From contig CAYRKM010000002.1 of assembly GCA_964425075.1 (NCBI GenBank), forward strand, positions 64,058 through 128,057: 64,000 nucleotides of DNA, written 5' to 3'. The notes below the pieces were generated by a model. That model was not told the origin of the DNA. It worked only from the letters and a program-made list of their open reading frames with translations, and made no database searches. Below, piece after piece: positions 1 through 64,000 of this stretch. How positions within the stretch are numbered: the first letter of the stretch is position 1; each line of letters opens with the position of its first letter. The DNA comes from an uncultured Gammaproteobacteria bacterium. Lineage in GTDB: Bacteria; Patescibacteriota; Microgenomatia; Levybacterales; GWA1-39-11. A program made the translations under genes and the position numbers.

Positions 1-61
1 TTTCCCCTTGACCTCGTGTTGTTTTTTTGCATATAGTATAAGGAAGAGCGCTTAATCATTA

Positions 62-805
62 ATGAGTAAAACAGCCATTATTATTCTCGTTGTTGGAATC
101 CTTATTTTAGGTGGTATTGGAGCAACTATTTTTGTTTTGAATCAACCACAAGACACTCGTTCTAGAGCTTCAAATCCAACTCCCGCCCCAGTAATACCTA
201 CAACAACTACTGCACCATCAATTTCTCCATCACCAAGTACCCTTGTCACTCCAACTGGCGGAATTGGCGGAGGATCAGCGCAACAATCAACTTGCGCCAC
301 TCCTACTTCAGCTCAAAATGTTTTAGTAGAATACCCGGGATGTGAAGGGGATAATTGTCTATTTACTCAAGCAAGCTGTACTTGGGACCCAAATAATGAT
401 GCTACAACATACAATCTTACTGTTACTGAAGTTGAAACAGGAAGTGTCGTTAGAAATGAGTCAATTCCTAATTCTACTACCAAAGTTTTGTTTCCAGTTA
501 CCCAGGGGAGAACTTATAAATGTGATATAAGCGTTGCAAATTCCTGTGGTAACGTCAGCGCTGTATCATCTGACCAATTACTTTGTGAAGCCGACGCGAT
601 TATTCCTACAGCAACACCTACTGTTGCTACCACTCCAGCCCCTACAGCGTCCGCAACAGCAACTATTGCACCAACTACTGCTCCGACTGTAGTACCAACA
701 ATAACACCAACCCCACCAATAGTTGGAGGACTTACTCCAACACTTAGTGTCTTTGGTGTTGTTTTGATTTTAATTATTGGTGGGATAGTATTCTTAGCGC
801 TTTAA
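62..805 (+). CDS. hypothetical Pro/Thr-rich surface protein with a hydrophobic helix at each terminus
   Basis: 247-aa ORF. N-terminal TM-like IIILVVGILILGGIGATIFVL, P/T/A-rich linkers, a Cys-containing middle module, and C-terminal TM-like VFGVVLILIIGGIVFLAL. No family recognised. Confidence 0.6.
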   Translation: MSKTAIIILVVGILILGGIGATIFVLNQPQDTRSRASNPTPAPVIPTTTTAPSISPSPSTLVTPTGGIGGGSAQQSTCATPTSAQNVLVEYPGCEGDNCLFTQASCTWDPNNDATTYNLTVTEVETGSVVRNESIPNSTTKVLFPVTQGRTYKCDISVANSCGNVSAVSSDQLLCEADAIIPTATPTVATTPAPTASATATIAPTTAPTVVPTITPTPPIVGGLTPTLSVFGVVLILIIGGIVFLAL

Positions 806-820
806 CTAAATTAGTTTTTT

Positions 821-1747
821 ATGGACCCGCAAACACAACAACCAACTTTTCAGCAAACTAATGGGTCTTTTGTGGACCCGACACAAAGAGGCACAAGTTT
901 CTTTAAGAATAAATTATTAATTTTAGTAATAATCTTAATTGTCGCCTTGGGTGCCATTGGTGGACTTTGGTTCATTCTAAGGGGGCAGTCACAAAACACT
1001 GCTAAGACACCGTCGGAGGAACAAAATGTGGTACTTGCAACAATTGGAACGACTAAAATCACAAAGGATTATGTTAGAAACATTGCCCTTGAATCATACG
1101 TTCCTACCGCAATTACAAATGATGTAATAAAACAGCAATTAGATATTGCTATTGAGAGAGTTCTTCTTGAGAAAGAGGCTTTAAAGAAAAACATAGTTTT
1201 GCCAAAAAATGTAAGTAAGTCTGAATACTATAGCTTGCTAAAAAATAAGGTAACTGAGGGGCAAATTCTTTCTGTTGAGGAGCAGGATATTAGTTGGTGG
1301 ATTCCCCCAACACCTGACTACGAACAACGCCCTGAATTTGCAGAACAAAGGAGCGTGCAGCAAGAAATGGCAAATGAAATTGAAAGAAGACTTGCGAATG
1401 ACGATGATCCACTTACAGTGGCTAAAGATATGATCGTTAAGTATCCTGTTTTTGCAAATATTTTGGGTTATAACGGACAGATTGTAAAACAAATTGATCA
1501 GTCCACAACTTCAGCTTCAAGAACTGTACAATATGATGCAATTGATGCAGAAAAGCCCTTTTTTAACCTTTTATACTCAATGGGCTCTAATGAAATAAGA
1601 AGTGGTATCTGGGAAAATGGTTCAGGTGGAGCAGTAATAAAGACAGGCACTGTTACAAGTGGCGCAAAAATTGATTATGCCAAGTGGCTTGCTGACCAAA
1701 TAAAACTTCAAGTCAAATACAACACCGAGGAGATTTCAAAATTATGA
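821..1747 (+). CDS. hypothetical membrane-anchored extracytoplasmic protein (weak SurA/PrsA N-terminal-domain resemblance)
   Basis: 308-aa ORF with one N-terminal TM helix (LLILVIILIVALGAIGGLWFIL). It starts 16 nt after the upstream ORF. The resemblance is weak and by eye only. Confidence 0.55.
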   Translation: MDPQTQQPTFQQTNGSFVDPTQRGTSFFKNKLLILVIILIVALGAIGGLWFILRGQSQNTAKTPSEEQNVVLATIGTTKITKDYVRNIALESYVPTAITNDVIKQQLDIAIERVLLEKEALKKNIVLPKNVSKSEYYSLLKNKVTEGQILSVEEQDISWWIPPTPDYEQRPEFAEQRSVQQEMANEIERRLANDDDPLTVAKDMIVKYPVFANILGYNGQIVKQIDQSTTSASRTVQYDAIDAEKPFFNLLYSMGSNEIRSGIWENGSGGAVIKTGTVTSGAKIDYAKWLADQIKLQVKYNTEEISKL

Positions 1748-2988
1748 AAAAACTACTTTTCCTATCGTCAAGTTTTTTGTTCCTATTTCTGCTAATTGCG
1801 TTCCCGCCAAAAACCGACGCACAAAATTTGGCTAACTGCTTAAAGATGAATGTTAATATTCAGGCAACTAATTGGCCAGGAGGAACAGTGAATGTGAGTT
1901 GTGCTGGGGACAATGGACCAAGTGGTTGTGTGGGAAGCTCAAATAGTGGGACACCAGGACAAACAGTACCGCTGGATAAATGTAGCTGTCCACCTTATGC
2001 TGATGGTTGTCTTCAGGCTTCATTTCCTGCTCAATGCACAGAAGTGATTAGTGGACCACGATGTGGAACGAATGGAAATGTAATTGATCCAACAATTACC
2101 GTAAATTGTCCAGAACAAAAGAAAGAGGAACCCAAATGCACAGTTGGTGAAGTTTGTGGAGCTAACGAATGTAGTACTATAAATTGTAATAAAGCATACC
2201 AAAGAAAACGAGATAAGGACTGTAATTGTGTTATAGATCAAAGTACTCAAGTTGATGATAATTCATGCACTCAAGCAGTTACTTGCCCAACACCACCAAC
2301 AACAACACCGACAGTTACAACAACAACTACGCCTCCTGTTACTACAACAACTCCACCAGTGACTACTACAACGCCCCCTGTGAGCCCAACGCCACCATTT
2401 AATGAAACCATGTGTAAGTGCGAAAATATAGAATTTACTCCGATTACATTGGGGCAAAAAACAACAATAACAGCCTTTGGGAAAGTAGAGGGGACTGATA
2501 CTCAATTTGCTAAAATTCCGAGCTTTAATTTTATATTTTATGCAGGAACTGACACGAGCGCGACTGCAATACAGCGTCAAACAGTTGCCGCAACGCAAAT
2601 TGAAAATACTGTTACAAAAGCTCGCTATAAAGCTGTGTGGGAACTCTTAATTCCTTCCAATCTAGATGCTTCCAAAATTTATCGTATTCAAGCAAAGCCA
2701 ACTTGTGTCAAGAAAACTGCTGCAATTGCTCCACCAATTAACCCCACCTCAGCAGTTTTGGCTGCAAAGGATGAAAACACAGGATTTTTTGCTCAACTTG
2801 CAAGATTCTTTGCAAATCTTTTTGGAGGCTCAAAAGATAGCACTTCTGAAGAAGCAACAGTTCAGGATACAGCATCAATACAATCCCAACAATCAAATCT
2901 TCAGATAGGTACATTCCAACCCTTAATTGCAACAAAACAGTCGGACGCGAACAACTGTTCCTTCATTAGGCTAGAATTCGCAAAATAA
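1744..2988 (+). CDS. secreted Cys-rich protein with Thr/Pro-rich linker (hypothetical)
   Basis: ATGA start/stop overlap with the upstream ORF. Signal-peptide-like N-terminus ending KTDAQ, many Cys in the first 180 aa, and a TTTPPVTTTTPPV linker. Confidence 0.6.
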   Translation: MKKLLFLSSSFLFLFLLIAFPPKTDAQNLANCLKMNVNIQATNWPGGTVNVSCAGDNGPSGCVGSSNSGTPGQTVPLDKCSCPPYADGCLQASFPAQCTEVISGPRCGTNGNVIDPTITVNCPEQKKEEPKCTVGEVCGANECSTINCNKAYQRKRDKDCNCVIDQSTQVDDNSCTQAVTCPTPPTTTPTVTTTTTPPVTTTTPPVTTTTPPVSPTPPFNETMCKCENIEFTPITLGQKTTITAFGKVEGTDTQFAKIPSFNFIFYAGTDTSATAIQRQTVAATQIENTVTKARYKAVWELLIPSNLDASKIYRIQAKPTCVKKTAAIAPPINPTSAVLAAKDENTGFFAQLARFFANLFGGSKDSTSEEATVQDTASIQSQQSNLQIGTFQPLIATKQSDANNCSFIRLEFAK

Positions 2989-3043
2989 AACTTCTTGTAT
3001 TTGTTTAGTCTGTTAGTCGGTTGGGAAAACTAACCATAAATTT

Positions 3044-3982
3044 ATGTCATTTTTTAAAAAATATTCAGGTGTTTTGGCTCTTCTAGCAGCAACTCTTTGC
3101 TGGGGACCTGCTCCTGTTGTTACAAAATTAGCGCTTGAGGAAATTCCGCAAATGCAGTTTGCTTTTATAACACGAGGAATTGCTTTTGTTTTACTGTTTC
3201 TTATCTTTTTTAGGAAGGGCTATTTTAAAATTTCCAAAAAACATCTCCCTCTTCTTATAACAGCCGGCTTGTCCGGATCTTTCTTGAATTTCTCGCTTTT
3301 CCTTGGTGGAATAAAATTAACAAATGCAATGGATGCACAAGCAATTTTTACTGTAAGTCCTGTTATAACAGCGATATTTGCACACTATTTCTTAAGGGAA
3401 AGGATAAAGTCAGTGCAGATAATAGGCGTAATTATTGGTTTTTTGGGAGCAGTGCTAATTGCAACAAAGGATTATTGGGAAACGGGAAGTTTGGTAGTTG
3501 GGAATATGTTCGGAAATTTTCTTATTTTTTTGGCTGCTGTTTCGTGGGTCGGGTATATACTGGTTAGCAAAAAGCTTTCAAAAACCTATTCTCCAATTAC
3601 TATTACAATTTATTCCTTTATGATAGGCTTTATAACCTTTATTCCTTTTGCTTTCTATGAGGCTATGGGAAATACATCCTGGATCAACTCACTTAGCAAC
3701 TCAGCCCTAATTGGGCTTGTTTATCAAGGAATATTTTCGTCCGTTCTTGCATTTCTTTTTTACCAAATTGGCCTAAAACTAACAAGTGCTTTTGCAGCGG
3801 GGGTAATTTTATACCTCAATCCTGTCTTAACTTCTGTTTTTTCAATCCCAATTTTAGGAGAAAGATTATCTCTTACATTCCTTATTGGGGCTGCACTTAT
3901 AATAGCTGGCAGCTTTACTGCAACTCAATATGAAACAGTTCGAAAGAGAGTATCCTTCGGTTTTTTCAAACCAAAAGCATGA
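3044..3982 (+). CDS. EamA/DMT-family transporter
   Basis: 312 aa, about 10 predicted TM helices in two similar halves. The sequence style is typical of drug/metabolite transporter (EamA) proteins. Confidence 0.8.
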   Translation: MSFFKKYSGVLALLAATLCWGPAPVVTKLALEEIPQMQFAFITRGIAFVLLFLIFFRKGYFKISKKHLPLLITAGLSGSFLNFSLFLGGIKLTNAMDAQAIFTVSPVITAIFAHYFLRERIKSVQIIGVIIGFLGAVLIATKDYWETGSLVVGNMFGNFLIFLAAVSWVGYILVSKKLSKTYSPITITIYSFMIGFITFIPFAFYEAMGNTSWINSLSNSALIGLVYQGIFSSVLAFLFYQIGLKLTSAFAAGVILYLNPVLTSVFSIPILGERLSLTFLIGAALIIAGSFTATQYETVRKRVSFGFFKPKA

Positions 3983-3996
3983 TGTTTTTTTGACTT

Positions 3997-4560
3997 TTAA
4001 TTCGGTTCTTGAAGTGCCCAATTGTGCGATACGGAAGGTTCTGAACACAAATTTCTGTTAAAACAACAAGGCCTTCGCATGCCTTTGCTCAGTTTTGAAA
4101 TCATGATATCTACATGCTTTTTTCGGGTTTCCTCACTTTTTACTGCCCTTACCCAACGTACCCAATCCCAACGCGCAAGCGGTGTAATGTCATTCCACAA
4201 TTTATGAATTTCTTTATCTGCAACAAGAGCTTTTTTCATATCAGGTGGCACTACTGGATTAATCCATTCTTTTGTCGGTTCTAGTGAAACTTGTACTGTG
4301 TCTCCGACTTTAACACCTGCTTCATTAAGTAATTTTTTATCAGGAGAAAACCAATGGCTCGGTTTTAGCCCCGGTCCATATTTCCCATCTGGTTCAAGCA
4401 AAGTCTTAAAGGGAATGTTATTAAAAGTGCCTTTCACCATTAACATACCGCGAGTGGGAAGTTGTGAAGAAGATTCTTCAGGTAATCTGAGAATAATCCA
4501 ATTATTTATCTTATAAAGTTTTGTTTCAAATTTAATTACAGTCATTTTTATTGATAGCAC
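3997..4560 (-). CDS. DUF1905 plus YdeI/OmpD-associated family protein
   Basis: 187 aa. The N-terminal half resembles DUF1905 (GTFNNIPFKTLLEPDG). The C-terminal half resembles the YdeI family (WDWVRWVRAVKSEETRKKH). Confidence 0.65.
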   Translation of the reverse strand: MLSIKMTVIKFETKLYKINNWIILRLPEESSSQLPTRGMLMVKGTFNNIPFKTLLEPDGKYGPGLKPSHWFSPDKKLLNEAGVKVGDTVQVSLEPTKEWINPVVPPDMKKALVADKEIHKLWNDITPLARWDWVRWVRAVKSEETRKKHVDIMISKLSKGMRRPCCFNRNLCSEPSVSHNWALQEPN

Positions 4561-4938
4561 TTATTCATTCTCTATAGCTTGTTTAAGTTTTTCTAAAACT
4601 TTTTGTGTAAATGGCTGACTGACGTCTCCTGTTTCGACATATTCAAGTCGGGTAATATTTTGGTCCGTTGGTGTAAAAGTGTACCTTACATGATAATTTC
4701 CATCTTCAGTTTTCCATTCAACATATTCGTTTTCCTTATAATCAGATAATATTATATTAAAAGAAGTATCGTCATTTTTGTGTTCTGTATAAACCGTTCC
4801 AATCTTCACGGGCCACTCATTTGTTGTTTCGTTAATAATACCTGGTACCCACAATTTGGCTTTTGGGGGTGTAATACAAAATGCAAAAACTTCTGTAAGC
4901 GGTTTGTTTATTAAAATTGTAAGCTTATTCTGTACCAC
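4561..4938 (-). CDS. SRPBCC (START/AHSA1-like) family protein
   Basis: 125-aa ORF with a GTG start. Size and pattern fit small SRPBCC ligand-binding proteins. It abuts the downstream ORF with no gap. Confidence 0.5.
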   Translation of the reverse strand: MVQNKLTILINKPLTEVFAFCITPPKAKLWVPGIINETTNEWPVKIGTVYTEHKNDDTSFNIILSDYKENEYVEWKTEDGNYHVRYTFTPTDQNITRLEYVETGDVSQPFTQKVLEKLKQAIENE

Positions 4939-4970
4939 AAAAAGATTATATCAGAGGTTTGAGTTTGTTT

Positions 4971-5046
4971 TGGGGTGGCTGACCGGATTCGAACCGGCGA
5001 CGTCCAGCTCCACAAGCTGGCGCTCTACCACTGAGCTACAACCACC
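4971..5046 (-). tRNA. tRNA-His (GTG)
   Basis: Hand-folded cloverleaf. Anticodon loop TTGTGGA, G-1 paired with C73, T-loop GGTTCGAATCC. This is the only tRNA in the window with an encoded CCA. Confidence 0.9.
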
Positions 5047-5118
5047 ATTTAGTTCTAAATTAAAATTTAACTCTAACTTAGAAAATTCCTAATTACTAAT
5101 TGCTAAAAAATGACCGTG

Positions 5119-5191
5119 CGCCCTCGAAGGGACTCGAACCCCCAACCTAATCGTTAGAACCGATGTGCTCTATCCATTGAGCTACGAGGGC
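5119..5191 (-). tRNA. tRNA-Arg (TCT)
   Basis: Hand-folded. Acceptor GCCCTCG/CGAGGGC, anticodon loop GTTCTAA, T-loop TTCGAGT. There is one mismatch at the top of the anticodon stem. Confidence 0.8.
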
Positions 5192-5282
5192 GTATCTTCA
5201 GGAAGCACAACCTATATTTTACTAAAGTTTTGAGGTAAAGTAAAACAAACAGAAGAATTTTCGGAGGTTAAAATTTGCCTAC

Positions 5283-6206
5283 CTAGGTCATTTTGCCTTT
5301 TTCAATGCTGTGCTGACCAAATTGATTACGCATTCCAGTTAAAACTTTTCCTGTAAAACTTGGTGTTTTTTGTGAAGCTTTTCGAAATTTATAACTTCCC
5401 TCAATGATTTTTGCAGGAACTTTAAATTCTCTTGCTGTCTTTGCTGTCCACTCACCTTCACCCGTTGAGCCAACTGAACCCGAAACGTCCTTCAGGTCCT
5501 GACCATATACCTTAAAAGCATCTTGAAGCCAGCCAACAAGTCGAGAGGTAACAACGCTACCATGCTGATAAATTTCAGTCACGTCAATTAAATTAAGCCT
5601 GAAGGGGGATTTTTTCATGATTTCAAAGCCTTCAGCAATTGATTGCATCATTCCATATTCAATTCCGTTATGTACCATTTTTACAAAGTGACCCGCTCCA
5701 TATCCTTCAAAATGCATAACGCCTTTTGGAATTGAAACAGCTTCAAAAAGAGGTTTTAGATATTCAAAAGTAGCTTTCTCACCACCTACCATGCTGCATG
5801 CACCATTTCTAGCGCCTCCTGGTCCACCTGAAATACCTGCGTCCAGAAACTTTATGCCAAACTTTTTAAGCTTTCTAGCCCTAACTGCAGCTTCCTTATA
5901 GAAAGAATTACCCGCATCAATTATGATGTCTCCCTTTTGAAGATAAGTCGTAAGTCCTTTTTTTCCGAAAATAACCTCATCATTTGCTTTTCCGGCAGTT
6001 AACATAACCCAAACTACACGAGGAGCGGATAACTTATTTACTAATTCTTCCAACGAATATGCACCTTCCACGCCTTTCTTTTCAAAATTTTTAGTAACTT
6101 CTGAGGTTCTGTTGTATCCGACTACTTGCCACTTATGATCAATGAGGTTTAATGCAATGCCGCCACCCATGCGGCCCAGACCCACAACACCAATTCGTTT
6201 TTTCAT
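5283..6206 (-). CDS. gnd: 6-phosphogluconate dehydrogenase, decarboxylating (short, about 300-aa form)
   Basis: N-terminal Rossmann motif GVVGLGRMGGGIA, then DAGNS, GISGGPGGAR and HFVKMVHNGIEYGMMQ, all characteristic of 6PGDH. Confidence 0.85.
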   Translation of the reverse strand: MKKRIGVVGLGRMGGGIALNLIDHKWQVVGYNRTSEVTKNFEKKGVEGAYSLEELVNKLSAPRVVWVMLTAGKANDEVIFGKKGLTTYLQKGDIIIDAGNSFYKEAAVRARKLKKFGIKFLDAGISGGPGGARNGACSMVGGEKATFEYLKPLFEAVSIPKGVMHFEGYGAGHFVKMVHNGIEYGMMQSIAEGFEIMKKSPFRLNLIDVTEIYQHGSVVTSRLVGWLQDAFKVYGQDLKDVSGSVGSTGEGEWTAKTAREFKVPAKIIEGSYKFRKASQKTPSFTGKVLTGMRNQFGQHSIEKGKMT

Positions 6207-7660
6207 GTTTTAGATTGTAATATATTTTCCTCAATTATCATAGCGTCTTGTAATACTTTTTTAGAATTTGGCTTGTATTCCAAAAGTGGTTGAGCATTTT
6301 TCTCCCAAGAGTCAATTATCGGATCTATAAAATTCCACATTGCCTGAACTTCGTCCGTTGATACAAAGAGTAATTGGTTACCCAAAATACAATCTAAAAG
6401 TAATTTTTCATATTCTTCTACATACTGAGCGCGTTTTTTCCTTTCATCCCTATAAAGAAATGATAGGCGCTGAAGCTCCATCGAATATTCAAGCCCAGGT
6501 TTTTTTGACCAAAATTCAATTGCTATTCCTTCCCGAGGGTCAAGGGAGAATATAACTTTATTTTTAAAATGCATACCTGAAGGACAAAGGCATGGTTTAT
6601 TATGCTTAAAAGTGACTACAATCTCCTTGTTGTCGACAATCTTTTTCCCTGCCTCAATTATTATCGGAACATTTTTCCATTGAGATGATTTAAGCATTGC
6701 CACCAATTTAAAATATGTTTCTGTTTTTGAATTTTTACTAACTCCTTCCTCATTTTTATAACCCACAAACTGCGCCCGAAACGTCTTCTCGGTAACTTCA
6801 CGCATGGAAAGAGGTATCAGCTCTTCAAGAACTTTTGAACGAGCTTGCCTTACGTGTATGGGCGTCAGGTCTATGGGTTGCTCCATTGTAAGAAGAGCAA
6901 GCATCTGAAGCGCATGATTTTGCCCGACATCACGAAGAGCACCAATCCCATCATAAAATCCACCACGACTGTCAATTCCCATCTTTTCGAGAAGCCGGAT
7001 TTCTATTTTTTCTATATGCTCATTATTCCAAGTTTTTTCGAATAAATCATTCGAAAATCTAAAAGAAATAATATTTTGCATCATGTCTTTACCTAAATAA
7101 TGGTCAATTCTATAAATTTGCTCTTCCTTAAATAATTTACCCAATAATTCATCTAGTTCTTGGGCAGTATGAGCATCTTTTCCAAAAGGTTTCTCAACAA
7201 TAACCCGTGTCCATCCCTCTTCAGGACTACAGGGAAGAGTAAGACCTGATGAGTGAAGGTGTTCAAAAATGCTTTGGTAGTTACTTGGGGGAACAGCAAG
7301 ATAAAAAAGCTTGTTGGAGCAGGCTCTCCACTCATCATCCACCCGGCCTAAGTATGTTGCCATTTCGTTGTACGCATCTACTTCATCAAAATTTCCTTTT
7401 CTGTATTCAAAATATTTCAAAAAAGCATCAACATCACTTACTTTTATCCTTCTGTCTCGATTGTCTGAAAGAATTTTTCTAACATGCTCCTTGTATTCAT
7501 CCTGAGATATATCTCTTCTAGAAAATGCTATGATCTTGAAAAGATTAGGAAATTTACCACTTTTGTAGAGATGGAAGAGAGCAGGGGTAATTTTCTTGGC
7601 CATCAGATCCCCCGTGGCACCGAAAATGATAAATACTGTGGGGATATTTTTGTTTTCCAT
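6203..7660 (-). CDS. zwf: glucose-6-phosphate 1-dehydrogenase
   Basis: IFGATGDLMAKK dinucleotide motif, EKPFG, and the RIDHYLGK active-site motif. It overlaps gnd by 4 nt. Confidence 0.9.
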   Translation of the reverse strand: MENKNIPTVFIIFGATGDLMAKKITPALFHLYKSGKFPNLFKIIAFSRRDISQDEYKEHVRKILSDNRDRRIKVSDVDAFLKYFEYRKGNFDEVDAYNEMATYLGRVDDEWRACSNKLFYLAVPPSNYQSIFEHLHSSGLTLPCSPEEGWTRVIVEKPFGKDAHTAQELDELLGKLFKEEQIYRIDHYLGKDMMQNIISFRFSNDLFEKTWNNEHIEKIEIRLLEKMGIDSRGGFYDGIGALRDVGQNHALQMLALLTMEQPIDLTPIHVRQARSKVLEELIPLSMREVTEKTFRAQFVGYKNEEGVSKNSKTETYFKLVAMLKSSQWKNVPIIIEAGKKIVDNKEIVVTFKHNKPCLCPSGMHFKNKVIFSLDPREGIAIEFWSKKPGLEYSMELQRLSFLYRDERKKRAQYVEEYEKLLLDCILGNQLLFVSTDEVQAMWNFIDPIIDSWEKNAQPLLEYKPNSKKVLQDAMIIEENILQSKT

Positions 7661-7808
7661 CCGTATTCATTTTAAACAAGAACATCCCTTTATTTCAAGG
7701 AAATTTTGATATTATTATAAATACATCTAGCCAAGCATATCATTTGTGCTAAAATGTAACCTAATTTTAAGTGCTTTCTAAAAATAATGAAAATACGATT
7801 ATTACACC

Positions 7809-10800
7809 TTGAGTATTATGGAGACTTTACATTCCGGTTTTGATCATCCTCCCGTTGGTCCTGCTCCACATCCTGATTCTTCAGGTAGACCCGTCACCCA
7901 CCCACTTCCTGGCGAGCTAGATGGGGAAGGAATGCTTGATCCAACATCTTTGGATTTCTGGCGAAATCTTCATGCTAACCTTACAGGCTTTATAAGCAAG
8001 AACTATCCCTTTTCAGATTTCCTTAAGAATTTCGATAGTGAGAAAGGGAAAGTGGGTCGCACACATTCAAATGGCGATACAAACGCCACATACGCATACC
8101 TTAATGCAATTTATAAACAGCGTTCATTCTCGCATCCCGGCCATCCTACTCTTGAGCAGCATATCGTCTCGCAATTCACACCTCCTACAGATGACCCCGA
8201 CTTTGCTGAAATTGTTGAAGAAACCCGCTCTCTTATTAGACAGCGTTTTCCAGAACATCAGCTTCCTAGAACGACAAGTCTTGTCAAGCTCCAAGATCCG
8301 GAATTTTGGAGCGAATTTGAGGATGAGCTTTCAAAAACTCCTTCGAGTTCAATATTTGCGGATTTTTTAAAAGGAGGAGGTGGCCTTTCTGAAGACGGTA
8401 GTCAGATGCAGGGAAAGTATCATGATGTCTGGCTTGATATATACGATCCTCGGGGTAGAACTGAATTTAGAAATGCATATAAGGAACAAACAGGAAGAGA
8501 TATAGATACTGATTCTGCAAGAGACGCTCAGAGGATTTTCTTCGAAGTAGCACCAGCACGTATAAAAGCACAGCTTATTAAGAGATATCCGAGAATTTTT
8601 AGTGGATTTGCAGTAGAGTGGGTAGGAAATTCTCAATTACCAAAAGCTGCCCAGGCTGTCATTAACACTCTCGGGTGGTTAGGTGAAGATAACCGAAAAA
8701 AAATACTTGACGTACTTTCGAAATATGTGCATATAGAAACAAGTAGTACTTCGGGTTTTGATTTTTCTGCTGAAGATACTAGCATTATTCTTGGACAAGC
8801 AGCAGAACAATCAGAAGTTGTAGCAGCAGAAGTTGGTCCGCCAACACTCGAAACTATTATTCGAGACGCAACTAATACTTTTCAGCTTGTTGAACAAGAA
8901 AAGTTGGATAATGGGAATTCTGAAAATGAACAACTGTCAAGTGAGCTAACAGCTGCCCTTGAAACATCCTATCTTTACCCAACACTTCGTAATGTTTTAT
9001 ATAAACCTTTCGCACTTTTTTGGTCAAAATATCTGGAGACTCATGGTGGGTCCTCTGTTCCCGAAGATGAAATGAGAAGTTTTCTTGACACATATGCACA
9101 TAATGAAATTGCTCAAACATCTCTATCGCCCGAAGAGCAGCAAATGCTTGAGCGTCTTAAAAAAAATGTTTTTTCCACTATTTTTAGTGAATTTATAGAA
9201 ATTGCAAATTACTCTTCTCAAATTAATCACTTCAGGGAAAGAAGCATCGACGGGAAAGCAAAGCATCTGTTTTTTCATCAGGTTGAGGGAATTAAGCATC
9301 TTGTCGAAAAAGGCGCCGGAATTTTAGCTGATGAACCAGGAACCGGCAAAACAGTGACCCTTGCGCTCGCAGCATTAAATCGAGTTGACCAAAAATTTCG
9401 AGAACCTGGAAAAATAGCAAGGGTGCTAGTTGTTGGATCAAAAACTGTTAATAACAACTGGGAGGAAGAACTTGAAATGCATGTTGCGCCAGGTGATGTC
9501 GATACAGTAAATTTCAATTCTGACGAACTTGCACAGTTAAGCCAGGCAAAACGCCTTGAAATAATGGCACAAAGATTGAAAAATCCTACAGCGGATAGAC
9601 AAGTTTTGCTTGTCAATTACGATCTGTTTCGCAATTCATTTTTTCAGGAACTCCTTCATTCTGCAGGAATTGACTGTACAATAATTGATGAAGCTCATAA
9701 TGTAAAATCGCGTTTTATGGATTCTATTGCTGAGCATAACGACGACACGTCCCATAATGCTCGACTTGCAAAACGCACAACAAATCTTTATAGATTTCTT
9801 CTTTCCAACCCGAATATGGATGTTTATTTGGGTACTAGCACTCCCTTCGTCAAAGAATTAATAGAGCCGCTTATCATGGGTCACCTGGTCGATAGGTGGA
9901 GTCTTCCAATTGACCGGGTTTCAGCTTTAAGGGAGGATCCTGCTGGAGCAAATTTGGCACTTCGTGAAGTAATGATTCGGCGACGAAAGGATGCAATCAG
10001 CGATATCCCCCCAAAAGACACAGACTTTATACCAGTAGACTTAAGCCTACTTAGTGCTGCGGAACGCTCGGAGCTTGTTTCATTGGGCCTTGATATAGAA
10101 AGAGCCGATGAAAGCTCTTTCAGAAGATTTTTTTCCATGTTGTCTATTGAAGCTCAAGCAAAAATGCCCTGGCTTATTGAGAAAATAAACGAGTTAACAT
10201 CTGATGGAAGAAAGGTAGTTGTTTTTACTCCATTCGTTAATGACCAGGAAAGACTTACAGCCTCAATAAGTACGAAGGCTATTGCAAAGCGACTTATTGA
10301 TTCAGGAATTACCTCTGTTGGAGTTCTTGATGGAACTTTAAGTGAAAGCGAAAAACTTGCTGTTCAAAGAGATTTTCATGACCCGAATGGGGTAAGAGTT
10401 TTGGTAGGTAATTATCAAACGGCAGGCGAATCAATTACACTTAATTCGCCTTTCAATAGAGCAACTGAAGTAATTATACTCGTTGCACCAAACACAATAA
10501 GTAGATACATTCAAGCAATTGATAGAGTGCATAGAATCGGACAAGATGAGAAGGTTACTATTCACGTGCCTTTTCTTACGGAAGACCCTATCGCAAGGCC
10601 AGACGGAACATATGACAGACGAATTGTTAGTCGAATGCTTAGAGAACTTTCACTCTTTAATGCTGTTGTAGATGGTTTATTTTTTGTTGAAGCTGCAGAT
10701 TATTACGATGAAATTAGACGGGGAAAAAACGGAAACTCAGAACCAAGAACCGCTCTTGAAAGTGGACAAACAGTTCGTTTGGATACAGAACAGAAGCCTC

Positions 10801-12245
10801 CTGCTGCTACTAAAAAAAGGGGCTTAACTCGGGATGTTTTTGACCAAAACACTGACGGAGCAATAGTACTACCAACAAGCAGAGAGGTAAATTTAAACAG
10901 TATTGGCATAAATCACACACGACATCACCAAATAGACAGAGAGGAAGCTTTGGCAATTACAGATTACTTCGACTCAGTGAGTCAATACCCTCTCCTTACA
11001 GTTGAGCAAGAACGTATAGCATTTAGATATCTAACTGAGGGAAAATCTGTCGCACAACTTCGTGATGATGGAGCATTTCTTGCGGCAAATCCTCGTAGCA
11101 CTGCAAAAATGCTTGCTGTACTTTCCGATAGTCGCTCCGTTAGAGATGTACTTGTTGCCTGTAATTTGAGACTCGTTGCCTCAATAGCAAATAGGTACAA
11201 AGGAAGACTTCCTTACACTGACCTGCTCCAGGAGGGAAATATTGGATTAATTAAGGGAATTGACGATTTTGACCCTGAGCGTGGATTAAAGCTTTCAACA
11301 TATGCAACCTGGTGGATTAAGCAATCAATAAGGCGTGCTATTGCTAATACGTCCCGAACTATTGACTTGCCTGTACACATGCATGAAATGGTCACAAAAA
11401 TGGTGCGTGTTTCAAATGAATTTTTTAGTAAACACCAGCGCTATCCATCTATAGAGGAGCTGGTTTCAGAAGGGTTTACTATATCCCAAGTTAACACAGC
11501 TATGCGCATAGCACGACTTGGAATTTCCAACCCCTCATCTCTTGATAGAACAATAGACGATGATGGTGAAACCACAATCGGGTCATTTGTTTCGGACGAA
11601 GGTGATCTTGAAGAAGAAACTATAGCCGCGATGGAAGAGGCTGAGCAAAGTCATATCGTTGGGCGTGCACTTTTATCTTTAAGCGAACGGGAACAGTTGG
11701 TGCTTACTCTTAGATTCGGGCTTGATGGTTCTGGCACTAGAACCCTTGAACAGGTTGGTAAAGAAATTGGTGTGACAAGAGAAAGAGCACGACAAATAGA
11801 AGTTAGTGCCCTAAAAAGACTTCGAGTAAATACCGGGCTTAGGGAGGCATACGATGGAGATTCCCCAAGTTTGCTTTGGTCAAGGGAAGTCTTGCCTACA
11901 AACGTATTGCCTCTTAGACCAGGGCCAATAGACATTGAGAGGGTCTCAGCAATCTCACAAGCTCAAGAAGTAGAAAGGTTGGAGGAGGAGAAAAACAGTC
12001 TTGAATTTGGCAGACAAGTTGTGGAACAAATAAAAATGGTACCTGATATATGGAATGCTTTAACTGATAGAGAGAAGACGCTTTTGACTCTTTATTTTAA
12101 AGGCACATTTGACCACAACACTACTAAAAGTAGACTTTCAAAAATCTTTGGCATAACCGAACAAGAGCTGTCTGTTTACATCGAGTATTCTGTTGCTTCT
12201 CTAGCCAAACACGTTGGTATGACATCCTCTGAGCTTCCTTCTTGA
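7809..12245 (+). CDS. fusion protein: unknown N-terminal region + SNF2-family ATPase + complete sigma-70 + extra C-terminal region-4-like HTH
   Basis: Single 1478-codon ORF with no internal stop. The track start is TTG at 7809, and an ATG lies at 7818. SNF2 motifs: LADEPGTGKT, IIDEAHNVK, QAIDRVHRIGQ. Sigma motifs: YPLLTVEQE, LLQEGNIGLIKGIDDFD, TYATWWIKQSIRRAI, TIDLPVHMHE, VTRERARQIEVSALKRLR. Confidence 0.85.
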   Translation: MSIMETLHSGFDHPPVGPAPHPDSSGRPVTHPLPGELDGEGMLDPTSLDFWRNLHANLTGFISKNYPFSDFLKNFDSEKGKVGRTHSNGDTNATYAYLNAIYKQRSFSHPGHPTLEQHIVSQFTPPTDDPDFAEIVEETRSLIRQRFPEHQLPRTTSLVKLQDPEFWSEFEDELSKTPSSSIFADFLKGGGGLSEDGSQMQGKYHDVWLDIYDPRGRTEFRNAYKEQTGRDIDTDSARDAQRIFFEVAPARIKAQLIKRYPRIFSGFAVEWVGNSQLPKAAQAVINTLGWLGEDNRKKILDVLSKYVHIETSSTSGFDFSAEDTSIILGQAAEQSEVVAAEVGPPTLETIIRDATNTFQLVEQEKLDNGNSENEQLSSELTAALETSYLYPTLRNVLYKPFALFWSKYLETHGGSSVPEDEMRSFLDTYAHNEIAQTSLSPEEQQMLERLKKNVFSTIFSEFIEIANYSSQINHFRERSIDGKAKHLFFHQVEGIKHLVEKGAGILADEPGTGKTVTLALAALNRVDQKFREPGKIARVLVVGSKTVNNNWEEELEMHVAPGDVDTVNFNSDELAQLSQAKRLEIMAQRLKNPTADRQVLLVNYDLFRNSFFQELLHSAGIDCTIIDEAHNVKSRFMDSIAEHNDDTSHNARLAKRTTNLYRFLLSNPNMDVYLGTSTPFVKELIEPLIMGHLVDRWSLPIDRVSALREDPAGANLALREVMIRRRKDAISDIPPKDTDFIPVDLSLLSAAERSELVSLGLDIERADESSFRRFFSMLSIEAQAKMPWLIEKINELTSDGRKVVVFTPFVNDQERLTASISTKAIAKRLIDSGITSVGVLDGTLSESEKLAVQRDFHDPNGVRVLVGNYQTAGESITLNSPFNRATEVIILVAPNTISRYIQAIDRVHRIGQDEKVTIHVPFLTEDPIARPDGTYDRRIVSRMLRELSLFNAVVDGLFFVEAADYYDEIRRGKNGNSEPRTALESGQTVRLDTEQKPPAATKKRGLTRDVFDQNTDGAIVLPTSREVNLNSIGINHTRHHQIDREEALAITDYFDSVSQYPLLTVEQERIAFRYLTEGKSVAQLRDDGAFLAANPRSTAKMLAVLSDSRSVRDVLVACNLRLVASIANRYKGRLPYTDLLQEGNIGLIKGIDDFDPERGLKLSTYATWWIKQSIRRAIANTSRTIDLPVHMHEMVTKMVRVSNEFFSKHQRYPSIEELVSEGFTISQVNTAMRIARLGISNPSSLDRTIDDDGETTIGSFVSDEGDLEEETIAAMEEAEQSHIVGRALLSLSEREQLVLTLRFGLDGSGTRTLEQVGKEIGVTRERARQIEVSALKRLRVNTGLREAYDGDSPSLLWSREVLPTNVLPLRPGPIDIERVSAISQAQEVERLEEEKNSLEFGRQVVEQIKMVPDIWNALTDREKTLLTLYFKGTFDHNTTKSRLSKIFGITEQELSVYIEYSVASLAKHVGMTSSELPS
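9264..10583 (+). other. SNF2/Swi2-type helicase core (N-lobe plus Helicase_C lobe) inside the fusion ORF
   Basis: aa ~486-925. Walker A LADEPGTGKT (nt 9324-9353), DEAH box IIDEAHNVK (nt 9681-9707), motif III-like LGTSTPF, motif VI QAIDRVHRIGQ (nt 10512-10544). Confidence 0.8.
10938..11828 (+). other. sigma-70 regions 1.2, 2, 3 and 4 inside the fusion ORF
   Basis: aa ~1044-1340. By eye this aligns block for block with RpoD-type sigma factors, including the region 2.4 and 4.2 recognition helices. Confidence 0.85.
12036..12218 (+). other. second region-4-like HTH at the C-terminus of the fusion ORF
   Basis: aa ~1410-1470. LTDREKTLLTLYFKG...SRLSKIFGITEQELSVYIEYSVASLAKHV parallels the upstream LSEREQLVLTLRFGL...LEQVGKEIGVTRERARQIEVSALKRL. 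Confidence 0.55.
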
Positions 12246-12281
12246 ATAATTCTAGCCTAAGGTGTAATATTCTTCGATATA

Positions 12282-13505
12282 ATGGCTGTAGATTTTTTTA
12301 GATACTACGTAAATCAAGAATTAATAAAACAAGCATCCGAGCTTAGCTCCAAAATCTCACAACTCTCCCTTGGTGGTCAACAAGAAGAAGCAGTGAGAAG
12401 AATGAGAGAAGCGAGACTTATATTGGAGAAAGTAAGAGGAGTTGATGCTCTAACAAACCAATTTCTTGAAGGACTCGAAGGCTTAGGAATTGAGCAACCT
12501 CCAATCAGTATTTTCTCATCCCCACCGGTCTCGCTTGAGCCCGGGATACCTTCTACAATTCCTGAAGTCACAGAACCCGAAATCCCTTTAGCATCAGGCT
12601 TCGAGACACTTCCTGATGAAAAAAAACATGCGGCAGAACCTGAGACAGATAATGCACAACTAAAACTAGATGACTTGCCTTTAGTTAAAAATGAAAGAAG
12701 AGCTCGTCGTGATTTGGGTGAAATAGAAGAACGTGTTGCATTTGCGCTTTTTGCAATTAATAGAGAGGGTAGTAATTTTGCTTTTCCTACCTATAGAGAA
12801 GTTGCTGAAGCAGTTTATGAAGGCAACACCGTAAATACAAATTATGTCAAAATGTCCGTAGCCAGAATTTTTGAAAAATTTGAGACTTTTAGTAGAAATC
12901 CTGATAATTCTTTACCTGTGCTTCAGAATTTCTACGACTGGCTTGGAACCATTTCTCAATACTCACAGGGGGAAATTCCTATTGAGGTGTTTGAGTCTAT
13001 TGCCTTACGTAAAATATCTTTTGAAGAATTCGAGGCACTTCTGAAAAATGCAGCTCCCCAAGAACCCTCCGGAAGTGATGAGTCTTCATATTTAACTTTA
13101 CCAACAACCGACACGAAAGATAACGAAACTTGGGAAGAAGAGAACCCACAGCCGATTCTTAACTTTCCTGAGATAGACATGCTTTGTCAGGTTATGCTAA
13201 GTGTTCGCAAGGATTTACTTAAGGAAGCTGGACTTGGGTGGCAGGACAGTGACTTTATGGAAATTGAGGGCATTGCAGAAAGACTAGGAATACAGGAGGG
13301 AGGTTCTGATATGGAAGCGCTGTTGCAGTCACTTAGACAAAAATTGGCAATTTTCCTACAAGCAAAGGAGGCCACTCTTGTTGTAAATGCAGACAATGAA
13401 GCAGCTCTAGCGTTATTATTCTTACTTTCAGATATAAGCTCTCAAGAACATCTCGATAAACTATTTGCTTCATTTGTAGCTCAAGCTGCAATAAACATGC
13501 ATTAA
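12282..13505 (+). CDS. hypothetical acidic protein with a sigma4/LuxR-like HTH segment
   Basis: 407-aa ORF 36 nt downstream of the fusion gene on the same strand. aa ~146-201 (nt 12717-12884), GEIEERVAFALF...PTYREVAEAVYEGNTVNTNYVKMSVARIFEKF, fits an HTH pattern. The rest is unrecognised. Confidence 0.6.
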   Translation: MAVDFFRYYVNQELIKQASELSSKISQLSLGGQQEEAVRRMREARLILEKVRGVDALTNQFLEGLEGLGIEQPPISIFSSPPVSLEPGIPSTIPEVTEPEIPLASGFETLPDEKKHAAEPETDNAQLKLDDLPLVKNERRARRDLGEIEERVAFALFAINREGSNFAFPTYREVAEAVYEGNTVNTNYVKMSVARIFEKFETFSRNPDNSLPVLQNFYDWLGTISQYSQGEIPIEVFESIALRKISFEEFEALLKNAAPQEPSGSDESSYLTLPTTDTKDNETWEEENPQPILNFPEIDMLCQVMLSVRKDLLKEAGLGWQDSDFMEIEGIAERLGIQEGGSDMEALLQSLRQKLAIFLQAKEATLVVNADNEAALALLFLLSDISSQEHLDKLFASFVAQAAINMH

Positions 13506-13871
13506 CTAAGATATTATCTTAAAACCCAATACCAAAACTCTATCATCGTCTTTTACATTCTTACCATAATATTTTTCAAATACTTTTCTTTGCTCTTCTT
13601 TGGAAGAATAAACCTCATGACCATTTCTATCTATTAGTAATTCTTCGAAAATAGTCCAATATTTTTCAATGATTTTAACTTTCGCAAAAGGCTTTCCTGT
13701 TTGACTATCTTTTACCATGATTTCATCCTCAATATTTAGAAAGTCGTACTTGTTTCCTAAGCGGTAAGTGAGTGTTTTGGAGCCATTAAGAATGAGAGGA
13801 ATTAAGTCTGTAGCAAAACCTATAGCTGTATTTTTGAAAAACATAGAAGATTTATGCGTGACATTGCTCAA
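13506..13871 (-). CDS. ASCH-domain protein
   Basis: 121 aa. LILNGSKTLTYRL and the overall size and pattern fit the ASCH (PUA-like) fold. Confidence 0.65.
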   Translation of the reverse strand: MSNVTHKSSMFFKNTAIGFATDLIPLILNGSKTLTYRLGNKYDFLNIEDEIMVKDSQTGKPFAKVKIIEKYWTIFEELLIDRNGHEVYSSKEEQRKVFEKYYGKNVKDDDRVLVLGFKIIS

Positions 13872-13981
13872 GTATTACGTATTTTCTTGCCTCACTCATC
13901 CGTCCGAAGGTCGGATGAGCGGGATAAGAACACTTCGCCCTGCTCAGAACCTTGTCCCGTCAAAAAATCCTAGATTTTTTG

Positions 13982-14052
13982 AGCGGGATAGGAGAATCGA
14001 ACTCCTTACCTCAGATTGGAAATCTGATGTTTTACCGGTAAACTAATCCCGC
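13982..14052 (-). tRNA. tRNA-Gly (TCC)
   Basis: Hand-folded. Acceptor GCGGGAT/ATCCCGC, anticodon arm TCAGA-TTTCCAA-TCTGA, T-arm AGGAG-TTCGATT-CTCCT. Confidence 0.85.
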
Positions 14053-14163
14053 TAGTATTTTCAAAGGAAATTAGTTTGCTTATTCATTTCTGAAAACCAA
14101 ACTAATAACGCTTTTGCTTAAGCTAATTAAGCTTCAAAATTATACCAAAGGAAAAAGCAGTAA

Positions 14164-15333
14164 TCAACTTTTTTTCGTGCGTTTGAGTTCAACGAAGTAA
14201 AAAAGAGCAATTCCTATAAGTACTAAAAATGCGCTAATAAAAAATGGGGCTCTTAGGCCAAAACTTGCTATAGAGTAGCCTATCACAATAGGCCCTATGA
14301 CTCTTCCCAAGCTCTCAAATGAGAATGCAAGTCCCATTGTTACTCCCTGGCCCTCAGTTGTTTGCTTTGACAAAAAAGCATTTACTGATGGCCGAGTCAG
14401 TGAGCTCCCTACAACGTAGGATATTGAAAAAATAAGAAAAAATGGCAATAGTGGAACTAGCGTTGCTGCAATTAGTCCTCCGGCAAGCAAAATAATTCCT
14501 ATCAAAATTGCATATAGATCGCCCACCTTTTTCTCAAGTTTTGCAAGAATTACCCATTGCGTAAATGCTGCTGTAAATCCAGTACCTGAAAAAAGTAATC
14601 CATTTTGTAGAGCGCTAAACCCAAAAACTCCCTGTGTATAAAATGGAATAGAAATACTAAAATTTGTAACATAGAATCCCCACACAAGCGTAAGGTAAAA
14701 AAGTACTCCAAACTTACCCTTCAGCGCAAGATACAGTGGCTTTATATTAATTAAACCCTCCCTAATACTAATGGTTTTATCCCTCTCAGTTACTGTTTCT
14801 TGAAGGAAAAACGTAATAATAAGAAGATTGACAAGTCCCACTCCAAATGCGACAAAAAATGGTGTTTGGAGCGCATGACTTCCCAAAAAACCCCCAATTG
14901 CCGGTCCCACAATAAACCCAAGCGCAAATGTACCTGTAACGCGTGAAATGTACTTCGAGCGATTATCCCCCTTTGAAACATCGGCTACATAAGCAAGGGC
15001 TGCGGGCAAAACTCCCGAAGTTCCTATTCCTTGAAAAGCCATACCTACAAAAACCCAACCAAGTGAGGGCGCAAATCCCGTTACCAGGAAAGAGAAAGCA
15101 TTTGCTCCTATTGAAAATAGTAATACAGGTTTTCTACCATACCTGTCTGAGAATTTACCCATGAGAGGAGCAAGTAAAAATTGAACAATTGCAAGAGTTG
15201 AGGCGAGAAGTCCTACTTGAAAAGAAGTTGCATTAAAGTGTTGCGCAAATAAGGGCAATATTGGAAATATCATCCCGACTCCAATAATATTTATAAAAAC
15301 TGTTACATATAACCAATAAAATTTCTTTTCCAT
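14164..15333 (-). CDS. MFS transporter
   Basis: 389 aa, about 12 TM helices. The MFS loop 2-3 signature GKFSDRYGRKP is present. Confidence 0.85.
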   Translation of the reverse strand: MEKKFYWLYVTVFINIIGVGMIFPILPLFAQHFNATSFQVGLLASTLAIVQFLLAPLMGKFSDRYGRKPVLLFSIGANAFSFLVTGFAPSLGWVFVGMAFQGIGTSGVLPAALAYVADVSKGDNRSKYISRVTGTFALGFIVGPAIGGFLGSHALQTPFFVAFGVGLVNLLIITFFLQETVTERDKTISIREGLINIKPLYLALKGKFGVLFYLTLVWGFYVTNFSISIPFYTQGVFGFSALQNGLLFSGTGFTAAFTQWVILAKLEKKVGDLYAILIGIILLAGGLIAATLVPLLPFFLIFSISYVVGSSLTRPSVNAFLSKQTTEGQGVTMGLAFSFESLGRVIGPIVIGYSIASFGLRAPFFISAFLVLIGIALFYFVELKRTKKS

Positions 15334-15571
15334 AATCTATTAGTAAATATAGGAGCCCATTAAATACACATTTTCAAATTGGCTCAATGAAGATACTATC
15401 ATTCAAATTGAGGATGAGCAACACAAAAAAATTTCACTAAAAAACAACATCCAGTAAAGGATTTTAGAAATATCAATCTTTCACAAAACCTTCACCTTAT
15501 GTCTTTTCCGGAAATAGTATGTCTACCAATTTTGCAGACATAAGGCAGATAAATGAATCCTTACTACCAAC

Positions 15572-15787
15572 CTATTTCTTTCCACCCATTTGTTTTTCCC
15601 AGAGTAGCCAAAGACCAGATAACCCAACCAAAACGTACACTAACCATTCAACTGTTGGCCAAGCTCCAAGAAGCAAATTCACTACGTTGTAATTCGTTCC
15701 GCCCATAAATCCACCAAGTCCAACGAGCAACCAGTTAACCGCACCTACTATAACTAACCACCAAGCGAGAGTTTGTAATGTTTTCAT
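15572..15787 (-). CDS. DUF378-family small membrane protein
   Basis: 71 aa. WWLVIVGAVNWLLVGL...NVVNLLLG is typical of DUF378. A strong SD (AAGGAGGTGA) lies 5 nt upstream. Confidence 0.75.
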   Translation of the reverse strand: MKTLQTLAWWLVIVGAVNWLLVGLGGFMGGTNYNVVNLLLGAWPTVEWLVYVLVGLSGLWLLWEKQMGGKK

Positions 15788-15893
15788 TTTTTATCACCTC
15801 CTTTCGTATAGCCTAATTTAATAGTAGAACTGTTTTGGAATATTAGTCAAGGGGGTAAAATATCAGTACAAGAAGCCTTAAGGTGTACATTCC

Positions 15894-16114
15894 GTCGGGG
15901 ATAAAGCAAGTTTGTCCCCTTCTTCATTTCATTCAGTCGGGGATAAGGAAACCTTGTCCCCACCAAATTCTTCGAGTTTGTCGGGGATAGAGGACTCGTT
16001 CTGTGAAACAGCCTGCAAGACAATCCGACCTGCCGAAGGCAATAATGTCGGGGATAGAGGACTCGTTCTGTGAAACAGTCTGCAAGACAATCCGACCTGC
16101 CGAAGGCAATAATG
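15894..16114 (-). repeat. tandem truncated tRNA-Pro-derived repeats downstream of tRNA-Pro
   Basis: GTCGGGGATA recurs starting at 15894, 15936, 15980, 16047 and 16114. The last copy is the true tRNA 3' end. The two 67-nt units (15980-16046, 16047-16113) differ at 1 nt and carry 19 nt of the tRNA T-arm/acceptor 3' side. Confidence 0.85.
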
Positions 16115-16187
16115 TCGGGGATAGAGGACTCGAACCTCCGACCTCACGGTCCCAAACCGCGCGCTCTACCAACTGAGCTAATCCCCG
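16115..16187 (-). tRNA. tRNA-Pro (TGG)
   Basis: Hand-folded. Acceptor CGGGGAT/ATCCCCG, anticodon loop TTTGGGA, T-loop TTCGAGT. Confidence 0.9.
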
Positions 16188-16408
16188 AATTGTTTATATT
16201 GTAATTCCTCACCTCATCAAATACAAGATTTGAGTCTAAGTGGTGTAAAGTGTATCAAACCACATAATGACCATGTGGATAAGTTCAAATAGTACTTGAC
16301 AAACAGAGTTTGAACGTGCATATTAGTATGGTAAGTTCAAATGAGCTTAAATCATTCTAAAGAATATTTAGAAAGATTATTATAATTGAAAGGAGGTGAA
16401 GTAAAGAT

Positions 16409-16585
16409 ATGAAAATGCAATTTTATGATGTAAAGACTCGAAGCAAAGTTGACGCTGAAGTAACTGAAAAGACTACTTACCAAGTAAAGGGACAAACTAA
16501 ATACGCTGTAAAGGGAAAGACTTCAGACGGACGAAATTTGACTAGATTCGTAAGCAAAGATGCATACGACTCAGCAAACGTTTAG
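16409..16585 (+). CDS. 58-aa Lys-rich small protein (not in ORF track, below 60 aa)
   Basis: ATG preceded by AAGGAGGTGA. Translation: MKMQFYDVKTRSKVDAEVTEKTTYQVKGQTKYAVKGKTSDGRNLTRFVSKDAYDSANV. A TTGACA box lies at 16296-16301, and a 13-bp hairpin at 16621-16651 follows the gene. Confidence 0.6.
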   Translation: MKMQFYDVKTRSKVDAEVTEKTTYQVKGQTKYAVKGKTSDGRNLTRFVSKDAYDSANV

Positions 16586-16650
16586 TCAGCAGTGTGTTGT
16601 ACGCAATACACTACAAATTACATTAACAGGCCGCTTGACGGTCTGTTAAT

Positions 16651-17448
16651 GTGTATAAAAAACATATGGAAGTTTTAGTATATATTCTCTTATTTAACCT
16701 TTTTGGGAGCGTCATTTCACTTTTTGGTGGAGTACTTCTTCTCCTAAATAGAAATTTTTCACATAGTGTCTCTCATTATCTTTCCTCATTTGCTGCTGGA
16801 ACACTACTTGGAGCAGCTTTTTTTGACCTTTTACCTGAAGCATTGGGTGAGGGAGAGCATTCTGGGATAAAGATAATTACAATTTTTGCTTGGACACTAA
16901 CAGGTATTTTGTTTTTCTTTCTTATTGAAAGATTTTTGCATTGGTTTCATCATCATGGCTACGAAGACCATGAAGCTACCGGAAAACCCACAATTCCACT
17001 AATTGTAATAGGAGATACAATCCATAACTTCATTGATGGGATTGCAATTGCCGCAACATTTATGCTTAGTATTCCACTTGGAATAGTTACCACCTTTGCA
17101 GTTGCCGCTCATGAAATACCTCAAGAAATTGGTGACTTTGGTATTATGCTTAAGAATGGGCTAAGCCGAAGAAAGATACTGACAGTAAATATAGGCAGCG
17201 CATTAGCCTCCTTTATTGGAGCCATTCTTGCTTTTTATTTCATAGAGCAAGTAGAGGGTCTTACTGCAATATTTCTATCTCTAACCGCCGGCTTTTTCTT
17301 ATATATAGCACTTTCAGATCTTATTCCAGAGATTCATCACGAAAACAAAAAAGGGCTTGCTCTTTGGGAAACAACTTGCCTTTTAACTGGAGTAATTGTT
17401 ATGTACCTTGCTATTTTAATTCTGGAGAGTTCATTGGGGGGACACTAG
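16651..17448 (+). CDS. ZIP-family divalent metal transporter (ZupT-like)
   Basis: HNFIDGIAIAA and HEIPQEIGDFG signatures, plus a His-rich loop HWFHHHGYEDHE. The start is probably the ATG at 16666 rather than the GTG at 16651. Confidence 0.85.
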   Translation: MYKKHMEVLVYILLFNLFGSVISLFGGVLLLLNRNFSHSVSHYLSSFAAGTLLGAAFFDLLPEALGEGEHSGIKIITIFAWTLTGILFFFLIERFLHWFHHHGYEDHEATGKPTIPLIVIGDTIHNFIDGIAIAATFMLSIPLGIVTTFAVAAHEIPQEIGDFGIMLKNGLSRRKILTVNIGSALASFIGAILAFYFIEQVEGLTAIFLSLTAGFFLYIALSDLIPEIHHENKKGLALWETTCLLTGVIVMYLAILILESSLGGH

Positions 17449-17452
17449 AAGA

Positions 17453-17959
17453 TTATTGAACAATCAAAGTTCCTACCATTCCCATTGCTCGATGATTACC
17501 AACGCTACAGTAGTATTCGAAACTTCCTTTTTTAGTAGCCTTAAATTTAATAGTTTCAGAACTTCCGGCCTGTAAAACTTTGGTTCTTGCACTAAATTCA
17601 TCAATCACCCAGTCATGTGTACCCTGAGCATTAGTAAACACTATTTCAACAATATCTCCCTCATTTACCGTAATAGTTTTGGGATCAAACTTAAAAGCGC
17701 TTCCTGTAACTTTAAAGGATTTAACTTCACCCTCAGCCATATCTCCATTTGACTCAGACTGTAATTCTTGGGCAACTGTAGGCTCGGCTTGAATATCAGT
17801 TGTGGTTTGCGTAGAAGGTTTTTGTGTTAAAAAGTAGGCTATTATTCCAATGACTGCAACCGCAGCAACAATTCCAATAATGATAGTGGTGCTCATTCCT
17901 TTCTGTGAATTTCTGAATTTCATAATAATTAATATGCCATTCTTTGAAAAAAATGTCAA
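17453..17959 (-). CDS. membrane-anchored cupredoxin (type-1 blue copper protein)
   Basis: N-terminal TM helix, then a cupredoxin-like domain with ligand pattern GTHDW ... YYCSVGNHRAMGM (His, Cys-x4-His-x3-Met). Confidence 0.75.
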   Translation of the reverse strand: MTFFSKNGILIIMKFRNSQKGMSTTIIIGIVAAVAVIGIIAYFLTQKPSTQTTTDIQAEPTVAQELQSESNGDMAEGEVKSFKVTGSAFKFDPKTITVNEGDIVEIVFTNAQGTHDWVIDEFSARTKVLQAGSSETIKFKATKKGSFEYYCSVGNHRAMGMVGTLIVQ

Positions 17960-17961
17960 GC

Positions 17962-19482
17962 CTAGAACCCTGGGAAGTAGTCGGTTACAATGTTCTGCCT
18001 TGAAACACCAAGACCCAAAAGCATTTTTCTATATCCATCTACCATTGAGATAGGCCCTGATAAATAAAACGTTCTGTTTTTATAGTCATTTACATATTTC
18101 TTAAGGTTTTCTTTGTTTAATCTTCCCACCCCACCTTTCCAATCAGGAGGAATATTCTTTTCATCAGTCAAGCAATAAATAGTAGTTATTCCTAGTTTTT
18201 TTGCCTCATTAAATAATTCTTTATAAACAATTTCTTCTTCTCGCCCATTGGAATAGAGCAAAACAATATCTCTTTTCTCATTGGAGTCAACTAGATATTT
18301 AATAATGCTTCGAAAAGGGGTTATTCCAATTCCTCCTGCAATAAATACCAATTTCTTGTTCTTTTCACTTGGTAAAATAAAGTCTCCAGTCAATTGGTCC
18401 GCTGTTATTTTTTCCTTTTCCCTAAATTCAAAGAGCCTTTGCTTAAAACTACTAGACTTTTCACTATATCGTACACCCAGTCTTAAAATATCCTCAGTCG
18501 GAGATGATGCGATAGTAAAAAATCTTCTGTTACCCCTTATGTCAGTTTTTAATTGAGGAACCGTCCACTCAAAATACTGCCCAGCTTTAAAAACCAAATT
18601 TTTTGGCTTTTCAAAAACAAACTCATAAGTGTTCTTGGCAATCTCTTTTTTTTCAATAAACGGAACTATGTATTTTTGTCTTTTGCTAATCAAAAATGAA
18701 AACAAATTTCCTATTACAAGCGAAAGTTCAGGTGAGGAAGCAATGAAACCGAAGGAAAACGGAGTTGAATATAGCGCTCCTACAAAAACCCCATATAAAA
18801 TCTGTAACCTTCTTGTTGGAGGAGTCGTATATGGTTCGGTGAGCATAATTGTAGCAAAAAAAACAGTTGGTAAAGCCATAAAAAACTCCTGAGTGGAGTC
18901 GCCCACGCTATTTACGCGAAACAATCCAAACAGAATATAAAACAAAAGTGAAGGGAGTATAAAGGAAAATAAAAAAACAAATCTTCTAATCTTTCTAACA
19001 ACTAACAACCCTAAGACAATAGTTGGGAATAACAAAAATGGATGTGCCACCCACCAAATGCCGCCTCCCAAATTTAAAAGACTTAAAACAACCAAGGTGA
19101 ATGCAACTGGGTTGAAGATATGGTGTTTTTTGTATGCAAAAATGTATTTTGAACCCATAGCTATAACTATGGCCATTAGATAAACTTTAACGTCTAAAAG
19201 TGATTGAAGGGGAATGAGTAAGAAAAAGAGAATAAGCCCCGTTATGTAGGCAGACTCAGAATTTATTGTAGCTTTGAATAATTTTGCAAAAAGGAAATTC
19301 ACAAAAAAAGTTACCCCAAAAAGAAATATGAGAGAAAACAATAGAGAAATTCCACCATCAGGCAAAATTCCCAGAAAGCCCAAAATTATTGAATAGAATG
19401 CTAAAGCAAGAAGTCCATACATCACGAGCCTATACATCGTGATGGAGTTGAGCAACTGGTCAATGCGTTGAAGGACAAACAT
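17962..19482 (-). CDS. polytopic membrane domain (RnfD/NqrB-like, tentative) fused to an FNR-type FAD/NAD(P)-binding reductase
   Basis: 506 aa. The N-terminal ~270 aa is multi-TM with HIFNPVAF and MLTEPYTTPPT. The C-terminal half has RFFTIASSP (RxYS-type FAD motif) and LVFIAGGIGITPF (NAD(P) motif). It lies 2 nt upstream of the cupredoxin gene. Confidence 0.65.
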   Translation of the reverse strand: MFVLQRIDQLLNSITMYRLVMYGLLALAFYSIILGFLGILPDGGISLLFSLIFLFGVTFFVNFLFAKLFKATINSESAYITGLILFFLLIPLQSLLDVKVYLMAIVIAMGSKYIFAYKKHHIFNPVAFTLVVLSLLNLGGGIWWVAHPFLLFPTIVLGLLVVRKIRRFVFLFSFILPSLLFYILFGLFRVNSVGDSTQEFFMALPTVFFATIMLTEPYTTPPTRRLQILYGVFVGALYSTPFSFGFIASSPELSLVIGNLFSFLISKRQKYIVPFIEKKEIAKNTYEFVFEKPKNLVFKAGQYFEWTVPQLKTDIRGNRRFFTIASSPTEDILRLGVRYSEKSSSFKQRLFEFREKEKITADQLTGDFILPSEKNKKLVFIAGGIGITPFRSIIKYLVDSNEKRDIVLLYSNGREEEIVYKELFNEAKKLGITTIYCLTDEKNIPPDWKGGVGRLNKENLKKYVNDYKNRTFYLSGPISMVDGYRKMLLGLGVSRQNIVTDYFPGF

Positions 19483-19530
19483 AGATCTAGTTTATCAAAA
19501 AAACTTAACACGGAGGGTATTTTCTCTAAA

Positions 19531-19628
19531 GAACTCGCAAAGTGAACGAAACTAAAGTGCCTGCGCTGAATGAAGCTGAAGTGCTTGCACTGAGTGAAGC
19601 TGAAGTGCTTGCACTGAGTGAAGCGAAG
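19531..19628 (-). repeat. tRNA-trailer tandem repeats (24-nt unit with AGTGCWWGCACT box)
   Basis: Units GAAGTGCTTGCACTGAGTGAAGCT at 19578-19601 and 19602-19624. A variant unit sits at 19554-19577 and a degenerate unit at 19531-19553. The array abuts the 3' end of tRNA-Ala. Confidence 0.85.
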
Positions 19629-19699
19629 TGGACCCGAGGGGAATTGAACCCCTCCCTCATCCATGCCATGGATGCATTCTACCGATGAACTACGGGCCC
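19629..19699 (-). tRNA. tRNA-Ala (GGC)
   Basis: Hand-folded. Acceptor GGGCCCG with the G3:U70 identity pair, anticodon arm CATCC-ATGGCAT-GGATG, T-loop TTCAATT. Confidence 0.9.
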
Positions 19700-19735
19700 G
19701 CTGTTTCATATTCTACAAAACTTAATACTAGATTT

Positions 19736-19800
19736 GAAGTGCCTGTGCTGAGGAACGTAAAGACGAAGTGCCTGCACTGAGAAACGTAAAGACGAAGTGC
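19736..19800 (-). repeat. 29-nt tandem repeat (2.2 copies) of the same box family, upstream of tRNA-Ala
   Basis: GAAGTGCCTGTGCTGAGGAACGTAAAGAC (19736-19764) and GAAGTGCCTGCACTGAGAAACGTAAAGAC (19765-19793), then GAAGTGC. Confidence 0.8.
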
Positions 19801-19806
19801 TACAAT

Positions 19807-21018
19807 ATGGCTACTATGCACATACCCCTCGCTGAAAAATTACGACCTCTAACTTTGGATGATTTCGTGGGGCAGGAACATTTAGTTGGAAAAGGTAAAC
19901 CTATCAGAAGGATGATTGAAACTGGAAATATAACCTCAATGATGTTCTGGGGACCTCCAGGATGTGGCAAAACAACACTTGCAACTGTAATTGCAAATTC
20001 TCTGGACGCTGAGTTTGTCTTCTTCTCCGCTGTAACAAGTGGGGTAGAGGACGTAAGAAAAGTTATAAAGCACGCTTCAACTGTCCGTGAACAGGAAAAT
20101 AAAAAAACCATTCTTTTTGTTGACGAAATTCATAGGTTTAATAAATCGCAACAAGATGCTTTTTTACCTCACGTAGAAAATGGGACGATAATTTTAATTG
20201 GTGCTACAACAGAAAACCCTGGATTCCGAATAAATGCACCTCTATTGTCTCGTAGTCAGCTATTTGTTCTTAAGCCTTTAACTAACGAGAATATTGAGCA
20301 AGTAGTAAAAAGAGCTGTTTCCTTTTTTCCAAAACATTCAATAGAGAATGAGGCCGTTGAGCATATTACGCGTATGTCAAATGGGGACGCCAGATTTGCA
20401 ATTAACGCGATAGAAGTTGCTACGTCTTTGGCTAAAAAAATTACTTTAAAAGTGGTTGAAGAGGCTATGCAAAAAAGAGCTGTGTACTATGACAAAAAGG
20501 GGGATTATCATTACGACACAATTTCAGCCTTTATAAAATCCATGCGTGGAGGAGATCCTGACGCAACTCTTCATTATCTTGCCCGCATGCTAAAAGCAGG
20601 AGAAGACCCGATGTTTATAGCCAGACGTATGGTAATATTTGCCTCAGAAGACATAGGAAACGCTCAGCCAACAGCACTTGTGCTTGCAACAAGCGCAATG
20701 CAGGCGGTACATATGATAGGACTTCCCGAGGCACAACTTATTCTTGCCCAAACCGCAACGTATCTTTCAACGGCTCAGAAATCTATCGCTTCAACTATAG
20801 GAATAAGTGAGGCTATGCAAGACGTTGAGATAGATAATCTACCAGAAATTCCACTTCACTTAAGAAATGCCGCAAATAAAGTCATGAAGAATTTGAATTA
20901 TGGAAAAGGACATGTGAGATACGCCTGGAAGGAAGAAAGAGAAACAGGAAAAAAGGTTAACCAAGACTATTTACCAGATAAGCTTAAGGGCAAGAAGTAC
21001 TACAAACGCGATTGGTAA
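19807..21018 (+). CDS. rarA: replication-associated recombination protein A (AAA+ ATPase RarA/MgsA)
   Basis: LAEKLRP, Walker A GPPGCGKTT, Walker B LFVDEIHRF, and the conserved C-terminal MgsA block DPDATLHYLARML. I use the ATG at 19807 because the track start at 19768 lies inside the repeat array. Confidence 0.85.
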   Translation: MATMHIPLAEKLRPLTLDDFVGQEHLVGKGKPIRRMIETGNITSMMFWGPPGCGKTTLATVIANSLDAEFVFFSAVTSGVEDVRKVIKHASTVREQENKKTILFVDEIHRFNKSQQDAFLPHVENGTIILIGATTENPGFRINAPLLSRSQLFVLKPLTNENIEQVVKRAVSFFPKHSIENEAVEHITRMSNGDARFAINAIEVATSLAKKITLKVVEEAMQKRAVYYDKKGDYHYDTISAFIKSMRGGDPDATLHYLARMLKAGEDPMFIARRMVIFASEDIGNAQPTALVLATSAMQAVHMIGLPEAQLILAQTATYLSTAQKSIASTIGISEAMQDVEIDNLPEIPLHLRNAANKVMKNLNYGKGHVRYAWKEERETGKKVNQDYLPDKLKGKKYYKRDW

Positions 21019-21089
21019 AAGTGTTTCAAGCTTTACTTTAAAAAAGACTAGTAAAATATTCTCTTTTTCCTATAAACTAAAATTGACTT

Positions 21090-21668
21090 ATGACAGGTAG
21101 AACTCATGATCTTGCTGCATTTACAGCTCTAACCATAACTGTTGCTTTCTTTCCTCTTGAGAAAATGACCTTAGCAACTGCATTTGTGGCAGTGGGAAGC
21201 AATATGTTGGGAGGCCTTGCTCCTGACATAGATCAGTCAACCGGTGCATTATGGAAAAAAATACGATTCGGTGCGATTTTGGGAAAATTATTATACCCCA
21301 TTTTTGGAGGTCATAGACATATTTCTCATTCCTTTTTAGGACTTATTTTCTTTGGAATTTTGGCAAAATTTCTTTTGACATTAATTTCGAATGTTTTACT
21401 AGTTGATATAAATATTGTCTGGTGGTCATTTATGATAGGAGTCGTTTCGCATTTGGTAACAGACACATTTACTCATTCGGGTGTCCCTTGGTTATTCCCA
21501 ATTCCTACGAAATTTGGAATTCCTCCAATAAAAGCATTACGATTTCATACCGGAAGTTTTGTAGAGAAGGGTCTCGTCTTCCCTGGGTTAGTTTTGGTAA
21601 ATATGTATATTGTCTACAGCAATTACCCAAGATTTCTAGAATTTATTAGGGAATATATTGTTCGCTGA
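21090..21668 (+). CDS. membrane-bound metal-dependent hydrolase (DUF457/YdjM family)
   Basis: 192 aa. MTGRTHD start, PDIDQ, and a conserved His pattern (HRHISHS, SHLVTDTFTHSG) typical of DUF457. Confidence 0.7.
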   Translation: MTGRTHDLAAFTALTITVAFFPLEKMTLATAFVAVGSNMLGGLAPDIDQSTGALWKKIRFGAILGKLLYPIFGGHRHISHSFLGLIFFGILAKFLLTLISNVLLVDINIVWWSFMIGVVSHLVTDTFTHSGVPWLFPIPTKFGIPPIKALRFHTGSFVEKGLVFPGLVLVNMYIVYSNYPRFLEFIREYIVR

Positions 21669-21679
21669 GTCTATCAAGG

Positions 21680-21754
21680 TTTGCCTGCACTGAACAAAGC
21701 TGAATGTGCTTGCACTGAACAAAGCTGAATGTGCTTGCACTGAGTGAAACGAAG
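21680..21754 (-). repeat. tRNA-trailer tandem repeats (three 25-nt units)
   Basis: Units at 21680-21704, 21705-21729 and 21730-21754 (TGTGCTTGCACTGAACAAAGCTGAA and variants). The array abuts the 3' end of tRNA-Leu(TAA). Confidence 0.85.
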
Positions 21755-21835
21755 TGCCTGGAAAGGGACTCGAACCCTTATCCCCGAAGGGACACGCTCT
21801 TAAGGCGTGCGTGTATACCATTCCACCACCCAGGC
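21755..21835 (-). tRNA. tRNA-Leu (TAA)
   Basis: Hand-folded class II tRNA. Anticodon arm CACGC-CTTAAGA-GCGTG, long variable arm, T-loop TTCGAGT. Confidence 0.9.
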
Positions 21836-21871
21836 AACAAAAAGAATTATACCAAATAATGAGGTTAAAAC

Positions 21872-22846
21872 CTACGTGTGTGGTGGAGGATGCACTCCAA
21901 GTCTCTCAAGGCTATAGTCAAGCAAGTCTTTCATTTCTTGTCTTCTATTTTCACTATTTAGAAGTACGGCAATAATTCTGTGTCCCTTGTATTCTAAATA
22001 GGTTACCAAGCACATTCCTGCCTCATCTGTATAGCCTGTTTTTACGCCCTTAACACCTGGGTAGGTTGTTAATAAATTTGTCTGATTGGAAAGAAGGAAA
22101 TATTTATGATTTGATGTTTGTTCAATCTCATGAGTGACAGTTGAAGCAATGTTTACAAAATCTTTGTTTTGAAGAGCGAGGCGGGTTAAAACCAGCAGGT
22201 CTTTTGCAGTACTATATTGTTTCCCCTCACCCTCAAGCCCACTTGGGTTCGTGAAACGAGTATCGGAAAGACCTAAATCTTCAGCTTTTTTATTCATAAG
22301 ATGCACAAAGTCTTGTCTTTGAAATTGACTTCCCTGAGCTAGTGCCTCTGCTGCATCATTTCCTGAATGCAGGATCAATCCATATAGTAAATCCTCTACG
22401 CTTACCTTCTCACCTGCAGTTAACCCCATGGCATTTTCCCCAACTTCAGCAGCTGACTTACTAATCAAAAGTTCTTCATTCAAATTCATATTCTCAAGAA
22501 CTATTACAGCAGTCATTATCTTTGTAAGCGAGGCTATTGGTAGTTTTTCAGATACATTTTTTCCATAAATAAATGTATCTGTTGTAAGGTCATATGAAAG
22601 CGCTGCTCTTGAATTCAATTTGAGGTCATTTGTACCCTTTTCGTCTTCTGGAATCCTTGGAGTCCAAAAATCGGTTGCATCAGCTTCCTTGTAAAAAGAG
22701 TTTACTAATAGAGCGGGAAGAGGTGAAAGTATTTTTGCTGCATTCTGGAATCTTGATTCACTGAAATATGAAAGACTTGAAAGAACTGTTGTTACAACAA
22801 GAAACAAAACTACGCACCAAAACAAAAAGGAGCCTAAAGTTTTCAT
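21872..22846 (-). CDS. D-alanyl-D-alanine carboxypeptidase (serine-type, PBP5-like)
   Basis: Signal/TM N-terminus, SxxK motif ASLTKIMTA, SGN motif LHSGNDAA, KTG motif VKTGYT. Confidence 0.8.
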   Translation of the reverse strand: MKTLGSFLFWCVVLFLVVTTVLSSLSYFSESRFQNAAKILSPLPALLVNSFYKEADATDFWTPRIPEDEKGTNDLKLNSRAALSYDLTTDTFIYGKNVSEKLPIASLTKIMTAVIVLENMNLNEELLISKSAAEVGENAMGLTAGEKVSVEDLLYGLILHSGNDAAEALAQGSQFQRQDFVHLMNKKAEDLGLSDTRFTNPSGLEGEGKQYSTAKDLLVLTRLALQNKDFVNIASTVTHEIEQTSNHKYFLLSNQTNLLTTYPGVKGVKTGYTDEAGMCLVTYLEYKGHRIIAVLLNSENRRQEMKDLLDYSLERLGVHPPPHT

Positions 22847-22958
22847 AGAGTTTTTAGTATATCCTTATTGGATAGTTCGTTTCAATCTTTTTGTACGTTG
22901 TAAATCCCTTCGTTTTTTTATAATCGAAGATTGCATTTCTAAGTGATATAATTAGGAA

Positions 22959-23552
22959 ATGTCTTCGACCACAAATTATCAGAAACACATCAACCAAAAT
23001 CCAATCCAACGCCTCCTTATACAAAATTTTTATAACTCATTTTTCAAAGTCATAAAACCCTTAAGAGCAAAGAGTGTGCTTGATGTAGGTTGTGGGGAGG
23101 GATTTACGCTTAAAAAGCTTGAGGAAAAAAAGATTGGACAAAACAATGTTGGAGTAGATTATTCAAATACTGCCATAAAGTTGGGTAAAAAAATGTACCC
23201 AAACCTTAAACTTCAAACCGGAAGTGTATATGATATGGATTTTAAAGATAATTCATTTGACCTTATTATTTGCACAGAAGTCCTAGAGCATCTTGATGAC
23301 CCAAATAAGGCTATTGAAGAGATGAAAAGAGTAGGAAGTAAATATTTATTGTTCTCAGTACCAAATGAACCTTTTTTTATTGGAGCTAATTTACTGAGAG
23401 GCAAATATTTAAAAACTTTTGGAAATCATCCAGAACATATTAATCATTGGACATTTTGGAGTTTCGAAAAACTACTAAGAAAGCATGGGCTAAAAATAAT
23501 GAAAAAAAGATATCCCTTTGCTTGGACGATGATTTTGGCAAAAAAAGTGTGA
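22959..23552 (+). CDS. class I SAM-dependent methyltransferase
   Basis: Motif I VLDVGCGEG and the post-I/II pattern DLIICTEVLEHL. TGATATAAT ends 6 nt before the ATG. Confidence 0.8.
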   Translation: MSSTTNYQKHINQNPIQRLLIQNFYNSFFKVIKPLRAKSVLDVGCGEGFTLKKLEEKKIGQNNVGVDYSNTAIKLGKKMYPNLKLQTGSVYDMDFKDNSFDLIICTEVLEHLDDPNKAIEEMKRVGSKYLLFSVPNEPFFIGANLLRGKYLKTFGNHPEHINHWTFWSFEKLLRKHGLKIMKKRYPFAWTMILAKKV

Positions 23553-23553
23553 A

Positions 23554-24708
23554 CTAACGACCAATAAACCTTCTGAAGTATACAAATAAAACTCCTAGTC
23601 CAAGCGTCATCGCTACAAATGATATTAACCAACCAATTATTGGAATCCAAGTTATTACCCACAACACAGGAACTCCAACAAAAGAGGCTAGTGGTAGAGA
23701 GACTTTGTATGTCTTTTTTTTATTGTAAGAAAGAATCTCGTGTCCTAAGTAAATACCTGCAAGCATTTTACTAAGCATTAATGCAATAATCCAAATAAGT
23801 CCCAATAAAACAGCAATGGGGATACCTATGAGTGTGAATAGAAGAAATATCACCAAAATTGGAGTAAGGAAAAGCACAACAAGTCCCCAACCAAAAAGAG
23901 ATATTTTATCATGCTTAATACCCTCAACTAACTCTTGAATTAGTTTTGGAAGGAAAAATGCCAACAGTATCGCAAAAAGAGTAAACGAAACCAAGGACAT
24001 GATTTGTCCCACTAACCATACTAAAGTAAAAAACTTGGCGAATTCAGAAGCTTGCTTGTTCTGTGTCTGCAACTCAATCTGCTTATAGTTAGTCCTTCCT
24101 GAAACCGTAGCGTTGTCTAAAATTTCTGCTTTTTGTGGTGAACGATAGGAGAAATTCCCTTTTATAAGTGCGTCATCAGCAAGAGTCACTTTTTGAGACT
24201 CTACATCTACTTTTCCATTAACAGTGCCTGTTACATATAAATCTTGCATGACACCTGATATGTCTCTGGAAACAACACCCATAATGTTTACAGATTGTCC
24301 CGCAGACATAATCTCACCATTTATTCTTCCGTTTTTCTCTATGATTAACTCTTGCCCCAAAAAAGCAACATTTCTTTCAACAGTACCGGCAATAATTAGT
24401 GTTTGCCCAGCAAATCTAACATCACCATTGACCGTTCCCTCAATTCGTAAAGTTTGCCCAGCACATAGTACGTCCCCTTGGACAACGCCTACAACCTTTA
24501 AACTTTGCCCGGCACAAAACACGTCGCTTGCTACATTTCCATTAACTGTTACATTTTGTCCCGTACCAATAAGAGTCTCATTGATAATTACGTCTCGTGG
24601 AACAGTAATATTGTCACCAGAACGTACGGAAATGGCATGCGAGGTTGAAGGAAAAAAAACAAAAAGGAGAACAAACGTTATCACAAAATACTGAATCAAA
24701 CGTTTCAT
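23554..24708 (-). CDS. membrane protein with bactofilin-like beta-helical repeats (hypothetical)
   Basis: Signal-like N-terminus. About 8 tandem ~19-aa repeats of the form V.G.V.GDV..AGQ.L.I.G, then a C-terminal block of about 4 TM helices. Confidence 0.55.
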   Translation of the reverse strand: MKRLIQYFVITFVLLFVFFPSTSHAISVRSGDNITVPRDVIINETLIGTGQNVTVNGNVASDVFCAGQSLKVVGVVQGDVLCAGQTLRIEGTVNGDVRFAGQTLIIAGTVERNVAFLGQELIIEKNGRINGEIMSAGQSVNIMGVVSRDISGVMQDLYVTGTVNGKVDVESQKVTLADDALIKGNFSYRSPQKAEILDNATVSGRTNYKQIELQTQNKQASEFAKFFTLVWLVGQIMSLVSFTLFAILLAFFLPKLIQELVEGIKHDKISLFGWGLVVLFLTPILVIFLLFTLIGIPIAVLLGLIWIIALMLSKMLAGIYLGHEILSYNKKKTYKVSLPLASFVGVPVLWVITWIPIIGWLISFVAMTLGLGVLFVYFRRFIGR

Positions 24709-24935
24709 AAGAGAAGATTATTACAAAGTGGTAAAGAAGTCAACCAAACAGACGACAACCCATCCCCCGTAGTTTTTAATTTGCCAGAGCGATGGGTTGT
24801 ATTTATCTTAAGTTGCCTTAAGACTCGGTAGCCCAAAACAATTCTATAATAGAATGATTTGTAACACGTGTCAACAACAGCAATACTATAAGAAACAAAT
24901 TCTTTTCATAAATAGGCTTTGCTGTTTAAAACATA

Positions 24936-24957
24936 CTGATTTAACAACCTAAATCAG
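24936..24957 (-). terminator. hairpin downstream of corA
   Basis: On the minus strand, CTGATTTA-GGTTGT-TAAATCAG is followed by TATGTTTT. The U-tract is weak. Confidence 0.35.
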
Positions 24958-24985
24958 AAAGTGGGGGGCATTAAAAAGGGATATC

Positions 24986-25927
24986 CTAGAGCCACTTTTT
25001 GTAGAAAAATATAAGAAGTATGCCAACTACTGAAATAGCCATTATCCACAATATAAAAATAAAAGCTGAAGGATTGGATGCAATGGGAAGTGATATGTTC
25101 ATTCCATAAAATCCTGTAATTATATTGGGTATTGTTACAACAATCGTAAGAGCAGTAAGAAGTTTTATTATTTTATTTAAGTTGTTTGTATAAATTACCT
25201 GATATGAGTCCCTAATTCCACGAATGCTCTTAAGACTTACAGTACAAATATCAGCAGACTGCTTAATACCAATTAAAAGGTCTTGTAGCAAATCTCTATC
25301 TTCTTCATAAACCTGTAAATACTTCTTGCTTGAAAGAGTTTCAACAACATTGTTTAGTGGCACGAGTGCCGAAAGGTATTGATTTAACAATTCTTCGCTT
25401 TCACTTAATATCAAAAAGTCCTCAGCGTTAATTTTCTTCATTTCGCGCCTTCCGTGTGGAACTCTGGCTGCAGCATTTTTAATATCAAGAGTGAATTGTT
25501 GGGCAATTTTAAGAAGTAATTTTATAAGAAGCTTCGTTTTCTGAGTAGTTGCAAGCATCGTATTTTGCTCCAAGATTTTCTGAACAAGTTGGTTTTTGGT
25601 AGGACATATTGTCACCAAATATTTATCAGTAATTACAACTGTTAGAAGTTCAGTATAAAGCTCGTCACCCTCATCAGAAGGAAATCTAAGATAAATAAGA
25701 ACACCTTCCTCTTGGCGTTCGATACGCGGAATTTCATAGATATCAAGCGCATCTTGCAAATCAAGATATTGAAGACCAGTAAGTTCACTGACTTTTTCAA
25801 GATCTTCGCGTTTTGCATTCTCAACATTCATCCAGCTTCCTGGCTTATATTTGTCCGTTTCCTTAAACTTTTTGTCTTTAAGTGTTTTGTAATAAATTGA
25901 AATCATAATTAATATTAATTGTAACAA
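24986..25927 (-). CDS. corA: CorA-family Mg2+/Co2+ transporter
   Basis: C-terminal two TM helices with the YGMN signature (FYGMNISLP). The true start is probably a downstream ATG (MISIYYK...). Confidence 0.85.
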   Translation of the reverse strand: MLQLILIMISIYYKTLKDKKFKETDKYKPGSWMNVENAKREDLEKVSELTGLQYLDLQDALDIYEIPRIERQEEGVLIYLRFPSDEGDELYTELLTVVITDKYLVTICPTKNQLVQKILEQNTMLATTQKTKLLIKLLLKIAQQFTLDIKNAAARVPHGRREMKKINAEDFLILSESEELLNQYLSALVPLNNVVETLSSKKYLQVYEEDRDLLQDLLIGIKQSADICTVSLKSIRGIRDSYQVIYTNNLNKIIKLLTALTIVVTIPNIITGFYGMNISLPIASNPSAFIFILWIMAISVVGILLIFFYKKWL

Positions 25928-25983
25928 TACTTTTCACTAAAGAACAAGAAGACACTCGTGCATTGTGGAAACATAAAAAAACA

Positions 25984-25991
25984 TGTATAAT
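25984..25991 (+). promoter_or_regulatory. extended -10 element (TGTATAAT) upstream of the RRM-protein gene
   Basis: Exact TGnTATAAT about 100 nt upstream of the ATG at 26094, which implies a long 5' UTR. Confidence 0.45.
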
Positions 25992-26093
25992 ACAAGTTGA
26001 GCAATGAAAGTAATCCCTCGGGAACTATTTCTTCTCTTTTTACTATCGATATATACATAATTTAATCCTCAGAATGAAAGGCGGTGAAATCAA

Positions 26094-26459
26094 ATGACAA
26101 AACTTTACATAGGAAATCTTCCTTATTCTGTAACCAATGATGATCTTACAAATCTTTTTGGAGAATATGGAACTGTTACCTCAGCATCCGTTGTGACCGA
26201 CAGGGAAACCGGTCGAAGCAAGGGATTTGGATTCGTAGAAATCGAAGAAGATGATAAAGCTCTTGAAGCTATCGAAAAACTCGATAAATCATCTTTCCAA
26301 GAAAGAACAATCTTTGTTTCTGTTGCTAGACCTCGCGAAGATAGACCATCAAACGGTGGTGGATATTCAGGCGGAGGCGGAGGCAGAAGCTTTGGGAATG
26401 ACAGACGTGGTGGTGGAGGAAGTGGCGGATTTAGACGCGACGACCGACGCGGTCACTAA
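26094..26459 (+). CDS. RRM-type RNA-binding protein with Gly/Arg-rich tail
   Basis: RNP2 LYIGNL and RNP1 KGFGFVE motifs, with a C-terminal GGGGRSFGNDRRGGGGSGGFRRDDRRGH tail. Confidence 0.85.
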   Translation: MTKLYIGNLPYSVTNDDLTNLFGEYGTVTSASVVTDRETGRSKGFGFVEIEEDDKALEAIEKLDKSSFQERTIFVSVARPREDRPSNGGGYSGGGGGRSFGNDRRGGGGSGGFRRDDRRGH

Positions 26460-26463
26460 ACAA

Positions 26464-26527
26464 AATACCACAAGAAAGATAGTTTTTTAAATGATATTTA
26501 ATTGACGTGACTTGTGGTATTTTTTTG
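26464..26527 (+). terminator. long-loop hairpin plus T-run after the RRM gene
   Basis: AATACCACAAG (26464-26474) pairs with CTTGTGGTATT (26511-26521), followed by TTTTTT. The loop is large. Confidence 0.45.
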
Positions 26528-26533
26528 GCAAAA

Positions 26534-27040
26534 TTAGCCCTTATTAGCTGCACCCAAATTAGCATCCGGCGCAAATACTTGCGCTACAATTTTTACCTCC
26601 GGTCTTTGCAAATGCCAATCTCTTGCTTGCCTCTCTCTTTGTAGGCCTCGCAAGTCCCCTACAGTAACTTCAATTGATTGGTGATCAATAGACAAACCAC
26701 CAGCGGGTAGCACTCCTGTCTTTGCATATTCACGATATCTATCTTGAATCATTCTGAAAGCTTTCGCTTTTTGTATTGAACCCTCTGTTACCAATAAGGC
26801 GTCCACTAAAGCACCACTTTGACTCTTAAACATAATTGCAAGGTAACCCTCCCATTCCTCGATAACCCTTCTTTCTTCAACCGTTAGGCCATCAATAGTG
26901 CCAGGAATTCTTCCACAATAAACATCAACTATGGGGGTCTCGTCGGAAAGAATAACTGCCTTAGCCCTAACACCAGTCAGAAACTCTGGAGTTAAAACTT
27001 CCATGTCTGGAGTTGTACCGACAACTTCTGCTCGTTGCAT
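26534..27040 (-). CDS. hypothetical protein (compositionally G+C-richer than its neighbours)
   Basis: 168-aa ORF, no family recognised. Hand count over 26581-26640 gives 27 G+C in 60 nt. Confidence 0.5.
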   Translation of the reverse strand: MQRAEVVGTTPDMEVLTPEFLTGVRAKAVILSDETPIVDVYCGRIPGTIDGLTVEERRVIEEWEGYLAIMFKSQSGALVDALLVTEGSIQKAKAFRMIQDRYREYAKTGVLPAGGLSIDHQSIEVTVGDLRGLQRERQARDWHLQRPEVKIVAQVFAPDANLGAANKG

Positions 27041-27089
27041 AATATAAATTGTTTGAGGGATTTTGAGGGAGATTTTTTTAAGAGAAGTA

Positions 27090-27551
27090 TTATTGTTTCC
27101 TACGAAGCTTTGCTACGTATACAATTTCCTGAACTGTCCCGTCAGCTGCTTCAAAATAATTTTGTCCAGAAAGCTGACTATATTCCTGTATATAATTAGA
27201 AAGTTCACCCTGCGTTTCTTTCAAATTTTCTTTTACTTCATTAAGTTTTTCAACAACGTGTTTTACGTCTGACCTCTTAAATATTTCTTTTTTAGTGTTT
27301 CCTTTTACTCTTGCTGCTTCCTTTGCTTTTTCCGCGTGATCCTTATATGTTGCATCATTTGCAAGTACGCTGTCAAGCATTTCCTTATGCTTTAAAGCCT
27401 CTTGGCGAAGATTTTCTATTTCACCGAGATTAGAATTTATAAGATTAGTAAGACTTATTATTGTTTGGGCCGTATTTTCTCCATCAGACACTGGAGTTTC
27501 GTTAATTACTTCTGCTTCAATTACTTCATTTTGAGGTGAATTGTCGTCCAT
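27090..27551 (-). CDS. hypothetical acidic coiled-coil-like protein
   Basis: 153-aa ORF on the same strand, 49 nt upstream of the previous ORF. No family recognised. Confidence 0.5.
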   Translation of the reverse strand: MDDNSPQNEVIEAEVINETPVSDGENTAQTIISLTNLINSNLGEIENLRQEALKHKEMLDSVLANDATYKDHAEKAKEAARVKGNTKKEIFKRSDVKHVVEKLNEVKENLKETQGELSNYIQEYSQLSGQNYFEAADGTVQEIVYVAKLRRKQ

Positions 27552-27642
27552 AGATTACCAATATACTCTAAATTAAAGTGCCAAATCAAGAGGGAAAAGA
27601 CAAAATGGGGTATAATATATTGTTTGCTTAAGCATTATTTCT

Positions 27643-29013
27643 ATGCGAAATTATTTGATCTGGAGAGTGCTATTGTATCTTCGTTTTTGGGCCAAGGTTG
27701 CATTGTTTATTGGTCGACCATATGTGATTGGAATTGCTGGTTCCGTCGGAAAATCATCCACCAGAAACGCGCTTGCTGCAGTATTGAGTGAACACTTCAA
27801 AACAAAAGTGGTTGCAGGAAATTCAGAGACCGGGGTCCCCCTTGGTATTTTAGGATTGGAACTTTCAAGCTACAGCAATAAAGAGTGGCTTTCACTTATT
27901 TATAAAGCACCACGCGCTATTTTAAATCTAAGAAAAACACAATATCTTATTGTTGAAATGGGAATAGATGATCCTTATCCACCAAAAAATATGTCATATT
28001 TACTGACAATAGTAAAACCACATATGGCAATTGACCTAAACGCAACCGCAACCCATACAATGCAGTTTGAAAAACTTTTGTCGCGTCATACAAAGGACAG
28101 TTTGGAGTTTATTTTGGGCAAAATTGCAGATGAAGACAGCAAAATCATTACGAACGGATTTACAAAGGTTGGAATATATAATAAAGACGACTTAAGACTT
28201 AAGGAAAGAATTGAGAAGAAAACGACCAAGGCAAGGCTTTTAACTTTTGGGGCCGATAACTCTAGTTCTATTTATTATAAGGATTACATCCTAACGACAA
28301 AAAAAACTAAGTTTTCTTATTTGTTTACCACAGAAAAAGGGGACAAGGAAATTGAAATATCTTTTCGTGGAATGCTTTTGCCTCCAGCATCTCGCGAGAG
28401 CTTTGCTGCAGTTATGCTTGCAGGAATAGAATTAGGATTAAAGCCAATACAAATTAAAGCGTCGCTAGAAGCAAATTTCACAATTCCAAATGGACGCTCA
28501 TCATACTTAACAGGCATTAAAAATTCACTTATTATTGACTCCTCTTATAATTCTTCAAAAAGCACAGTGCTCTCATTCCTTGACATGTTAAAGCTTTTAA
28601 AAGACCGAACTCGTAGACCAATTGTATTTGTAATGGGAGATATGCGTGAACTTGGAGCCCAGGCAAAAGAAGAGCACGAAGAAATAGCACAAAAAATCCT
28701 AAATATTGTTGATGAATTACATTGCGTTGGACCTCTAACTCAAGAGTTTGTAGTTCCCATTGTAAGGAAGGGTATGGGAAAAAAGGGAAAAACTAAAAGA
28801 GTAGAGTGGTATAAAAATGCTATTCAGGCAGGACTTCATATAAAAGAAGAGTTAAAAAAGGATTCAATTATTCTTTTTAAGGGTTCTCAAAATGAAATTT
28901 TCCTTGAGGAGGCCATCAAATTTTTACTGGAAAACCCAAATGATACGAAATTTCTATGCCGCCAGGATGAATTTTGGATGAATAAAAAATCAGAATTCTT
29001 TGATTTCTCTTAG
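27643..29013 (+). CDS. Mur-ligase-family protein (MurF-like)
   Basis: P-loop IGIAGSVGKSSTRN near the N-terminus. The central and C-terminal Mur ligase layout ends in FKGSQNEIFLEE-type sequence. The substrate assignment is tentative. Confidence 0.65.
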   Translation: MRNYLIWRVLLYLRFWAKVALFIGRPYVIGIAGSVGKSSTRNALAAVLSEHFKTKVVAGNSETGVPLGILGLELSSYSNKEWLSLIYKAPRAILNLRKTQYLIVEMGIDDPYPPKNMSYLLTIVKPHMAIDLNATATHTMQFEKLLSRHTKDSLEFILGKIADEDSKIITNGFTKVGIYNKDDLRLKERIEKKTTKARLLTFGADNSSSIYYKDYILTTKKTKFSYLFTTEKGDKEIEISFRGMLLPPASRESFAAVMLAGIELGLKPIQIKASLEANFTIPNGRSSYLTGIKNSLIIDSSYNSSKSTVLSFLDMLKLLKDRTRRPIVFVMGDMRELGAQAKEEHEEIAQKILNIVDELHCVGPLTQEFVVPIVRKGMGKKGKTKRVEWYKNAIQAGLHIKEELKKDSIILFKGSQNEIFLEEAIKFLLENPNDTKFLCRQDEFWMNKKSEFFDFS

Positions 29014-29028
29014 AAAATAGACGGCAAC

Positions 29029-29298
29029 TTAGCGTGTCTTAGATTTCTTTTTTCCACCCCAATTCCAGTAAGGCTTCTCGCCAGTTAAATAGCAAATTCC
29101 AATTAAAACAACACTTAGAATTATTACATTTGGAACAAAATTTATAATAGTATCAGTTACTGAATGGGAATTTGAATCAATTGAAAAAAACAACATTATT
29201 ACAACTAATACATACAAAATAATTACACTCCAGCCTTCCCAGGTAGCTGGAGTCCATCCCCAACCATATTTTTTGGCCTTAAACCATTTTTCTTTCAT
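29029..29298 (-). CDS. small membrane protein (hypothetical)
   Basis: 89 aa, two predicted TM helices, Trp-rich N-terminus. Confidence 0.5.
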   Translation of the reverse strand: MKEKWFKAKKYGWGWTPATWEGWSVIILYVLVVIMLFFSIDSNSHSVTDTIINFVPNVIILSVVLIGICYLTGEKPYWNWGGKKKSKTR

Positions 29299-29420
29299 AT
29301 ATTTATATTAACCAATACGCTTGTTGTATTCAATCTTCATGTATCCAATGAAGCTATGCCTTTAGAAAAACATCAGGCACTATTGAGGAATTTAAATTTT
29401 GCTGATAAGCTAAATTTAAG

Positions 29421-30080
29421 ATGTTAAGGCAACTAAGTGATAGAATTCTTCGACTTAGAATTAAAAGAGACGAGAAGGAAGTAAAAATAGGTTTTCTAAT
29501 TACTGGATTAATAATAATCTTACTTTTTGCAAATGTATTCTATCTAAATTTTATAGTCATCAAAACCAATTCCAAACCATCATATTCAGCCTCCAATCCA
29601 CAATTCCCCTCCCCAACAGAAACAATTCAACAAAAAACTGAATCTCTTACTCAAACCCCCACCCAAATTCCTGTGCAACAACCAAAGCAGAGTACTGAAA
29701 CCTACAATATTGTTTATAAAGACTATTATTTTAATTTGGGTTCAGGCTCCAATCAATCAAGCGACTGGGCAGACGTTCCAGGCGCAATTGCAACCTTTAA
29801 TATCGCTTCATATAAAAATATTAAAGAAGTTAGACTTGAAACGACTACGAATGTTCCAACAGCAAATGGAACAATATCTGTAAGACTTTTTAACAAAACG
29901 GATGGTTACGCGGTTTGGAATTCAGAACGTACTGTTCAAGCTGAATCTCAAGGAAGTCTTTTAATTTCCGAGAAAATTAATTACGATTATGGACCAAAAA
30001 TGTATCAAGTGCAGATGAAGTCGCAGCTTAATGTTCCTGCCACTCTAACTCAGGCTAGAGTACATGTTGTTGCAGAGTAA
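29421..30080 (+). CDS. hypothetical membrane-anchored protein
   Basis: 219 aa, one N-terminal TM helix, a Q/P/T-rich linker, then a beta-rich domain. Unrecognised. Confidence 0.5.
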   Translation: MLRQLSDRILRLRIKRDEKEVKIGFLITGLIIILLFANVFYLNFIVIKTNSKPSYSASNPQFPSPTETIQQKTESLTQTPTQIPVQQPKQSTETYNIVYKDYYFNLGSGSNQSSDWADVPGAIATFNIASYKNIKEVRLETTTNVPTANGTISVRLFNKTDGYAVWNSERTVQAESQGSLLISEKINYDYGPKMYQVQMKSQLNVPATLTQARVHVVAE

Positions 30081-30231
30081 TGAATTTCCCGCGGGCATCT
30101 GCCCGGGGCACTTCTCTCACTGCTTCTTCGGGAGTAAAATCCCTCGAAGCAGAAAATTTCTTCGCATTCATTCTCGGACTTGCGTCCGAGGCTTTCTGCG
30201 AAGTAAGATAAAGAAATTTACAATAAAATAA

Positions 30232-31074
30232 ATGAAAATACTTTTACTAATTCTTGTTTTATTGCTAATTCCACCCTCCGTTTTTGCACATGGAGGAAAT
30301 GATACCCCCTTTGAAATAAATGGGGAAGAGGTACTAGTTAATCCTGCACAGATAACTCGAAACGACCTTTTTGATCTTCCTCCAGATAGTGATCTTGGCC
30401 CCAAAAATTATTTAGTAAATCAAACTTTAACTTTTTCTATCGATACATCAGAACTACCTTATGAAGACAAGGAAGTCCACGATGCAAATTTTATCTGGGA
30501 CTTTGGAGACGGCACTAAACTTAATAAAAAAGGGGCAACAACTTATACATATACTTACAAAAAACCTGGAACTTATAACCTCGTTGTGTATTCAGATTAC
30601 GCGGGTGACGGAAAGCAACTCGTTAAATCTGTACTTATTAACGTCATTCCAAACCTAAATTACAAGCTTCCAATTGCTAAAATCGCTATCAATGGAATTG
30701 AACTAAAAGAGAACAAATTATCGTTACCACTTGGAAAAAACAACACTTTTGATGGATTAAGCTCAAGTGCCGCCTCATCGAAAATTGTTTCATACGAATG
30801 GGATTTTGATGATGGATCAACAAGCAAAGAGAAGACAGTCACGCACAAATATAAATTACCTCAATATTCTGCTTCTGTTGCGCTCAGAGTAACCGATGAA
30901 AATGGGTTTTATTCAGACGCCGTAGTAAACCTTACAAACAATGGAAGCAACGAACCAAGCATTTTTGATAACTTGGGAATTACTAAGAAGTTATTTGCGA
31001 TAATAATCCTAGGGGTATTAAGTTCTATTTTTCTTGTATTTATTTTAAGAAAAAGGTTATTCAACAAAAGTTAA
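30232..31074 (+). CDS. PKD-repeat surface protein with C-terminal TM anchor
   Basis: Signal peptide. Two PKD-like modules (WDFGDGT...Y.Y..PG.Y.V and WDFDDGSTS...H.Y), then a C-terminal TM helix and a basic tail. Confidence 0.7.
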   Translation: MKILLLILVLLLIPPSVFAHGGNDTPFEINGEEVLVNPAQITRNDLFDLPPDSDLGPKNYLVNQTLTFSIDTSELPYEDKEVHDANFIWDFGDGTKLNKKGATTYTYTYKKPGTYNLVVYSDYAGDGKQLVKSVLINVIPNLNYKLPIAKIAINGIELKENKLSLPLGKNNTFDGLSSSAASSKIVSYEWDFDDGSTSKEKTVTHKYKLPQYSASVALRVTDENGFYSDAVVNLTNNGSNEPSIFDNLGITKKLFAIIILGVLSSIFLVFILRKRLFNKS

Positions 31075-32256
31075 AGCAACACCTTTTTTACCGGCTCTTC
31101 CAGTTCTTCCAATTCTGTGAATATAGTCCTCGTATGAAGTTGGTGCGTCGTAATTTATAACGTGAGTTACATCTTCTACATCTATTCCACGAGACACAAC
31201 GTCAGTTGCTATAAGAACTTGTAATCTATCTGTTTTGAAGTCCTCAAGAGCCCTCTGGCGCTGATTTTGTGACTTATTACCATGAATTGCTGCTACCCTA
31301 AAACCTCTATCCGCTAAAACCTTACTAAGCTTTTCCATTCCCCATTTAGTGCGTCCAAATATAAGGACTTTATCAAAACCTGGCTGAATAAGAAGATCAT
31401 GAAGAACATCAATTTTTGCTTGTCTTCCATTAATTTTTATAATGTCCTGATCGATATTTTCAGCCGTATCATTTTGCTTTACAGAAACAGTTACGGGATC
31501 ATTTACAAAACTTTGAAGAATTTCGTTTGTTTTTCCGTCAACTGTAGCTGAGAAGAATAATGATTGACGTTTTTTGGGCAAAAGAGAAATAAGATATCGA
31601 ATTTCGCGAATAAATCCTATATCAACCATTCTATCTACCTCATCGAGCACAATGTTATTAAACAAAGCCAAGTTGAGTTTTCGTCTTTCTATCAAATCCT
31701 TAAGTCTACCTGGAGTACCTATAACAAAATGGGGGCTGTGGCGTAACTCATGCATTTGGCCTTTAATGTTAACCCCACCAATTGCTGCTACGGCTTCCAA
31801 ACCGGTTCCTTTTGCAAATATTCTAAATTCATCGGCTATTTGAACGACCAATTCACGTGTTGGTGCCACAATGAGCACGCGCTGGGTTCTGTCAAGAAAA
31901 GCCTTATTGATAAGGGTTATAAGAAAAGCTGCGGTTTTGCCTGTTCCTGTGTTGGCTATGCCAATGATATCTCGACCTGAAAGTATTTCTGGAATTGCCT
32001 TTATTTGAATTGCTGTTGGGGTGGTGTATCCGTGATCTGCAATATTTCTCTTTAATTTTTCGTCAATAGCATAATCATTGAACGAAACAGAACTATCTAC
32101 TATTTCCAAGGGTTGTGTAACTTCAGTATTTGCTTTTCTTATGAAAAGCTTTGGATCAAGTTTTTTTCCCATTCCACGACCACCACCACGTCCATTAAAT
32201 GGAGTAGGGCGACCATTATGCCTGCTATGTCCGTTATTGTTTCTTTGTTTATACAT
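31057..32256 (-). CDS. DEAD-box ATP-dependent RNA helicase
   Basis: Q-motif region, ANTGTGKTAAF, PTRELVVQ, DEVD (a DEAD variant), SAT, HRIGRTGRAG, and an N-terminal RGG-rich tail. Confidence 0.9.
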   Translation of the reverse strand: MYKQRNNNGHSRHNGRPTPFNGRGGGRGMGKKLDPKLFIRKANTEVTQPLEIVDSSVSFNDYAIDEKLKRNIADHGYTTPTAIQIKAIPEILSGRDIIGIANTGTGKTAAFLITLINKAFLDRTQRVLIVAPTRELVVQIADEFRIFAKGTGLEAVAAIGGVNIKGQMHELRHSPHFVIGTPGRLKDLIERRKLNLALFNNIVLDEVDRMVDIGFIREIRYLISLLPKKRQSLFFSATVDGKTNEILQSFVNDPVTVSVKQNDTAENIDQDIIKINGRQAKIDVLHDLLIQPGFDKVLIFGRTKWGMEKLSKVLADRGFRVAAIHGNKSQNQRQRALEDFKTDRLQVLIATDVVSRGIDVEDVTHVINYDAPTSYEDYIHRIGRTGRAGKKGVALTFVE

Positions 32257-32475
32257 ATTATTAGTTTATCTTTATAATACACAAATACGTCTGCTCCAAA
32301 ATGAAATCGTTAGAATGATAGATGATACAAGTGGAAAATGAGGTATCTTTTATCTTTTCAAAAACTAATCATCGAAAGCAGAAGTACTTATGTACTATCT
32401 GCGACTAAATGAATTATACCATAACAAAACCATCAAATCAAACTATAGGGTAATTTTTGGCTGAATTTAGCCTAG

Positions 32476-32661
32476 TTATTTCGATTTTTCTGGCAGGTAC
32501 CAAAGGAGAAATCCGCCAACCAAGAGAATTGATGAAACAATACGGCCGTCCCCAGCTGTTACATCAAATGAAGGTGCAAAAAGAAATCCATTCCAATGAG
32601 GGAAAAACCAAATAATTCCGCTCAAGACAAACAATAATATTGAATTATTCCTTTTGTTCAT
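32476..32661 (-). CDS. small membrane protein (hypothetical)
   Basis: 61-aa ORF with two hydrophobic segments. No other support. Confidence 0.4.
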   Translation of the reverse strand: MNKRNNSILLFVLSGIIWFFPHWNGFLFAPSFDVTAGDGRIVSSILLVGGFLLWYLPEKSK

Positions 32662-32688
32662 GAAGAGATTATAGCACGGCCTTAATAG

Positions 32689-33141
32689 CTACATCGAAAG
32701 TCTTTCAATTGAGGTCTGGTTATCTGAGAAGAATAGTTTTGTTGAAGGTTGAATTCTTAATTTTTTCAATTCATTAAGCCCAAAAAACTGCAATATGCGT
32801 CCTTCAGCTCTTTGCATGTTATTAACATGCTTATCGCTTAATCTTGCATGGAATAAATATTGGACTACGTCATTATGAACGACACTTGAAAGGAAAGTAA
32901 CTCTATCTAGTTTTATTTTAGTTTCACGCTCAACCTCTTGAAGAATTGTTTTTTCAGCCGATGTATCTTTAAGCTTGAATTTTTTAATAAAATGCCACGC
33001 ATCACTATTTTGTGGCTCAAGGATATTTTCTTGCTGCAAAAGAAGAACTTTACCCTTATATGTAAGAAGAATGAGGCATAAGCCTATTGTGGATGACACT
33101 AAAGATAGTATAGCACTGTGGGAGACTAAAAATTTGAGCAA
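32689..33141 (-). CDS. hypothetical protein (possible degenerate Nudix fold)
   Basis: 150 aa. N-terminal hydrophobic helix. QEVERETKI weakly recalls the Nudix-box REVxEETG. Confidence 0.4.
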   Translation of the reverse strand: MLKFLVSHSAILSLVSSTIGLCLILLTYKGKVLLLQQENILEPQNSDAWHFIKKFKLKDTSAEKTILQEVERETKIKLDRVTFLSSVVHNDVVQYLFHARLSDKHVNNMQRAEGRILQFFGLNELKKLRIQPSTKLFFSDNQTSIERLSM

Positions 33142-33210
33142 TCTGGACTGAGCTGCTTTAGTATTTTTGCTTTCCTTGTCTCCATTTTAAAAGACTCTTC
33201 CTAATTAACT

Positions 33211-33987
33211 CTAATACATACCACTGACATCACAATTTGTACCAGAAATGGGGGAACTGGTATTCCCTAAGAGCGAAAGGAATTCTGATCGAATTGGTTG
33301 GACAAATTGGTCATATGGACATACAGCTTGCTTGTCTACAAAAATACCAAAGTCAAAGTTGTGTGCGGAAGGAGTACCCGTAGTTGTTCCAATTTGTTGA
33401 CCAGCTTTTACATATATATTGTTTTTTGGTCTTGCATCCCTATCATCAAAGCCGGATCCGGGTTTTAACTCAAGTGGTTCAGATATTGGCTTTTGAGATG
33501 TGATCTCGTCAATTGGATCCGTAATATGGTTTATTCGATACATCGTATGGCAATCCACGAAGAAAACAAGGTCATAATCTGGTTTTGACAAATCTGATGA
33601 TAAATCTGCTCGCGTTTTATAAAAAATTTGTACTAACACCCCATCTGCTGGAGCAAATACTGGTATGCTTTGCCTATTTTTTATCCAAAGGTAAGTAAAG
33701 CGTGCGTCTCCAACCAACTTCCCTGGAGAGATAACGCGAATTGAGCTTGCAGTAGTAACTGCCGAAGTGAATGCACCATTCGCAGTGGATCGTGGCGCAT
33801 CAATTATTCCATAATCTGTTGAACAAGTATTCTGACTACTATCCGAATCATTTGAGGTTCCATATTTACCATCCTGGTTAGCTTTATTTTGATTATTTAC
33901 CTGTTTGTAAATATTGTTATACAGCGCCCCTCCAACCAATACCAAAACTACTATTCCTAAAGCAACAAATAAGAGTTTCCTATTCAT
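33211..33987 (-). CDS. hypothetical secreted protein (possible degenerate M23/LytM-like C-terminus)
   Basis: I use the ATG at 33987 (MNRKLLFVALGIVVLVLV...). VKAGQQIGTTTGTPSAHNFDFGIFV resembles the M23 G..IG..G.TG...HLHF block, but the catalytic residues are changed. Confidence 0.5.
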   Translation of the reverse strand: MNRKLLFVALGIVVLVLVGGALYNNIYKQVNNQNKANQDGKYGTSNDSDSSQNTCSTDYGIIDAPRSTANGAFTSAVTTASSIRVISPGKLVGDARFTYLWIKNRQSIPVFAPADGVLVQIFYKTRADLSSDLSKPDYDLVFFVDCHTMYRINHITDPIDEITSQKPISEPLELKPGSGFDDRDARPKNNIYVKAGQQIGTTTGTPSAHNFDFGIFVDKQAVCPYDQFVQPIRSEFLSLLGNTSSPISGTNCDVSGMY

Positions 33988-34128
33988 TTTTATATATTTT
34001 TTTTCAAGTTTTAGTATTACATCCTCCCAAAAAATAATCAATATGTACAAGGCTAGCGGTTAGAATTAAACAGAGCTTAAGGTGTTTTCAAAGAATTGTC
34101 GAGGCTAAAATAAGAGCAAAAACCCTTG

Positions 34129-34199
34129 CTGCCGGTCCTGGATTCGAACCAGAATAAACGGATCCAAAGTCCGTTGTCCTACCGTTAGACGAACCGGCA
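34129..34199 (-). tRNA. tRNA-Gln (TTG)
   Basis: Hand-folded. U1:A72 acceptor, anticodon arm ACGGA-CTTTGGA-TCCGT, T-loop TTCGAAT. Confidence 0.9.
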
Positions 34200-34345
34200 A
34201 AAAATAAACTCGGGCAAATCACTTCACCAGAGCCTACCAATTATATACCTGTTTTGGGATATTTTCACCTTTTGCAAAGCAAAATCGAAATCTTTTTAAG
34301 ACAAAAGTCGTGCTCTTTTTGAAGGAAAAGTTCTATGACTAAGAA

Positions 34346-34786
34346 TTATTCGCGAGTATACAAACCCAATAGTTCGGCTTTATCGATTACATGATGCTCC
34401 ATCATCTCTTCCAATTCCTGCCTAGTGATATCCTCATTTGCATCAAGCATTGTGTTAAGAGCATAAAGTCTGAAAAAATACCTATGTGGACCAGTTGGAG
34501 GACAGGGACCCCCATATCCAGCATGTCCAAAATCAGTTACGCCCTCAACACTGTCTTCAGGAACAGAATCCTCCCCAATTCCTCGGGTATGCGGATCTAT
34601 ATTAAAAACAACCCAATGAACCCAAACTTTACCAGGAGCATCAGGATCATCAACTATAAGAACAAGACTTTGGGCATCTTCTGGTACATCCTGAAACACT
34701 AACGGAGGATTTATGTCCTCTCCATCGCATGTATATTGAGTTGGAATGTTTTGGTTATGTGTAAAAGCTGGACTTGTTATTCTCAC
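34346..34786 (-). CDS. YbhB/YbcL-family PEBP (Raf-kinase-inhibitor-like) protein
   Basis: DDPDAP, HWVVFNI and GYGGPCPPTGPHRYFFRLYAL signatures. GTG start. Confidence 0.85.
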   Translation of the reverse strand: MRITSPAFTHNQNIPTQYTCDGEDINPPLVFQDVPEDAQSLVLIVDDPDAPGKVWVHWVVFNIDPHTRGIGEDSVPEDSVEGVTDFGHAGYGGPCPPTGPHRYFFRLYALNTMLDANEDITRQELEEMMEHHVIDKAELLGLYTRE

Positions 34787-34854
34787 ATATTAACTCTACC
34801 AAAAGAGTTAAATAGACACAATAATATAATTTTGGTAGAATATGTAACACGTTT

Positions 34855-34938
34855 GGGCTTGTGCTGAAATTGGTATACAGGCATGCTTGAGGTGCATGTG
34901 TCAGTAATGGCGTGGAGGTTCGAGTCCTCTCAGGCCCA
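34855..34938 (+). tRNA. tRNA-Leu (GAG)
   Basis: Hand-folded class II tRNA. Anticodon arm CATGC-TTGAGGT-GCATG, long variable arm, T-loop TTCGAGT. Confidence 0.9.
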
Positions 34939-34975
34939 CACAGAAAGGTTTGGATAGGACTCGGATTTTGTCAAA

Positions 34976-35029
34976 GAGTCCTCTCAGGCCCACTTCGTCC
35001 GCCTACCGGCGGACTCAGTGCGGGCACTT
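34976..35029 (+). repeat. displaced duplicate of the tRNA-Leu(GAG) 3' end carrying the CTTC...AGTGCGGGCACT trailer
   Basis: The 17 nt GAGTCCTCTCAGGCCCA at 34976-34992 equals 34922-34938, and the trailer-family sequence follows it. A 5'-end fragment TTTGGGCTTGTCCTGA at 35056-35071 matches 34852-34867 at 15 of 16 positions. Confidence 0.8.
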
Positions 35030-35089
35030 TTATAAATATAGAATAGGTTTTCCTTTTTGGGCTTGTCCTGAGAAGGCAAAGCCGACGAA

Positions 35090-35162
35090 GGGCGATTAGC
35101 TCAGTTGGTAGAGCGCTTCGTTTACACCGAAGATGTCAGGGGTTCGAGCCCTCTATCGCCCA
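35090..35162 (+). tRNA. tRNA-Val (TAC)
   Basis: Hand-folded. Acceptor GGGCGAT/ATCGCCC, anticodon arm CTTCG-TTTACAC-CGAAG, T-loop TTCGAGC. Confidence 0.9.
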
Positions 35163-35186
35163 CAAAGATATGACCAAGTGAGATTT

Positions 35187-35259
35187 GCCAAGATTGCCAA
35201 GTTGGTCAAGGCGCGTGTCTGAAGAACACGTTATCCGGGTTCGATTCCTGGTCTTGGCA
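35187..35259 (+). tRNA. tRNA-Phe (GAA)
   Basis: Hand-folded. Acceptor GCCAAGA/TCTTGGC, anticodon arm CGTGT-CTGAAGA-ACACG, T-loop TTCGATT. Confidence 0.85.
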
Positions 35260-35264
35260 CAAAA

Positions 35265-35519
35265 ATGCAATATTTTGTGTACATTCTTGAATGCAGTGAT
35301 GGTTCGCTTTATACAGGCTATACAACTGATATAGAGCGAAGGGTGAAAGAGCACAACAAAGGAAAGAGCGGAGCTAAGTCTGTACGAGGGAAATTACCTG
35401 CCGAATTAGTTTACTCCGAAACCTTTGTAACTCTTTCAGAGGCATTGAAACGAGAAGCTGAAATCAAAAGTTGGAAGAGATACGAAAAACAAATGTTAAT
35501 AGCGACGAAGCGGGCGTAA
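35265..35519 (+). CDS. GIY-YIG nuclease-superfamily protein (stand-alone URI domain)
   Basis: 84 aa. YVYILECSDGSLYTGYTTDIERRVKEHN is the canonical GIY-YIG block. It starts 6 nt after tRNA-Phe. Confidence 0.85.
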   Translation: MQYFVYILECSDGSLYTGYTTDIERRVKEHNKGKSGAKSVRGKLPAELVYSETFVTLSEALKREAEIKSWKRYEKQMLIATKRA

Positions 35520-35567
35520 GAACCTTTCAATTTCATTGAAAGAACCTTGACCCCGCTCACTACGTTC

Positions 35568-35639
35568 GCGGGGGTAGTTCAGTGGTAGAACGCTTCCTTG
35601 CCAAGGAAGAGGTCGCCGGTTCGAATCCGGTTCCCCGCT
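35568..35639 (+). tRNA. tRNA-Gly (GCC)
   Basis: Hand-folded. Acceptor GCGGGGG/TCCCCGC, anticodon arm CTTCC-TTGCCAA-GGAAG, T-loop TTCGAAT. Confidence 0.9.
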
Positions 35640-35668
35640 CATAAACGATTTCTTTAGTACCTCAAAAC

Positions 35669-36076
35669 CTACATTGCAGCCAAAACTGCACCCATCAAAA
35701 CCAATGTTACCAATTGATAACTTGCATTTATCCAATACAAATTCAATGATTTTCCCTCATAAAGAACTGAGCTAATCATGATTGTTGCAACAAATCCAAG
35801 CCACACCCAAAATCCAACTATAGCACCGCTCATTATGTCCATTGCACCCGCAAATGAAATAATGTTTGAGAGAACATAGGCAGTAATTATAGAGGCAACA
35901 GCTTGTACTCCATAAATCATTGGCATATTAGTCTTTGAACCATTCATTTTTTTTCGACTTATACCAGTTAACTTCATCCATTGTTTACCAAATCCAGCTG
36001 GAGAGTACCAAAAAGTTCCAAGCGCCATAGCAATCACTGCAGAAATAATAACAGCAACCCAATTTGTGTCCATCAT
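35669..36076 (-). CDS. DUF1761-family membrane protein
   Basis: 135 aa, 4 TM helices. The N-terminal WVAVIISAVIAMALGTFWYSP..FGKQW is typical of DUF1761. Confidence 0.65.
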   Translation of the reverse strand: MMDTNWVAVIISAVIAMALGTFWYSPAGFGKQWMKLTGISRKKMNGSKTNMPMIYGVQAVASIITAYVLSNIISFAGAMDIMSGAIVGFWVWLGFVATIMISSVLYEGKSLNLYWINASYQLVTLVLMGAVLAAM

Positions 36077-36207
36077 ATAACTTCACCTCCCCTCACATTT
36101 CAGATACTTTTAAAGTATCACCATAAGAGTTATGAAGTCAAATGCCTAAAACATGAGTAGATACTTCAATTTATGTTAAAAAACAATAACTCTGATATAA
36201 TGCTGCA

Positions 36208-36699
36208 ATGACTGAATTTGACCCTAAAAGAACTGGACCTGACCAAACTCCGCACTCACTTACACCAGAAAAGGTGAAAAGACTATTACCTCAAGGCGAT
36301 AGATTTAGATTTGTGAGTGAAGTTTTAGAGTATGAACCAGGGAAGCGGATCCTTGCAAGATTGGCAGATTTGGAAGGGCCTGAATTTGACTACCTAAAGG
36401 ATCACATGCCCGGAAACCCATTTATTCCAGGAACCATTCTCCAAGAAGCACTGGAACAAGCAGGAAGTTTGATTATAGCTGACTCTATTCCAGAAAATAG
36501 TTTTGCATTTCTCCGAGGAATTGATAAGTTTAGATGGTATGGATTTGTTGGGCTCGATGAGGAAGTGCTACTTGAAGCCAAAATAATCACGTTGAGATCC
36601 AATGCCGGGAAGGCTTCGCTAACAGCAACGAGGAGTGGTGAAATTGTGGCTTCAGGGCGAGTAATATTTGGTATTGGAGAAAAACCTCAGCTTGCTTAA
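36208..36699 (+). CDS. FabZ/FabA-like hotdog-fold dehydratase
   Basis: LPQGDRFRFVSEV and DHMPGNPFIPGTILQEALEQAG match the FabZ active-site region pattern (H...P..PG....E). TGATATAAT ends 6 nt before the ATG. Confidence 0.7.
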   Translation: MTEFDPKRTGPDQTPHSLTPEKVKRLLPQGDRFRFVSEVLEYEPGKRILARLADLEGPEFDYLKDHMPGNPFIPGTILQEALEQAGSLIIADSIPENSFAFLRGIDKFRWYGFVGLDEEVLLEAKIITLRSNAGKASLTATRSGEIVASGRVIFGIGEKPQLA

Positions 36700-36803
36700 G
36701 ACTTTTTTTAACATATTTGACCTTAAGTCTTCTAGACTGAGATTTTCAACAAAATCTTGCTACATAATTTTTTTCTAAGGATTAAAAATAAAGCCTATAA
36801 TAC

Positions 36804-36832
36804 TTGACATTTTGAACATCTCGTGCTAATAT
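36804..36832 (+). promoter_or_regulatory. near-consensus sigma-70 promoter for the G+C-rich RNA island
   Basis: TTGACA (36804-36809), a 17-nt spacer ending in TGC, then TAATAT (36827-36832), giving an extended -10. Confidence 0.65.
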
Positions 36833-36838
36833 GCGCCT

Positions 36839-37310
36839 ATTCTGACTGATGGAAGTTTGAAGTGGTCAGCACTTATGTGTCTGAGCAGGGAGAACCTCCA
36901 AAGGTCTAGGAAGGACGGTTCGTTGAAACAGGTGGATAGCTAGCCGGCTTCGGCCGGATCCGGTGAAGGACCGGAAATGCAGCATGCTTGTGGAAGTCGG
37001 TCCCGGAAGGGATGACAACCACGCAGCCCGGGTGAAACCGGGTACGGAAAGGAGCAAGCCACATATGCTTGCGACCAGCACCGGACGGATGCTAAAGTTC
37101 GACGCGATCGACACCGCCGACCCGAACGACGTCATCGTCGGCTACTCGCCCACCCCGGATGGGGTCAACGGCACGTAGCTCGCCGCGACCGTCCCGAACG
37201 CTGCTAGACCGCTAGCCTAGAGAGGGAAACCTTTCTTTGCTAGCCAAAGCTAGCGCCACGTTCACCGCCCCCCGTCTTGGCACTGCCAAGTCGGGGGGCA
37301 ACTCTTTTCC
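36839..37310 (+). ncRNA. unclassified G+C-rich, hairpin-dense RNA candidate (~470 nt)
   Basis: It lies between a consensus promoter and a terminator. At least 9 local hairpins are present, including C(UUCG)G at 36944-36957, a GGAA loop at 37001-37012, a GUGAAA loop at 37027-37042 and a GAAA loop at 37221-37234. Long-range complementarity links 36903-36918 with 37189-37210. No downstream same-strand gene follows. Confidence 0.55.
37268..37310 (+). terminator. intrinsic-terminator-like hairpin ending the G+C-rich island
   Basis: CCCCCCGTCTTGGC/GCCAAGTCGGGGGG stem (13 bp, 1 mismatch, 3-nt loop), followed by a CTCTTTTCC T-tract. Confidence 0.55.
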
Positions 37311-37350
37311 TCTCCAAAAAAAATTCTTGAGAAATTAAATTAGAGACAAT

Positions 37351-37491
37351 GATGTGCCTGCACTGTGCAAGAAGTGTTACGTTGTGAAACAAAGTCTCGA
37401 AGTGCTTTCATCGATCAAGAAGTGCTTGCGCTGAACGAAATGGAAGCCTGCACTGAATGAAGTTGAGGTGCTTGCACTGAACGTAGTGAAG
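37351..37491 (-). repeat. tRNA-trailer repeat array downstream of tRNA-Leu(CAG)
   Basis: On the minus strand it reads CTTCACTACGTTCAGTGCAAGCACCTCAACTTCATTCAGTGCAGGC..., with 4-5 boxes of the AGTGCWWGCACT family that degenerate with distance. Confidence 0.8.
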
Positions 37492-37574
37492 TGCCCGAAA
37501 AAGGAGTCGAACCTTCACACCCATAAGGGCACAGCGTTCTGAACACTGCGTGTCTACCATTCCACCATTCGGGC
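37492..37574 (-). tRNA. tRNA-Leu (CAG)
   Basis: Hand-folded class II tRNA. Anticodon arm CAGTG-TTCAGAA-CGCTG, long variable arm, T-loop TTCGACT. Confidence 0.9.
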
Positions 37575-37718
37575 AACAAACATATTGTAACAGAGACAAT
37601 TTATATCATAATTACTCAATTTCAAAGAAAAAAATTTGCCTGTAAATATTACCTTTAGACTATCTTATCAATCCAAACAGCACTTGACCAGAATTTTTTT
37701 TTATGGTTCTATAGAAAG

Positions 37719-38351
37719 ATGCAAGACAGGGTAAACACTAATTCCTCTAATTTTGAAAGCAAAAGCAATTCATCTCTTAAAAAGGTTTTGTTAGTAAGCA
37801 TTTATTTATCAGCCATTCCAATATTTATCGTTTTTGTAATGCTGTTTTCTCTTTACGCAAAGTACGACGTCAATGGATATATTTCTCGTCAGAATATTTC
37901 CCTTAATTACCGAGCTTTACCTGAAAATAGTAATAATAGTACTGTTTCTCTTGAAGCAGACGACGCTAGAATTCAAGCTCTCGAGGAGTTATTTGATACT
38001 TATGACTCACCTCTAGTTGGTCATGCAGCAAAAATAGTAGAAGAGGCTGATAAGCACAATATAGACTATAGACTTTTACCCTCAATCGCTATGCAAGAAA
38101 GCACTTTGTGTAAAAAAATTATAAAAGACTCTCATAATTGCTGGGGTTTTGGAATTTATGGAGGAAAAGTAACAAAATTTGATAACTATAATGAGGCAAT
38201 AGAAACTGTAACAAGAACATTATCCAAAAAATATGTTCAAGCTGGACTTGAAGAACCACATGAAATTGTAGAGAAATATACGCCATCTGATGACGGAAAA
38301 TGGGCAAATGTAGTCAATATGATGATGGAAACTATCAAAAACTCACTTTAA
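37719..38351 (+). CDS. membrane-anchored lysozyme-superfamily peptidoglycan hydrolase-like protein (paralog 1)
   Basis: 210 aa, N-terminal TM. IVEEADKHNIDYRLLPSIAMQEST...HNCWGFG resembles the SLT/glucosaminidase catalytic-Glu region. It is a paralog of the next CDS. Confidence 0.55.
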   Translation: MQDRVNTNSSNFESKSNSSLKKVLLVSIYLSAIPIFIVFVMLFSLYAKYDVNGYISRQNISLNYRALPENSNNSTVSLEADDARIQALEELFDTYDSPLVGHAAKIVEEADKHNIDYRLLPSIAMQESTLCKKIIKDSHNCWGFGIYGGKVTKFDNYNEAIETVTRTLSKKYVQAGLEEPHEIVEKYTPSDDGKWANVVNMMMETIKNSL

Positions 38352-38427
38352 TAGCCTCAAAAGCACATTTGCATCCCGTAGTATACCCCTTGACAAACCC
38401 ATAGTGTAATGATATACTTCGTACTAG

Positions 38428-38465
38428 ATCCTAAGGTAGCCCAAAACTACTTTAGGATTTTTTTT
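38428..38465 (+). terminator. intrinsic terminator between the two hydrolase-like paralogs
   Basis: 12-bp stem (38428-38439 with 38447-38458, one G-U pair), 7-nt loop, then a run of 8 T. Confidence 0.7.
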
Positions 38466-38538
38466 GCCTAAAAAACTTAGGTAATTCTTCTCATTAATTT
38501 CCCCAAATCGGCCGAGAGTAAGACTCGACCCATATCTA

Positions 38539-39129
38539 ATGCAACTTATAAAGGTTACATTAAATATGAAAAGATATATTTTACCTATTATACTTTTGGC
38601 TTTTGCCAACGCAGCTATGCCATGGGCCCTTATGCCTAGGGTGTATCAAGCCTACGCGAAAGATACTGCATATACAAATGCGGAACTTTCTGTGGCTTTA
38701 AAAAATACTTCAGGAAATGACATGCGTGTTGATGCTTTGAGAATTATTTTTGAAAAGCGCAACTCTCCTTTAGTGCCTTATGCTAAGGCATATGTAGAAC
38801 TTGCTGATAAGCACGGTGTTGACTGGAAACTTTTACCTGCTATTTCAGGTCTTGAATCCTCATTTGGTATTCATTTAATGCCTGGCTCCCACAATGGTTA
38901 TGGGTGGGGTGGTGGACATATCTACTTCTCGTCTTGGGAAGAGGGTATTGATACTATTAACAAGGCTCTTGCTGAAAAGTATTATGGCCGTGGGGCAAAT
39001 ACTGTATGGAAAATTGGTCCTATTTATGCTGAGTCGCCTACTTGGGCTGTGAGAGTAAATAGCTTTATGGAGCAAATTGAGGCCGAGCATAACAAATTGC
39101 AAAACTCTAAGCTTGCCTTGACTATTTAA
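38539..39129 (+). CDS. secreted lysozyme-superfamily peptidoglycan hydrolase-like protein (paralog 2)
   Basis: YVELADKHGVDWKLLPAISGLESSFG...HNGYGWGG parallels paralog 1. The start is probably the ATG at 38566 (MKRYILPIILLAFANA signal peptide). Confidence 0.55.
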   Translation: MQLIKVTLNMKRYILPIILLAFANAAMPWALMPRVYQAYAKDTAYTNAELSVALKNTSGNDMRVDALRIIFEKRNSPLVPYAKAYVELADKHGVDWKLLPAISGLESSFGIHLMPGSHNGYGWGGGHIYFSSWEEGIDTINKALAEKYYGRGANTVWKIGPIYAESPTWAVRVNSFMEQIEAEHNKLQNSKLALTI

Positions 39130-39170
39130 GGATAGCCTCAAACCCTCTTTTAGAGTATAATTGCCATATT

Positions 39171-39253
39171 GCCCGAGTGGTGAAATGGTATACACGCTAG
39201 TTTTAGGAACTAGTACCCTTACAGGTGTGGAGGTTCGAGTCCTCTCTCGGGCA
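39171..39253 (+). tRNA. tRNA-Leu (TAG)
   Basis: Hand-folded class II tRNA. Anticodon arm CTAGT-TTTAGGA-ACTAG, long variable arm, T-loop TTCGAGT. Confidence 0.9.
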
Positions 39254-39352
39254 CTTCACTACGTTCAGTGCAAGCACCTCAACTTCATTCAGTGCAGGCT
39301 TCCATTTCGTTCAGTGCAAGTACTTCGGGGCCTTGTTTCTCAGCGCTTGCAC
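39254..39352 (+). repeat. tRNA-trailer repeat array downstream of tRNA-Leu(TAG)
   Basis: The first 72 nt (39254-39325) match the reverse complement of 37420-37491 at all but 2 positions. Four boxes of the AGTGCWWGCACT family are present. Confidence 0.85.
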
Positions 39353-39387
39353 AAAAAATACCTATTCTCTTGCACCCATAATTTCGC

Positions 39388-40341
39388 TTGTGTTACGCTA
39401 AATACATGGTATTTCTTCAGGCTTTAGTGCTGCTTGGCTCTTTTGTAACCATTTGGTATGGGGCAGGACTTATTGTTGCTTCTGCGAATAAATTTGCGCA
39501 CAAAATACGAATTTCATCATTTGCTTTTTCTTTCCTTGTATTAGGAATTCTTACGTCAACACCTGAGTTTGGTGTCGGCGTAACTGCTGTTGCTGAAAAT
39601 AGCCCCGAAATATTTATCGGAAACCTAATCGGAGGAATACCCGTGCTTTTTCTCTTTGTAATACCAATCCTTGCTATCTTTGGGAGGGGAATAAACCTCA
39701 AAAATAAAATTAATCCCAAAAATCTTTTCTTCTCATTTATTGTTATGCTTCTGCCTGCTTTTTTTATAATCGATAAAGAGGTTACAAATTTTGAGGCTAT
39801 TATTATGATAGGTGCATACTTAGCCCTAGCTTATTCTATTCAGAAAAGTCACGGTTTTCTGGATGCAAATAATAGAAATATTCTTCACATAAAGTCATAC
39901 TCAACACAGGATATTTTAAAGATTCTCTATGGGGTTGGACTTGTTTTTGTTGCAAGTCACTATATTGTTGACGGGACTCGATTTTTTGCGGATCAATTAC
40001 AGGTATCGACATTTTATATCAGCCTTATTTTGCTCTCGATTGGTACTAATTTGCCAGAATTATCGCTTGCAATAAGAAGTATCATCTCGGGCAACAAAGA
40101 TGTAGCATTTGGAGACTATGTAGGCTCTGGAGCTGCTAATACCGTGCTCTTTGGGATATTTACACTTTTAACGCATGGTAACGTCTTGACGGTTAATCAT
40201 TTTCTTCCAGCCTTTATCCTGATGGGTGTAGGGCTTGGACTATTTTATGTATTCGCACGCTCAAAAGACATTATTTCTCAAAAGGAGGGGCTAGCTCTTT
40301 TTGCAGTATATATACTTTTTCTTATTCTTGAATTAAGTTAA
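39388..40341 (+). CDS. CaCA-family cation/Ca2+ exchanger (YrbG-like)
   Basis: About 10 TM helices. Two alpha-repeat motifs (GILTSTPEF and SIGTNLPEL) are followed by GNLIGG and GSGAANT. Confidence 0.8.
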   Translation: MCYAKYMVFLQALVLLGSFVTIWYGAGLIVASANKFAHKIRISSFAFSFLVLGILTSTPEFGVGVTAVAENSPEIFIGNLIGGIPVLFLFVIPILAIFGRGINLKNKINPKNLFFSFIVMLLPAFFIIDKEVTNFEAIIMIGAYLALAYSIQKSHGFLDANNRNILHIKSYSTQDILKILYGVGLVFVASHYIVDGTRFFADQLQVSTFYISLILLSIGTNLPELSLAIRSIISGNKDVAFGDYVGSGAANTVLFGIFTLLTHGNVLTVNHFLPAFILMGVGLGLFYVFARSKDIISQKEGLALFAVYILFLILELS

Positions 40342-40383
40342 TATTCTTTACAAACTTATCAATCCCCCCTATAATATCAACTT

Positions 40384-41244
40384 ATGGCTGAAACAAAAGC
40401 ACCCAAAACTACAAAACCAACCGAGGGAATTACAAGAAAACCCGATGGAACTATCGAGCTTACTGTTGTTATTCCTTGGTCAACGGCTTTAAAGGCACGA
40501 GAGGAAATAGAGGAGGATCTTCTTAAACACGTACAAGTTGCAGGCTTTAGAAAAGGTGCCGCTCCCAAAAATATTGCTAAAGGAAAACTAAATCCGGAGT
40601 TGGTTAGGGAAGAAATGCTTAAAAAGCTTATCGGAAAAGCATATAACGAAGCAGTAGAAAAGGAAAAACTTGTTCCTATTATTTCCCCAAGAATTCATAT
40701 AGACGTCTTTGAGGAAGGAACTGATATTGTATTTACAGCGGAAACTTGCGAAGAGCCTCAGGTTGAGCTTGGCAAATATAAAGACGACATACAGAAAGTG
40801 ACAGCGAAAGGTAAAATTATTGTACCCGGAAAAGAAGAAGAAAAGCCCTCCGTAGACGAGATACTTACCGCAGGTATTTCAGGAACAAAAATACAAATTC
40901 CCAATGTATTGGTAGAAAATGAAATCTCAAGACTTTTATCTCAAATGCTTGATGAGCTGAAGAAAATTGGCCTTACGCTTGATCAATATTTAGAATCTCG
41001 CAAACTTAATCCTGAACAACTTAGAGAAGAGTATAAAAATAAAGCTGAAAATGACCTTAAATTAGAATTCTTTTTAAGAAAAGTTGCAGATAGTGAGAAA
41101 ATAACTGTTGAAAAAGAGGATATTGAAAAGGCCCTAAACACTATAGAAAATCCAAAAGAACGTGAAGAAATTATGAAAAACCCATATCTTGTCGCCTCAA
41201 TTATAAGACAGCAAAAAACCCTCGATTTTCTTACGAAACTTTAG
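40384..41244 (+). CDS. tig: trigger factor, short form lacking a recognisable PPIase domain
   Basis: The ribosome-binding signature GFRKGAAP sits in the N-terminal domain. The protein is 286 aa in total and goes straight into the helical C-terminal arm region. Confidence 0.75.
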   Translation: MAETKAPKTTKPTEGITRKPDGTIELTVVIPWSTALKAREEIEEDLLKHVQVAGFRKGAAPKNIAKGKLNPELVREEMLKKLIGKAYNEAVEKEKLVPIISPRIHIDVFEEGTDIVFTAETCEEPQVELGKYKDDIQKVTAKGKIIVPGKEEEKPSVDEILTAGISGTKIQIPNVLVENEISRLLSQMLDELKKIGLTLDQYLESRKLNPEQLREEYKNKAENDLKLEFFLRKVADSEKITVEKEDIEKALNTIENPKEREEIMKNPYLVASIIRQQKTLDFLTKL

Positions 41245-41365
41245 ATTCTTGCATAATTCTGTCTTTTTTATTTAAGAATTTCTGATACAATTGAGAAAAG
41301 TACTGCCACTTAGAATAAATTAATATAGGTTGATTTTTGAGCTTAAATCACATATAATTTAGGTT

Positions 41366-42028
41366 ATGAAACGGCAGGGGACAACCCCAAAATTTAAATA
41401 CACTGGTGAAGAAAGGGTTCGCTCTGAGGGAAGTGACTTGCTTGAGAGATTTTTCAAAACCGCAAAAACCGCAACTGAGGCTAAGAAAGTAGTAAGCGGT
41501 GTTCAGTCTGAGGCTAAAAAAAGCTTAGAAACCGCAGCTTTTCAGCTTTTTGGTGTATCTAGAGAGCTTAAGTCTGGACAAGAAGTAAAACTTCAACACG
41601 ACAATGAGGGAAAAGCCCCACATGAAGCAAAACCACAAGTAACTGAGGCTTTTCTTGAATATAGAGCTTCTCTTAGCAAACCAGAGTCCAGAAAGGACAG
41701 AGAGGCTCAGACTGAAATAAGTCAGCAAATTGAAATGGTTTTGGCCGAACTTCGCAACCTAAAAGAATCTTCCGACGAACTAAATGCCGCTTTTAAAGAT
41801 GTTGTTGTGGATGAAGTTCCTGAAAAACCAGGTATTTACCACCTAAGATTCTTTGAGGGATTTTTGAAAATGATAATGAAATTAAGAGAAAAAGTAGACG
41901 ATGCATCCATCTTTGCTAAGCTTTTTAGAAGCCGAAAGCAGGAAAGAAGATACTCATCTATGGCCAAAAAGAGTGGCACAAGCTTTACGCTTCACCACGA
42001 TAGAGCTGTAGCAACCCAAAGCGGATAA
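41366..42028 (+). CDS. hypothetical protein
   Basis: 220-aa ORF. TATAAT (41353-41358) ends 7 nt before the ATG. No family recognised. Confidence 0.55.
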   Translation: MKRQGTTPKFKYTGEERVRSEGSDLLERFFKTAKTATEAKKVVSGVQSEAKKSLETAAFQLFGVSRELKSGQEVKLQHDNEGKAPHEAKPQVTEAFLEYRASLSKPESRKDREAQTEISQQIEMVLAELRNLKESSDELNAAFKDVVVDEVPEKPGIYHLRFFEGFLKMIMKLREKVDDASIFAKLFRSRKQERRYSSMAKKSGTSFTLHHDRAVATQSG

Positions 42029-42180
42029 CTTCCCCAATAATATTGACAAGCAGGCAGTTTCGTTGTTAAATATAATTTATTCTATGAATAAAAACCTTTA
42101 CCACATTGCTATGGTGCTCCTTCTAGGAGTGTAGTAGTGTGGGAGGAAGAGTGATCTAAAACACAAAAAATATTTATAAA

Positions 42181-42204
42181 CCTCCCACCAGGGGAGGTTT
42201 TTTT
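42181..42204 (+). terminator. intrinsic terminator (possibly bidirectional) in the leader of the micro-ORF cluster
   Basis: CCTCCC-ACCAG-GGGAGG followed by T7. An upstream A-run (ACACAAAAAA) complements the T-run. GTGGGAGG at 42139-42146 can alternatively pair with CCTCCCAC at 42181-42188. Confidence 0.6.
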
Positions 42205-42228
42205 GTGTGTAAAAAGGAGGTGAAAAAT

Positions 42229-42351
42229 ATGAGAGAAAATAAATTTACAGATGTATCTGAGACAGTGCAGGCTTTGCCTGTCATATTTAAAGTGCAAGAA
42301 AACTCTCAATTCAAAACATGTTTGAACGAAATAATTTTCCTAAAAATTTAG
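42229..42351 (+). CDS. 40-aa micro-ORF with perfect SD (not in ORF track)
   Basis: AAAGGAGGTGA lies 6 nt upstream of the ATG. Translation: MRENKFTDVSETVQALPVIFKVQENSQFKTCLNEIIFLKI. It overlaps the next ORF in a different frame. Confidence 0.4.
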   Translation: MRENKFTDVSETVQALPVIFKVQENSQFKTCLNEIIFLKI

Positions 42352-42533
42352 ACTTTCTCCCGTTGGAAGAAAGAGAAGCGTTGAGAGCATGCGGACGACT
42401 AGTTGAAGGAGATTTTGGTGGTGAGGAACCTATAAGAGTATTTGAAAGCTCAACCAATTCTTGGGAAACTAGAGAGGTTACACGTTTCGTAGCGCTGGAA
42501 AACGGTGTGCCAGTTACAATTTTTTCCTTATGA
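42318..42533 (+). CDS. 71-aa hypothetical ORF (no SD of its own)
   Basis: Track ORF. Its frame is open from 42291 and overlaps the 42229 ORF by 34 nt. It may be the 3' part of one frameshifted gene. Confidence 0.4.
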   Translation: MFERNNFPKNLDFLPLEEREALRACGRLVEGDFGGEEPIRVFESSTNSWETREVTRFVALENGVPVTIFSL

Positions 42534-42536
42534 TAC

Positions 42537-42565
42537 TTGACATAGTATTCGGAAGTTATTAGAAT
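42537..42565 (+). promoter_or_regulatory. sigma-70-type promoter
   Basis: TTGACA (42537-42542), 17-nt spacer, TAGAAT (42560-42565). Confidence 0.55.
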
Positions 42566-42616
42566 AGATTTTATGCAAAACCAGGTAAAACTATTTTCGT
42601 TTTACTTTACCTTCGC

Positions 42617-42693
42617 CTAGCGGAGGTTGGTTTTCATTGTAAAAATTAACCTCCGAAGACTCGAACAGTCGAGTCGCTAGCGGAGGTTTTTTT
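42617..42693 (+). promoter_or_regulatory. terminator/antiterminator-like leader
   Basis: CTAGCGGAGGTT occurs twice (42617-42628 and 42677-42688). Either copy can pair with AACCTCCG (42648-42655). The second pairing encloses hairpin 42658-42675 and is followed by a T-run. Confidence 0.55.
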
Positions 42694-42759
42694 GTGGATT
42701 AATGGAAAAAATTGGCTTGCCCAGAGGAAGTAAAGCCAACGAAAGGAGGTGAATTATTT

Positions 42760-42972
42760 ATGGTTATAGAAACAAGACAACAAATGAAAGCTGGTGTTAT
42801 GGACACTATGGCTATGCCAGGGCCTACAGCTAAGGGATCGAACTCTCTGTGGCTTGAAAAGGCTATTGCGTTTAATAAACTTGCACGCGAAGGAGCTGAG
42901 CATGATGCCCAAGTAATTGCTTTTGCTGAACTAGCTGCAAATGTTCCTTACACATTAAAGGTAATCCGCTAG
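42760..42972 (+). CDS. 70-aa hypothetical small protein
   Basis: ATG at 42760 preceded by GAAAGGAGGTGA. The track start (TTG at 42712) is less likely. Translation begins MVIETRQQMKAGVMDTMAMPGPTAKGS... Confidence 0.6.
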   Translation: MVIETRQQMKAGVMDTMAMPGPTAKGSNSLWLEKAIAFNKLAREGAEHDAQVIAFAELAANVPYTLKVIR

Positions 42973-43010
42973 CTAGCACACAAAATTTTAAAAGAAAGGA
43001 GGAAAAAAAT

Positions 43011-43241
43011 ATGAGCGAAATATTAAGAAGAGCAGGTTATCATAGCACTCTTGCAGACGTTGGTACTCTACGTGAAGCAAGACCAGCTAACCATCACACC
43101 ACTAATATGCCAGATGGTGATTTGCCTGTTTTTGATCAGGAACAAGCCGAATTTGGATATCCTGCGCAATCAGCATTACCAAAAGAAACGCCTATGCCAG
43201 AGTCCTTGCTTCATGCAGGAGAACCTTTGAAGATTTTATAA
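43011..43241 (+). CDS. 76-aa hypothetical small protein
   Basis: ATG preceded by AAAGGAGGAAAAAAAT. No family recognised. Confidence 0.6.
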   Translation: MSEILRRAGYHSTLADVGTLREARPANHHTTNMPDGDLPVFDQEQAEFGYPAQSALPKETPMPESLLHAGEPLKIL

Positions 43242-43299
43242 TATTAAGAGTTTCTTGATTTGAGGCAAAAAATACATTACACTACGGAAAAGTGAACAA

Positions 43300-43451
43300 T
43301 TGGTTCAGTTGGTTGCGATGAATTCATTCATCGAGCGATGTTAGAAGTGTGGAGTTGTAACTCAGTTGGGGTTCGACTTTTGAAAAATGGACTCATAAGC
43401 AGAGTTTGCTTTTTGTTTTCGAAAAGTAGCTCAGTTGGTTACATTTTGTGT
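43300..43451 (+). repeat. tRNA-fragment debris (D-arm-like pieces) upstream of tRNA-Val(GAC)
   Basis: CAGTTGG-containing D-arm-like strings at about 43302-43315, 43358-43377 (with GGTTCGAC) and 43427-43441. The last, TAGCTCAGTTGGTTA, is identical to 43459-43473 inside the tRNA. Confidence 0.7.
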
Positions 43452-43525
43452 GGACGATTAGCTCAGTTGGTTAGAGCGTTGCATTGACATTGCAAAGGTC
43501 ACAAGTTCGAATCTTGTATCGTCCA
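43452..43525 (+). tRNA. tRNA-Val (GAC)
   Basis: Hand-folded. Acceptor GGACGAT/ATCGTCC, anticodon arm TTGCA-TTGACAT-TGCAA, T-loop TTCGAAT. The flanks 43442-43451 and 43525-43534 extend the acceptor helix to 17 bp. Confidence 0.9.
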
Positions 43526-43534
43526 CACAAAATG

Positions 43535-43623
43535 CGCTGAAGCGTTGCATTGACATTGCAGAGGCCAGAGAAGGAATTTCATTAATGAAATTCGACTGTC
43601 GTCAGCGAATCCTCTTGGGTCCA
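43535..43623 (+). pseudogene. decayed tRNA-Val-like remnant
   Basis: 20 nt at 43541-43560 are identical to the anticodon arm at 43475-43494. The remnant ends in ...GGGTCCA directly followed by the CTTCACTTCGTTCAGTGCA trailer. No intact T-arm or acceptor is present. Confidence 0.45.
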
Positions 43624-43690
43624 CTTCACTTCGTTCAGTGCAGGCACTTCAGTTTCGTTCAGCACGGGTACTTCGTTACACTCAGCACAG
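43624..43690 (+). repeat. tRNA-trailer repeat array
   Basis: CTTCACTTCGTTCAGTGCAGGCACTTCAGTTTCGTTCAGCACGGGTACTTCGTTACACTCAGCACAGACAC, i.e. three progressively degenerate units. Confidence 0.8.
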
Positions 43691-43702
43691 ACACATTTTC
43701 CC

Positions 43703-43751
43703 ATACTTGATACATACTTCAAAATACTTAATACTTAATACTAAATACTTA
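43703..43751 (+). repeat. ATACTTA heptamer microsatellite just upstream of the HD-domain gene
   Basis: ATACTTA/ATACTTA/ATACTAA/ATACTTA in tandem at 43724-43751, plus ATACTTG at 43703-43709. It ends 10 nt before the ATG at 43762. Confidence 0.7.
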
Positions 43752-43761
43752 ATTCTTTCTT

Positions 43762-44340
43762 ATGACCCGGCAAGAGGCATATCAAACACTACAGCTATAT
43801 ACAAAGTCTCAAACTCTAATTCGCCATCATTTGGCAGTTGAGGCAGCCATGCGTGCTGTTGCAAAAAAACTCATTTCTAAAGGTATTGAAAACATTGATA
43901 TTGAGCTTTGGGGGTTAACTGGACTGTTGCATGACGCAGACTACGAGATTACACGCAAAAATCCTGAAAGACATACTCTTTATCTCGAAGAAAAACTAGG
44001 CAAAACCCTTCCCCCAGGCGTAATTCAAGCAATAAAATCTCATAACAGCAAACACACAAACACTCAGCCCCAAACACCTATGGACTGGGCACTTTTCTGC
44101 GTAGATGAGCTTACAGGATTTGTTATCAAAACTGCGATGCTTACGAATGACAAGAGAATAGCAAGCCTTTCCTCGGACGGAGTGATATTACAGATAAACG
44201 ATAAATCAAATGCGAAATATGTAAAAAAAGAGCAAATTCTCGCATGCGAAACTCAACTTCACATTCCACTAAAAGAATTTGTAGAGCTCGTCCTTAACTC
44301 GATGAAGACTGTTGCAAACCAGCTTGGATTTACTCAATAA
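43762..44340 (+). CDS. HD-domain phosphohydrolase
   Basis: HHLAVEAAMRAVA ... LTGLLHDADYE (H...HD...D pattern). Confidence 0.75.
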   Translation: MTRQEAYQTLQLYTKSQTLIRHHLAVEAAMRAVAKKLISKGIENIDIELWGLTGLLHDADYEITRKNPERHTLYLEEKLGKTLPPGVIQAIKSHNSKHTNTQPQTPMDWALFCVDELTGFVIKTAMLTNDKRIASLSSDGVILQINDKSNAKYVKKEQILACETQLHIPLKEFVELVLNSMKTVANQLGFTQ

Positions 44341-44347
44341 TAGAAAT

Positions 44348-44569
44348 ATGGAACCTGTTGAAAAAATACACCGCTCTAGGGGGAAAATGATGTTTGAAAA
44401 TTTCCTGGGTGGTATTGCTTGGTCGCTTGGGGTTACATTTGGATGGGCTATAATAATTGCGATAATTGCTATAGTCCTTTCAAAAATCAACTATGTGCCC
44501 GTAGTTGGCGATTTTATTTTAAATATAATAAATTATGTTGCAAAACATCAAAGCCCTTTTTCTTTTTAA
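44348..44569 (+). CDS. small membrane protein (DUF5665-like)
   Basis: I use the ATG at 44348. FLGGIAWSLGVTFGWAIIIAIIAIVL...VPVVGDFILNII resembles DUF5665 from memory. Confidence 0.55.
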   Translation: MEPVEKIHRSRGKMMFENFLGGIAWSLGVTFGWAIIIAIIAIVLSKINYVPVVGDFILNIINYVAKHQSPFSF

Positions 44570-44618
44570 AAATGCTTTCCATCTTCAATCTTGAGGCTAT
44601 TTCTGTTAGAATACATAC

Positions 44619-45869
44619 ATGGATGATTTAGCACCAAATGACCACAAAAGACTTGGCCGCGAACTTGGTCTTTTTACGTTTTCCGACACTGTAGGAAAAG
44701 GACTGCCACTTTTTACCCCAAAAGGCTCAGTTATTAGACGCGAGTTAGAGCGTTTTATTGTTGACGAGGAGTTAAAGCGAGGCTACCAACACGTATATAC
44801 CCCTGACATTGCAAAGCTTGAATTGTATAAAAAATCAGGACATTATCCCTACTACAAAGACTCTATGTATGCCCCAATCACTATAGAGGATGAGGAATTT
44901 ATGCTTCGTCCCATGACTTGCCCTCATCATTTTGAGCTTTATCTTACTCGTCCACATAGCTACAAAGAACTTCCAATGAGAATCGCAGAGCTTGCAAAAC
45001 TGTATAGATTTGAGCAATCAGGTGAGCTAATGGGCCTGCAACGCGTACGGACATTTTGCCTAGCTGATGCCCATATTATTACCTCGCTTATAAATGTTGA
45101 AGAGGAAATCCAAAGCGTCCTTGATCTTATTGAATTTATTGCAAATACATTCAAACTCGAACAAGGAAAAGACTATCGTTATCGATTATCTTTGGGGGAC
45201 AGGAAGGACAGTAAGAAATACTTTAAAGATGATGCTTCTTGGGATATGGCAGAGAAAACTTTAAAAAAGGTATTAACCGACAGAAAAGCTCACTTTGTTG
45301 AAGCTGAAAATGAAGCAGCGTTTTATGGTCCAAAAATTGATATTCAAATGAAAAACACTAATGGTAAAGAGGATACAGCCTTTACTGTCCAGCATGACTT
45401 TGTTATGCCAAAACGTTTTGAATTAAGATATATAAATGAAAAAGGAGAAGAAGAGCAACCTGTTGTCATACACCGCTCATCAATTGGTGCAATTGAGCGT
45501 GTGATGGCTTTTTTAATAGAACACTATAAAGGCGCTTTCCCAATGTGGTTATCCCCTGTCCAGGCGGTTGTAATGGCAGTTTCTGATAAGTTTGATGCAT
45601 ACGCAAAAGAAGTATTTGAGGAGTTAAAAAGCAATGGGATTAGGGTTGAATTCGACAATTCTAATAACACGCTTGGTAACAAAATCCGTGAGGCTACTTT
45701 ACAAAAAGTACCCTACATGTGTATAATAGGCGGTCAGGAAGAACAAGAGTTTAAAGAAAGTGGAAAAAGAGTAATTACAGTAAGAACCCGAGAAGGAAAG
45801 GATCTGGGCAAGAAAGAACTTGACGAATTTATCAAGGGATTAAAAAAAGAAATTGAGACCAAACAATAA
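44619..45869 (+). CDS. thrS: threonyl-tRNA synthetase, catalytic core plus anticodon-binding domain only
   Basis: The protein starts at the DHKRLGRELGLF motif. It has FMLRPMTCPHH and class II motifs and is 416 aa, with no TGS or editing domains. TGTTAGAAT ends 6 nt before the ATG. Confidence 0.85.
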   Translation: MDDLAPNDHKRLGRELGLFTFSDTVGKGLPLFTPKGSVIRRELERFIVDEELKRGYQHVYTPDIAKLELYKKSGHYPYYKDSMYAPITIEDEEFMLRPMTCPHHFELYLTRPHSYKELPMRIAELAKLYRFEQSGELMGLQRVRTFCLADAHIITSLINVEEEIQSVLDLIEFIANTFKLEQGKDYRYRLSLGDRKDSKKYFKDDASWDMAEKTLKKVLTDRKAHFVEAENEAAFYGPKIDIQMKNTNGKEDTAFTVQHDFVMPKRFELRYINEKGEEEQPVVIHRSSIGAIERVMAFLIEHYKGAFPMWLSPVQAVVMAVSDKFDAYAKEVFEELKSNGIRVEFDNSNNTLGNKIREATLQKVPYMCIIGGQEEQEFKESGKRVITVRTREGKDLGKKELDEFIKGLKKEIETKQ

Positions 45870-46386
45870 ATTTCAAAAAAAAGAGTTTTACAGACGCAAT
45901 CACCAGATCCGGGCTGTAACAGTACGAGTAATTGATGCTGAGGCAAAGCAGGTTGGAGTAATGGCACTTTCTGAAGCCTTAAAAATGGCTGAGGAACAAG
46001 AACTTGACCTAGTTGAGGTTGCGCCGCTTGCTCAACCGCCAGTTGCAAAGCTAATTGATTACTCGAAATTTTTGTATCAACTCAAAAAAAAGAAACAAGA
46101 GGAGAAAAAGGGAGCAAAGACTTCCGAAACCAAACAAATCAGATTTGGTCCCTTTATCGGAGAACATGATTTGGATATAAAAATTAAGAAGGCGAAAGAA
46201 TTTTTGACTGACGGAGATAAAGTGAAATTTACAGTAAGATACACGGGACGGCAGATGGCACATCAAGAAGTGGGAAGAAAAGTATTAGAGCAGGTTATAG
46301 AGAAGCTAGGCGACCTTGCGAAAATCGAGAGAGAAATGAAAATGGAGGGCAGACAGTTAAATATGTTTGTCACTAAAAATAAATAA
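45853..46386 (+). CDS. infC: translation initiation factor IF-3
   Basis: QIRAVTVRVIDAEAKQVGVM...ALKMAEEQELDLVEV and the C-terminal domain. TTG start that overlaps the thrS 3' end by 17 nt. Confidence 0.85.
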   Translation: MRPNNKFQKKEFYRRNHQIRAVTVRVIDAEAKQVGVMALSEALKMAEEQELDLVEVAPLAQPPVAKLIDYSKFLYQLKKKKQEEKKGAKTSETKQIRFGPFIGEHDLDIKIKKAKEFLTDGDKVKFTVRYTGRQMAHQEVGRKVLEQVIEKLGDLAKIEREMKMEGRQLNMFVTKNK

Positions 46387-46470
46387 AGTAAAAGTCAGCT
46401 AACAACTAATATATGCCAAAATTAAACAAAGTTTGGTTTTGTCATATATCATTAGATTAAATAATTGAAT

Positions 46471-46668
46471 ATGCCAAAATTAAAAACTAAAAGAAGCGTT
46501 TCGAGAAGATTCAAGGTTACCAAAACCGGAAAAGTTCTGCGTGGATCTCAAATGAGAAGTCATTTACGTTCTAAAAAATCTAAAGGAACACAAAGAGCAT
46601 CCAAAGAGCAAAAATTTGTAACAGGAAAATTTGCGAAAAAAGTGAGACAAATGCTTGGAGAAGCATAA
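46471..46668 (+). CDS. rpmI: ribosomal protein L35
   Basis: MPKLKTKRSVSRRFKVTKTGKV is the canonical L35 N-terminus. I use the ATG at 46471. Confidence 0.9.
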   Translation: MPKLKTKRSVSRRFKVTKTGKVLRGSQMRSHLRSKKSKGTQRASKEQKFVTGKFAKKVRQMLGEA

Positions 46669-46736
46669 AATCAGTTATTAGTTCTCAGGAGCAGTTGAGA
46701 ACAATAACTAATTACTAAAAACTAACAACTAAATTT

Positions 46737-47090
46737 ATGGCAAGAGTTAAAAGGGGAGTTGTTTCCCACAGAAAGCACAATAAAGTTCTAAACCTTACAA
46801 AAGGATATAGAGGAACTCGTTCAAAACTTATAAAAGTCGCGAAAGAGGCCTTACTGCACTCTGATGCATATGCTTATCATGGACGAAAGCGTCGAAAACG
46901 CGATATGCGAAGACTTTGGATTACGAGAATCGGGGAAGCAGTAAAGAAAGATGGCTACTCATACAGCGTGTTTATGAACGCATTGAAAACCAAAAAAATC
47001 GAAATTGATAGAAAGATCTTGTCACAACTTGTAACTGATGATCCTGACGCATTTACAATGGTTGTAAAAAAGGCTTTCGAGGGGAAGTAA
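46737..47090 (+). CDS. rplT: ribosomal protein L20
   Basis: MARVKRGVVSHRKHNKVL...GYRG is canonical L20. Confidence 0.9.
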   Translation: MARVKRGVVSHRKHNKVLNLTKGYRGTRSKLIKVAKEALLHSDAYAYHGRKRRKRDMRRLWITRIGEAVKKDGYSYSVFMNALKTKKIEIDRKILSQLVTDDPDAFTMVVKKAFEGK

Positions 47091-47115
47091 ATTTAGACTG
47101 AAATATACCTGAAGG

Positions 47116-47138
47116 CCTCCCAAACGGGAGGTTTTTTT
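47116..47138 (+). terminator. intrinsic terminator after rplT
   Basis: CCTCCC-AAAC-GGGAGG followed by T7. Confidence 0.8.
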
Positions 47139-47148
47139 GTTTTCAAAC

Positions 47149-47553
47149 ATGAAGCATATTGAAGAAGTCGCAGTTGTGGTTATCGTAAACAGTAATGGAG
47201 AAGTGCTTGTAACTCAAAGGGATGATCCATCTACCCCTATAATTCATCTGAAGTGGCAACTACCAGGTGGAGGCAAAGAGAAAAACGAAACGCTTGAGGA
47301 AACATGCATCAGAGAGGCAAAAGAGGAAACTGGATTAACAGTTAAACTTGTTACAAAAACTCCTCATAAAATTACTCAAGAGCTTCCAAGAAGAAATTTG
47401 TTGCTTTGTGGTTTTAAGGCCATACCAACTTCTGGTACAATTAATACTGAACTTGATAAAGAAACGAGGGACGCAAAGTGGTTATCTCGAGATGAGATAA
47501 ATAAACTCGATTTGCTACCAAAAACAATTGAAATGATTGATGCGTGTTATTAA
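47149..47553 (+). CDS. Nudix hydrolase
   Basis: Nudix box GGGKEKNETLEETCIREAKEETG. I use the ATG at 47149 because the track start lies inside the terminator. Confidence 0.8.
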   Translation: MKHIEEVAVVVIVNSNGEVLVTQRDDPSTPIIHLKWQLPGGGKEKNETLEETCIREAKEETGLTVKLVTKTPHKITQELPRRNLLLCGFKAIPTSGTINTELDKETRDAKWLSRDEINKLDLLPKTIEMIDACY

Positions 47554-47555
47554 CT

Positions 47556-48593
47556 ATGGAAGAAGAATTAATTAAAATCAAAAATGATGCTGTAGGGCTC
47601 TTGATGCATGAGACTGAGGATGGAATTGATGAAATTGCTCTGGATTTTTTGGGAAAACAAGGAAGGCTTACTACGATTATGAAAGAAATTCCAAAACTTC
47701 CTCCAGAGAAAAGACCAGAACTTGGAAAACTCGCAAATGAAATAAAAAAAACAATTGAGAGTCTGATAGAGGATAAAAGAAATGAGAAAAAAGCATCATC
47801 TTCAAGAGGTGCCAGGATAACTGGTGCAATTGATGTAACACAACCCGGTGTAAAACCTCCTCTTGGAACTCTCCATTTAGTAACACAGGCAATTAGTGAA
47901 ATTACAGCAATATTTGAGAAAATTGGATTTACTCGTGTCCGCTATCCTGAAGTAGAATTTGATTGGTACGCATTTGGCTCACTTAATTTTCCCGATAATC
48001 ATCCGGCACGGGATGACTGGGAAACTTTCTTTGTTGAACTTCCAACTGATTCACAGAAAGGTCCGATTTTACTTACTCCTCACACCTCGTCTGGTCAAGT
48101 TAGAGAGCTTGAAAAGGGTAATATGCCTGTAAAAATGCTTAACATTGCAAAATGTTATAGAAGACAAAGTGACGTTTCCCACACTCAAATGTTTCATCAA
48201 TTTGAAGGCCTTGTTGTTGCTGAAGGAATAAATATTTCTCATCTCAAAGGAGTGTTGGATTACTTTGTAAAGTCCTACTTTGGAGAGAAAAGAACGTTTC
48301 GTATTCGCCCATATCATTTCCAATTTACTGAACCATCATTTGAAATAGATATTTCCTGCGGTGTTTGTAATGGTAAGGGATGCAAGCTGTGTAAGGAAGG
48401 TTGGCTTGAATTGGGAGGAGCAGGAATGGTTCATCCTGAAGTTCTAAAAGCAGGAAAAGTAGATCCTAAGAAATATACTGGGTTTGCTTTTGGTTGGGGA
48501 GTTGAACGAGTTTTAATGATGAAAGAAGGACTTAGTATTGATGACCTTAGAATTCTTTATTCAAATGATCTTAATTTCCTAGAGCAATTCTAG
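47556..48593 (+). CDS. pheS: phenylalanyl-tRNA synthetase alpha subunit
   Basis: Class II core with HPARD..ETFF, LLTPHTSSGQVR and FGWGVERVLM. The ATG lies 2 nt after the Nudix stop. Confidence 0.9.
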   Translation: MEEELIKIKNDAVGLLMHETEDGIDEIALDFLGKQGRLTTIMKEIPKLPPEKRPELGKLANEIKKTIESLIEDKRNEKKASSSRGARITGAIDVTQPGVKPPLGTLHLVTQAISEITAIFEKIGFTRVRYPEVEFDWYAFGSLNFPDNHPARDDWETFFVELPTDSQKGPILLTPHTSSGQVRELEKGNMPVKMLNIAKCYRRQSDVSHTQMFHQFEGLVVAEGINISHLKGVLDYFVKSYFGEKRTFRIRPYHFQFTEPSFEIDISCGVCNGKGCKLCKEGWLELGGAGMVHPEVLKAGKVDPKKYTGFAFGWGVERVLMMKEGLSIDDLRILYSNDLNFLEQF

Positions 48594-48669
48594 ACTAGTC
48601 TATAGTCTTTAGTTCATGGTTTATAGTTAAAAAACTAAGGACTAAAAACTAATAACTAAAAACTGGATT

Positions 48670-50622
48670 ATGAATATTTTAATACCAAACAGTTGGCTAC
48701 AAGACCATCTTAAAACAAATGCAACTCCTGAGGAGTTTGCACGAGAAATGAGTCTTACAAGTGTCTCAATTGAGAGAATTGAGAAGGTTGGTGATGACTC
48801 TGTCTTTGATATAGAAATTACAACAAACAGACCTGACCTAATGTCTATTCAAGGAATTGCAAAGGAAGCTTCTGCTATACTTCCCCAAGCAGGTTTCAAC
48901 GCTAAATATATACCCCATGAATATAGTAAGACTTTAAAAACTGTTGAAAAAAATGACTTGTTGACAATATCTTATGACAAATCATTTATTAATCGCATTA
49001 TGGCAGTTGTAATAGACGTAAACCTTCATGATTCGTTAGATATTATTCGTGACAGACTTGAAAAAACCGGCATTCGAAGTATTAACAATATAGTTGATGT
49101 TACCAATTACATAATGCGCGAACTTGGTCATCCAACTCATGCATTTGATTATGACAAATTACAAACCCATACACTAAACATCCGAGAGTCAAAAAAAGGT
49201 GAAAAACTTACAACCTTGGACGGAAAAGAATATATTCTTCCTGGGGGAGACATAATAGCTGACAATGGAAAGGGTGAAATAGTTGATCTCTTGGGCATAA
49301 TGGGAACTGATAATATCGCAATAACTACAGACACAAAACGAATTGTACTTTTTATTAATAACAGTGACAGACATAAAATAAGAAAAACTTCTATGGCCCT
49401 TGGAATCCGTAGTGAAGCTGCGGTTTTGAACGAAAAAGGGGTCGACCCAGAGCTTGCCTTTCCTACGTTACTTAGGGGGGTAGAGCTTTACAAAGAGATA
49501 GCAAATGGAAATGTAGTTGGAGAAATTATTGATATTTATCCAAATCCCTTGAAAACAAAAAGGGTAAATATCGAAAAAGAAAAAATAAACTCAGTAATTG
49601 GAGTAGAGATAAAAGACGTAGTCATAAAAGACATATTAACCAATTTGGGGTTTGGTGTTTCTCAAAAAAATAATAGCTTCGAAATCACGGTTCCATCAAC
49701 AAGAGTTGCTGATATAGATATTCCTGAGGATATAATTGAGGAAGTTGCAAGAGTATATGGATATACAAAAATTCCAAATTTGCTCCCAACATTACCACAA
49801 CAAGCATATTATCATCAAGATAAAAATGAATTTTATTGGATTTCCAAACTTAAAGACGCATTTCAATTTTGGGGTTTTAATGAGGTGTATACATATTCAA
49901 TGGTCGCTGAAGAATTATTTGATGGTCCAATAAGTAATGCCGTTAAACTTAAGAATCCATTAACCGAAGATAGAACTTATCTTAGAAATACTATCACGCC
50001 AAGCATACTTGAAGTTGTAAGGATTAATAAGAACCGAGAATTCCTAAAGCTTTTTGAAATTGCGAATGTATACGTAAAACAAGCCAAAGGACTTCCAAAC
50101 GAGGTGCTTCATCTTGCGGGAGTTATTAAACATTCAAACATCACTTTTTATGAAATCAAAGGAATTGTTGAGCAAATTTTCTATATTCTGGGTATTGATT
50201 CCTACTCATTTAAAAAACGCACTGACGGGCTAAATGGAGCTTTCATTGTTTATGATAAAACACATATAGGTGGAATTGAAATCGAGGATGGTGAAGCGAC
50301 ATTTGAGATTGATATCCAAGAGCTAATAAAAAACGCAACAACTCACAAAAAATACAGTGAACCTACAAAATTTCCACCGGCGATTGAAGATGTAAGAATA
50401 GAAGTTTCTCAGCATTATACTTTTAAAGAAATTGCAGATATTATTTCTTCTCAAGACGATAGAATAAAAGATGTTAGCTTGCTTGATGTATATCAAAACA
50501 AAAAGACTTTCCGTGTGATTTTTATGGACAGAACAAAAAATTTAACAGCGGAAGATATAACCCCCATGAGAGAGAGAATTTATAAAGCATTAGAGTCCAA
50601 TTTTAAAGCTAAAATAGGCTGA
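48670..50622 (+). CDS. pheT: phenylalanyl-tRNA synthetase beta subunit, short form
   Basis: Contains the B3/4, B5, FDX-ACB-like C-terminus and ITTNRPDLMS motif. At 650 aa it appears to lack the OB-fold tRNA-binding insert near the N-terminus. Confidence 0.85.
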   Translation: MNILIPNSWLQDHLKTNATPEEFAREMSLTSVSIERIEKVGDDSVFDIEITTNRPDLMSIQGIAKEASAILPQAGFNAKYIPHEYSKTLKTVEKNDLLTISYDKSFINRIMAVVIDVNLHDSLDIIRDRLEKTGIRSINNIVDVTNYIMRELGHPTHAFDYDKLQTHTLNIRESKKGEKLTTLDGKEYILPGGDIIADNGKGEIVDLLGIMGTDNIAITTDTKRIVLFINNSDRHKIRKTSMALGIRSEAAVLNEKGVDPELAFPTLLRGVELYKEIANGNVVGEIIDIYPNPLKTKRVNIEKEKINSVIGVEIKDVVIKDILTNLGFGVSQKNNSFEITVPSTRVADIDIPEDIIEEVARVYGYTKIPNLLPTLPQQAYYHQDKNEFYWISKLKDAFQFWGFNEVYTYSMVAEELFDGPISNAVKLKNPLTEDRTYLRNTITPSILEVVRINKNREFLKLFEIANVYVKQAKGLPNEVLHLAGVIKHSNITFYEIKGIVEQIFYILGIDSYSFKKRTDGLNGAFIVYDKTHIGGIEIEDGEATFEIDIQELIKNATTHKKYSEPTKFPPAIEDVRIEVSQHYTFKEIADIISSQDDRIKDVSLLDVYQNKKTFRVIFMDRTKNLTAEDITPMRERIYKALESNFKAKIG

Positions 50623-51083
50623 TGGCAGTTCTTGCAACACTTTGTTATCTTCAACAAAACGGTAAGACGTTAATGATATTTCCAACTGGTAAAAAAGATT
50701 CCCATTATAATGAAAAGTGGAATGGAGTAGGGGGGAAATTTAAGAGTGGTGAAACCCCTGAAGAATGCGCAATTCGCGAAATAAAAGAGGAAACAAGCCT
50801 TGCTGCAAAAAATCCCCAATTAGCAGGCATTCTTACTTTTCCTAAAATGACAGGAGGAGAAGATTGGTATGTCTTTGTATTTGTAATAAAAGAATTTTCT
50901 GGCAAACTAAAAGCATCAAAGGAAGGAAAACTTCAGTGGTTTGCGAACGAAGAAATTTTAAAACTTAATTTATGGGAGGGGGATTATATTTTCCTTCCAT
51001 GGTTATTTGCAGGTAAATTCTTCTTAGGGGAGTTTGTTTATGACGACGGCAAACTAAAAAACCATTCAGTTACCTTTTATTAG
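50622..51083 (+). CDS. Nudix hydrolase (MutT-like)
   Basis: Nudix box GGKFKSGETPEECAIREIKEETS. The ATG overlaps the pheT TGA by 1 nt (TGATG). Confidence 0.8.
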   Translation: MAVLATLCYLQQNGKTLMIFPTGKKDSHYNEKWNGVGGKFKSGETPEECAIREIKEETSLAAKNPQLAGILTFPKMTGGEDWYVFVFVIKEFSGKLKASKEGKLQWFANEEILKLNLWEGDYIFLPWLFAGKFFLGEFVYDDGKLKNHSVTFY

Positions 51084-51099
51084 TTCGGGAAACAATCTA

Positions 51100-51348
51100 T
51101 TATTCCCCCAAAGCAAGTTTTTCTAAGCCCTCCTTTAATTGTTCGGGAGTCACCTGAAATTCATCACTAATAGTTCCGTTAACTTTATCCATAAACGACT
51201 CGTAATGTTGTCTTCTTTCCTCCAACGGAAAACTATCCATTTCTATTGGATCGGGACCTTCAAAAGTTCTGAGATAAAAAGTGTATTCTGTGTGTCCATT
51301 AAGCATTACGCTTGCTGCCACAATATTTTCTCTGTCAGGAGGCTTCAT
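51100..51348 (-). CDS. hypothetical small protein
   Basis: 82-aa ORF, no family recognised. Confidence 0.45.
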   Translation of the reverse strand: MKPPDRENIVAASVMLNGHTEYTFYLRTFEGPDPIEMDSFPLEERRQHYESFMDKVNGTISDEFQVTPEQLKEGLEKLALGE

Positions 51349-51363
51349 GTGATATACAAGACC

Positions 51364-51489
51364 TTATCCTATCTCACTGCTCACCCACCAAGAAGGTGTA
51401 TCTCCATCGTTATTAAGTGCAAGAGCATTAGCAACATCACTCCCAACAATTCCTAATGGTCCGAATATTATTCCTCGCTCATGTTGCAT
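51364..51489 (-). CDS. 41-aa candidate leaderless micro-ORF (not in ORF track)
   Basis: MQHERGIIFGPLGIVGSDVANALALNNDGDTPSWWVSSEIG. TGATATAAT on the minus strand (hexamer 51501-51496) ends 6 nt before the ATG. It lies 15 nt upstream of the 82-aa ORF. Confidence 0.3.
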   Translation of the reverse strand: MQHERGIIFGPLGIVGSDVANALALNNDGDTPSWWVSSEIG

Positions 51490-51545
51490 AGCGGCATTAT
51501 ATCAAACTCAGTGAGAGAAAGATGAAACTTTTTTATATGACGAAT

Positions 51546-53831
51546 TTACTGTTTGTAGTCTGATTTTTCTGTAATTCTCCTATATTTATCATCATCTTTA
51601 TAGTGCTCTGCTACCCACGCATCGATTGCCTCTTGCCAACGATTTTTTCCATCTGTTGAAACTGGATCGCTTTCTTCAAAATTTATGACGTCTTTTGTGT
51701 CATAATCATTTCGCGACACCTCGTCGTCTGATGCTAATTTACCTCCGTCGTGCTTTGACATTTTTAACGTTTTGTATATTGCAGCCTTTGTTGTAGGCTC
51801 TGTTCCTTTTACAAAATACTCAGTTCTTCGCGCCTGACCGTCAACAGGAAGTCCCCCACCAAGAGAATCAATCTCCATTGCAATTACATTTGATGGAACC
51901 TTAAATTCTTCATTCTTTTTACCCTTAAGGGCAGCCTGCATCACTCGATTCCATATAGGAGAAGCACCTGTTACACCCGAGGCAATGCGAGGGTCGAGTG
52001 GGGTATTGTCGTTGTTACCCACCCAAACTCCAACCACATATGATGGGGTGTATCCAACCGTCCAGTTATCCCTCTTTTGATCAGTAGTACCTGTCTTTAC
52101 AGCAACTGTCTTACCAGGAACGACAAGATAAGATCGGGTTCCAAATACATCCGCTCGTGCATTATTATCAAGAAGTATGTGGGAAATAATAAATGAAACC
52201 TCAGGGCTTAAAACTTGTTCTTCGCCTTCGTCTTTGTGCTTATATAATGTTTTTCCTTTTCTGTCTTTTACCTCAATAATCGAGAATGGTTCTTTTCTCT
52301 TGCCTTCCCTTGCAAAAACAGAATATGCAGACGTAATCTGAGTAAGGGACGCCTCGCGTCCTCCAAGAACAAGAGAAAGTCCCACGTTTTGCATATTTTT
52401 CGTTGTTGGCTCCCAATTTTCAATTCCCATTTCATACCCCTTTTGCATGACAGGTTTTATCCCAACTCGCGCAAGCATCTTAACAGCAGGCAAATTAAGA
52501 GAATTTCCTAATGCAAAACGTACCTGAACAGGACCGCGATACTTTCCATCGTAATTCACGGGTTTATAGGTCGGCTGTCCATCGATAGGAAATTCTGTAC
52601 CGACATCCATCAGGAGAGTAGAAGCTGTGTATCCCTTTTCAAGAGCTACAGCATATGTGATTGGCTTTAAAGAAGAACCCGGCTGTCTTAGAGCATTTGC
52701 TGCATTAAAATTTCCATCGTTATCAATATCAAAATAATCTTTACTTCCAACCATAGCCAAAATTCCACCACTTTTAACATCCTCCACAACTACTGCTGCA
52801 TTATTCACTTTGAAATTCTTGAACTTTTCAAACTCACTGGTGACTACCTCTTCTGCATCTGCCTGCAACTCATCATCAAGCGTTGTTGTAATACTAAGAT
52901 TACCATTCTCGACTAAATTCTCGTCGAACATGTTTACCAATTGCTGTCTTACGTACATTACGAAATGTGGTGCTTTAATACTTTCTGTTCTGCGCTCTTT
53001 AAATTGAAGTTTCTTAACTTCTTCAAGAGACTTTTCCTCCTGCTGCTTTGAAATGTATCCATCTTCCCGCATGCGTCTAAGTACTGCCTCAGTTCTTCCA
53101 ATATAAGCTTTGTCCTTGTTCTGATATGGTGAGTAATAAGATGGGAGCTGTGGAAGACCTGCTAGAAACGCGCTTTCGGCAAGAGTGAGTTCTTTTGCTT
53201 TTTTTGCAAAGTATAGGTTACTTGCAGCCTCAACGCCAACAGCTGTACCTCCATATGGAATATTATTCAAATACATTTCAAGAATTTCATCTTTTTTATA
53301 CCGGCTGTCTACCTGAATTGCGAGTATCAGTTCTTTAAGTTTTCTCGTGGCACTACGCTCAGGAGACAATAAAGCATTTTTCACTAACTGCTGAGTTATT
53401 GTTGAACCACCACTTGCGCGACCCTTAAATATGGGGTCTAACACCAAACCACGAATCGTTCCCGTAATGGAAAATCCTTGATTGGAGTAAAAATTTTTAT
53501 CTTCAATTGCGATTGTTGCATGCTTAAGATTATCGGGAATATCTTTAAGAGGAACATAAATCCTGTTGTAGTCTTTATAAAAAGAGTATAGAAGGTCTCC
53601 ATCCTTATCAAGAATTCTTGTTGAGTCCTTAATGTCTCCATTGGCAAGTTTTCCCGGCTCTGGAATATCGCGACTAACCCACAATATATAGAAAAAACCC
53701 AAAACAATAAACCCAATGAGTCCAAAAAAAGCAAATTTTGCAGCTCTATTTGCAAGAAAAGCTCTGTGTGAAGAAAGGAGTAGGCCTCGTTTTATAGCAT
53801 TGCGCTTCAGCCTACTACTATAATGTCGCAT
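51546..53831 (-). CDS. bifunctional class A penicillin-binding protein (glycosyltransferase GT51 plus transpeptidase)
   Basis: N-terminal TM. GT51 motifs EDKNFYSNQG and GGSTITQQLVKN. Transpeptidase motifs SSLKP (SxxK), SLN (SxN) and KTGTT. Confidence 0.9.
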   Translation of the reverse strand: MRHYSSRLKRNAIKRGLLLSSHRAFLANRAAKFAFFGLIGFIVLGFFYILWVSRDIPEPGKLANGDIKDSTRILDKDGDLLYSFYKDYNRIYVPLKDIPDNLKHATIAIEDKNFYSNQGFSITGTIRGLVLDPIFKGRASGGSTITQQLVKNALLSPERSATRKLKELILAIQVDSRYKKDEILEMYLNNIPYGGTAVGVEAASNLYFAKKAKELTLAESAFLAGLPQLPSYYSPYQNKDKAYIGRTEAVLRRMREDGYISKQQEEKSLEEVKKLQFKERRTESIKAPHFVMYVRQQLVNMFDENLVENGNLSITTTLDDELQADAEEVVTSEFEKFKNFKVNNAAVVVEDVKSGGILAMVGSKDYFDIDNDGNFNAANALRQPGSSLKPITYAVALEKGYTASTLLMDVGTEFPIDGQPTYKPVNYDGKYRGPVQVRFALGNSLNLPAVKMLARVGIKPVMQKGYEMGIENWEPTTKNMQNVGLSLVLGGREASLTQITSAYSVFAREGKRKEPFSIIEVKDRKGKTLYKHKDEGEEQVLSPEVSFIISHILLDNNARADVFGTRSYLVVPGKTVAVKTGTTDQKRDNWTVGYTPSYVVGVWVGNNDNTPLDPRIASGVTGASPIWNRVMQAALKGKKNEEFKVPSNVIAMEIDSLGGGLPVDGQARRTEYFVKGTEPTTKAAIYKTLKMSKHDGGKLASDDEVSRNDYDTKDVINFEESDPVSTDGKNRWQEAIDAWVAEHYKDDDKYRRITEKSDYKQ

Positions 53832-54036
53832 AAGATATATTATAGCAGTTTTCGCTTTGAGGGCGAAAACTGATACAAGCTGTGCTTAAAGCAGTTTTCG
53901 CTTTGCGCAGATTTCAATAAAAATTATTTCAGCGTTTTATTGTTGAAATAAGGTTCAAATTCAGCGTATAATGTAGTTATTATATAAACAAACCCATGAA
54001 TTTCATCTTGAAGAGTTTGCGAAATATAATTATCAC

Positions 54037-55215
54037 ATGAATGAGATCACTGAATTATTGACACGAGGTGTTGCAAACATAATCCCATCCAAAGAGAAGC
54101 TAGAAGAACTTCTTAAATCTGGGAAAAAGCTTAATATTTATATGGGTATTGACCCGACTGCAGTAAATATCCATCTTGGACATGCTGTAACGCTTCGCAA
54201 ACTGCAAAAGTTTGCAGATCTTGGCCACAATGTAACATTTCTAGTTGGGGACTTTACAGCAAGAATTGGAGATACTTCTGATAAAGAAACTGAACGTCCA
54301 CAATTAACTACAGAGGAGATAGCGCAAAATCTTGCAACTTATAAAGAGCAGGCATCTAAAATCCTGGACTTTTCAAAAGTTACGGTTAAATTCAATAGTG
54401 AATGGTTACAAGAATTGAAGTTTGGTGAAGTTTTAAAACTCGTCAAGCATTTCACATTAAATGATTTTATTTCTCGAGAACTTATTAAAAAGCGCTTAAC
54501 TGAAGGCAAAAGCGTAGGGCTTTTGGAAACAATGTATCCCTTAATGCAAGGCTATGACAGTTATATGCTTGATACTGATATACAACTTGGTGGAACTGAT
54601 CAGACATTTAACATGCAGGCGGGGAGAACTTTAATAAAAAACTTAAAAGGGAAAGAATCCTTTATTATCACTAATGAATTTTTATCGGGAACTGATGGGC
54701 GAAAGATGAGTAAAACATGGGGAAATGCAATTTGGCTTACGGATACCGCTTCTGATATGTATGGAAAAGTGATGTCCTTAAAGGATGAATTAATTATTGA
54801 GTATTTTACCCTTGCGACGAATGTATTACTTGATGAAATAAAGGAGATTGGGAACAGAGTAAAAACTGCTCCAATGGAGGAAAAGAAGAAATTAGCATAT
54901 ATTATTGTGTCCCAGTTTTATGGAGAGAAAACTGCTGATAAAGCACAGGAAGAATTTGAAAAAGTAGTACAGCACAAGGAAACGCCTGAAGATATTGAAA
55001 GTCTAGAGTTTAAAGAAAATCAACCTCTTTCAAAGTTTATTATAGAAAGTGGTCATGTCTCGTCAATATCTGAATGGAAGCGCCTCATAGAGCAGCATGG
55101 TGTAGAATATAACGACGAAAAGATCGATAATCCTTTTATAAATACTAATGAACTTGAAAATGAAGGCATTTTAAAAATAGGCAAAAGAACATTTTTAAAA
55201 TTAAAGAAAGGATAA
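54037..55215 (+). CDS. tyrS: tyrosyl-tRNA synthetase
   Basis: HIGH-type HLGH, KMSKT, and a C-terminal S4-like domain. TATAAT (54025-54030) ends 6 nt before the ATG. Confidence 0.9.
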   Translation: MNEITELLTRGVANIIPSKEKLEELLKSGKKLNIYMGIDPTAVNIHLGHAVTLRKLQKFADLGHNVTFLVGDFTARIGDTSDKETERPQLTTEEIAQNLATYKEQASKILDFSKVTVKFNSEWLQELKFGEVLKLVKHFTLNDFISRELIKKRLTEGKSVGLLETMYPLMQGYDSYMLDTDIQLGGTDQTFNMQAGRTLIKNLKGKESFIITNEFLSGTDGRKMSKTWGNAIWLTDTASDMYGKVMSLKDELIIEYFTLATNVLLDEIKEIGNRVKTAPMEEKKKLAYIIVSQFYGEKTADKAQEEFEKVVQHKETPEDIESLEFKENQPLSKFIIESGHVSSISEWKRLIEQHGVEYNDEKIDNPFINTNELENEGILKIGKRTFLKLKKG

Positions 55216-55221
55216 ACTAAC

Positions 55222-55329
55222 TTGGATTTTATTCGCAAAAATAAATGGATTTGGAGGATACTTATCATTATTGTGGTTATCTCCATGATAACAACTGCAG
55301 TACTTCCATACTTACTAGGACTTTACTAA
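55222..55329 (+). CDS. 35-aa candidate single-TM micro-ORF (not in ORF track)
   Basis: TTG-initiated LDFIRKNKWIWRILIIIVVISMITTAVLPYLLGLY between tyrS and recG. The only support is the hydrophobic helix and its tight fit in the intergenic gap. Confidence 0.25.
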   Translation: MDFIRKNKWIWRILIIIVVISMITTAVLPYLLGLY

Positions 55330-55339
55330 GTATTTTTCA

Positions 55340-57370
55340 ATGGCACAACTTTCAACTCCCATCAAAGAGGCGGGCTTTGTTTATAGGGTGAAAAGTGCAC
55401 CCCTTGCGCGTCTTGGCATATTAACGCTTAATGACCTTCTGTCCCATATTCCCTTTCGATATGAGGATTATTCCAAAAGCTCTAAAATATCTGACCTTCC
55501 CATTGGAGAACTTACAACGATAAAAGCTACTGTAATCGATATAAAAAACGAGTACACAAGAAGAAAATTTGTCCTTCAAAAAGCCCATGTTAAAGATGAG
55601 ACGGGAGAAATTGAGTGCTTGTGGTTCAATCAAAGTTATATCACAAGAGTTATACACCCAGGAGATGTAGTCGGTCTTGTTGGGAAACTTGAACCCTCAG
55701 GCAGAAGGTATACTTTTCAAGTAAAAGACTATGAAGTCCTTTCTGGAAAAGAGGCGCTACATACATCTGGACTTGTACCAGTATATAGTGAAACTTACGG
55801 TATCTCATCAAAATGGATAAGGAGCAGAATATATGAAGTGTTAAATGAAAATAAAGATGATCTTGAGGACTTCATACCACCTGATACCATAAAAAGACTT
55901 TCACTTCCGACTCTTAAAGAAGCTCTTTCAACAGTTCACTTCCCAAATTCTATTGAAAATGCTATCTCTGCAAGAAAAAGAATTTCTTTTGACGAGCTTC
56001 TTCTTGCACATTTAAGCGCACTTGTTAGGCGAGATGAGTGGAAACAAAAGAAAAACGGAATACCAATGATTGTTGATAAATACGAAAAAGAGCTTTCAGA
56101 ATTTATAACCTCCCTTCCATTCACATTAACTAATGCTCAAAAAAAAGCCGTTGAAGACTTAAAAAAAGACCTTCAGAAGGATACCCCCATGAATAGACTT
56201 TTGGAGGGAGATGTCGGAAGCGGAAAAACGGTAATTGCTGCAATTGGCATGTATATAGCGTACCTTAATGGCTATCAATCTGTATTAATGGCACCAACTG
56301 AAATACTTGCACAGCAACATTTTGCTTCAATTTCAGCTTTGTTTTCAAAACACAATATGGAAATTGCACTTTTCACTTCAAGTAAAAAAACACATGAGAA
56401 TAATTACTACAATATTGCAATTGGCACTCACGCACTTCTCCAAAAAAGAGTAGCCCCCGAAAAATTGGGATTTGTTGTAATTGATGAACAGCAACGATTT
56501 GGTGTAGAACAACGTGCAATTTTGCGCGATAAGGGAAGTAACCCACACTTCCTTACAATGACTGCTACTCCTATTCCAAGAACGGTTCTTTTAGCAGTTT
56601 ATAAGGATCTTGACGTATCAGTTCTTGATGAGATGCCAAAGGGAAGAAGAACAATCAAGACATGGCTGGTTCCGCCACAAAAAAGAGAAGCTGCCTATGC
56701 GTGGGTCAAAAAACAGATTGAGGAAAGCAAATTTACAAATCAAGCATTTATTGTTTGCCCATTTATTGAAGAGTCTGAAAGCCTAACAACTGTAAAAGCT
56801 GCAAAAAGTGAGTTTGAAAGACTACAAAAAGAGGAATTTAGGGGTTTATCTTTGGGACTATTGCACGGAAAATTAAAACCAAAAGAAAAAGAAGAGGTGC
56901 TTAAAAAGTTTAGAGAAAAGGAATTTCAAATTTTAGTATCCACTCCTGTAGTTGAAGTTGGGATAGATATTCCTGATGCAACAATAATGGTGATTGAAGC
57001 TTCAGATAGATTTGGGCTTGCACAACTTCATCAATTACGTGGAAGGGTTGGAAGAAGCGAAAAAGAATCATACTGTCTCCTTTTTACTGAATCCCAAAGC
57101 GAAATTACCATAAAACGTCTTAAATATATGGAAGAGGCGCACACCGGTTTTGAATTGGCTGAATTTGACCTAAAATTACGAGGTGGAGGAGATATTTTTG
57201 GAAGAATGCAACATGGTGTTGTTGGCCTTAAAACAGCCGATTTTTCTGACTTTGAACTAGTAGATAAGGCAAAAAAAGAGGCGGAGATTATATTTCCCAA
57301 ACTATCAGCCTACAAAGAGTTGCGCGCGAGGGTAAAATCTACTATAATAGCAAGCATTACACCGGACTAA
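55340..57370 (+). CDS. recG: ATP-dependent DNA helicase RecG
   Basis: N-terminal wedge/OB region, GDVGSGKT, VIDEQQRFGV, TATPIPRT, QLRGRVGRS. Confidence 0.9.
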   Translation: MAQLSTPIKEAGFVYRVKSAPLARLGILTLNDLLSHIPFRYEDYSKSSKISDLPIGELTTIKATVIDIKNEYTRRKFVLQKAHVKDETGEIECLWFNQSYITRVIHPGDVVGLVGKLEPSGRRYTFQVKDYEVLSGKEALHTSGLVPVYSETYGISSKWIRSRIYEVLNENKDDLEDFIPPDTIKRLSLPTLKEALSTVHFPNSIENAISARKRISFDELLLAHLSALVRRDEWKQKKNGIPMIVDKYEKELSEFITSLPFTLTNAQKKAVEDLKKDLQKDTPMNRLLEGDVGSGKTVIAAIGMYIAYLNGYQSVLMAPTEILAQQHFASISALFSKHNMEIALFTSSKKTHENNYYNIAIGTHALLQKRVAPEKLGFVVIDEQQRFGVEQRAILRDKGSNPHFLTMTATPIPRTVLLAVYKDLDVSVLDEMPKGRRTIKTWLVPPQKREAAYAWVKKQIEESKFTNQAFIVCPFIEESESLTTVKAAKSEFERLQKEEFRGLSLGLLHGKLKPKEKEEVLKKFREKEFQILVSTPVVEVGIDIPDATIMVIEASDRFGLAQLHQLRGRVGRSEKESYCLLFTESQSEITIKRLKYMEEAHTGFELAEFDLKLRGGGDIFGRMQHGVVGLKTADFSDFELVDKAKKEAEIIFPKLSAYKELRARVKSTIIASITPD

Positions 57371-57392
57371 GTGTCCTGTGTTTTTTGATGTT

Positions 57393-57563
57393 ATGCCACA
57401 AGAACCAAAAAGAAGACATTCAAAACAGAGAAAGGGAAAGAGGCGCTCCTCAATCTCTTTAGCTGGAATTTCTACCTCAGTTTGTAGTAACTGTGGTTCA
57501 GTAGTTGTTCCACACACAATTTGTAAAGCATGCGGATTTTATAAAGGAAGAAAAACCATTTAA
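57393..57563 (+). CDS. rpmF: ribosomal protein L32
   Basis: MPQEPKRRHSKQRKGKRR and a CxxC...CxxC zinc ribbon. I use the ATG at 57393. Confidence 0.85.
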   Translation: MPQEPKRRHSKQRKGKRRSSISLAGISTSVCSNCGSVVVPHTICKACGFYKGRKTI

Positions 57564-57596
57564 CCTTCTTTTTTAAAAAGCGTGTCATAAACAAAT

Positions 57597-57959
57597 ATGA
57601 AAACCGCTTTTGACCCCCGGCACAAAAAAAGACAAGAGATTGTAAAACTTCTTTTTTCATTTAGTTTCCATGATCAAAACATACAAGATTCCAAAGCCAG
57701 AGAAATTATTGCCAACATCTCCAAAATCGACAAAAAAATAGAGGAGGTTGCACCAGAATTTCCAATTGATAAAATAAATAAAGTAGATCTTGCTATACTT
57801 AGACTTGCTATTTTTGAATTAGAAAATGAGAAAAAAGAACCTCCGAAAGTCGTAGTGGATGAAGCAATTGAACTTGCTAAAGAATTTGGAGGAGATACAT
57901 CCCCAGCATTTATTAATGGGGCCTTGGGAAAAGTAATTTTAAAAGTAAATAAAATTTAA
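57597..57959 (+). CDS. nusB: transcription antitermination factor NusB
   Basis: 120 aa. RHKKRQEIVKLLF, DLAILRLAIFEL and VVDEAIELAKEFG follow the NusB pattern. Confidence 0.8.
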   Translation: MKTAFDPRHKKRQEIVKLLFSFSFHDQNIQDSKAREIIANISKIDKKIEEVAPEFPIDKINKVDLAILRLAIFELENEKKEPPKVVVDEAIELAKEFGGDTSPAFINGALGKVILKVNKI

Positions 57960-57964
57960 TAAAA

Positions 57965-58630
57965 ATGCAGCTACCAACATTTAACGATTTGGCAATTAGA
58001 CAACTAGCTTTTACGCATCGTTCCTATCTAAACGAGAACAAAAATGCAACTCAATCCAACGAACGATTGGAATTTTTGGGCGATAGCATCCTTTCTTTTA
58101 TAGTCTCTTCGAACATTTACAAAACGTACACCAATCTTCCGGAGGGAGAATTAACCAGTCTTCGCTCGGTTCTCACAAACACTCAAACATTATATGAGGT
58201 TGCGAAATCACTAAATCTTGGTCAAGAACTTCTTATGTCAAAAGGGGAAGAAGAGGGTGGAGGACGAAGCAGCAAAACAATTTTGGCAAACACATACGAG
58301 GCGGTAGTTGGTGGGATTTACTTGGACCAAGGGCTTGAAGCAGCGACCACTTTTGTAACCAATACAATCCTTGATAATGCAGATAAGTTTGTTGACTCCC
58401 AAGGCCTAAAGGACCCCAAAAGCAAACTACAAGAATATATGCAAGAAAAATTTAAAACATCCCCTGATTATGAAATTCTCGAGGAAACTGGCCCAGATCA
58501 CAATAAAATATATACTTCGGGTGTTATGTATAATGGAGAACTTGTTGCAAAAGGCTCAGGACATTCAAAACAAGAAGCCGAAAAAGACGCTGCACAAAGG
58601 GCACTTGAGACTTTGACATCTTCTGCTTGA
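57965..58630 (+). CDS. rnc: ribonuclease III
   Basis: Signature ERLEFLGDS, plus a C-terminal dsRBD (DPKSKLQEY...GSGHSKQEAEKDAA). Confidence 0.9.
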   Translation: MQLPTFNDLAIRQLAFTHRSYLNENKNATQSNERLEFLGDSILSFIVSSNIYKTYTNLPEGELTSLRSVLTNTQTLYEVAKSLNLGQELLMSKGEEEGGGRSSKTILANTYEAVVGGIYLDQGLEAATTFVTNTILDNADKFVDSQGLKDPKSKLQEYMQEKFKTSPDYEILEETGPDHNKIYTSGVMYNGELVAKGSGHSKQEAEKDAAQRALETLTSSA

Positions 58631-58662
58631 TATTAAGCCTCAAAACTAGTAAAATATACCTT

Positions 58663-58932
58663 ATGCTAATTATAAGATTTACAAGAACTGGAAGAAAGGG
58701 TGAAAGAAAATTTCGTCTGGTTGTAAAAGAGAAGCGCAGCAAGCGTGACGGCAAACCAGTGGATACGCTTGGTTTTTATGAAAAAACTGCAGTTTCTGAA
58801 GTTAAAAATTTTGATAATGATAAAATCAAGTACTGGCTTTCAAAGGGAGCTCGGCTTACACCTTCAGTAAAGGATATTTTAGATGGAAAGAAAAAAGAAA
58901 AAAAACTTCCAAAAGTAAAAAATTCCAACTAA
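58663..58932 (+). CDS. rpsP: ribosomal protein S16
   Basis: MLIIRFTRTGRKGERKFRLVV is a canonical S16 N-terminus. I use the ATG at 58663. Confidence 0.9.
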   Translation: MLIIRFTRTGRKGERKFRLVVKEKRSKRDGKPVDTLGFYEKTAVSEVKNFDNDKIKYWLSKGARLTPSVKDILDGKKKEKKLPKVKNSN

Positions 58933-58933
58933 C

Positions 58934-59170
58934 ATGAAAGAACTTCTCGAGTATATTTTAGATTCTCTTTTTGCAAATCCAGCAATAACCGTAACTGAGG
59001 AGGTTGAAGACGAATATATTAACCTTATCATTAATGCACCTCAGGATGAAATTGGGAGAATAATCGGTAAAAAGGGCAAAGTTATTAATGCAATAAAACA
59101 GCTTATAAAAATTCAGGCAATTAAGGATAATAAAAGAGTAGAAATTCAGGTTTCTGAAACCGAATCTTAA
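58934..59170 (+). CDS. KH-domain RNA-binding protein (YlqC/UPF0109)
   Basis: GRIIGKKGKVINAI is a GxxG KH motif. The position between rpsP and trmD is the conserved one. Confidence 0.8.
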   Translation: MKELLEYILDSLFANPAITVTEEVEDEYINLIINAPQDEIGRIIGKKGKVINAIKQLIKIQAIKDNKRVEIQVSETES

Positions 59171-59853
59171 TGCTTATTTCTATAATCACTCTTTTTCCTG
59201 AGATATTTCCCCAAATCTTAGGACATTCAATTCTCAAACGAGCCGAGGAAAAAGGCTTGGTAAAATTCAATCTAGTTAATCATAGAGAGTTCGGTATTGG
59301 AAAACACAAAGTCGTTGATGATAGACCATATGGTGGAGGCGCTGGAATGGTCCTAAGAGTAGACGTATTGGAAAAGGCTATTTTGTCAACAAAAAAAGGG
59401 CTTAAAGACGAAATAGTAATTTTACTTGATCCAAAAGGAATTCCTTACACACAACAAGTCGCAGAAAATCTCTCAAAATATGCGCATATAATACTTGTTT
59501 GTGGACATTACGAAGGGTTTGATGAGAGAATAAGAAATCTTGTAGACCTGGAAATCTCTATTGGAGACTACGTATTAACCGGAGGAGAGATTCCTGCCAT
59601 GACGATAGTTGATAGCGTAACTAGACTTGTTCCTGGGGTTTTGAAAGACGAGACAGCTACTCAATTTGAGTCACATTCAAAAAGTGGTGACAAACGGATT
59701 CTGGAAGGTCCTCATTATACTCGCCCCGAAGAATACAACGGACAAAAAGTTCCTGAAATTCTATTGTCTGGGGATCCAAAAAAAGTACAAAAATTCAGGG
59801 CGGAGGAGGCAAGAAAAATTACAAAAAGTAGACGCCCCGAACTCCTGGACTAG
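59170..59853 (+). CDS. trmD: tRNA (guanine37-N1)-methyltransferase
   Basis: ITLFPEIF, DDRPYGGGAGMV, CGHYEGFDER, GDYVLTGGE. Confidence 0.9.
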   Translation: MLISIITLFPEIFPQILGHSILKRAEEKGLVKFNLVNHREFGIGKHKVVDDRPYGGGAGMVLRVDVLEKAILSTKKGLKDEIVILLDPKGIPYTQQVAENLSKYAHIILVCGHYEGFDERIRNLVDLEISIGDYVLTGGEIPAMTIVDSVTRLVPGVLKDETATQFESHSKSGDKRILEGPHYTRPEEYNGQKVPEILLSGDPKKVQKFRAEEARKITKSRRPELLD

Positions 59854-60507
59854 TTATTGGGTCATCCATCCGTCAAGTTGATTTAGTAAATTAGCCTCAC
59901 TTGGTGTTAATGCTTTCACGTCATTAAGAAGCGCAGTAGGCAATACGTCGTAGGGTTTAAAAAAGAATTTTACATCATAACTTCCCAGTCCTTTATCGAT
60001 TCCTATTCTTGTTAACTCTACAAGAGGCAAACTTTGATAAAGATTTTCAGCGAATTTTTTTAAATTATTATTACTACCTTCCGCCTGAATTGTAACTGTC
60101 AAATAAGGTAATCCCTCAATGGATTTATTTGAACCAATTTTCTTACCTGTATCATAAATGTCACCAACGCGAAGACTAAATCCTTGAAGCCTAACATCTG
60201 CCCTGTTTGCAGCACTATTTAGCATCGTGAACATCAGCGCTACATCTTTTTGTGGTGGAAGTGCAGTTGTTGCTACAGTAAAATTTCTATCTAATACTTC
60301 TTTTGGAGTGGTTTGGATAAGTGTTAAAGAGTTTTGTAAATTTCCTACTGCTCCTGATTTTTTTTCAATTTGCTGATTGATTAATGATATTTCAGATAAT
60401 TGTGGAAGTGCAATTCTAAATAATATAAAAAACGAAGCAAAAATTAAGGCCACAGGCAATAACTGTTCTTTATATTTTTTATAAATCTGTCTTAATTCCT
60501 TCTCCAT
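59854..60507 (-). CDS. pilO: type IV pilus assembly protein PilO-like
   Basis: 217 aa, single N-terminal TM. It sits immediately downstream of pilM-pilN. The family call rests on context and architecture. Confidence 0.5.
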   Translation of the reverse strand: MEKELRQIYKKYKEQLLPVALIFASFFILFRIALPQLSEISLINQQIEKKSGAVGNLQNSLTLIQTTPKEVLDRNFTVATTALPPQKDVALMFTMLNSAANRADVRLQGFSLRVGDIYDTGKKIGSNKSIEGLPYLTVTIQAEGSNNNLKKFAENLYQSLPLVELTRIGIDKGLGSYDVKFFFKPYDVLPTALLNDVKALTPSEANLLNQLDGWMTQ

Positions 60508-60509
60508 TT

Positions 60510-61046
60510 TTAATTATAAGTTATCCCAAATATAACACTGTAAACTTTTGTAGTAGGGTTCAGCATAAAATTCTTCATTTCAATTTTCTTTATTCCTCTT
60601 TTTTTGTCTGTGGTTAAAGTTGAGATTTTTTCATTGATAAGCTCACCAAGAGAATCGAGACTATCCGACTCAACTTGCAACTCAATTTCTTCATCGGTCC
60701 CCGTAAATGTCTCAAGAGTAGCTTTTTGAGGGATTATGGTTGCCAATTCGTCAAATTTTGATGTTATATTAAGTCTTTTTCCTATTATTCTTTGGGACTC
60801 TTCGAGACGTTCTTTTATTGTTAGCATTTTGTCCCTCTGTTCTCTAAGTGAATTCAACTGAATTATTAAAGTCTCCTCATTATTAGACAAACTCGAAAGT
60901 TTTGTGCTTAAAACTAGTCTATACGACAGTATTCCAATCGAAATTATAACTACAACACTAAAAAGAACAGAAGCACCAAGAAGAACCCTTTTGGAAAGAG
61001 TGCTTTCCTTTTTTCTTCCAAGGGTAAGATTGATTTCTTTTTTCAT
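60510..61046 (-). CDS. pilN: type IV pilus assembly protein PilN-like
   Basis: 178 aa. Short cytoplasmic N-terminus (KKEINLTLG), one TM, then a coiled-coil region. It follows pilM. Confidence 0.6.
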   Translation of the reverse strand: MKKEINLTLGRKKESTLSKRVLLGASVLFSVVVIISIGILSYRLVLSTKLSSLSNNEETLIIQLNSLREQRDKMLTIKERLEESQRIIGKRLNITSKFDELATIIPQKATLETFTGTDEEIELQVESDSLDSLGELINEKISTLTTDKKRGIKKIEMKNFMLNPTTKVYSVIFGITYN

Positions 61047-61054
61047 TTCGCATT

Positions 61055-62077
61055 TTAAAGCAAATCTTTTAAAGCAAGCCCTACAACAACATTAAAGCTT
61101 AAAGCCTCTGGGGCAATTTCCGGTGGAACATTTTGCATATCATATACCTGAAATGAGTTACCCAATACTACTTGAATATTTAATTGGTTTGTAAAATAAA
61201 TATCGATACCTGGAAGTTGCGCTGAACCCCCAGAAAGAATTACTTGATTAACCTGCTCTTCGGGAAACTTTTCTTTGAATAGCAATAAAGTTTTTCGTAT
61301 ATCGCCTAGAATTGACTCCAAAATTGGAAATAACGATTTTCCTATTTTTCCTTCAAATGCTTCCTTATTAAGTCCATATGCTTTTTTGTATGATTCCGCC
61401 TGCGTAAGATCAATTCCTAGATCAAGAGATATCGCGCGAGTTATTGCTAATCCACCTTTGTCCACAGTGAAAACAGTTAGAATTTCTCCATCTTTGATAA
61501 CTGCAATTGTGGTTGTTATTGCCCCCATATGCACGATAATGCTTGCAGTTGGAACATTTACCAAAGGAAATAACGCCCTAACAACTGAAAGAATTTCCGT
61601 TTCAATAGTTACTACCGTAAAACCCGCTTGCTCTATAACACCTTCGTACTTTTCAAGCAATGCGTTGGGTGCTGCAACAATAAAAACACTGGTTGTGCCC
61701 TTATTATTACTATTGGAACCCAATATTTGCCAATCTGTTTTAACTTGATCTAGTGGAAGAGGGACGTACTGTTCCATTTCGTATTTAAGGGCAGCAGCTA
61801 ATTCTTTTTCGGACAATAACGGCATCTCCACAATTTTTGTGTAAACCTGATTCTCTGGAAGCGAAAGATTAACGTTTTTCTCCTTTATGTTTGCGCCTTC
61901 AACAGCCTTTTTAATTGCATCTGCGGATTCCATTAAGTCATCAGGAGCCTCAGAGAGAATTCCTTTTGTGGGTGCGATACCAACACCCAAATTTTCCACA
62001 GCGAGACTATTCCCATTTTTTTTAAGGGATAATGCTTTAATAGATGTCGTACCGATATCAAGTCCGAATGCGCTCAT
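61055..62077 (-). CDS. pilM: type IV pilus assembly ATPase-fold protein PilM
   Basis: Actin-like fold motifs GLDIGTTSIK and ILSGGSAQLPG. 340 aa. Confidence 0.8.
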   Translation of the reverse strand: MSAFGLDIGTTSIKALSLKKNGNSLAVENLGVGIAPTKGILSEAPDDLMESADAIKKAVEGANIKEKNVNLSLPENQVYTKIVEMPLLSEKELAAALKYEMEQYVPLPLDQVKTDWQILGSNSNNKGTTSVFIVAAPNALLEKYEGVIEQAGFTVVTIETEILSVVRALFPLVNVPTASIIVHMGAITTTIAVIKDGEILTVFTVDKGGLAITRAISLDLGIDLTQAESYKKAYGLNKEAFEGKIGKSLFPILESILGDIRKTLLLFKEKFPEEQVNQVILSGGSAQLPGIDIYFTNQLNIQVVLGNSFQVYDMQNVPPEIAPEALSFNVVVGLALKDLL

Positions 62078-62922
62078 TGAGAGAGTAGAGAATATGGAAA
62101 TACTTCAAGTGGCAATTGTGGAAATGATCTAAAATAAGTAACCTTTCTTACGGTGTTTCCTGCGGTTCCTGTAGACTCAACAACCGATCCCTGGGCTGGA
62201 AACGCAATAGGCGTTCCTCCGCTTACAGCGGTAACACCAATAAGCCCGGAATTAAAAACTGGTATTACCTTCATTATAAGACCATTGGTAACAGAAATAG
62301 TTGCTGAATTTCGAAATTCTTCGCTATTTTCACCAATTGTATAGTTTCCACTCGTACCCTGAGTGGCCCCGGTTATCCTACTGCACCCGCTTGCTTCAAA
62401 TACATACCTTGCCATTGAAGGAGAATTTTTGGAGCCCTGCAATACTGCTACTTCAATTGCAGGTGAGGTAGTATCACCACTGTTTGGCAAGCATGATATC
62501 TGCGAAGGACTTCGCCAATAAATTGTCACCAAAACAGGAGCTCCTGCTCCCATAGGATTATTAAATACTTCAGATTGAGTAGTCGAATAATCTGAAAGCC
62601 ATATATCAGCTCCTACGGCTTGATCAACCTCTTGACCATTATTAATAAGAAGTGATGCTCCGCTTTCAGCAGTGAATGAGGTAGTAAATGATGCATTGTT
62701 TTCATCAAAATTTAACGAGCTTGAGATAGACTGCTCTTGCTTTAAAGTTTGTTCTATTCCAGCTTCTGCAGCCTGAAATGCTCTTTGTGATTCTTCATTC
62801 TGGCGTGAAAGTCTAAGTTCCGTTACGATTCTTGAGGCAATAGAGAGACCAACAGTAAGCGCTACAATCATAGTCAAAACAACTATAAGAAGTATTTGGC
62901 CATTCTGGCGTTTTAAATTCAT
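62074..62922 (-). CDS. PilX-like minor pilin / pilus-associated protein
   Basis: The N-terminal RQNGQILLIVVLTMIVALTVGLSIASR helix is followed by a QNEESQRAFQAAEAGIE pattern typical of PilX N-terminal domains. Confidence 0.5.
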   Translation of the reverse strand: MNLKRQNGQILLIVVLTMIVALTVGLSIASRIVTELRLSRQNEESQRAFQAAEAGIEQTLKQEQSISSSLNFDENNASFTTSFTAESGASLLINNGQEVDQAVGADIWLSDYSTTQSEVFNNPMGAGAPVLVTIYWRSPSQISCLPNSGDTTSPAIEVAVLQGSKNSPSMARYVFEASGCSRITGATQGTSGNYTIGENSEEFRNSATISVTNGLIMKVIPVFNSGLIGVTAVSGGTPIAFPAQGSVVESTGTAGNTVRKVTYFRSFPQLPLEVFPYSLLSQ

Positions 62923-62978
62923 GCTGCTTTAATAATAGGGTCAAATGGGCAATTATGTCAAGCTCACTTGGCTAAAAA

Positions 62979-63575
62979 TTACTTAGGATTAAAATTGCGC
63001 ATCGTAGTTGATGTGGTAAAGACAGCAGTTGAACTGTTTTCTACAGTAGCATTTGCGTTTAGCTGAGAAAGTGTAAAAGTAATGTTAATTATGGGTATTG
63101 AATAAGGATTATTATCGCTTTGCTTACAGACAAAACTACAAGTAGCACTATCTGCCTTAACCGTGTTGTTGTCAATTAAATATGTTGTTGAAGATGCACT
63201 TGTTGATGCTATTGTGTCGTTCTGGCAAGCAAAAGTTATTAGGGACCCAGTTGATTGCTTTAGCTCTATACTACTTCCACTAGGATTTGCTGTACAATCG
63301 GTTATGGATACTCCTCCAATTTGTGTTACTGATTCTGAAAGGAGAATAGTATTTGAAATGACTGATAGGGCATAATTGCCGTTTTGCGCAACTTCATTTG
63401 TAACTTTTGATTTATTCCCACCCCTTAATGTTGAATACAATATTCCTGCAATAAGACTTGCAACGATTACGATAATTGTTGTAACTGCCAAAAGCTCAAT
63501 AAGGGTATACCCCCTATTGTCTATTGAGCATTTGACTGGATTATTAAATAAATTAAAATTTGAGATAGTTTTCAT
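62979..63575 (-). CDS. prepilin-type N-terminal cleavage/methylation-domain protein (pseudopilin)
   Basis: Class III signal RGYTLIELLAVTTIIVIVASLIAG. Confidence 0.75.
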   Translation of the reverse strand: MKTISNFNLFNNPVKCSIDNRGYTLIELLAVTTIIVIVASLIAGILYSTLRGGNKSKVTNEVAQNGNYALSVISNTILLSESVTQIGGVSITDCTANPSGSSIELKQSTGSLITFACQNDTIASTSASSTTYLIDNNTVKADSATCSFVCKQSDNNPYSIPIINITFTLSQLNANATVENSSTAVFTTSTTMRNFNPK

Positions 63576-63601
63576 TATTTTAGTATAGAATAATTTGTTA
63601 T

Positions 63602-64000
63602 TTAGGGTGTGGCATTACCAGCATAGGGAAAACACGACGAAAGGATGGAAGAATGGCAAAACGAATTGGAACTAGGACATTTACTTGAGGACCATTTACT
63701 TGTTACGGTTACCCGCGTTTCTCCATCTCTACATGGTGAAACATCTTTATTTAATTGGATAGTTCTAACATGAGTACCCCCTACGTTTACACTTGTGCAA
63801 TTTTCGGTTGTAAGGGTGGATGTATTTTCGTCAATACATGTTGTAATAAGATCATAGGACGCAAATTGCTGAATATCGTTTTGCTGCATGTTTCTTACAA
63901 ATTCCATGCCTTGCTGAGAATATTTGTTGGCAAGATTTTGATTTCTAATAAATTGGGAATTATAAATACTACTAACAACAACAATTGAAATTGCCGATAA
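63602..64000 (-). CDS. pilin-like protein, 5'-truncated by the window edge
   Basis: The reading frame stays open to nt 64000 (..LSAISIVVVSSIYNSQFIRNQNLANKYSQQGMEF..). This looks like the tail of a pilin N-terminal helix, so the track ATG at 63907 is probably internal. Confidence 0.5.
   Translation of the reverse strand, partial: LSAISIVVVSSIYNSQFIRNQNLANKYSQQGMEFVRNMQQNDIQQFASYDLITTCIDENTSTLTTENCTSVNVGGTHVRTIQLNKDVSPCRDGETRVTVTSKWSSSKCPSSNSFCHSSILSSCFPYAGNATP

Follow-up and report, generated by a model that had tools for sequence, protein, structure and literature searches.

Large ornate non-coding RNAs, exemplified by GOLLD, ROOL, OLE, HEARO and raiA, extend over hundreds of nucleotides, exceed their surroundings in G+C content, are dense in hairpins with GNRA or UNCG caps, and form independent units adjacent to tRNA genes. 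All of these traits are shared by a G+C-rich segment located at positions 36833-37347 of the window, which is the whole 64-kb stretch of DNA analysed here, from an A+T-rich, CPR-like genome. However, the segment yields no covariance match to these RNAs at E <= 10 and is without homologues or covariation; it occurs in one lineage and is missing in the nearest relative, and its centre shows coding-type periodicity without excess structure. A further group of systems, dual-function RNAs and mRNAs of small proteins with structured untranslated regions, such as SR1/SR1P, RNAIII/hld and SgrS/SgrT, combines a promoter and a terminator of its own with a stable, highly folded RNA and a very short open reading frame (ORF) preceded by a Shine-Dalgarno (SD) sequence, in which structure could gate the ribosome-binding site. 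The segment would resemble them in each of these respects, but it bears no sequence or family relationship to them, the only target complementarity identified is that to tRNA trailers, and its peptide has no homologues and a foreign codon composition.

Another point of comparison is offered by horizontally acquired "moron" cassettes and tRNA islets, which are compact promoter-ORF-terminator units of deviant composition, present or absent between relatives and associated with repeats resembling tRNA 3' ends. The same description would fit the segment, yet it lies outside any recognisable prophage or island, with no integrase or recombinase nearby, its boundaries carry no clear target duplications, and the ORF makes up only about a quarter of the unit. 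A likeness also exists to the diverged RNase P RNAs of CPR bacteria, which in 10 of 35 circular CPR genomes were found only by sub-threshold searches (PMC8172020): the genome is CPR-like, and the segment is G+C-rich, about 400 nt long and missed at Rfam gathering thresholds. In contrast to the segment, those RNAs score with RF00010 at lowered thresholds and retain P4, CR-I and CR-V (PMC8172020).

The segment is tentatively read (rough probability 0.38) as an expression cassette of about 0.5 kb that is self-contained, specific to its lineage and probably acquired horizontally, and that adjoins, and probably lies within, the trailer repeats of tRNA-Leu(cag). Its RNA would best be regarded as the mRNA of a small protein, with an unusual degree of structure in the untranslated regions and possibly with a dual function. 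Transcription of the plus strand from a host-type sigma-70 promoter would yield an RNA of about 470 nt. Its initial ~225 nt would form a hairpin-rich leader, in which a hairpin derived from a tRNA-trailer repeat of the host precedes five short ones that are rich in G+C and carry UUCG- or GNRA-type caps. At the end of the leader, the SD-like sequence GGAAAGGAG and an ATG would lie within or at a hairpin; next would come an ORF of 37 codons, whose codon composition is that of a high-G+C organism, and a rod of about 24 bp and a G+C-rich hairpin would close the unit. The structure may serve to stabilise the transcript and to gate the ribosome-binding site. We infer transcription, translation, foreign origin and all functional roles of the cassette from these features. 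Should the segment function as an RNA or mini-gene, it would represent a rare, recently gained and strongly structured transcript in a reduced, A+T-rich genome with leaderless mRNAs, and also a candidate for new RNA biology tied to tRNA trailers.

When G+C is measured over 200 nt at a time, the segment alone exceeds 56% in the 64-kb window, peaking at 66% against a window mean of 37.8%, and the composition changes abruptly at both of its flanks. An earlier note on this DNA had described it as G+C-rich and hairpin-dense, a description borne out here, the segment being the only G+C island in the window, and the hand counts given there, 38 and 19 G+C in 60 nt inside and outside the segment, were exact. 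Within an A+T-rich genome, a peak of G+C does not suffice to call a structured non-coding RNA; here the reading was changed by codon periodicity, by regional fold statistics and by whether relatives have the segment. No second copy was found within the window, which argues against a template/variable-repeat pair of a diversity-generating retroelement. Beyond the right edge, the minus strand carries the gene for tRNA-Leu(cag) (37491-37574), correctly noted before as antisense, together with its 3' trailer of ~23-nt repeats (37351-37490); both are convergent with the unit. Tandem Repeats Finder returned nothing in the region. Most genes of the host are SD-less and apparently leaderless.

On the plus strand, the segment is preceded by a sigma-70-type promoter with an extended -10 element, TTGACA-17 nt-TGcTAATAT (36804-36832), which has 10 of 12 matches with the TG present and whose string and position had been given correctly. 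Promoters of the same class precede several protein genes of the window as well as tRNA-Leu(gag), and the chance of an equally good inward-pointing match within 40 nt upstream was estimated by us at <0.01, on the basis of 24 such sites in 128 kb of strand. Transcription would start near 36839. At the other end lies a putative terminator (37267-37316, plus strand), in which a G+C-rich hairpin (37267-37299; 14 bp including a U.U mismatch) is followed by AACUCUUUUCCUCUCC, with a free energy of -30.8 kcal/mol and z = -7.0. The terminator-like hairpin previously placed at 37268-37298 is therefore present and strong, but its tail, CAACUCUUUUCC, is interrupted and offers no clean U run, and a rule-based terminator scan did not call it. 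Homology of this hairpin to the terminator hairpin of the tRNA in the relative failed a shuffle test, in which 560 of 2000 shuffles scored equally. A promoter of a class seen before other genes of the window and a strong end hairpin together support a discrete plus-strand transcription unit, which is what the segment looks like.

The fold of the segment has a minimum free energy (MFE) of -216.4 kcal/mol, against -173 +/- 6.2 kcal/mol for dinucleotide shuffles (z = -7.0), and the minus strand gives z = -4.6. The plus strand is also favoured by 10 G.U pairs against a single A.C mismatch, and UNCG or GNRA caps close three of the seven tetraloops of the MFE fold on the plus strand and none on the minus strand, the forms cUUCGg, cGGAAg and gGAAAc being found on the plus strand only. 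The excess of folding, computed as z by sub-region, is uneven along the segment. An imperfect 5' hairpin (36842-36906) is predicted with pair probabilities of ~0.99 and z = -3.3. The array of five hairpins that follows (36944-37072), recognised from the sequence and the predicted fold, consists of a cUUCGg hairpin (36944-57), UCCGGU/ACCGGA (36959-75), a GGAA-capped hairpin with an AA/AA internal loop (36989-37023), GCCCGG-GUGAAA-CCGGGU (37026-43) and GCAAGC-CACAUAU-GCUUGC (37054-72); over 36908-37076, its excess is modest and without strand preference (z = -2.8 plus, -3.4 minus). The central part, 37077-37195, shows no significant excess (z = -1.1), as is expected for a coding sequence. The 3' rod, of ~24 bp with a GAAA cap (37196-37263), is built from GAACG/CGUUC, UGCUAG/CUAGCG, GCUAGC/GCUAGC and AGAGAGG/CCUUUCU, and reaches pair probabilities of 0.98-1.00; it favours the plus strand, with z-scores of -6.8 (plus) and -3.3 (minus). 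The excess structure is predicted to reside in the 5' hairpin, the five-hairpin leader, the ~24-bp 3' rod and the end hairpin. The central domain would be closed by a long-range helix, GGACGGU/ACCGUCC (36913-36919 with 37188-37194; mean pair probability 0.93), and the sequence also allows an alternative outer helix, GGUCUAG/CUAGACC (36903-36909 with 37204-37210). The eight local hairpins listed earlier, as well as the long-range pairs between 36903-36918 and 37189-37210, were found with the strings and coordinates reported.

The part of the segment with least structure coincides with signs of coding. An ORF of 37 codons (37065-37178, plus strand; MLATSTGRMLKFDAIDTADPNDVIVGYSPTPDGVNGT), with a second in-frame ATG at 37089, is preceded by the SD-like sequence at 37046-37054, 10 nt before the ATG at 37065. 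The SD-like sequence and the AUG stand at the upstream edge of the periodic zone and, according to computed unpaired probabilities, are partly sequestered in the hairpin at 37054-72. The third codon position is G or C in 33 of 37 codons (89%, counted by hand), which is foreign to a genome of 38% G+C. Codon-type 3-nt periodicity, delimited by maximum likelihood to 37096-37200 in the frame of the ORF, has a log-likelihood ratio of 14.7 nats in that frame vs ~3.3 in the other frames; over 150 nt the G+C fractions at codon positions 1/2/3 are 0.57/0.49/0.88, a value reached by 1 of 2000 shuffles (p ~0.001). The periodic zone covers about a quarter to a third of the segment, and the enclosing 37077-37195 is no more structured than shuffles. 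It is, however, offset from the ORF: it begins 31 nt past the ATG and overruns the stop codon by 22 nt, and a 21-nt motif is repeated 72 nt (24 codons) later, past the stop. The 3' rod starts 18 nt beyond the stop codon, so that rod and end hairpin complete a gene-like layout.

The peptide has no credible homologue among ~15 billion predicted proteins, and the 71-aa forward and 89-aa reverse ORFs gave no match in a 5.8-billion-cluster protein index. In an exhaustive HMMER search, the 37-aa ORF matched nothing but highly repetitive proteins (PKD x27, PKD x9, FN3 x12 and two other repeat proteins), and these matches were discounted because summed repeat scores inflate chance similarity. With hmmscan, translations of 37, 51 and 71 aa matched no Pfam family at E <= 10. 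A custom PKD profile scores the peptide at 12.9 bits, a circular result as the profile was built from proteins that the peptide itself had selected, and the host's own PKD protein aligns to it at E = 0.07. A fragment of a PKD-domain gene was considered on these grounds and set aside, the direct scan with Pfam PKD/PKD_4 being empty, and this lead stays unproven. Scanning metagenomes with a peptide pattern led to a single locus (L019), where the chance 8-mer GPGRDDNH occurs in an unrelated gene without DNA similarity.

The FabA-like gene neighbouring the segment has a single relative in the protein collection, 79% identical (locus L018), and only distant ones in species-representative genomes. 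Locus L018 aligns with the window up to ~36796 (TAAAGCC) and resumes at ~37351-37398, so that a stretch of ~550 nt (36797-37350) is missing from this sole relative locus found; nothing between the aligned flanks matches, and its FabA-like gene is separated from the tRNA-trailer repeats by ~140 nt. Trailer-repeat units flank the segment on both sides, and positions 36842-36874, within the 5' hairpin, are a diverged antisense copy of the repeat unit found behind several tRNA genes of the host (local alignment; 9 of 1000 shuffles score equally, p ~0.009). Such a copy at the left end is consistent with insertion into a tRNA-trailer array. No convincing terminal inverted repeats or target duplications were seen at the segment, and no integrase or recombinase was recognised among the neighbouring ORFs scanned against Pfam. 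Homologues were not found by blastn against phages and plasmids, with five patterns in viral contigs, with a loop-anchored, stem-free pattern in JGI metagenomes, or by nhmmer and blastn against all fetched loci. With no homologue found and the relative lacking the segment, the helices have no covariation support.

Rfam supports the earlier note in placing the segment outside the classes covered: no family matched it at the gathering threshold over the whole window, and searches of three slices (721, 316 and 261 nt) at E <= 10, with matches listed down to ~8-10 bits, returned only noise, OLE, GOLLD, ROOL, HEARO and raiA being absent from it. The best near-match was DUF3800-X (RF02984; 36986-37059), with 17.7 bits vs a gathering score of 38.2 and E ~0.5-1. 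Its outer helix, GCUUGU/GCAAGC, can form in the segment; however, several pairs of the model are non-canonical here, the predicted local hairpins are unlike the model fold, and there is no DUF3800 gene near the segment.

Within the cassette reading, several points weigh against the proposal. A leader of 225 nt is unusual for an ORF of 37 codons, no donor sequence was found, the peptide is without a credible homologue, the SD and AUG are partly buried, integrase, terminal inverted repeats and target duplication are lacking, and SD-driven translation is uncertain in a host whose genes mostly do without it. Moreover, since the periodicity is offset from the ends of the ORF, a broken fragment of a longer gene explains the pattern no less well than an intact small gene would. 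This leads to a possible but rather doubtful alternative, in which the segment is a non-functional remnant of foreign high-G+C DNA, with donor intergenic hairpins and a gene fragment deposited in the tRNA-trailer region and not yet eroded, and in which the promoter match is fortuitous or secondary. Composition and third-position G+C foreign to the host, absence in the relative and a weak PKD-domain-like peptide match would agree with it, and the overrun of the in-frame stop together with the recurring 21-nt motif suggests a once-longer frame. Repeats linked to tRNA genes, among which the segment sits, are classical spots of integration and recombination, and G+C-rich hairpins with UUCG or GNRA caps are typical of terminators in high-G+C genomes. 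A remnant accounts poorly, however, for an inward-pointing promoter exactly at the 5' edge, a strong hairpin at the 3' edge, and an SD and ATG where the periodic zone begins; nearly all stems are perfect, with G.U far above A.C, and thus show little sign of decay, the donor has not been found, and the PKD likeness fails the direct Pfam scan and is circular with the custom profile. That the segment is a true stand-alone non-coding RNA, structured and of a new class, with the codon-like stretch as an evolutionary leftover or an untranslated embedded feature, appears unlikely. The promoter and end hairpin that bracket the G+C island, the whole-unit z of -7.0 with the plus strand favoured, the canonical caps, the long-range closing helix and the lack of an Rfam family to explain the segment all speak for it, as do the four self-complementary GCUAGC motifs and seven CUAG (1.4 expected), which could mediate alternative or intermolecular pairing, and large ornate RNAs tend to lie near tRNA genes. 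Nevertheless, the closest relative lacks the segment and no helix has covariation support, the central ~120 nt combine coding-type periodicity with a structure no greater than that of shuffles, the hairpin array is modest and not strand-specific, and a G+C content of 66% is above what we would expect a native RNA to need in a 38% genome, judging from its tRNA genes. Of the earlier proposal of a stand-alone, ornate non-coding or dual-function RNA, the discrete and strongly structured plus-strand unit survives and the dual-function wording is compatible with the findings, but the ornate non-coding part, which calls for conservation or covariation, is unsupported or contradicted in view of the codon-periodic 37096-37200 overlapping an SD-preceded ORF, of the 5' hairpin being a copy of a host repeat, and of the absence in the relative and of any homologue in the collections searched.

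A diverged housekeeping RNA missed by standard models, namely RNase P RNA, tmRNA or SRP RNA, is very improbable, even though a size of ~400-470 nt, G+C richness and a promoter of its own would fit, diverged RNase P RNAs are on record for CPR genomes (PMC8172020), and the embedded short ORF is superficially tmRNA-like. No RNase P (RF00010, RF00011), tmRNA or SRP model matched at the gathering score or at E <= 10 on the slices of 261-721 nt. By hand inspection CR-V (ACNNNANNNNGNNUA) is absent, and the strings most like CR-I (GAGGAAAGUCC) have 6 mismatches in 15 and pair locally or in the wrong order, leaving no P4; short RNase P look-alike strings, GGGUGAAAcc, GGAGCAAGcc and GGAAGUC, do occur in the segment. 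ARAGORN found no tmRNA in the window by default, and at thresholds of 80% and 60% it gave only mutually inconsistent permuted calls on both strands. Inspection revealed no acceptor domain and no T-arm beside either strand of the 7-bp closing helix, the third pair of which is U-A, vs the expected G3:U70, and the ORF ends in ...GVNGT, vs a degron tag rich in Ala and hydrophobic residues. For SRP RNA, the symmetric and asymmetric loops that flank the GGAA tetraloop of domain IV are absent from the GGAA hairpin at 36989-37023, whose Watson-Crick stems are continuous and carry an AA/AA loop and a G bulge instead. A housekeeping gene is also not normally missing from a syntenic site, even if relocation is possible. 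The abrupt composition jump on both sides and the metagenomic source could further point to an assembly chimera, in which reads of a high-G+C organism were joined into an A+T-rich contig; such an error seems extremely improbable, as it would need two junctions 0.5 kb apart, and the sequence makes continuous sense, with the promoter, a repeat of host type on the left and the hairpin on the right. A separately assembled Logan contig (L001) carries the identical sequence, together with the left junction and the beginning of the trailer repeats beyond the right edge of the segment, though the two assemblies may share reads.

More speculatively, the segment might be the first, and to date the only, sampled representative of a new class of large structured or dual-function RNA, ~470 nt long, in a rarely sampled CPR-like lineage. 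The GCUAGC motifs and capped domains would then act as RNA, a peptide of 29-37 aa would be encoded, and the 5' hairpin would be antisense to tRNA trailers; this extension is improbable as a whole. A link with the maturation or turnover of tRNA is hinted at by the 5' hairpin, whose sequence runs antisense to the 3' trailers of several precursor tRNAs. Six-base palindromes are mildly enriched in the segment, with 13 seen vs 7.3 (72 of 2000 shuffles reach that number).

The G+C-rich, hairpin-dense plus-strand segment at about 36797–37350 is real and striking; it alone within the 64-kb window (37.8% G+C overall) exceeds 56% G+C in 200-nt windows, over the region 36833–37347 and with a peak of 66%. 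The strings and coordinates reported for it in the earlier note were all correct on re-checking: the promoter TTGACA-17-TAATAT at 36804–36832 is present, with TG two bases ahead of the -10 hexamer, all eight local hairpins were found, as were the long-range complementary blocks and the hairpin at 37268–37298, the hand-counted G+C values (38/60 and 19/60) were exact, and tRNA-Leu(cag) (37491–37574) lies on the minus strand. Promoter-like sites of the 36804 class also precede tRNA-Leu(gag), trigger factor and further genes of the window. The end hairpin (37267–37299) comprises a 14-bp stem of -30.8 kcal/mol with one U.U mismatch and the tail AACUCUUUUCC, and it was not called by a rule-based terminator scan. 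Between 36838 and 37312 there are 7 CTAG sites, where shuffles predict 1.4, GCTAGC is present four times, and six-base palindromes are mildly enriched (13 vs 7.3), including GGATCC, CATATG (at the ORF start), CCCGGG, CGATCG, GACGTC and GCATGC.

The search against Rfam families proposed in that note revealed no match of the segment to a known family. With Rfam 15 at gathering thresholds, the whole window yielded 14 tRNAs and nothing else, and slices of 721, 316 and 261 nt searched at E <= 10 returned only noise, the best near-match being DUF3800-X, whose 17.7 bits fall short of the gathering score (38.2). Since diverged RNase P RNAs below Rfam thresholds have been reported in circular candidate-phyla-radiation genomes (PMC8172020), the segment was also checked by hand for RNase P RNA; the CR-V motif is absent, and CR-I-like strings pair locally or stand in the wrong order for P4. 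For tmRNA, ARAGORN made no call at its default threshold and nothing but permuted calls that disagreed with one another, on both strands, once the threshold was lowered to 80% and 60%, and neither a T-arm nor an acceptor domain was seen on inspection. The GGAA hairpin of the segment lacks the SRP domain IV loops.

As a 475-nt plus-strand RNA, the segment is predicted to fold with -216.4 kcal/mol, compared with -173 +/- 6 in dinucleotide-shuffled sequence (z = -7.0), while the minus strand gave z = -4.6. In the MFE fold, three of the seven tetraloops are cUUCGg, cGGAAg or gGAAAc on the plus strand, the opposite strand would form no UNCG or GNRA loop, and 10 G.U pairs stand against one A.C mismatch. 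Region-by-region statistics place the excess structure outside the central part: z = -3.3 for the 5′ hairpin (36842–36906), -2.8 for the five-hairpin array (36944–37072), which is not strand-specific, -6.8 for the plus-strand-specific 3′ rod (37196–37265) and -7.0 for the end hairpin, with 37077–37195 showing structure no greater than chance (z = -1.1).

A strong 3-nt periodicity was found at about 37063–37212, with G+C of roughly 0.6, 0.4 and 0.9–0.95 at codon positions 1, 2 and 3, a contrast that just 1 in 2000 dinucleotide shuffles attained. By maximum likelihood, the periodic segment extends over 37096–37200 (LLR of 14.7 nats vs about 3.3 for the other frames), and the periodic frame holds a 37-codon plus-strand ORF, from ATG 37065 to TAG 37178, encoding MLATSTGRMLKFDAIDTADPNDVIVGYSPTPDGVNGT. 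An SD-like GGAAAGGAG lies 10 nt ahead of this ATG, and both are partly buried in a predicted hairpin. Judged by composition, a third-position G+C of about 90% is foreign to a host of 38% G+C. Inside the periodic segment, CGAC was read by eye four times at 9-nt spacing in 37100–37139 (GAC GCG ATC / GAC ACC GCC / GAC CCG AAC / GAC GTC ATC), where Tandem Repeats Finder reported nothing; this recurrence adds to the periodicity without fully accounting for it.

A word-indexed protein search with the peptide returned no relative. The five proteins that an exhaustive HMMER search gave are all highly repetitive (one with 27 PKD domains, one with 9, one with 12 FN3 domains, and a further two repeat proteins) and were discounted because summed weak matches in repeat targets inflate significance. 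The peptide can be aligned with the F-D-A-s-x-S-x-D-P-D-G-x-I-x-x-Y stretch of PKD repeats; its alignment with the PKD protein of the host is weak (E = 0.07). The PKD lead is recorded as unproven, since a direct Pfam scan gave no family at E <= 10 and the match to a custom PKD profile is circular; by these searches, the peptide appears to have no credible relatives.

Species-representative genomes contain only distant relatives of the FabA-like gene that flanks the segment (36208–36699), and the protein collection contains exactly one relative, of 79% identity. The contig carrying the latter (L018) shares the order DUF1761 gene, FabA-like gene, trailer repeats and tRNA-Leu, with only about 140 nt between the FabA-like gene and the repeats, and no part of 36797–37350 aligns to it. 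A TerC/DUF475 membrane-protein gene lies between tRNA-Gly and the DUF1761 gene in L018 (125–1105) and is missing from the window (compared at 35641–35669), so several insertions or deletions separate the two lineages here. No homologue of the segment was found by blastn against phage and plasmid collections, with five segment patterns in viral contigs, with a loop-anchored, free-stem pattern in JGI metagenomes, or by nhmmer against all fetched loci; peptide patterns in JGI metagenomes gave one match, a chance 8-mer.

The small-expression-unit layout, the foreign composition and the absence in the relative point, tentatively (probability about 0.38), to a lineage-specific, probably acquired cassette, whose product would be an mRNA for a small protein, structured in its untranslated regions and possibly of dual function. 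The promoter would be followed by a hairpin-rich leader of about 225 nt, then by the SD and ATG partly within a hairpin and the 37-codon ORF, and, 18 nt further on, by the rod of roughly 24 bp and the strong hairpin, which would complete the unit. Close to this reading, if somewhat doubtful, comes a dead fragment of foreign DNA. In its favour, the periodicity runs past the stop codon, and a 21-nt motif recurs 72 nt downstream, beyond that stop.

A true new non-coding RNA also comes close to the acquired cassette and is rather less probable than a dead fragment; the stable loops specific to the plus strand, the predicted long-range closing helix and the enrichment of GCUAGC and CUAG argue for it. 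The earlier note had proposed an ornate RNA of unknown class: its description is accurate and the feature real, but a new class is not demonstrated, as the claim is based on a single sequence, finds no support from comparison, and loses weight through the coding-like core. A diverged housekeeping RNA is very unlikely, and an assembly chimera slightly more so, given that the segment has the identical sequence in L001, a second, separately built assembly of this organism. On present evidence, the segment is to be read as an orphan cassette specific to its lineage, not as an established new class of RNA.

The window is cellular and appears to belong to a candidate-phyla-radiation (Patescibacteria-type) bacterium, given its PPIase-less short trigger factor, DUF5660, peptidoglycan genes, aminoacyl-tRNA synthetases and SNF2-sigma70 fusion. 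In a collection of 15 billion proteins, those of the window occur as singletons, and the lineage is therefore rarely sampled. Among the start regions of 42 ORFs of at least 120 aa across the whole window, most lack an SD, and the TATAAT-like boxes 6–10 nt before the ATG of many genes suggest widespread leaderless mRNAs. All 14 tRNA genes lack an encoded CCA.

Tandem repeats of about 23 nt (consensus, tRNA-sense, roughly TTCAnCTTCAnTCAGTGCAAGCAC) follow five tRNA genes of the window (19555–19630, 21682–21760, 37351–37490, 39255–39330 and 43622–43694) and recur in L018 (2296–2400). They begin directly behind the 3′ end of tRNA-Ala and of three tRNA-Leu genes, and at tRNA-Val a spacer lies in between. 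The 5′ hairpin (at 36842–36874) is a diverged antisense copy of this unit (p about 0.009), and the G+C-rich body thus seems to lie within the tRNA-Leu(cag) trailer array. Each unit terminates in GCAC, like tRNA acceptor 3′ ends; the repeats resemble degenerate copies of tRNA 3′ ends, and might serve as trailer decoys or as signals for processing or termination, or else be att scars. Downstream of tRNA-Pro (minus strand; 15888–16112), two near-identical 67-nt direct repeats and shorter copies each finish with its last 9–13 nt (ATCCCCGAC), and a copy of the tRNA-Gly 3′ end (TATCCCGCTC) lies downstream of that gene (13900–13980), a pattern such as may be left by site-specific integration. A 158-nt inverted repeat, 86% complementary (37419–37576 / 39169–39326), corresponds to tRNA-Leu(cag) and tRNA-Leu(tag) with their trailers, and encloses two paralogous glucosaminidase-like genes (37719–38351 and 38539–39129).

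The cumulative GC skew reaches its minimum at about 34000–38000. As would be seen at a replication origin, genes and tRNAs lie mostly on the minus strand to the left of this region and mostly on the plus strand to its right. However, 34785–38107 contains no 9-mer that resembles a DnaA box with up to one mismatch, and no dnaA was found among 30 window ORFs scanned against Pfam. A 1478-aa plus-strand ORF (7809–12245) combines an SNF2/helicase module (residues about 490–910) with sigma-70 regions 2 and 4 (about 1115–1340).

Follow-up and report, generated by a model that had tools for sequence, protein, structure and literature searches.

Genomic setting of the island

The stretch of DNA analysed here (the window, 64 kb) has a G+C content of ~38% and carries 14 tRNA genes along with housekeeping genes, among them a short trigger factor, DUF5660, aminoacyl-tRNA synthetases, penicillin-binding proteins and PilM. 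Positions 36876-37332 (59% G+C) form its only G+C-rich segment longer than 135 nt, and most of the other G+C peaks are tRNAs. The island spans ~460 bp with G+C values of 60-70%, compared with 38% for the host, and the compositional break is sharp. The GC skew changes along its length: the 5′ domain is G-rich (+0.2 to +0.33) and the part with codon periodicity is C-rich. The G+C-rich segment is flanked by a hotdog-fold (FabA-like) gene ending at 36699 and by a tRNA-Leu gene on the minus strand, and the elements next to it are as follows.

36855-36886, no strand assigned: possible degenerate copy of a tRNA-trailer repeat to the left of the island, a weak resemblance seen in repeat family D5 (36849-36864 against 37440-37455, 75% identity) and, by eye, in comparison with the array of a related contig, L002
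37351-37490, minus strand: array of tRNA-trailer repeats in units of ~22-24 nt (repeat families D1 and D2), between the island and the tRNA gene
37491-37574, minus strand: tRNA-Leu(CAG), with the island downstream of its 3′ end; relatives keep the same tRNA here without the island

Units of the trailer repeat lie on both sides of the island, and the same units accompany many tRNA genes of the genome. If the left-hand copy is real, the island sits inside the repeat array. Repeat arrays, and in one case a tRNA 3′ end in duplicate, occur in the 3′ flanks of tRNA genes of this genome and point to these flanks as probable recombination hot spots.

Codon periodicity

The central part of the island holds a short ORF whose base composition varies with codon position.

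37065-37178, plus strand: ORF of 37 codons from ATG to TAG (stop at 37176-37178), translation MLATSTGRMLKFDAIDTADPNDVIVGYSPTPDGVNGT
37095-37178, plus strand: coding-like stretch of period 3, with G or C at 26/27 third positions and a weaker, non-significant extension to ~37205
37095-37199, plus strand, codon position 1 of 35 codons: G 16, A 10, C 5, T 4
37095-37199, plus strand, codon position 2 of 35 codons: G 3, A 11, C 13, T 8
37095-37199, plus strand, codon position 3 of 35 codons: G 10, A 0, C 24, T 1

A preliminary description of the locus had reported an AAAGGAG motif at 37048-37054, the ATG at 37065, the stop codon, the 37-residue translation and 26/27 G/C-ending codons, all of which are correct. 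It had also stated that the other two codon positions lack a like bias. Over codons 11-37, G or C indeed occupies 16/27 first and 12/27 second positions. From 37095 onward, G or C is found at 34/35 in-phase positions. With the maximum over all frames and positions as the statistic, this count is reached in 1 of 20,000 mononucleotide shuffles of the island and in none of 20,000 for its G+C-richest part; on the same 35-position measure, the maximum in the rest of the window is 31. By chi-square test, base depends on codon position in 37095-37205 (p = 2e-6), compared with p = 0.29 and 0.57 in the flanking segments of the island.

The pattern is of coding type in the plus frame only. It follows RNY, with a G/A-rich first position and a third position in which C far exceeds G and A does not occur; the 21 adenines across 37095-37205 are distributed 10, 11 and 0 over positions 1, 2 and 3. 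The codons are favorites of high-G+C genomes (GAC, ATC, ACC, GTC, GGC, CCG, AAC), whereas the long host ORFs in the window have GC1/2/3 values of 0.49/0.36/0.28. The codon signature of a high-G+C organism claimed in the preliminary description is thereby confirmed. Its claim that the bias continues past the stop fares less well: seven of nine third positions there are G or C, but this is not significant alone in sequence of 62% G+C.

The ORF and the periodic segment do not coincide, as periodicity sets in ~10 codons (30 nt) downstream of the ATG. GC3 is lower over the first 10 codons of the ORF; reduced GC3 near gene starts is common. The 37-residue peptide is acidic and hydrophilic, and the frame ends in VNGT. 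Coding on the minus strand was rejected, since the first position would be T-rich, G would exceed C at the third position, an atypical pattern, and the frame holds a stop. A tandem 9-nt repeat does not account for the periodicity (lag-9 autocorrelation p = 0.10; TRF negative). A 72-nt internal duplication of the island was set aside as weak (21-nt match, 76%, p = 0.014).

Predicted RNA structure and transcription signals

Folding of the plus strand, together with signals at both ends, outlines a possible transcription unit.

36804-36832, plus strand: promoter-like site TTGACA-17 nt-TAATAT, with 10/12 consensus matches and a TG before the -10 hexamer (extended -10), identified by consensus match only
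36888-37094, plus strand: structured 5′ domain with G>C skew, predicted helices and no codon periodicity (p = 0.29)
36913-36919 with 37188-37194, plus strand: long-range helix GGACGGU/ACCGUCC of 7 bp, pair probability 0.97-0.996, enclosing the 5′ core and the periodic stretch
36935-37076, plus strand: 5′ core fold, z = -3.7
36944-36957, 36959-36975, 37001-37012 and 37026-37043, plus strand: hairpins of the 5′ domain with loops cUUCGg, GAAGG, GGAA and GUGAAA, respectively
Periodic stretch, both strands: z = -0.03 (plus) and 0.0 (minus)
37196-37300, plus strand: 3′ domain fold, z = -8.45, or z = -6.6 without the last hairpin
37196-37264, plus strand: long imperfect hairpin with a GAAA tetraloop around three GCUAGC palindromes, z = -6.6, pair probabilities 0.99
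37267-37299, plus strand, with a tail to 37312: terminator-like 14-bp G+C hairpin (P = 0.998; repeat I2) followed by AACUCUUUUCCUCUCC

An RNA from the promoter-like site would begin near 36840. The hairpin at its presumed other end did not pass a consensus terminator scan, the U tract being too weak. Over the whole island, the minimum free energy is well below that of shuffled sequences (z = -6.7 for the plus and -4.0 for the minus strand). Once the island is cut into parts, the excess folding is seen to stem wholly from the flanks, and the periodic stretch has z ~0 against codon-preserving shuffles too. The island is a composite in which an unstructured periodic stretch lies between strongly folded flanks. 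The preliminary description had noted that the codon bias conflicts in part with a purely structural RNA, and the periodic stretch does differ in kind from its neighbors (z = -0.03 vs -3.7 and -8.5).

These folds bear on the possibility that the island is a resident, orphan structured non-coding RNA, in which the period of 3 is either incidental or serves at the RNA level, for example as an unstructured C-rich binding platform inside the long-range helix. The strand asymmetry of the folding energy speaks for such an RNA, as do loops of the UUCG and GNRA types (cUUCGg, GGAA, GAAA, GUGAAA) on the plus strand only, the promoter-like site and terminator-like hairpin, and the helix (P > 0.97) that encloses the periodic stretch. 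G+C-rich RNA genes are moreover the usual pattern in A+T-rich genomes, in keeping with the tRNA peaks of the window. Against it, the periodic stretch itself is unstructured, and we know of no RNA constraint that yields 34/35 in-phase G/C with an RNY pattern. The island also matches no Rfam family and is absent at the same site in six relatives, as detailed below. On balance we consider a resident RNA unlikely. The well-placed, host-like promoter and the very strong structure of the flanks hint that a transcript may do something in the present host.

Translation signals

The start of the ORF is preceded by two further features.

37048-37054, plus strand: Shine-Dalgarno-like (SD) motif AAAGGAG, 10 nt 5′ of the ATG
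37051-37076, plus strand: SD/AUG hairpin GG.GCAAGC / GCUUGC..CC, pair probabilities 0.78-0.99, ΔG -10.3 kcal/mol

The SD guanines 37051, 37052 and 37054 and the G of the AUG are paired, and the first two bases of the AUG are in the loop. The hairpin at 37054-37072 that the preliminary description had drawn is thus recovered with a pair probability of 0.99. The sole candidate for an alternative stem, 36986-36991 with 37054-37059, has an ensemble probability of 0.0.

Among 49 long ORFs in the window, GGAG or GAGG occurs within 25 nt of the start in two, with unsuitable spacing in both. Many of the ORFs have TATAAT a few bases 5′ of the ATG. This indicates that initiation in the host is leaderless or SD-independent. 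Because host genes do not use SD sites, AAAGGAG is not a host-type signal; it is either a carry-over from an SD-using donor or a product of chance. Translation of the ORF in the present host is doubtful.

It is in this light that a functional small-protein gene or dual-function RNA has to be judged, in which the leader would gate synthesis of the 37-residue peptide through the SD/AUG hairpin and the G/C third positions would be under selection. The arrangement looks apt, with an SD-like motif at 10 nt, a stable hairpin in which the SD guanines and the G of the AUG are paired, a coding-type base pattern in exactly the frame of the ORF, its own promoter-like site and terminator-like hairpin, and a lower GC3 over the first 10 codons of the kind expected at gene starts. 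However, SD sites occur in 2/49 host genes, codon usage is the reverse of the host's, and the periodicity starts 30 nt after the ATG. The pairing that a switch would require (36986-36991/37054-37059) has zero probability, and neither the search of 1.84 billion representative proteins nor six-frame seed scans found a homologous peptide. Because the host lacks SD sites and the periodicity does not match the start of the ORF, we doubt that this is a working peptide gene adapted to its host, and rate this explanation as improbable. The small peptide under structural control suggested in the preliminary description is weakened by the same SD count, the mismatch at the start and the opposite codon usage.

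Searches for related proteins

A word-indexed search of the 71-aa extended ORF in 5.8 billion proteins gave no match. Phmmer, run against 1.84 billion representative proteins, listed five proteins with E-values down to 3.6e-10, all of them long tandem-repeat proteins (PKD arrays, FN3 arrays and others). We discount these matches as an artefact: the E-value of 3.6e-10 sums up to 25 tandem repeats, and the best single domain scores 14 bits (E = 4e3). The ORF translation matched nothing in Pfam at E-values up to 10, the PKD families PF00801 and PF18911 included. It does contain a PKD-like motif, FDAxDxxDPxxxIVxY, and reaches 13.7 bits with a post hoc PKD-unit profile, compared with a maximum of 11.1 bits in 5000 composition-preserving shuffles, a score that is not significant after correction for the number of families. 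The translation also matches the host's own PKD protein weakly (E = 0.06, single comparison). In a PDB search, its match to an unrelated HAD-type hydrolase was slightly weaker (10.4 bits over the matched stretch). The resemblance to PKD domains may be taken as a lead only.

Peptide-seed scans of 185,579 species genomes, of JGI metagenomes (two frames) and of IMG/VR found no relative. Each used six 8-residue seeds tolerant of third-position changes; seed and DNA searches see only fairly close relatives, and distant homologs could escape them. The single genome match, in a Phycisphaerales MAG (L003), reflects a chance exact 8-residue seed in high-G+C sequence of protein-coding appearance; it covers chiefly query sequence outside the periodic stretch, and no RNA family matches it. 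The preliminary description had named a "host or partner organism" as a possible source. As Pfam, phmmer, seed scans and BLAST found neither protein-level similarity nor a donor, this source stays conjectural.

Searches for RNA families and mobile elements

Covariance models of Rfam 15 assign no family to the island, and only tRNAs pass the gathering score in the window. The families tested include RNase P RNA, tmRNA, SRP RNA, 6S, riboswitches, group I and II introns, HEARO, OLE, ROOL, GOLLD and raiA. The best match is DUF3800-X (RF02984). Here 36986-37059 covers the full length of the model, and several conserved purine-rich motifs are common to both, but the score of 17.7 bits (E = 0.6-1.3) is below the gathering score of 38.2, the required outer stem has zero probability, and there is no DUF3800 gene among the scanned ORFs. 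Further RNA classes were considered from the resemblance of short motifs by eye and from a 2026 paper on introns in Patescibacteria tRNA genes. A tmRNA was rejected (ARAGORN and Rfam negative; the frame ends in VNGT and not in a hydrophobic tag end). RNase P RNA, SRP RNA, T-box and group I intron show no covariance match even at E = 10 with the island alone, and its ends contain no tRNA halves.

At the DNA level, pattern scans of viral contigs returned nothing. BLAST against phages and plasmids gave chance matches only (E ~0.4-0.5 for DNA and 9 for protein), the DNA matches all being in high-G+C organisms. A Pfam scan of 45/48 window ORFs of at least 150 aa identified no integrase, transposase or reverse transcriptase; all appear housekeeping-like. 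The island has no clear target-site duplication and no clear duplicated tRNA 3′ end at its flanks. When it was compared with the rest of the 64-kb window by BLAST with 7-nt words, only chance matches and no second copy of the periodic stretch were obtained. Three kinds of element were rejected. The lone candidate for the "terminal inverted repeat" of a MITE or IS remnant (36692-36709 / 37317-37334) is made up of A/T runs and reaches into the conserved end of the neighboring gene. For an integron attC site, the hairpin at 37196-37264 fits the R''/R' consensus poorly by eye. For an IscB/TnpB guide-RNA remnant, there is neither a HEARO match nor a matching protein N-terminus.

These searches also bear on the template RNA of a diversity-generating retroelement or a similar system, which would be an untranslated copy of the coding end of a target gene, with reverse transcriptase and target outside the window. 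Such retroelements are common in bacteria of the candidate phyla radiation (CPR). Like a template repeat, the island has a coding-like segment of ~100 nt that is not itself a gene; its extent (~85-110 nt) is typical of template repeats and is not bounded by the ORF. All 21 adenines occupy first or second codon positions, and structured RNA flanks the segment on both sides. Unlike known systems, which are compact, it has no variable repeat in the 64-kb window, even with 7-nt BLAST words, and no reverse transcriptase among the scanned ORFs. The translation is also unlike C-type-lectin variable regions. We consider a retroelement template very improbable.

Assembly integrity and related genomes

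The sharp compositional break could in principle reflect an assembly chimera or contamination, with high-G+C reads of another organism joined into the contig, a concern already voiced in the preliminary description. The check was negative. An independently assembled Logan contig (L001, run SRR14271365) is identical to window positions 35183-37460 and spans both island borders. Its only three differences lie at 35185-35202, where the assemblies part; further left, L001 diverges from the window. A second Logan contig (L011) runs on across the tRNA gene. The island is not a chimeric join. Promoter, leader and terminator also form one coherent unit, which speaks against such a join, and we regard a chimera as exceedingly unlikely.

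The hotdog protein has only one relative among 5.8 billion protein clusters, at 79% identity. On the contig of this relative (L002), ~130 nt and a tandem array of 23-nt units separate the gene from that for tRNA-Leu, and the island is missing. The neighboring glucosaminidase-like protein has hundreds of relatives. In five contigs with 61-75% identity (L004, L005, L006, L009, L010), the order DUF1761, tRNA-Leu(CAG) on the minus strand and glucosaminidase-like gene is kept; they have no G+C-rich segment longer than ~115 nt and no nhmmer or BLAST match to the island. Nhmmer searches of the island against 50 kb of flanks from relatives were likewise negative. The interval between DUF1761 and the tRNA holds a hotdog-fold (FabA-like) gene, an IMP cyclohydrolase gene, a 68-aa ORF or nothing, depending on the genome. 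Because its content differs from genome to genome, the interval downstream of tRNA-Leu(CAG) is a variable spot. Comparison with sister genomes, proposed at the outset, thus shows the island missing at the same site in all six relatives, whose neighbor proteins are 61-79% identical and in which the genes around tRNA-Leu(CAG) stand in the same order. This favors acquisition, although six relatives compared without a tree leave one gain and one loss formally indistinguishable.

Origin of the island

What we tentatively favor, with slightly less than even confidence, is that 36888-37312 derives from foreign high-G+C DNA gained recently by this lineage alone, beside tRNA-Leu(CAG), as either a small transcription unit or a coding relic. 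The piece would have inserted at the variable spot downstream of the tRNA gene in this genome, which we take to be Levybacteria-like (CPR). Its arrangement is that of a small transcription unit, with a structured leader, a short ORF with SD and ATG, a stop, a long hairpin and a terminator-like hairpin; the stop and the two hairpins would be the original 3′ end of a gene and the structured 5′ part its leader. Its last ~27-28 codons would retain the codon usage of the donor. The period-3 G/C pattern may then be a trace of ancestry in high-G+C protein coding that has not yet decayed toward host composition, and would come neither from RNA structure nor from host-adapted translation, any coding function having presumably been lost. 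Transcription probably starts at the adjacent sigma-70-type promoter and yields an RNA of ~470 nt. We infer that the event was recent because third positions are near-saturated with G/C in a host with GC3 0.28 and because the closest relative lacks the island.

Several lines of evidence argue for this foreign origin. The codon-type periodicity is real, lies in the plus frame and contrasts with the GC3 of host genes. The periodic stretch is C-rich and devoid of excess folding (z ~0), in contrast to the G-rich 5′ domain and to the strong structure of both flanks. Downstream of the stop come two strong hairpins, and a U-rich tail follows the second, an arrangement that resembles the 3′ end of a gene. 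No other G+C-rich segment longer than 135 nt exists in the 64 kb. The island is absent from six relatives at an interval of variable content, and both of its borders are identical in a separate Logan contig. Moreover, the SD motif is alien to an SD-less and often leaderless host, and the repeats and duplicated 3′ end in tRNA 3′ flanks hint at recombination hot spots.

Other evidence points away from a foreign islet. No donor or relative appeared at the protein or DNA level in any searched collection, and the peptide-seed scans should have caught a transfer made very recently by a sampled lineage. Integrase, transposase, reverse transcriptase and a clear target-site duplication are all lacking. 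The A+T-rich, host-like and well-placed promoter is more in keeping with a functional, resident RNA gene than with a random fragment, and the structured flanks with UUCG/GNRA loops suggest a selected RNA function that acquisition leaves unexplained. Nor can one gain be separated from one loss with six relatives and no tree. The horizontal acquisition put forward in the preliminary description is upheld insofar as the stretch is coding-like, looks foreign and is missing in six relatives; it is not upheld as to a donor.

A more specific version is that the CPR episymbiont captured an expressed unit (leader, short ORF and terminator) from a high-G+C partner or host, or from its mobile DNA, and that the unit now yields a new structured RNA transcribed from a promoter of the episymbiont. 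Alternatively, the periodic stretch would be a retroelement-like templating or guide segment with its partner outside the window. Taken together, these two scenarios are speculative, and we think it quite unlikely that either holds.

Comparison with known systems and implications

The island resembles horizontally acquired islets next to tRNA genes in its composition (60-70% vs 38% G+C, GC3 0.96 vs 0.28), its position just downstream of a tRNA 3′ end, its absence from syntenic relatives and the variable gene content of the locus. It differs from them in its small size (~460 bp), in having no integrase, no clear flanking duplicated tRNA 3′ end and no donor found, and in being mostly structured RNA. 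A second group of comparable systems comprises structured mRNAs with small ORFs and dual-function sRNAs, such as the mRNAs of hok-type type I toxins, SgrS/SgrT and RNAIII/hld. Common to these and the island are a predicted RNA (~470 nt here) with a long-range helix, a short internal ORF, an SD and AUG held in a hairpin, and a promoter and terminator of its own, both predicted in our case. Unlike in these systems, the peptide of the island is acidic and hydrophilic and not a membrane toxin, no antisense partner is seen, the host lacks SD-led initiation, the codon usage is foreign, and there is no family-level similarity.

The anomaly is real and confined to one genome, and represents either a small horizontally acquired islet or an orphan RNA bearing a short ORF. 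As a single-genome orphan, it is of limited general importance as things stand. If resident and functional, it would be an orphan structured RNA of ~470 nt without an Rfam family. Were the capture scenario true, it would represent an unusually fresh birth of a non-coding or dual-function RNA gene from foreign coding DNA. If the foreign origin is true, the island would document that DNA of a high-G+C organism recently entered the reduced, A+T-rich genome of a CPR bacterium, and would offer a clean case of coding DNA with structured flanks turning into a host-transcribed RNA. The identity of the donor could then reveal with which organism an uncultured episymbiont is physically associated, a question that is as a rule very difficult to answer.

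Repeats and duplications at tRNA genes

The 17-nt unit YTCAGTGCAAGCACTTC occurs in 11 copies in the window at no more than three mismatches, against 0.18 expected. Ten of these lie directly 3' of tRNA genes (Ala, three Leu, and Val), on the strand of the tRNA, and the remaining copy is immediately upstream of tRNA-Ala. Copies are often arranged in short tandem arrays (22-24 nt). In L002, the contig of a relative that lacks the island, the corresponding tRNA-Leu gene also has a tandem array, of 23 nt. The repeats may serve in trailer processing or as terminators, or they may be scars of integration.

Sites of the YTCAGTGCAAGCACTTC unit
19554-19618, window
19765-19781, window
21703-21744, window
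37419-37481, window
39264-39326, window
43634-43650, window
2290-2395, L002, 23-nt tandem array

Other duplications are found at the tRNA-Leu genes. The 3' end of tRNA-Leu(GAG), GAGTCCTCTCAGGCCCAC, is present again 57 nt 3' of the gene (34920-34937 and 34977-34995), and the repeated end looks like an attachment-site scar from an integrating element. An inverted duplication of 158 nt (37419-37576 vs 39169-39326, 86% identity) comprises tRNA-Leu(CAG) and tRNA-Leu(TAG), each with its trailer repeats. Between its two copies lie a glucosaminidase-like gene (37719-38351) and a paralogue of it (38539-39129).

The Logan contig L001 (run SRR14271365), which corroborates the island, diverges from the window left of 35183, just before tRNA-Phe; this divergent end (L001 1-720) carries a different 215-aa gene. 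Either the two sequences come from variant strains here, or the assembly took another path through the tRNA cluster.

The island and proteins encoded in the window

Four of the nine GCTAGC palindromes in the window fall within the G+C-rich island (36939, 37211, 37239, and 37249). Three of them build the hairpin 37196-37264, while the fourth, in the 5' domain, is unpaired and could make a long-range or intermolecular contact.

A 280-aa secreted protein with two PKD domains (30232-31074, + strand) aligns only weakly with the peptide encoded in the island (E = 0.06, single comparison), in the same register as the weak matches of this peptide to PKD-array proteins. Separately, the 1478-aa ORF at 7809-12245 (+ strand) combines an SNF2-type helicase domain and sigma-70 regions 2, 3, and 4 in one protein, an unusual fusion.

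Translation starts

Among the 49 long ORFs of the whole window, Shine-Dalgarno motifs are nearly absent (2/49 gene starts), and in many of these ORFs the ATG is preceded by a TATAAT box at a distance of 5-10 nt. Together, these features suggest that leaderless or Shine-Dalgarno-independent translation is widespread among the genes of the window.

Follow-up and report, generated by a model that had tools for sequence, protein, structure and literature searches.

Near-identical trailers of two tRNA-Leu genes are arrays of a hairpin repeat that recurs at tRNA 3' ends and beside GIY-YIG nuclease genes

Two outward-facing tRNA-Leu genes in the window (i.e., the whole 64,000-nt stretch of DNA that was analysed) have diverged from each other, yet they are followed by almost identical trailers built from a short repeat. 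In our preferred reading, to which we assign a probability of about 0.6, these trailers are gene-less solo arrays of the left end of a cassette that were homogenised by a recent copy or conversion, and not an inversion switch. Elsewhere, the same repeat appears to form the inverted ends of a ~0.4-kb cassette that carries a UPF0213/YhbQ-type GIY-YIG gene and lies at the 3' end or T-loop of tRNA and tmRNA genes. The coordinates of all features are collected in Table 1.

Table 1 Features discussed in the text, with positions counted from the first nucleotide of the window
Feature	Position	Strand	Evidence or detail
Antisense motif copy TTCTGAGCAGGGCGAAG abutting displaced tRNA-Gly(TCC) 3' fragment CTTATCCCGCTC	13918..13962	-	
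tRNA-Pro 18-nt 3' end (T-loop to 3' end), three times in a 67-nt tandem repeat	15980..16131	-	
Array of at least three units directly 3' of tRNA-Ala(GGC)	19543..19628	-	Profile E = 0.0004-0.0006; RNA fold z = -4.9
Two 29-nt units upstream of tRNA-Ala, in the divergent spacer with a MgsA-like gene	19736..19800	-	Repeat and profile searches
Array of three 25-nt units directly 3' of tRNA-Leu(TAA)	21682..21754	-	Repeat and profile searches
Exact 18-nt duplicate of the tRNA-Leu(GAG) 3' end (34976-34993), then one unit with inserted hairpin, then UUUUAU	34976..35030	+	RNA fold z = -4.8
UPF0213/YhbQ-type GIY-YIG nuclease gene	35265..35519	+	Start 5 nt past tRNA-Phe
Degenerate unit CACTTCTTGCACAGTGCAGGCAC outside the inverted repeat, tRNA-Leu(CAG) side only	37351..37376	-	Profile match 37365-37351, E = 0.014
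tRNA-Leu(CAG) trailer, left inverted-repeat arm	37419..37491	-	Three ~24-nt hairpin-repeat units, cores 37481, 37457, 37435
tRNA-Leu(CAG)	37492..37574	-	3' boundary called 37491/2; ARAGORN; Rfam tRNA 52.2 bits
Paralog 1, membrane-anchored, GH73/glucosaminidase-like, 210 aa	37719..38351	+	Glu127 in QES
Paralog 2, GH73/glucosaminidase-like, 196 aa	38539..39129	+	Glu106 in LES
tRNA-Leu(TAG)	39171..39253	+	3' boundary called 39253/4; ARAGORN; Rfam tRNA 57.5 bits
tRNA-Leu(TAG) trailer, right inverted-repeat arm	39254..39326	+	Three ~24-nt units as in the CAG trailer, cores 39264, 39288, 39310
Three units after displaced tRNA-Val 3' end GGGTCCAC	43617..43694	+	Repeat and profile searches

Trailers of the two tRNA-Leu genes

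A repeat search of the window returned inverted arms at 37419-37576 and 39169-39326 (158 nt, 86% complementary). By direct comparison, the trailers are identical at 70 of 72 nt, or at 71 of 73 when counting starts after the discriminator base, whereas the two tRNA genes are alike at only 63 of 83 positions (76%); the 72-nt inverted repeat with 70 matching positions and much less similar tRNAs that the first-pass annotation had described is therefore real. Positions 1-61 of the trailers are free of mismatches, the two differences fall at +62 and +68, and the likeness ends sharply beyond about +73. Other trailer pairs of the same repeat family in the window are alike at only 40-63 of 72 positions, and the likeness of the Leu trailers exceeds both chance and family resemblance. 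Near-identical trailers beside diverged tRNAs point to a recent copy or gene-conversion event, as had been proposed from the first reading of the sequence, and the lack of a shared three-unit array in relatives (see below) lends this further support.

Such a likeness could also arise during assembly if one trailer were mis-assembled onto the flank of the other tRNA-Leu gene. The genome is probably a MAG, its relatives and an identical GIY-YIG protein come from metagenome assemblies, and in a 99% relative (L001) the contig ends near both tRNA-Leu genes, about 50 nt before one and 24 nt inside the other. We nevertheless consider an artefact extremely improbable, as the copies are set apart by two mismatches, their outer flanks are sensible and unrelated to each other, the 72-nt repeat is below the typical read length, and similar arrays are found at four other tRNAs of the window.

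Gene order in relatives and the question of inversion

Synteny was compared among the relatives examined and gene order proved to be conserved. In L005, L182, L184, and L186, a leftward tRNA-Leu(CAG) is followed by paralog 1, paralog 2, a rightward tRNA-Leu(TAG), trigger factor, and DUF5660, and the same order is present in L002 over the part covered. As at least four relatives share this synteny, the arrangement of two outward-facing tRNA-Leu genes around the GH73-like paralogs is apparently ancestral. L005, L182, L184, and L186 are devoid of the inverted repeat and have no shared three-unit array at the orthologous tRNA-Leu genes; a single related unit follows tRNA-Leu(CAG) in L186 only.

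The first-pass annotation had suggested that the whole segment might invert, with the 72-nt repeats acting as recombination sites that flip the two tRNA-Leu genes together with the two paralogs. RecA-dependent homologous recombination is well established, and the length of these inverted copies (97% identical, 1.76 kb apart) would be sufficient for such an exchange. In addition, tRNA orientation varies in relatives (tRNA-Leu(CAG) lies on the opposite strand in L183, and genomes differ in their Leu-GAG/Val/Phe/Gly cluster). However, in every relative examined the paralog pair faces the same way with respect to trigger factor and DUF5660, no recombinase was detected by Pfam among the neighbouring ORFs, and the repeat is already accounted for by a family present at other tRNAs. 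The promoter-like sites of all enclosed genes are located inside the segment, thus a flip would switch nothing and would have no regulatory logic. Bracketing inverted repeats, one hallmark of an invertible segment, are present, while neither both orientations among relatives nor a nearby recombinase or switched promoter was found. Given the single orientation in L002, L005, L182, L184, and L186, and relatives without the repeat, inversion found no support and we regard it as very improbable; the inverted geometry would be a by-product of tRNA orientation. An exact 25-mer of the Leu trailer had no match in the JGI metagenomes.

The two hydrolase-like paralogs

The two tandem genes between the tRNAs are indeed paralogs, as first annotated (38% identity over 128 aa, E = 1e-25), and the ..LLP.I...ES.. 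block they were said to share reads LLPSIAMQES and LLPAISGLES. Their PF01832 scores (20 and 24 bits) are under the Pfam cut-off of 30.2, and many of their homologs have precomputed PF01832 matches. A PDB search with the single sequence of paralog 2 gave nothing significant and a family profile was needed: built from 30 sequences, it matched a phage cell wall hydrolase (8yxk, 1.9e-10) and LytB (4q2w/7pj3, about 1e-6). Glu106 of paralog 2 is invariant in 30 homologs and, like Glu127 of paralog 1, aligns with the Glu of the LytB 'ALESNWG' motif (A-L-E-S/T-x-W-G type), which is the catalytic general acid of that enzyme. Hence, of the SLT/glucosaminidase-like assignment made initially, the glucosaminidase (GH73)-like half is retained on the basis of the family profile (8yxk, LytB), with the expected Glu in place as a putative catalytic residue, whereas the SLT half is dropped, since no SLT family appeared among the Pfam matches at E ≤ 0.01 and the PDB profile matched glucosaminidases only. 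The exact sequence of paralog 2 is not on record in the assembly index.

The repeat family within the window

Each Leu trailer consists of three units of ~24 nt with the form CAC/TTC..N..YTCAGTGCARG, where the slash stands directly after the CAC that precedes all arrays. In this genome, the unit reads CAC/TTCNNNNNNN-YTCAGTGCARG and is diverged from the general form given in the next section. The composition of the trailers as tandem arrays of such units, which recur at other tRNAs of the window, was absent from the first-pass annotation. Altogether, 18 units in 7 clusters were counted in the window, all 18 oriented like the adjoining tRNA. Units are present at 6 of 8 tRNAs whose gene ends in CAC vs. 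0 of 6 others (Fisher p about 0.009), and none are found immediately 3' of the gene at 8 of the 14 tRNAs. Five further tRNA-like 3' ends are followed or flanked by the unit family; the displaced tRNA-Val 3' end GGGTCCAC closes a pseudo-tRNA-Val downstream of tRNA-Val(GAC), and two acceptor-like mini-hairpins (at about 15885-15960) come after the tRNA-Pro repeat. The array at 19736-19800 is the sole one that does not follow a tRNA. A profile made from metagenome units alone gave 9 matches on the window arrays (E ≤ 0.014, scores 11.5-16.4; best of 20 shuffles 6.8), among them 37493-37465 in the CAG trailer (E = 0.0011) and 39252-39280 in the TAG trailer (E = 0.0033). A coding repeat was rejected, as the unit periods (22-29 nt) are not multiples of 3.

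The window contains a single GIY-YIG gene (35265-35519). GIY-YIG is the sole domain of its product (PF01541, E = 4.9e-18 over 84 aa), the closest PDB matches are 1zg2 (BH0048, 1.5e-20) and 1ywl (EF2693, 2.1e-15), and the protein belongs to UPF0213/YhbQ, i.e., the stand-alone Slx1-like GIY-YIG proteins; NCBIfam holds no model for it. Degenerate GIY-YIG remnants were searched with tblastn beside the window arrays and none were found, including at either Leu trailer. With no such gene or remnant adjoining them, the link between the Leu trailers and the cassette rests on the similarity of short, diverged units.

The repeat family outside the window

Copies of the unit from outside the window, found in CPR bacteria, Chloroflexota, Bacteroidota, and viral contigs, form a hairpin whose loop is conserved; their general form is (G)CMC-TTCGRC-[short linker or inserted hairpin]-GCTCA-GKG(C). 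A 19-nt pattern was found in 56 viral-contig stretches vs. roughly 2 expected, the latter estimated for a collection whose size was assumed. The segment that separates TTCGAC from GCTCAG frequently forms a hairpin itself, in many different sequences. In 50 of 53 distinct contexts (tally of rows), the nucleotide preceding CTTCG is complementary to the variable one that follows CTCAG; practically all of these pairs are either C-G or A-T, and the covariation might stem from two lineages instead of changes that arose independently.

Where it follows a tRNA or tmRNA, the unit begins 0-2 nt past the 3' end, and about 40% of the sampled copies abut such an end. Of 135 metagenome matches, 33 abut an ARAGORN-called tRNA/tmRNA 3' end and at least 12 more have a T-arm immediately upstream; the hosts comprise twelve tRNA identities and tmRNA, whose genes are followed by a unit in L112 and L116. 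Some copies occur in both orientations, between phage ORFs, or as long arrays far from tRNAs (Chloroflexota, Bacteroidota). Copies of the unit are presumably often mis-translated into "hypothetical proteins".

At the gathering score, Rfam recognised only tRNAs in the window, and even with an 81-nt search and E ≤ 10 its covariance models gave nothing credible on the window arrays or canonical copies. Full-text literature searches (tRNA-trailer repeats in CPR, MITEs at tRNA genes, GIY-YIG with tRNA/tmRNA) returned no description of the motif or the cassette, and when a GC-rich query of two units was compared by BLAST with cultured phages, the sole match was to coding sequence of Pseudomonas LIT1-like tail-fibre genes and is a coincidence. 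Sigma-54/-35 promoter arrays, boxA/boxB, the hammerhead core, attC, dif, and Tn7-type transposase-binding sites are improbable identities, as in each case the consensus seems not to fit or the partner genes are absent. The loop resembles a tRNA D-arm/T-loop (TTCGA..AGCTCAG), but mimicry was set aside as no consistent structure was derivable.

Organization of the proposed GIY-YIG cassette

Over all fetched loci, a sense unit lies < 300 nt upstream of 30 of 39 GIY-YIG ORFs, and 28 of 120 motif-selected loci carry a GIY-YIG ORF, an association that was measured on loci selected by the motif. UPF0213 genes picked by protein similarity (from a Firmicute, an actinobacterium, and a Paceibacterota MAG) adjoin neither a tRNA nor the motif, so the association holds for a subset only. 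Where the window has tRNA-Phe and the GIY-YIG gene, the relative L182 has tRNA-Phe, two units, and the GIY-YIG gene. The antisense motif is located at or past the GIY-YIG stop codon and abuts a displaced tRNA 3' fragment; in L243, the left sense and right antisense motifs are alike at 17 of 20 positions after reverse complementing (hand comparison). Terminal inverted repeats, as in a mobile or MITE-like cassette, are thus present. Exact direct repeats of the tRNA 3' part (14 nt or longer) bracket cassettes in L071, L192, L229, and L243; clean direct repeats were found in only 4 of 24 usable cassettes, and diverged fragments in several more. The span between direct repeats is about 0.1-0.4 kb, and the GIY-YIG gene is the only ORF seen between them in complete cassettes. 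Sense/antisense pairs are more often convergent (15) than divergent (4), with size classes of 44-89 nt and about 360 nt. No matched pair of empty and filled tRNA sites was present among the retrieved loci.

From this organization we infer a cassette whose complete form would run from an intact tRNA through sense unit(s), the nuclease gene, and an antisense unit to a displaced tRNA 3' part, with gene-less sense and antisense pairs 44-89 nt apart and solo sense arrays as probable derivatives, the arrays lengthening through tandem duplication. We propose tentatively, at somewhat less than even odds, that the hairpin unit and the UPF0213 GIY-YIG gene make up an undescribed class of tiny mobile cassettes (about 0.4 kb, with gene-less 0.1-kb and solo-array derivatives) that would target the T-loop/3' part of tRNA/tmRNA genes, duplicate about 18 nt, and be spread across phyla and phages, the minimal Slx1-like nuclease possibly serving as the mobility enzyme on the hairpin ends. 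As this target is universal, such a cassette could have spread over distant bacterial phyla and their phages. A ~90-aa nuclease domain without a DNA-binding domain would, however, be an odd mobility enzyme.

The tRNA and tmRNA 3' parts are classic integration sites whose usual scar is a displaced 3' fragment from the T-loop, and such fragments exist at the Pro, Gly-TCC, Leu-GAG, and Val-GAC genes in the window. The units might accordingly be arm-type binding sites or att remnants from prophages or tyrosine-integrase islands, left at tRNA genes by repeated integration and subsequent decay. This origin is improbable: no integrase was found among the window ORFs screened with Pfam, complete cassettes show only the GIY-YIG ORF between their direct repeats, the elements that such repeats enclose span only about 0.1-0.4 kb, and the unit is conserved across phyla, which the arm sites of diverse integrases would not be.

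A role at the RNA level is also conceivable, though in our view unlikely. The units would then be functional elements of tRNA 3' trailers (a processing, termination, or stabiliser hairpin starting precisely at the RNase Z cut, possibly a target of UPF0213 acting on RNA), and the Leu trailers would be alike by selection and concerted evolution. A start 0-2 nt from the tRNA/tmRNA 3' end and the sense orientation of all 18 window units fit this role, as do the GCACU..AGUGC hairpin predicted for the first trailer unit and the strong hairpin of the Leu-GAG unit followed by UUUUAU. The GIY-YIG gene is, moreover, usually located downstream on the same strand and has no obvious separate promoter, and UPF0213 in Koleobacter lies between RNA-type methyltransferase genes; an RNA role has been suggested for prokaryotic Slx1-like proteins from a TrmH fusion (Dunin-Horkawicz et al., PMC1564403). 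On the other hand, 8 of the 14 window tRNAs have no units immediately after the gene, and neither do orthologous tRNAs of relatives, which makes the units dispensable. One array lies upstream of a tRNA promoter, copies exist in both orientations, between phage ORFs, and in long arrays far from tRNAs, and the direct repeats of tRNA 3' parts point to insertion at the DNA level. The Leu arrays themselves are predicted to be no more stable than shuffled sequence (z -0.5 and -1.0), and terminator prediction gave nothing downstream of them.

Comparison with known systems

REP/REPIN elements with their RAYT, and the hairpin ends of IS200/IS605, are likewise short extragenic hairpin repeats that occur singly, as inverted doublets, or in clusters, and in REP/REPIN systems, as here, one small nuclease-type gene is flanked by repeats and could act in trans. 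The enzyme there is of the HUH/Y1 type rather than a GIY-YIG (UPF0213) nuclease, and REPs are lineage-specific, whereas here the conserved part is the loop, which is common to several phyla. The strong preference for the immediate 3' flank of tRNA/tmRNA genes and the head-to-tail arrays are further differences from REPs. Free-standing GIY-YIG homing endonucleases, such as phage T4 segB in a tRNA cluster (PMC2330249), are also small GIY-YIG genes by tRNA genes, expected to spread with flanking sequence. SegB-type enzymes, in contrast, have a DNA-binding domain and belong to the I-TevI lineage, while the gene here is of the minimal Slx1/UPF0213 lineage, and their cassettes lack the inverted terminal hairpin repeats and the ~18-nt tRNA 3' duplication that are both present here.

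Integrative elements at tRNA/tmRNA genes (attL/attR) share the direct repeat of the tRNA 3' part from the T-loop, the intact tRNA, and the use of tmRNA as a target, but here the insert is only about 0.1-0.4 kb, has inverted hairpin ends, and apparently carries no integrase, GIY-YIG being the only ORF seen between the direct repeats of complete cassettes. The E. coli tyrT gene is followed by 3.14 copies of a 178-bp repeat, each beginning with the tRNA 3' end. These are likewise tandem repeats directly downstream of a tRNA that include its 3' end (cf. the 67-nt tRNA-Pro repeat), but unlike the family here they are locus-specific, not dispersed, and without a known link to a nuclease gene. Finally, a palindrome behind many archaeal tRNA genes is similarly conserved and fixed in place, and has been proposed as a 3' maturation signal; it differs from our family in being species-specific, of different sequence, without arrays, and without an associated gene.

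Origin of the Leu trailers and implications

In our reading of the trailers as solo arrays of the cassette left end, the starting state would be the ancestral outward-facing tRNA-Leu pair around the two GH73-like paralogs. A three-unit array at one tRNA-Leu may then have been copied recently to the other, either by gene conversion or by cassette-type spread; the copied tract would have included the final 8 nt that the two tRNAs have in common. The donor was probably the tRNA-Leu(CAG) side, because one relative keeps one unit there.

The odd pairing of identical trailers with diverged tRNAs would thus be explained by the spread of a repeat, and an invertible hydrolase/tRNA cassette need no longer be invoked. 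A sequence that recurs in unrelated phyla and viral contigs now has a name and a context, and is tied to tRNA/tmRNA 3' ends and to the uncharacterised UPF0213/YhbQ nuclease family, for which hairpin DNA or RNA with a TTCGRC..GCTCA loop may be the substrate. If the cassette is mobile, it would represent a new way to use tRNA genes as safe harbours, and could give rise to rearranged tRNA flanks, pseudo-tRNA fragments, and assembly breaks in CPR genomes.

An inverted repeat at two tRNA-Leu genes

The window (37.8% G+C) contains 14 tRNA genes according to ARAGORN and Rfam, two of which, tRNA-Leu(CAG) and tRNA-Leu(TAG), enclose two paralogous ORFs (Table). A repeat search of the window recovered inverted arms of 158 nt (86% complementary) at these genes, and a base-by-base comparison showed that the two trailers, i.e., the sequences following the tRNAs, are identical for the 61 nt that follow the discriminator, differ at two positions (+62 and +68) and lose all likeness past about +73. 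They agree at 70/72 (or 71/73) positions, whereas the tRNA genes agree at only 63/83; the coordinates and counts of the first-pass annotation for this 72-nt repeat were correct. Mis-assembly of the trailers is unlikely, since they differ at these two diagnostic positions and have different flanking sequences.

Each arm is made up of three 22-24-nt units sharing the core YTCAGTGCARG, and folding predictions gave the two Leu arrays no unusual stability as RNA. The repeat that forms these trailers is not confined to the two tRNA-Leu genes. In total, 18 units in 7 clusters were found in the window, all of them (18/18) oriented as the adjoining tRNA, and CAC directly precedes the start of every array. 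Units occur at 6/8 tRNAs whose gene ends in CAC (units count here if they immediately follow the gene or if they follow a copy of its 3' end that is duplicated or displaced) and at 0/6 of the remaining tRNAs. As other trailer pairs of this family have only 40-63/72 positions in common, the 70/72 match marks a recent copy within the family, in support of the recent conversion or duplication proposed earlier.

Table. Window features at tRNA 3' ends and around the two tRNA-Leu genes
Feature	Position	Strand	Context
67-nt unit, repeated 2.3 times (98% identity)	15870-16131	-	tRNA-Pro 18-nt 3' end in each copy
Unit array	19543-19628		directly after tRNA-Ala(GGC)
Unit array	19736-19800		sole case upstream of tRNA-Ala
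Unit array	21682-21754		directly after tRNA-Leu(TAA)
Unit	34976-35030		after duplicated 18-nt 3' end of tRNA-Leu(GAG)
Antisense motif copy	35040-35089	+	between duplicated GGGC and tRNA-Val(TAC) 5' end
GIY-YIG gene	35265-35519		begins 5 nt after tRNA-Phe
Acceptor-like mini-helix GCGGGCG..CCCCGCTC plus ACTACGTTC	35520-35567	+	after GIY-YIG gene, directly 5' of tRNA-Gly(GCC); the Leu trailer unit begins with ACTACGTTC
Inverted arms	37419-37576 / 39169-39326
tRNA-Leu(CAG)	37492-37574	-	ARAGORN, Rfam
Paralog 1	37719-38351	+
Near-consensus promoter and hairpin	38390-38460	+	inter-paralog spacer
Paralog 2	38539-39129	+
tRNA-Leu(TAG)	39171-39253	+	ARAGORN, Rfam
Na+/Ca2+ exchanger gene	39388-40341	+	between tRNA-Leu(TAG) and trigger factor; this genome only
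tRNA-Val(GAC), then pseudo-tRNA-Val	43527-43624	+	pseudo-tRNA with anticodon-arm copy; T-arm split by about 40 nt, including TTCGAC..TCAG motif
Unit array	43617-43694		after pseudo-tRNA-Val 3' end

Spread and structure of the unit

A genome-collection scan with TCAGTGCARGCACTTC returned mainly chance single matches, together with true arrays or copies of CACTTCGRCAAGCTCAGTGCARG in Anaerolineales, Dokdonia, Chitinophagales, Neomarinimicrobiota, Bacteroidales and several CPR lineages (taxon names are the labels of MAG records); in Levyibacteriota, a unit lies directly 3' of tRNA-Glu. Scanning viral contigs with CTTCGRCAAGCTCAGKGCA yielded 56 stretches, in which the context is CCCTTCG..CTCAGGGC when GC-rich and CACTTCG..CTCAGTGC when AT-rich. 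The free base 5' of CTTCG pairs with K in 50/53 distinct viral-contig contexts, the stem covarying between two main states, and the unit thus has a conserved loop, TTCGRC..GCTCA, on a short stem. Within the loop, the linker takes one of three forms: just 2-3 nt, a direct-repeat insert of 11-12 nt, or a hairpin of 20-26 nt, which exists in many sequence versions; an inserted hairpin is present in the unit at the window's Leu-GAG copy. A profile built solely from metagenome copies matched the window arrays (E down to 4e-4), with the top nine window matches all inside arrays and array scores of 11.5-16.4 vs. a best score of 6.8 in shuffled sequence. No Rfam family matches the unit, either in the window arrays or in copies from elsewhere, and no mention or description of the motif was found in the open-access literature searched.

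Pure head-to-tail arrays of 5 or more canonical 23-27-nt units occur in GC-rich genomes, on Anaerolineales and other metagenome contigs (fetched loci L008, L091, L198, L206, and L302), far from any detected tRNA. Some of them are at the end of a contig and might be what breaks the assembly.

Synteny in related genomes

Homologs of paralog 2 number in the hundreds among Patescibacteria, including Levybacteria, and nine fetched loci from relatives were compared. Four of them (L005, L182, L184, and L186) have the order leftward tRNA-Leu(CAG), paralog 1, paralog 2, rightward tRNA-Leu(TAG), trigger factor, DUF5660, and L002 shows its right-hand portion; the outward orientation of the tRNA-Leu pair is thus an ancestral trait, which would account for the inverted arms. 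In L183 gene order is unchanged but tRNA-Leu(CAG) lies on the opposite strand (L183:8924-9006). The paralog pair has a single orientation relative to the trigger factor in every relative examined; the invertible segment suggested by the first-pass annotation is unsupported by this synteny and would lack a regulatory logic.

The three-unit array was absent from the orthologous tRNA-Leu genes in all relatives examined. One unit (ACTTCACTACGTTCAGTGTAAAC) follows tRNA-Leu(CAG), and only this gene, in L186, which suggests the CAG side as donor. Other tRNAs have single units behind them in L005 and L182, the L182 unit carrying an inserted hairpin. An exact 25-mer of the Leu trailer had no match in JGI metagenomes. 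Copying of a solo array between the tRNA-Leu genes is the most economical reading: three units at one gene would recently have been copied to the other, along with the common TCGGGCA tRNA end.

The first gene called past tRNA-Leu(TAG) is that of the trigger factor in L005, L183, L184, and L186, while different genes fill this gap in L002 and L182. In L182 a second GIY-YIG gene (L182:8716-8958, minus strand) lies directly upstream of tRNA-Leu(CAG), within the interval equivalent to the window's tRNA-Leu/paralog segment. A 1,574-bp contig of a 99% relative (L001, ENA ERZ27247828) spans exactly the two paralogs, stopping about 50 nt before tRNA-Leu(CAG) and 24 nt inside tRNA-Leu(TAG), with the flanks unassembled in that sample. 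The order and strand of the Leu-GAG/Val/Phe/Gly tRNA cluster vary among relatives (L005, L182, L183, and L184), and in L005 (12950-13140) a complete tRNA-Val(GAC) with short inverted flanks apparently lies within another, split tRNA-Val-like gene, in its anticodon loop. In this lineage, tRNA genes are hot spots of rearrangement.

The enclosed paralogs

The two ORFs are paralogous, as previously proposed (38% identity, E=1e-25), and both have a hydrophobic N-terminal segment. Their earlier designation as SLT/glucosaminidase-like held for the second part only: PF01832 (Glucosaminidase) matches both below threshold, and a 30-sequence profile hit a phage cell-wall hydrolase (PDB 8yxk, 1.9e-10) and pneumococcal LytB (about 1e-6), the invariant Glu of the alignment (E127 in paralog 1, E106 in paralog 2) being aligned to ALES of LytB. 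SLT was rejected, and the paralogs are predicted GH73-like enzymes. The spacer between them has a near-consensus promoter (TTGACA-17-TATACT, with TG in front) and, within 8 nt, a 14-bp terminator-like hairpin with a T-run, which could produce a tiny transcript or act as an attenuator ahead of paralog 2.

Association with tRNA 3' ends and a GIY-YIG gene

Across 120 metagenome loci chosen by motif alone, 33/135 motif matches abut an ARAGORN-called tRNA or tmRNA 3' end (offset -2 to +2 nt), and a T-arm is obvious just upstream of at least 12 more. These matches represent twelve tRNA identities plus tmRNA, at 32-66% G+C; units follow the tmRNA genes of Parcubacteria (L112) and Falkowbacteria (L116). 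Downstream of units a small gene starting MW(F/Y)VY(I/L)LLC... was found. The GIY-YIG protein of the window (PF01541, E=4.9e-18; UPF0213, PDB 1zg2/1ywl) seeded a jackhmmer search that found 39 such ORFs across all fetched loci, 30 of them with a sense unit < 300 nt upstream (usually 21-150 nt), an association drawn from motif-selected loci. No tRNA linkage was seen for UPF0213 genes chosen by similarity of the protein, from Koleobacter and from one MAG each of Solirubrobacterales and Paceibacterota; cassettes therefore carry only part of the UPF0213 family.

The GIY-YIG stop codon often lies inside an antisense motif copy (TGAGC..CGAAGG), which abuts a displaced tRNA 3' part beginning in the T-loop. 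Exact direct repeats of 14 nt or more were seen in L071, L192, L229, and L243, the whole insert measuring about 0.4 kb. Of the adjacent motif pairs, 15 converge, with the sense copy first and the antisense copy second, and 4 diverge; the spacing is 44-89 nt when gene-less and about 360 nt with the gene. L182, from the window's own lineage, has tRNA-Phe, two units and GIY-YIG in succession.

In L208, L252, L274, and L286, the entire interval between two tRNA genes is taken up by the GIY-YIG gene, whose ORF extends into the next tRNA gene and ends at the TAG within the conserved D-arm sequence TAGCTCAG. The housekeeping-type UPF0213 gene of Koleobacter methoxysyntrophicus (L312, CP059066.1) lies between RNA/tRNA-type methyltransferase and TP_methylase (RsmI-like) genes, neighbours that hint at an RNA-related role for the family.

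Alternatively, the unit could act at the RNA level, as a trailer processing signal or as a 5' stabiliser of the co-transcribed nuclease mRNA, with UPF0213 perhaps being an RNase. This would fit the exact tRNA/unit junction, the sense bias, the Koleobacter neighbours and the hints that link prokaryotic UPF0213/Slx1-like proteins to RNA (PMC1564403), but it leaves the antisense ends, direct repeats, non-tRNA copies and the absence of units at orthologous tRNAs unexplained.

Putative scars in the window and the proposed cassette

In the window, the genes for Ala, Leu-TAA, Leu-CAG, Leu-TAG, and Val-GAC have solo arrays; the 18-nt tRNA 3' end is duplicated at Leu-GAG and present in three copies at Pro; and at Gly-TCC an antisense motif lies beside a displaced 3' fragment. 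A search of the window found no GIY-YIG remnant beside the Leu arrays. The 67-nt tRNA-Pro repeat is followed by two mini-hairpins, GGGGACAAGG..CCTTATCCCCGAC, that resemble an extended acceptor stem, the C-A mismatch included.

Integrase scars account for displaced tRNA 3' fragments in general (PMC9897764), but fit neither the 0.1-0.4-kb size, nor the cross-phylum motif, nor inserts with the GIY-YIG gene as the only visible ORF. Judged from its sequence anatomy, the element appears to be a cassette of very small size that has inverted hairpin motifs and duplicated tRNA 3' sequence at its borders and that also exists in derived gene-less and solo forms; the window seems to hold several kinds of its scars. 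The cassette might move by homing after cleavage or by another route, or through hairpin-directed cutting by a structure-selective Slx1-like nuclease. The underlying feature is a tRNA-3'-flank hairpin repeat family tied to a minimal GIY-YIG nuclease gene, akin to REP/RAYT-like repeats, to tRNA-targeted insertions and, in its gene, to free-standing GIY-YIG genes such as T4 segB (PMC2330249).
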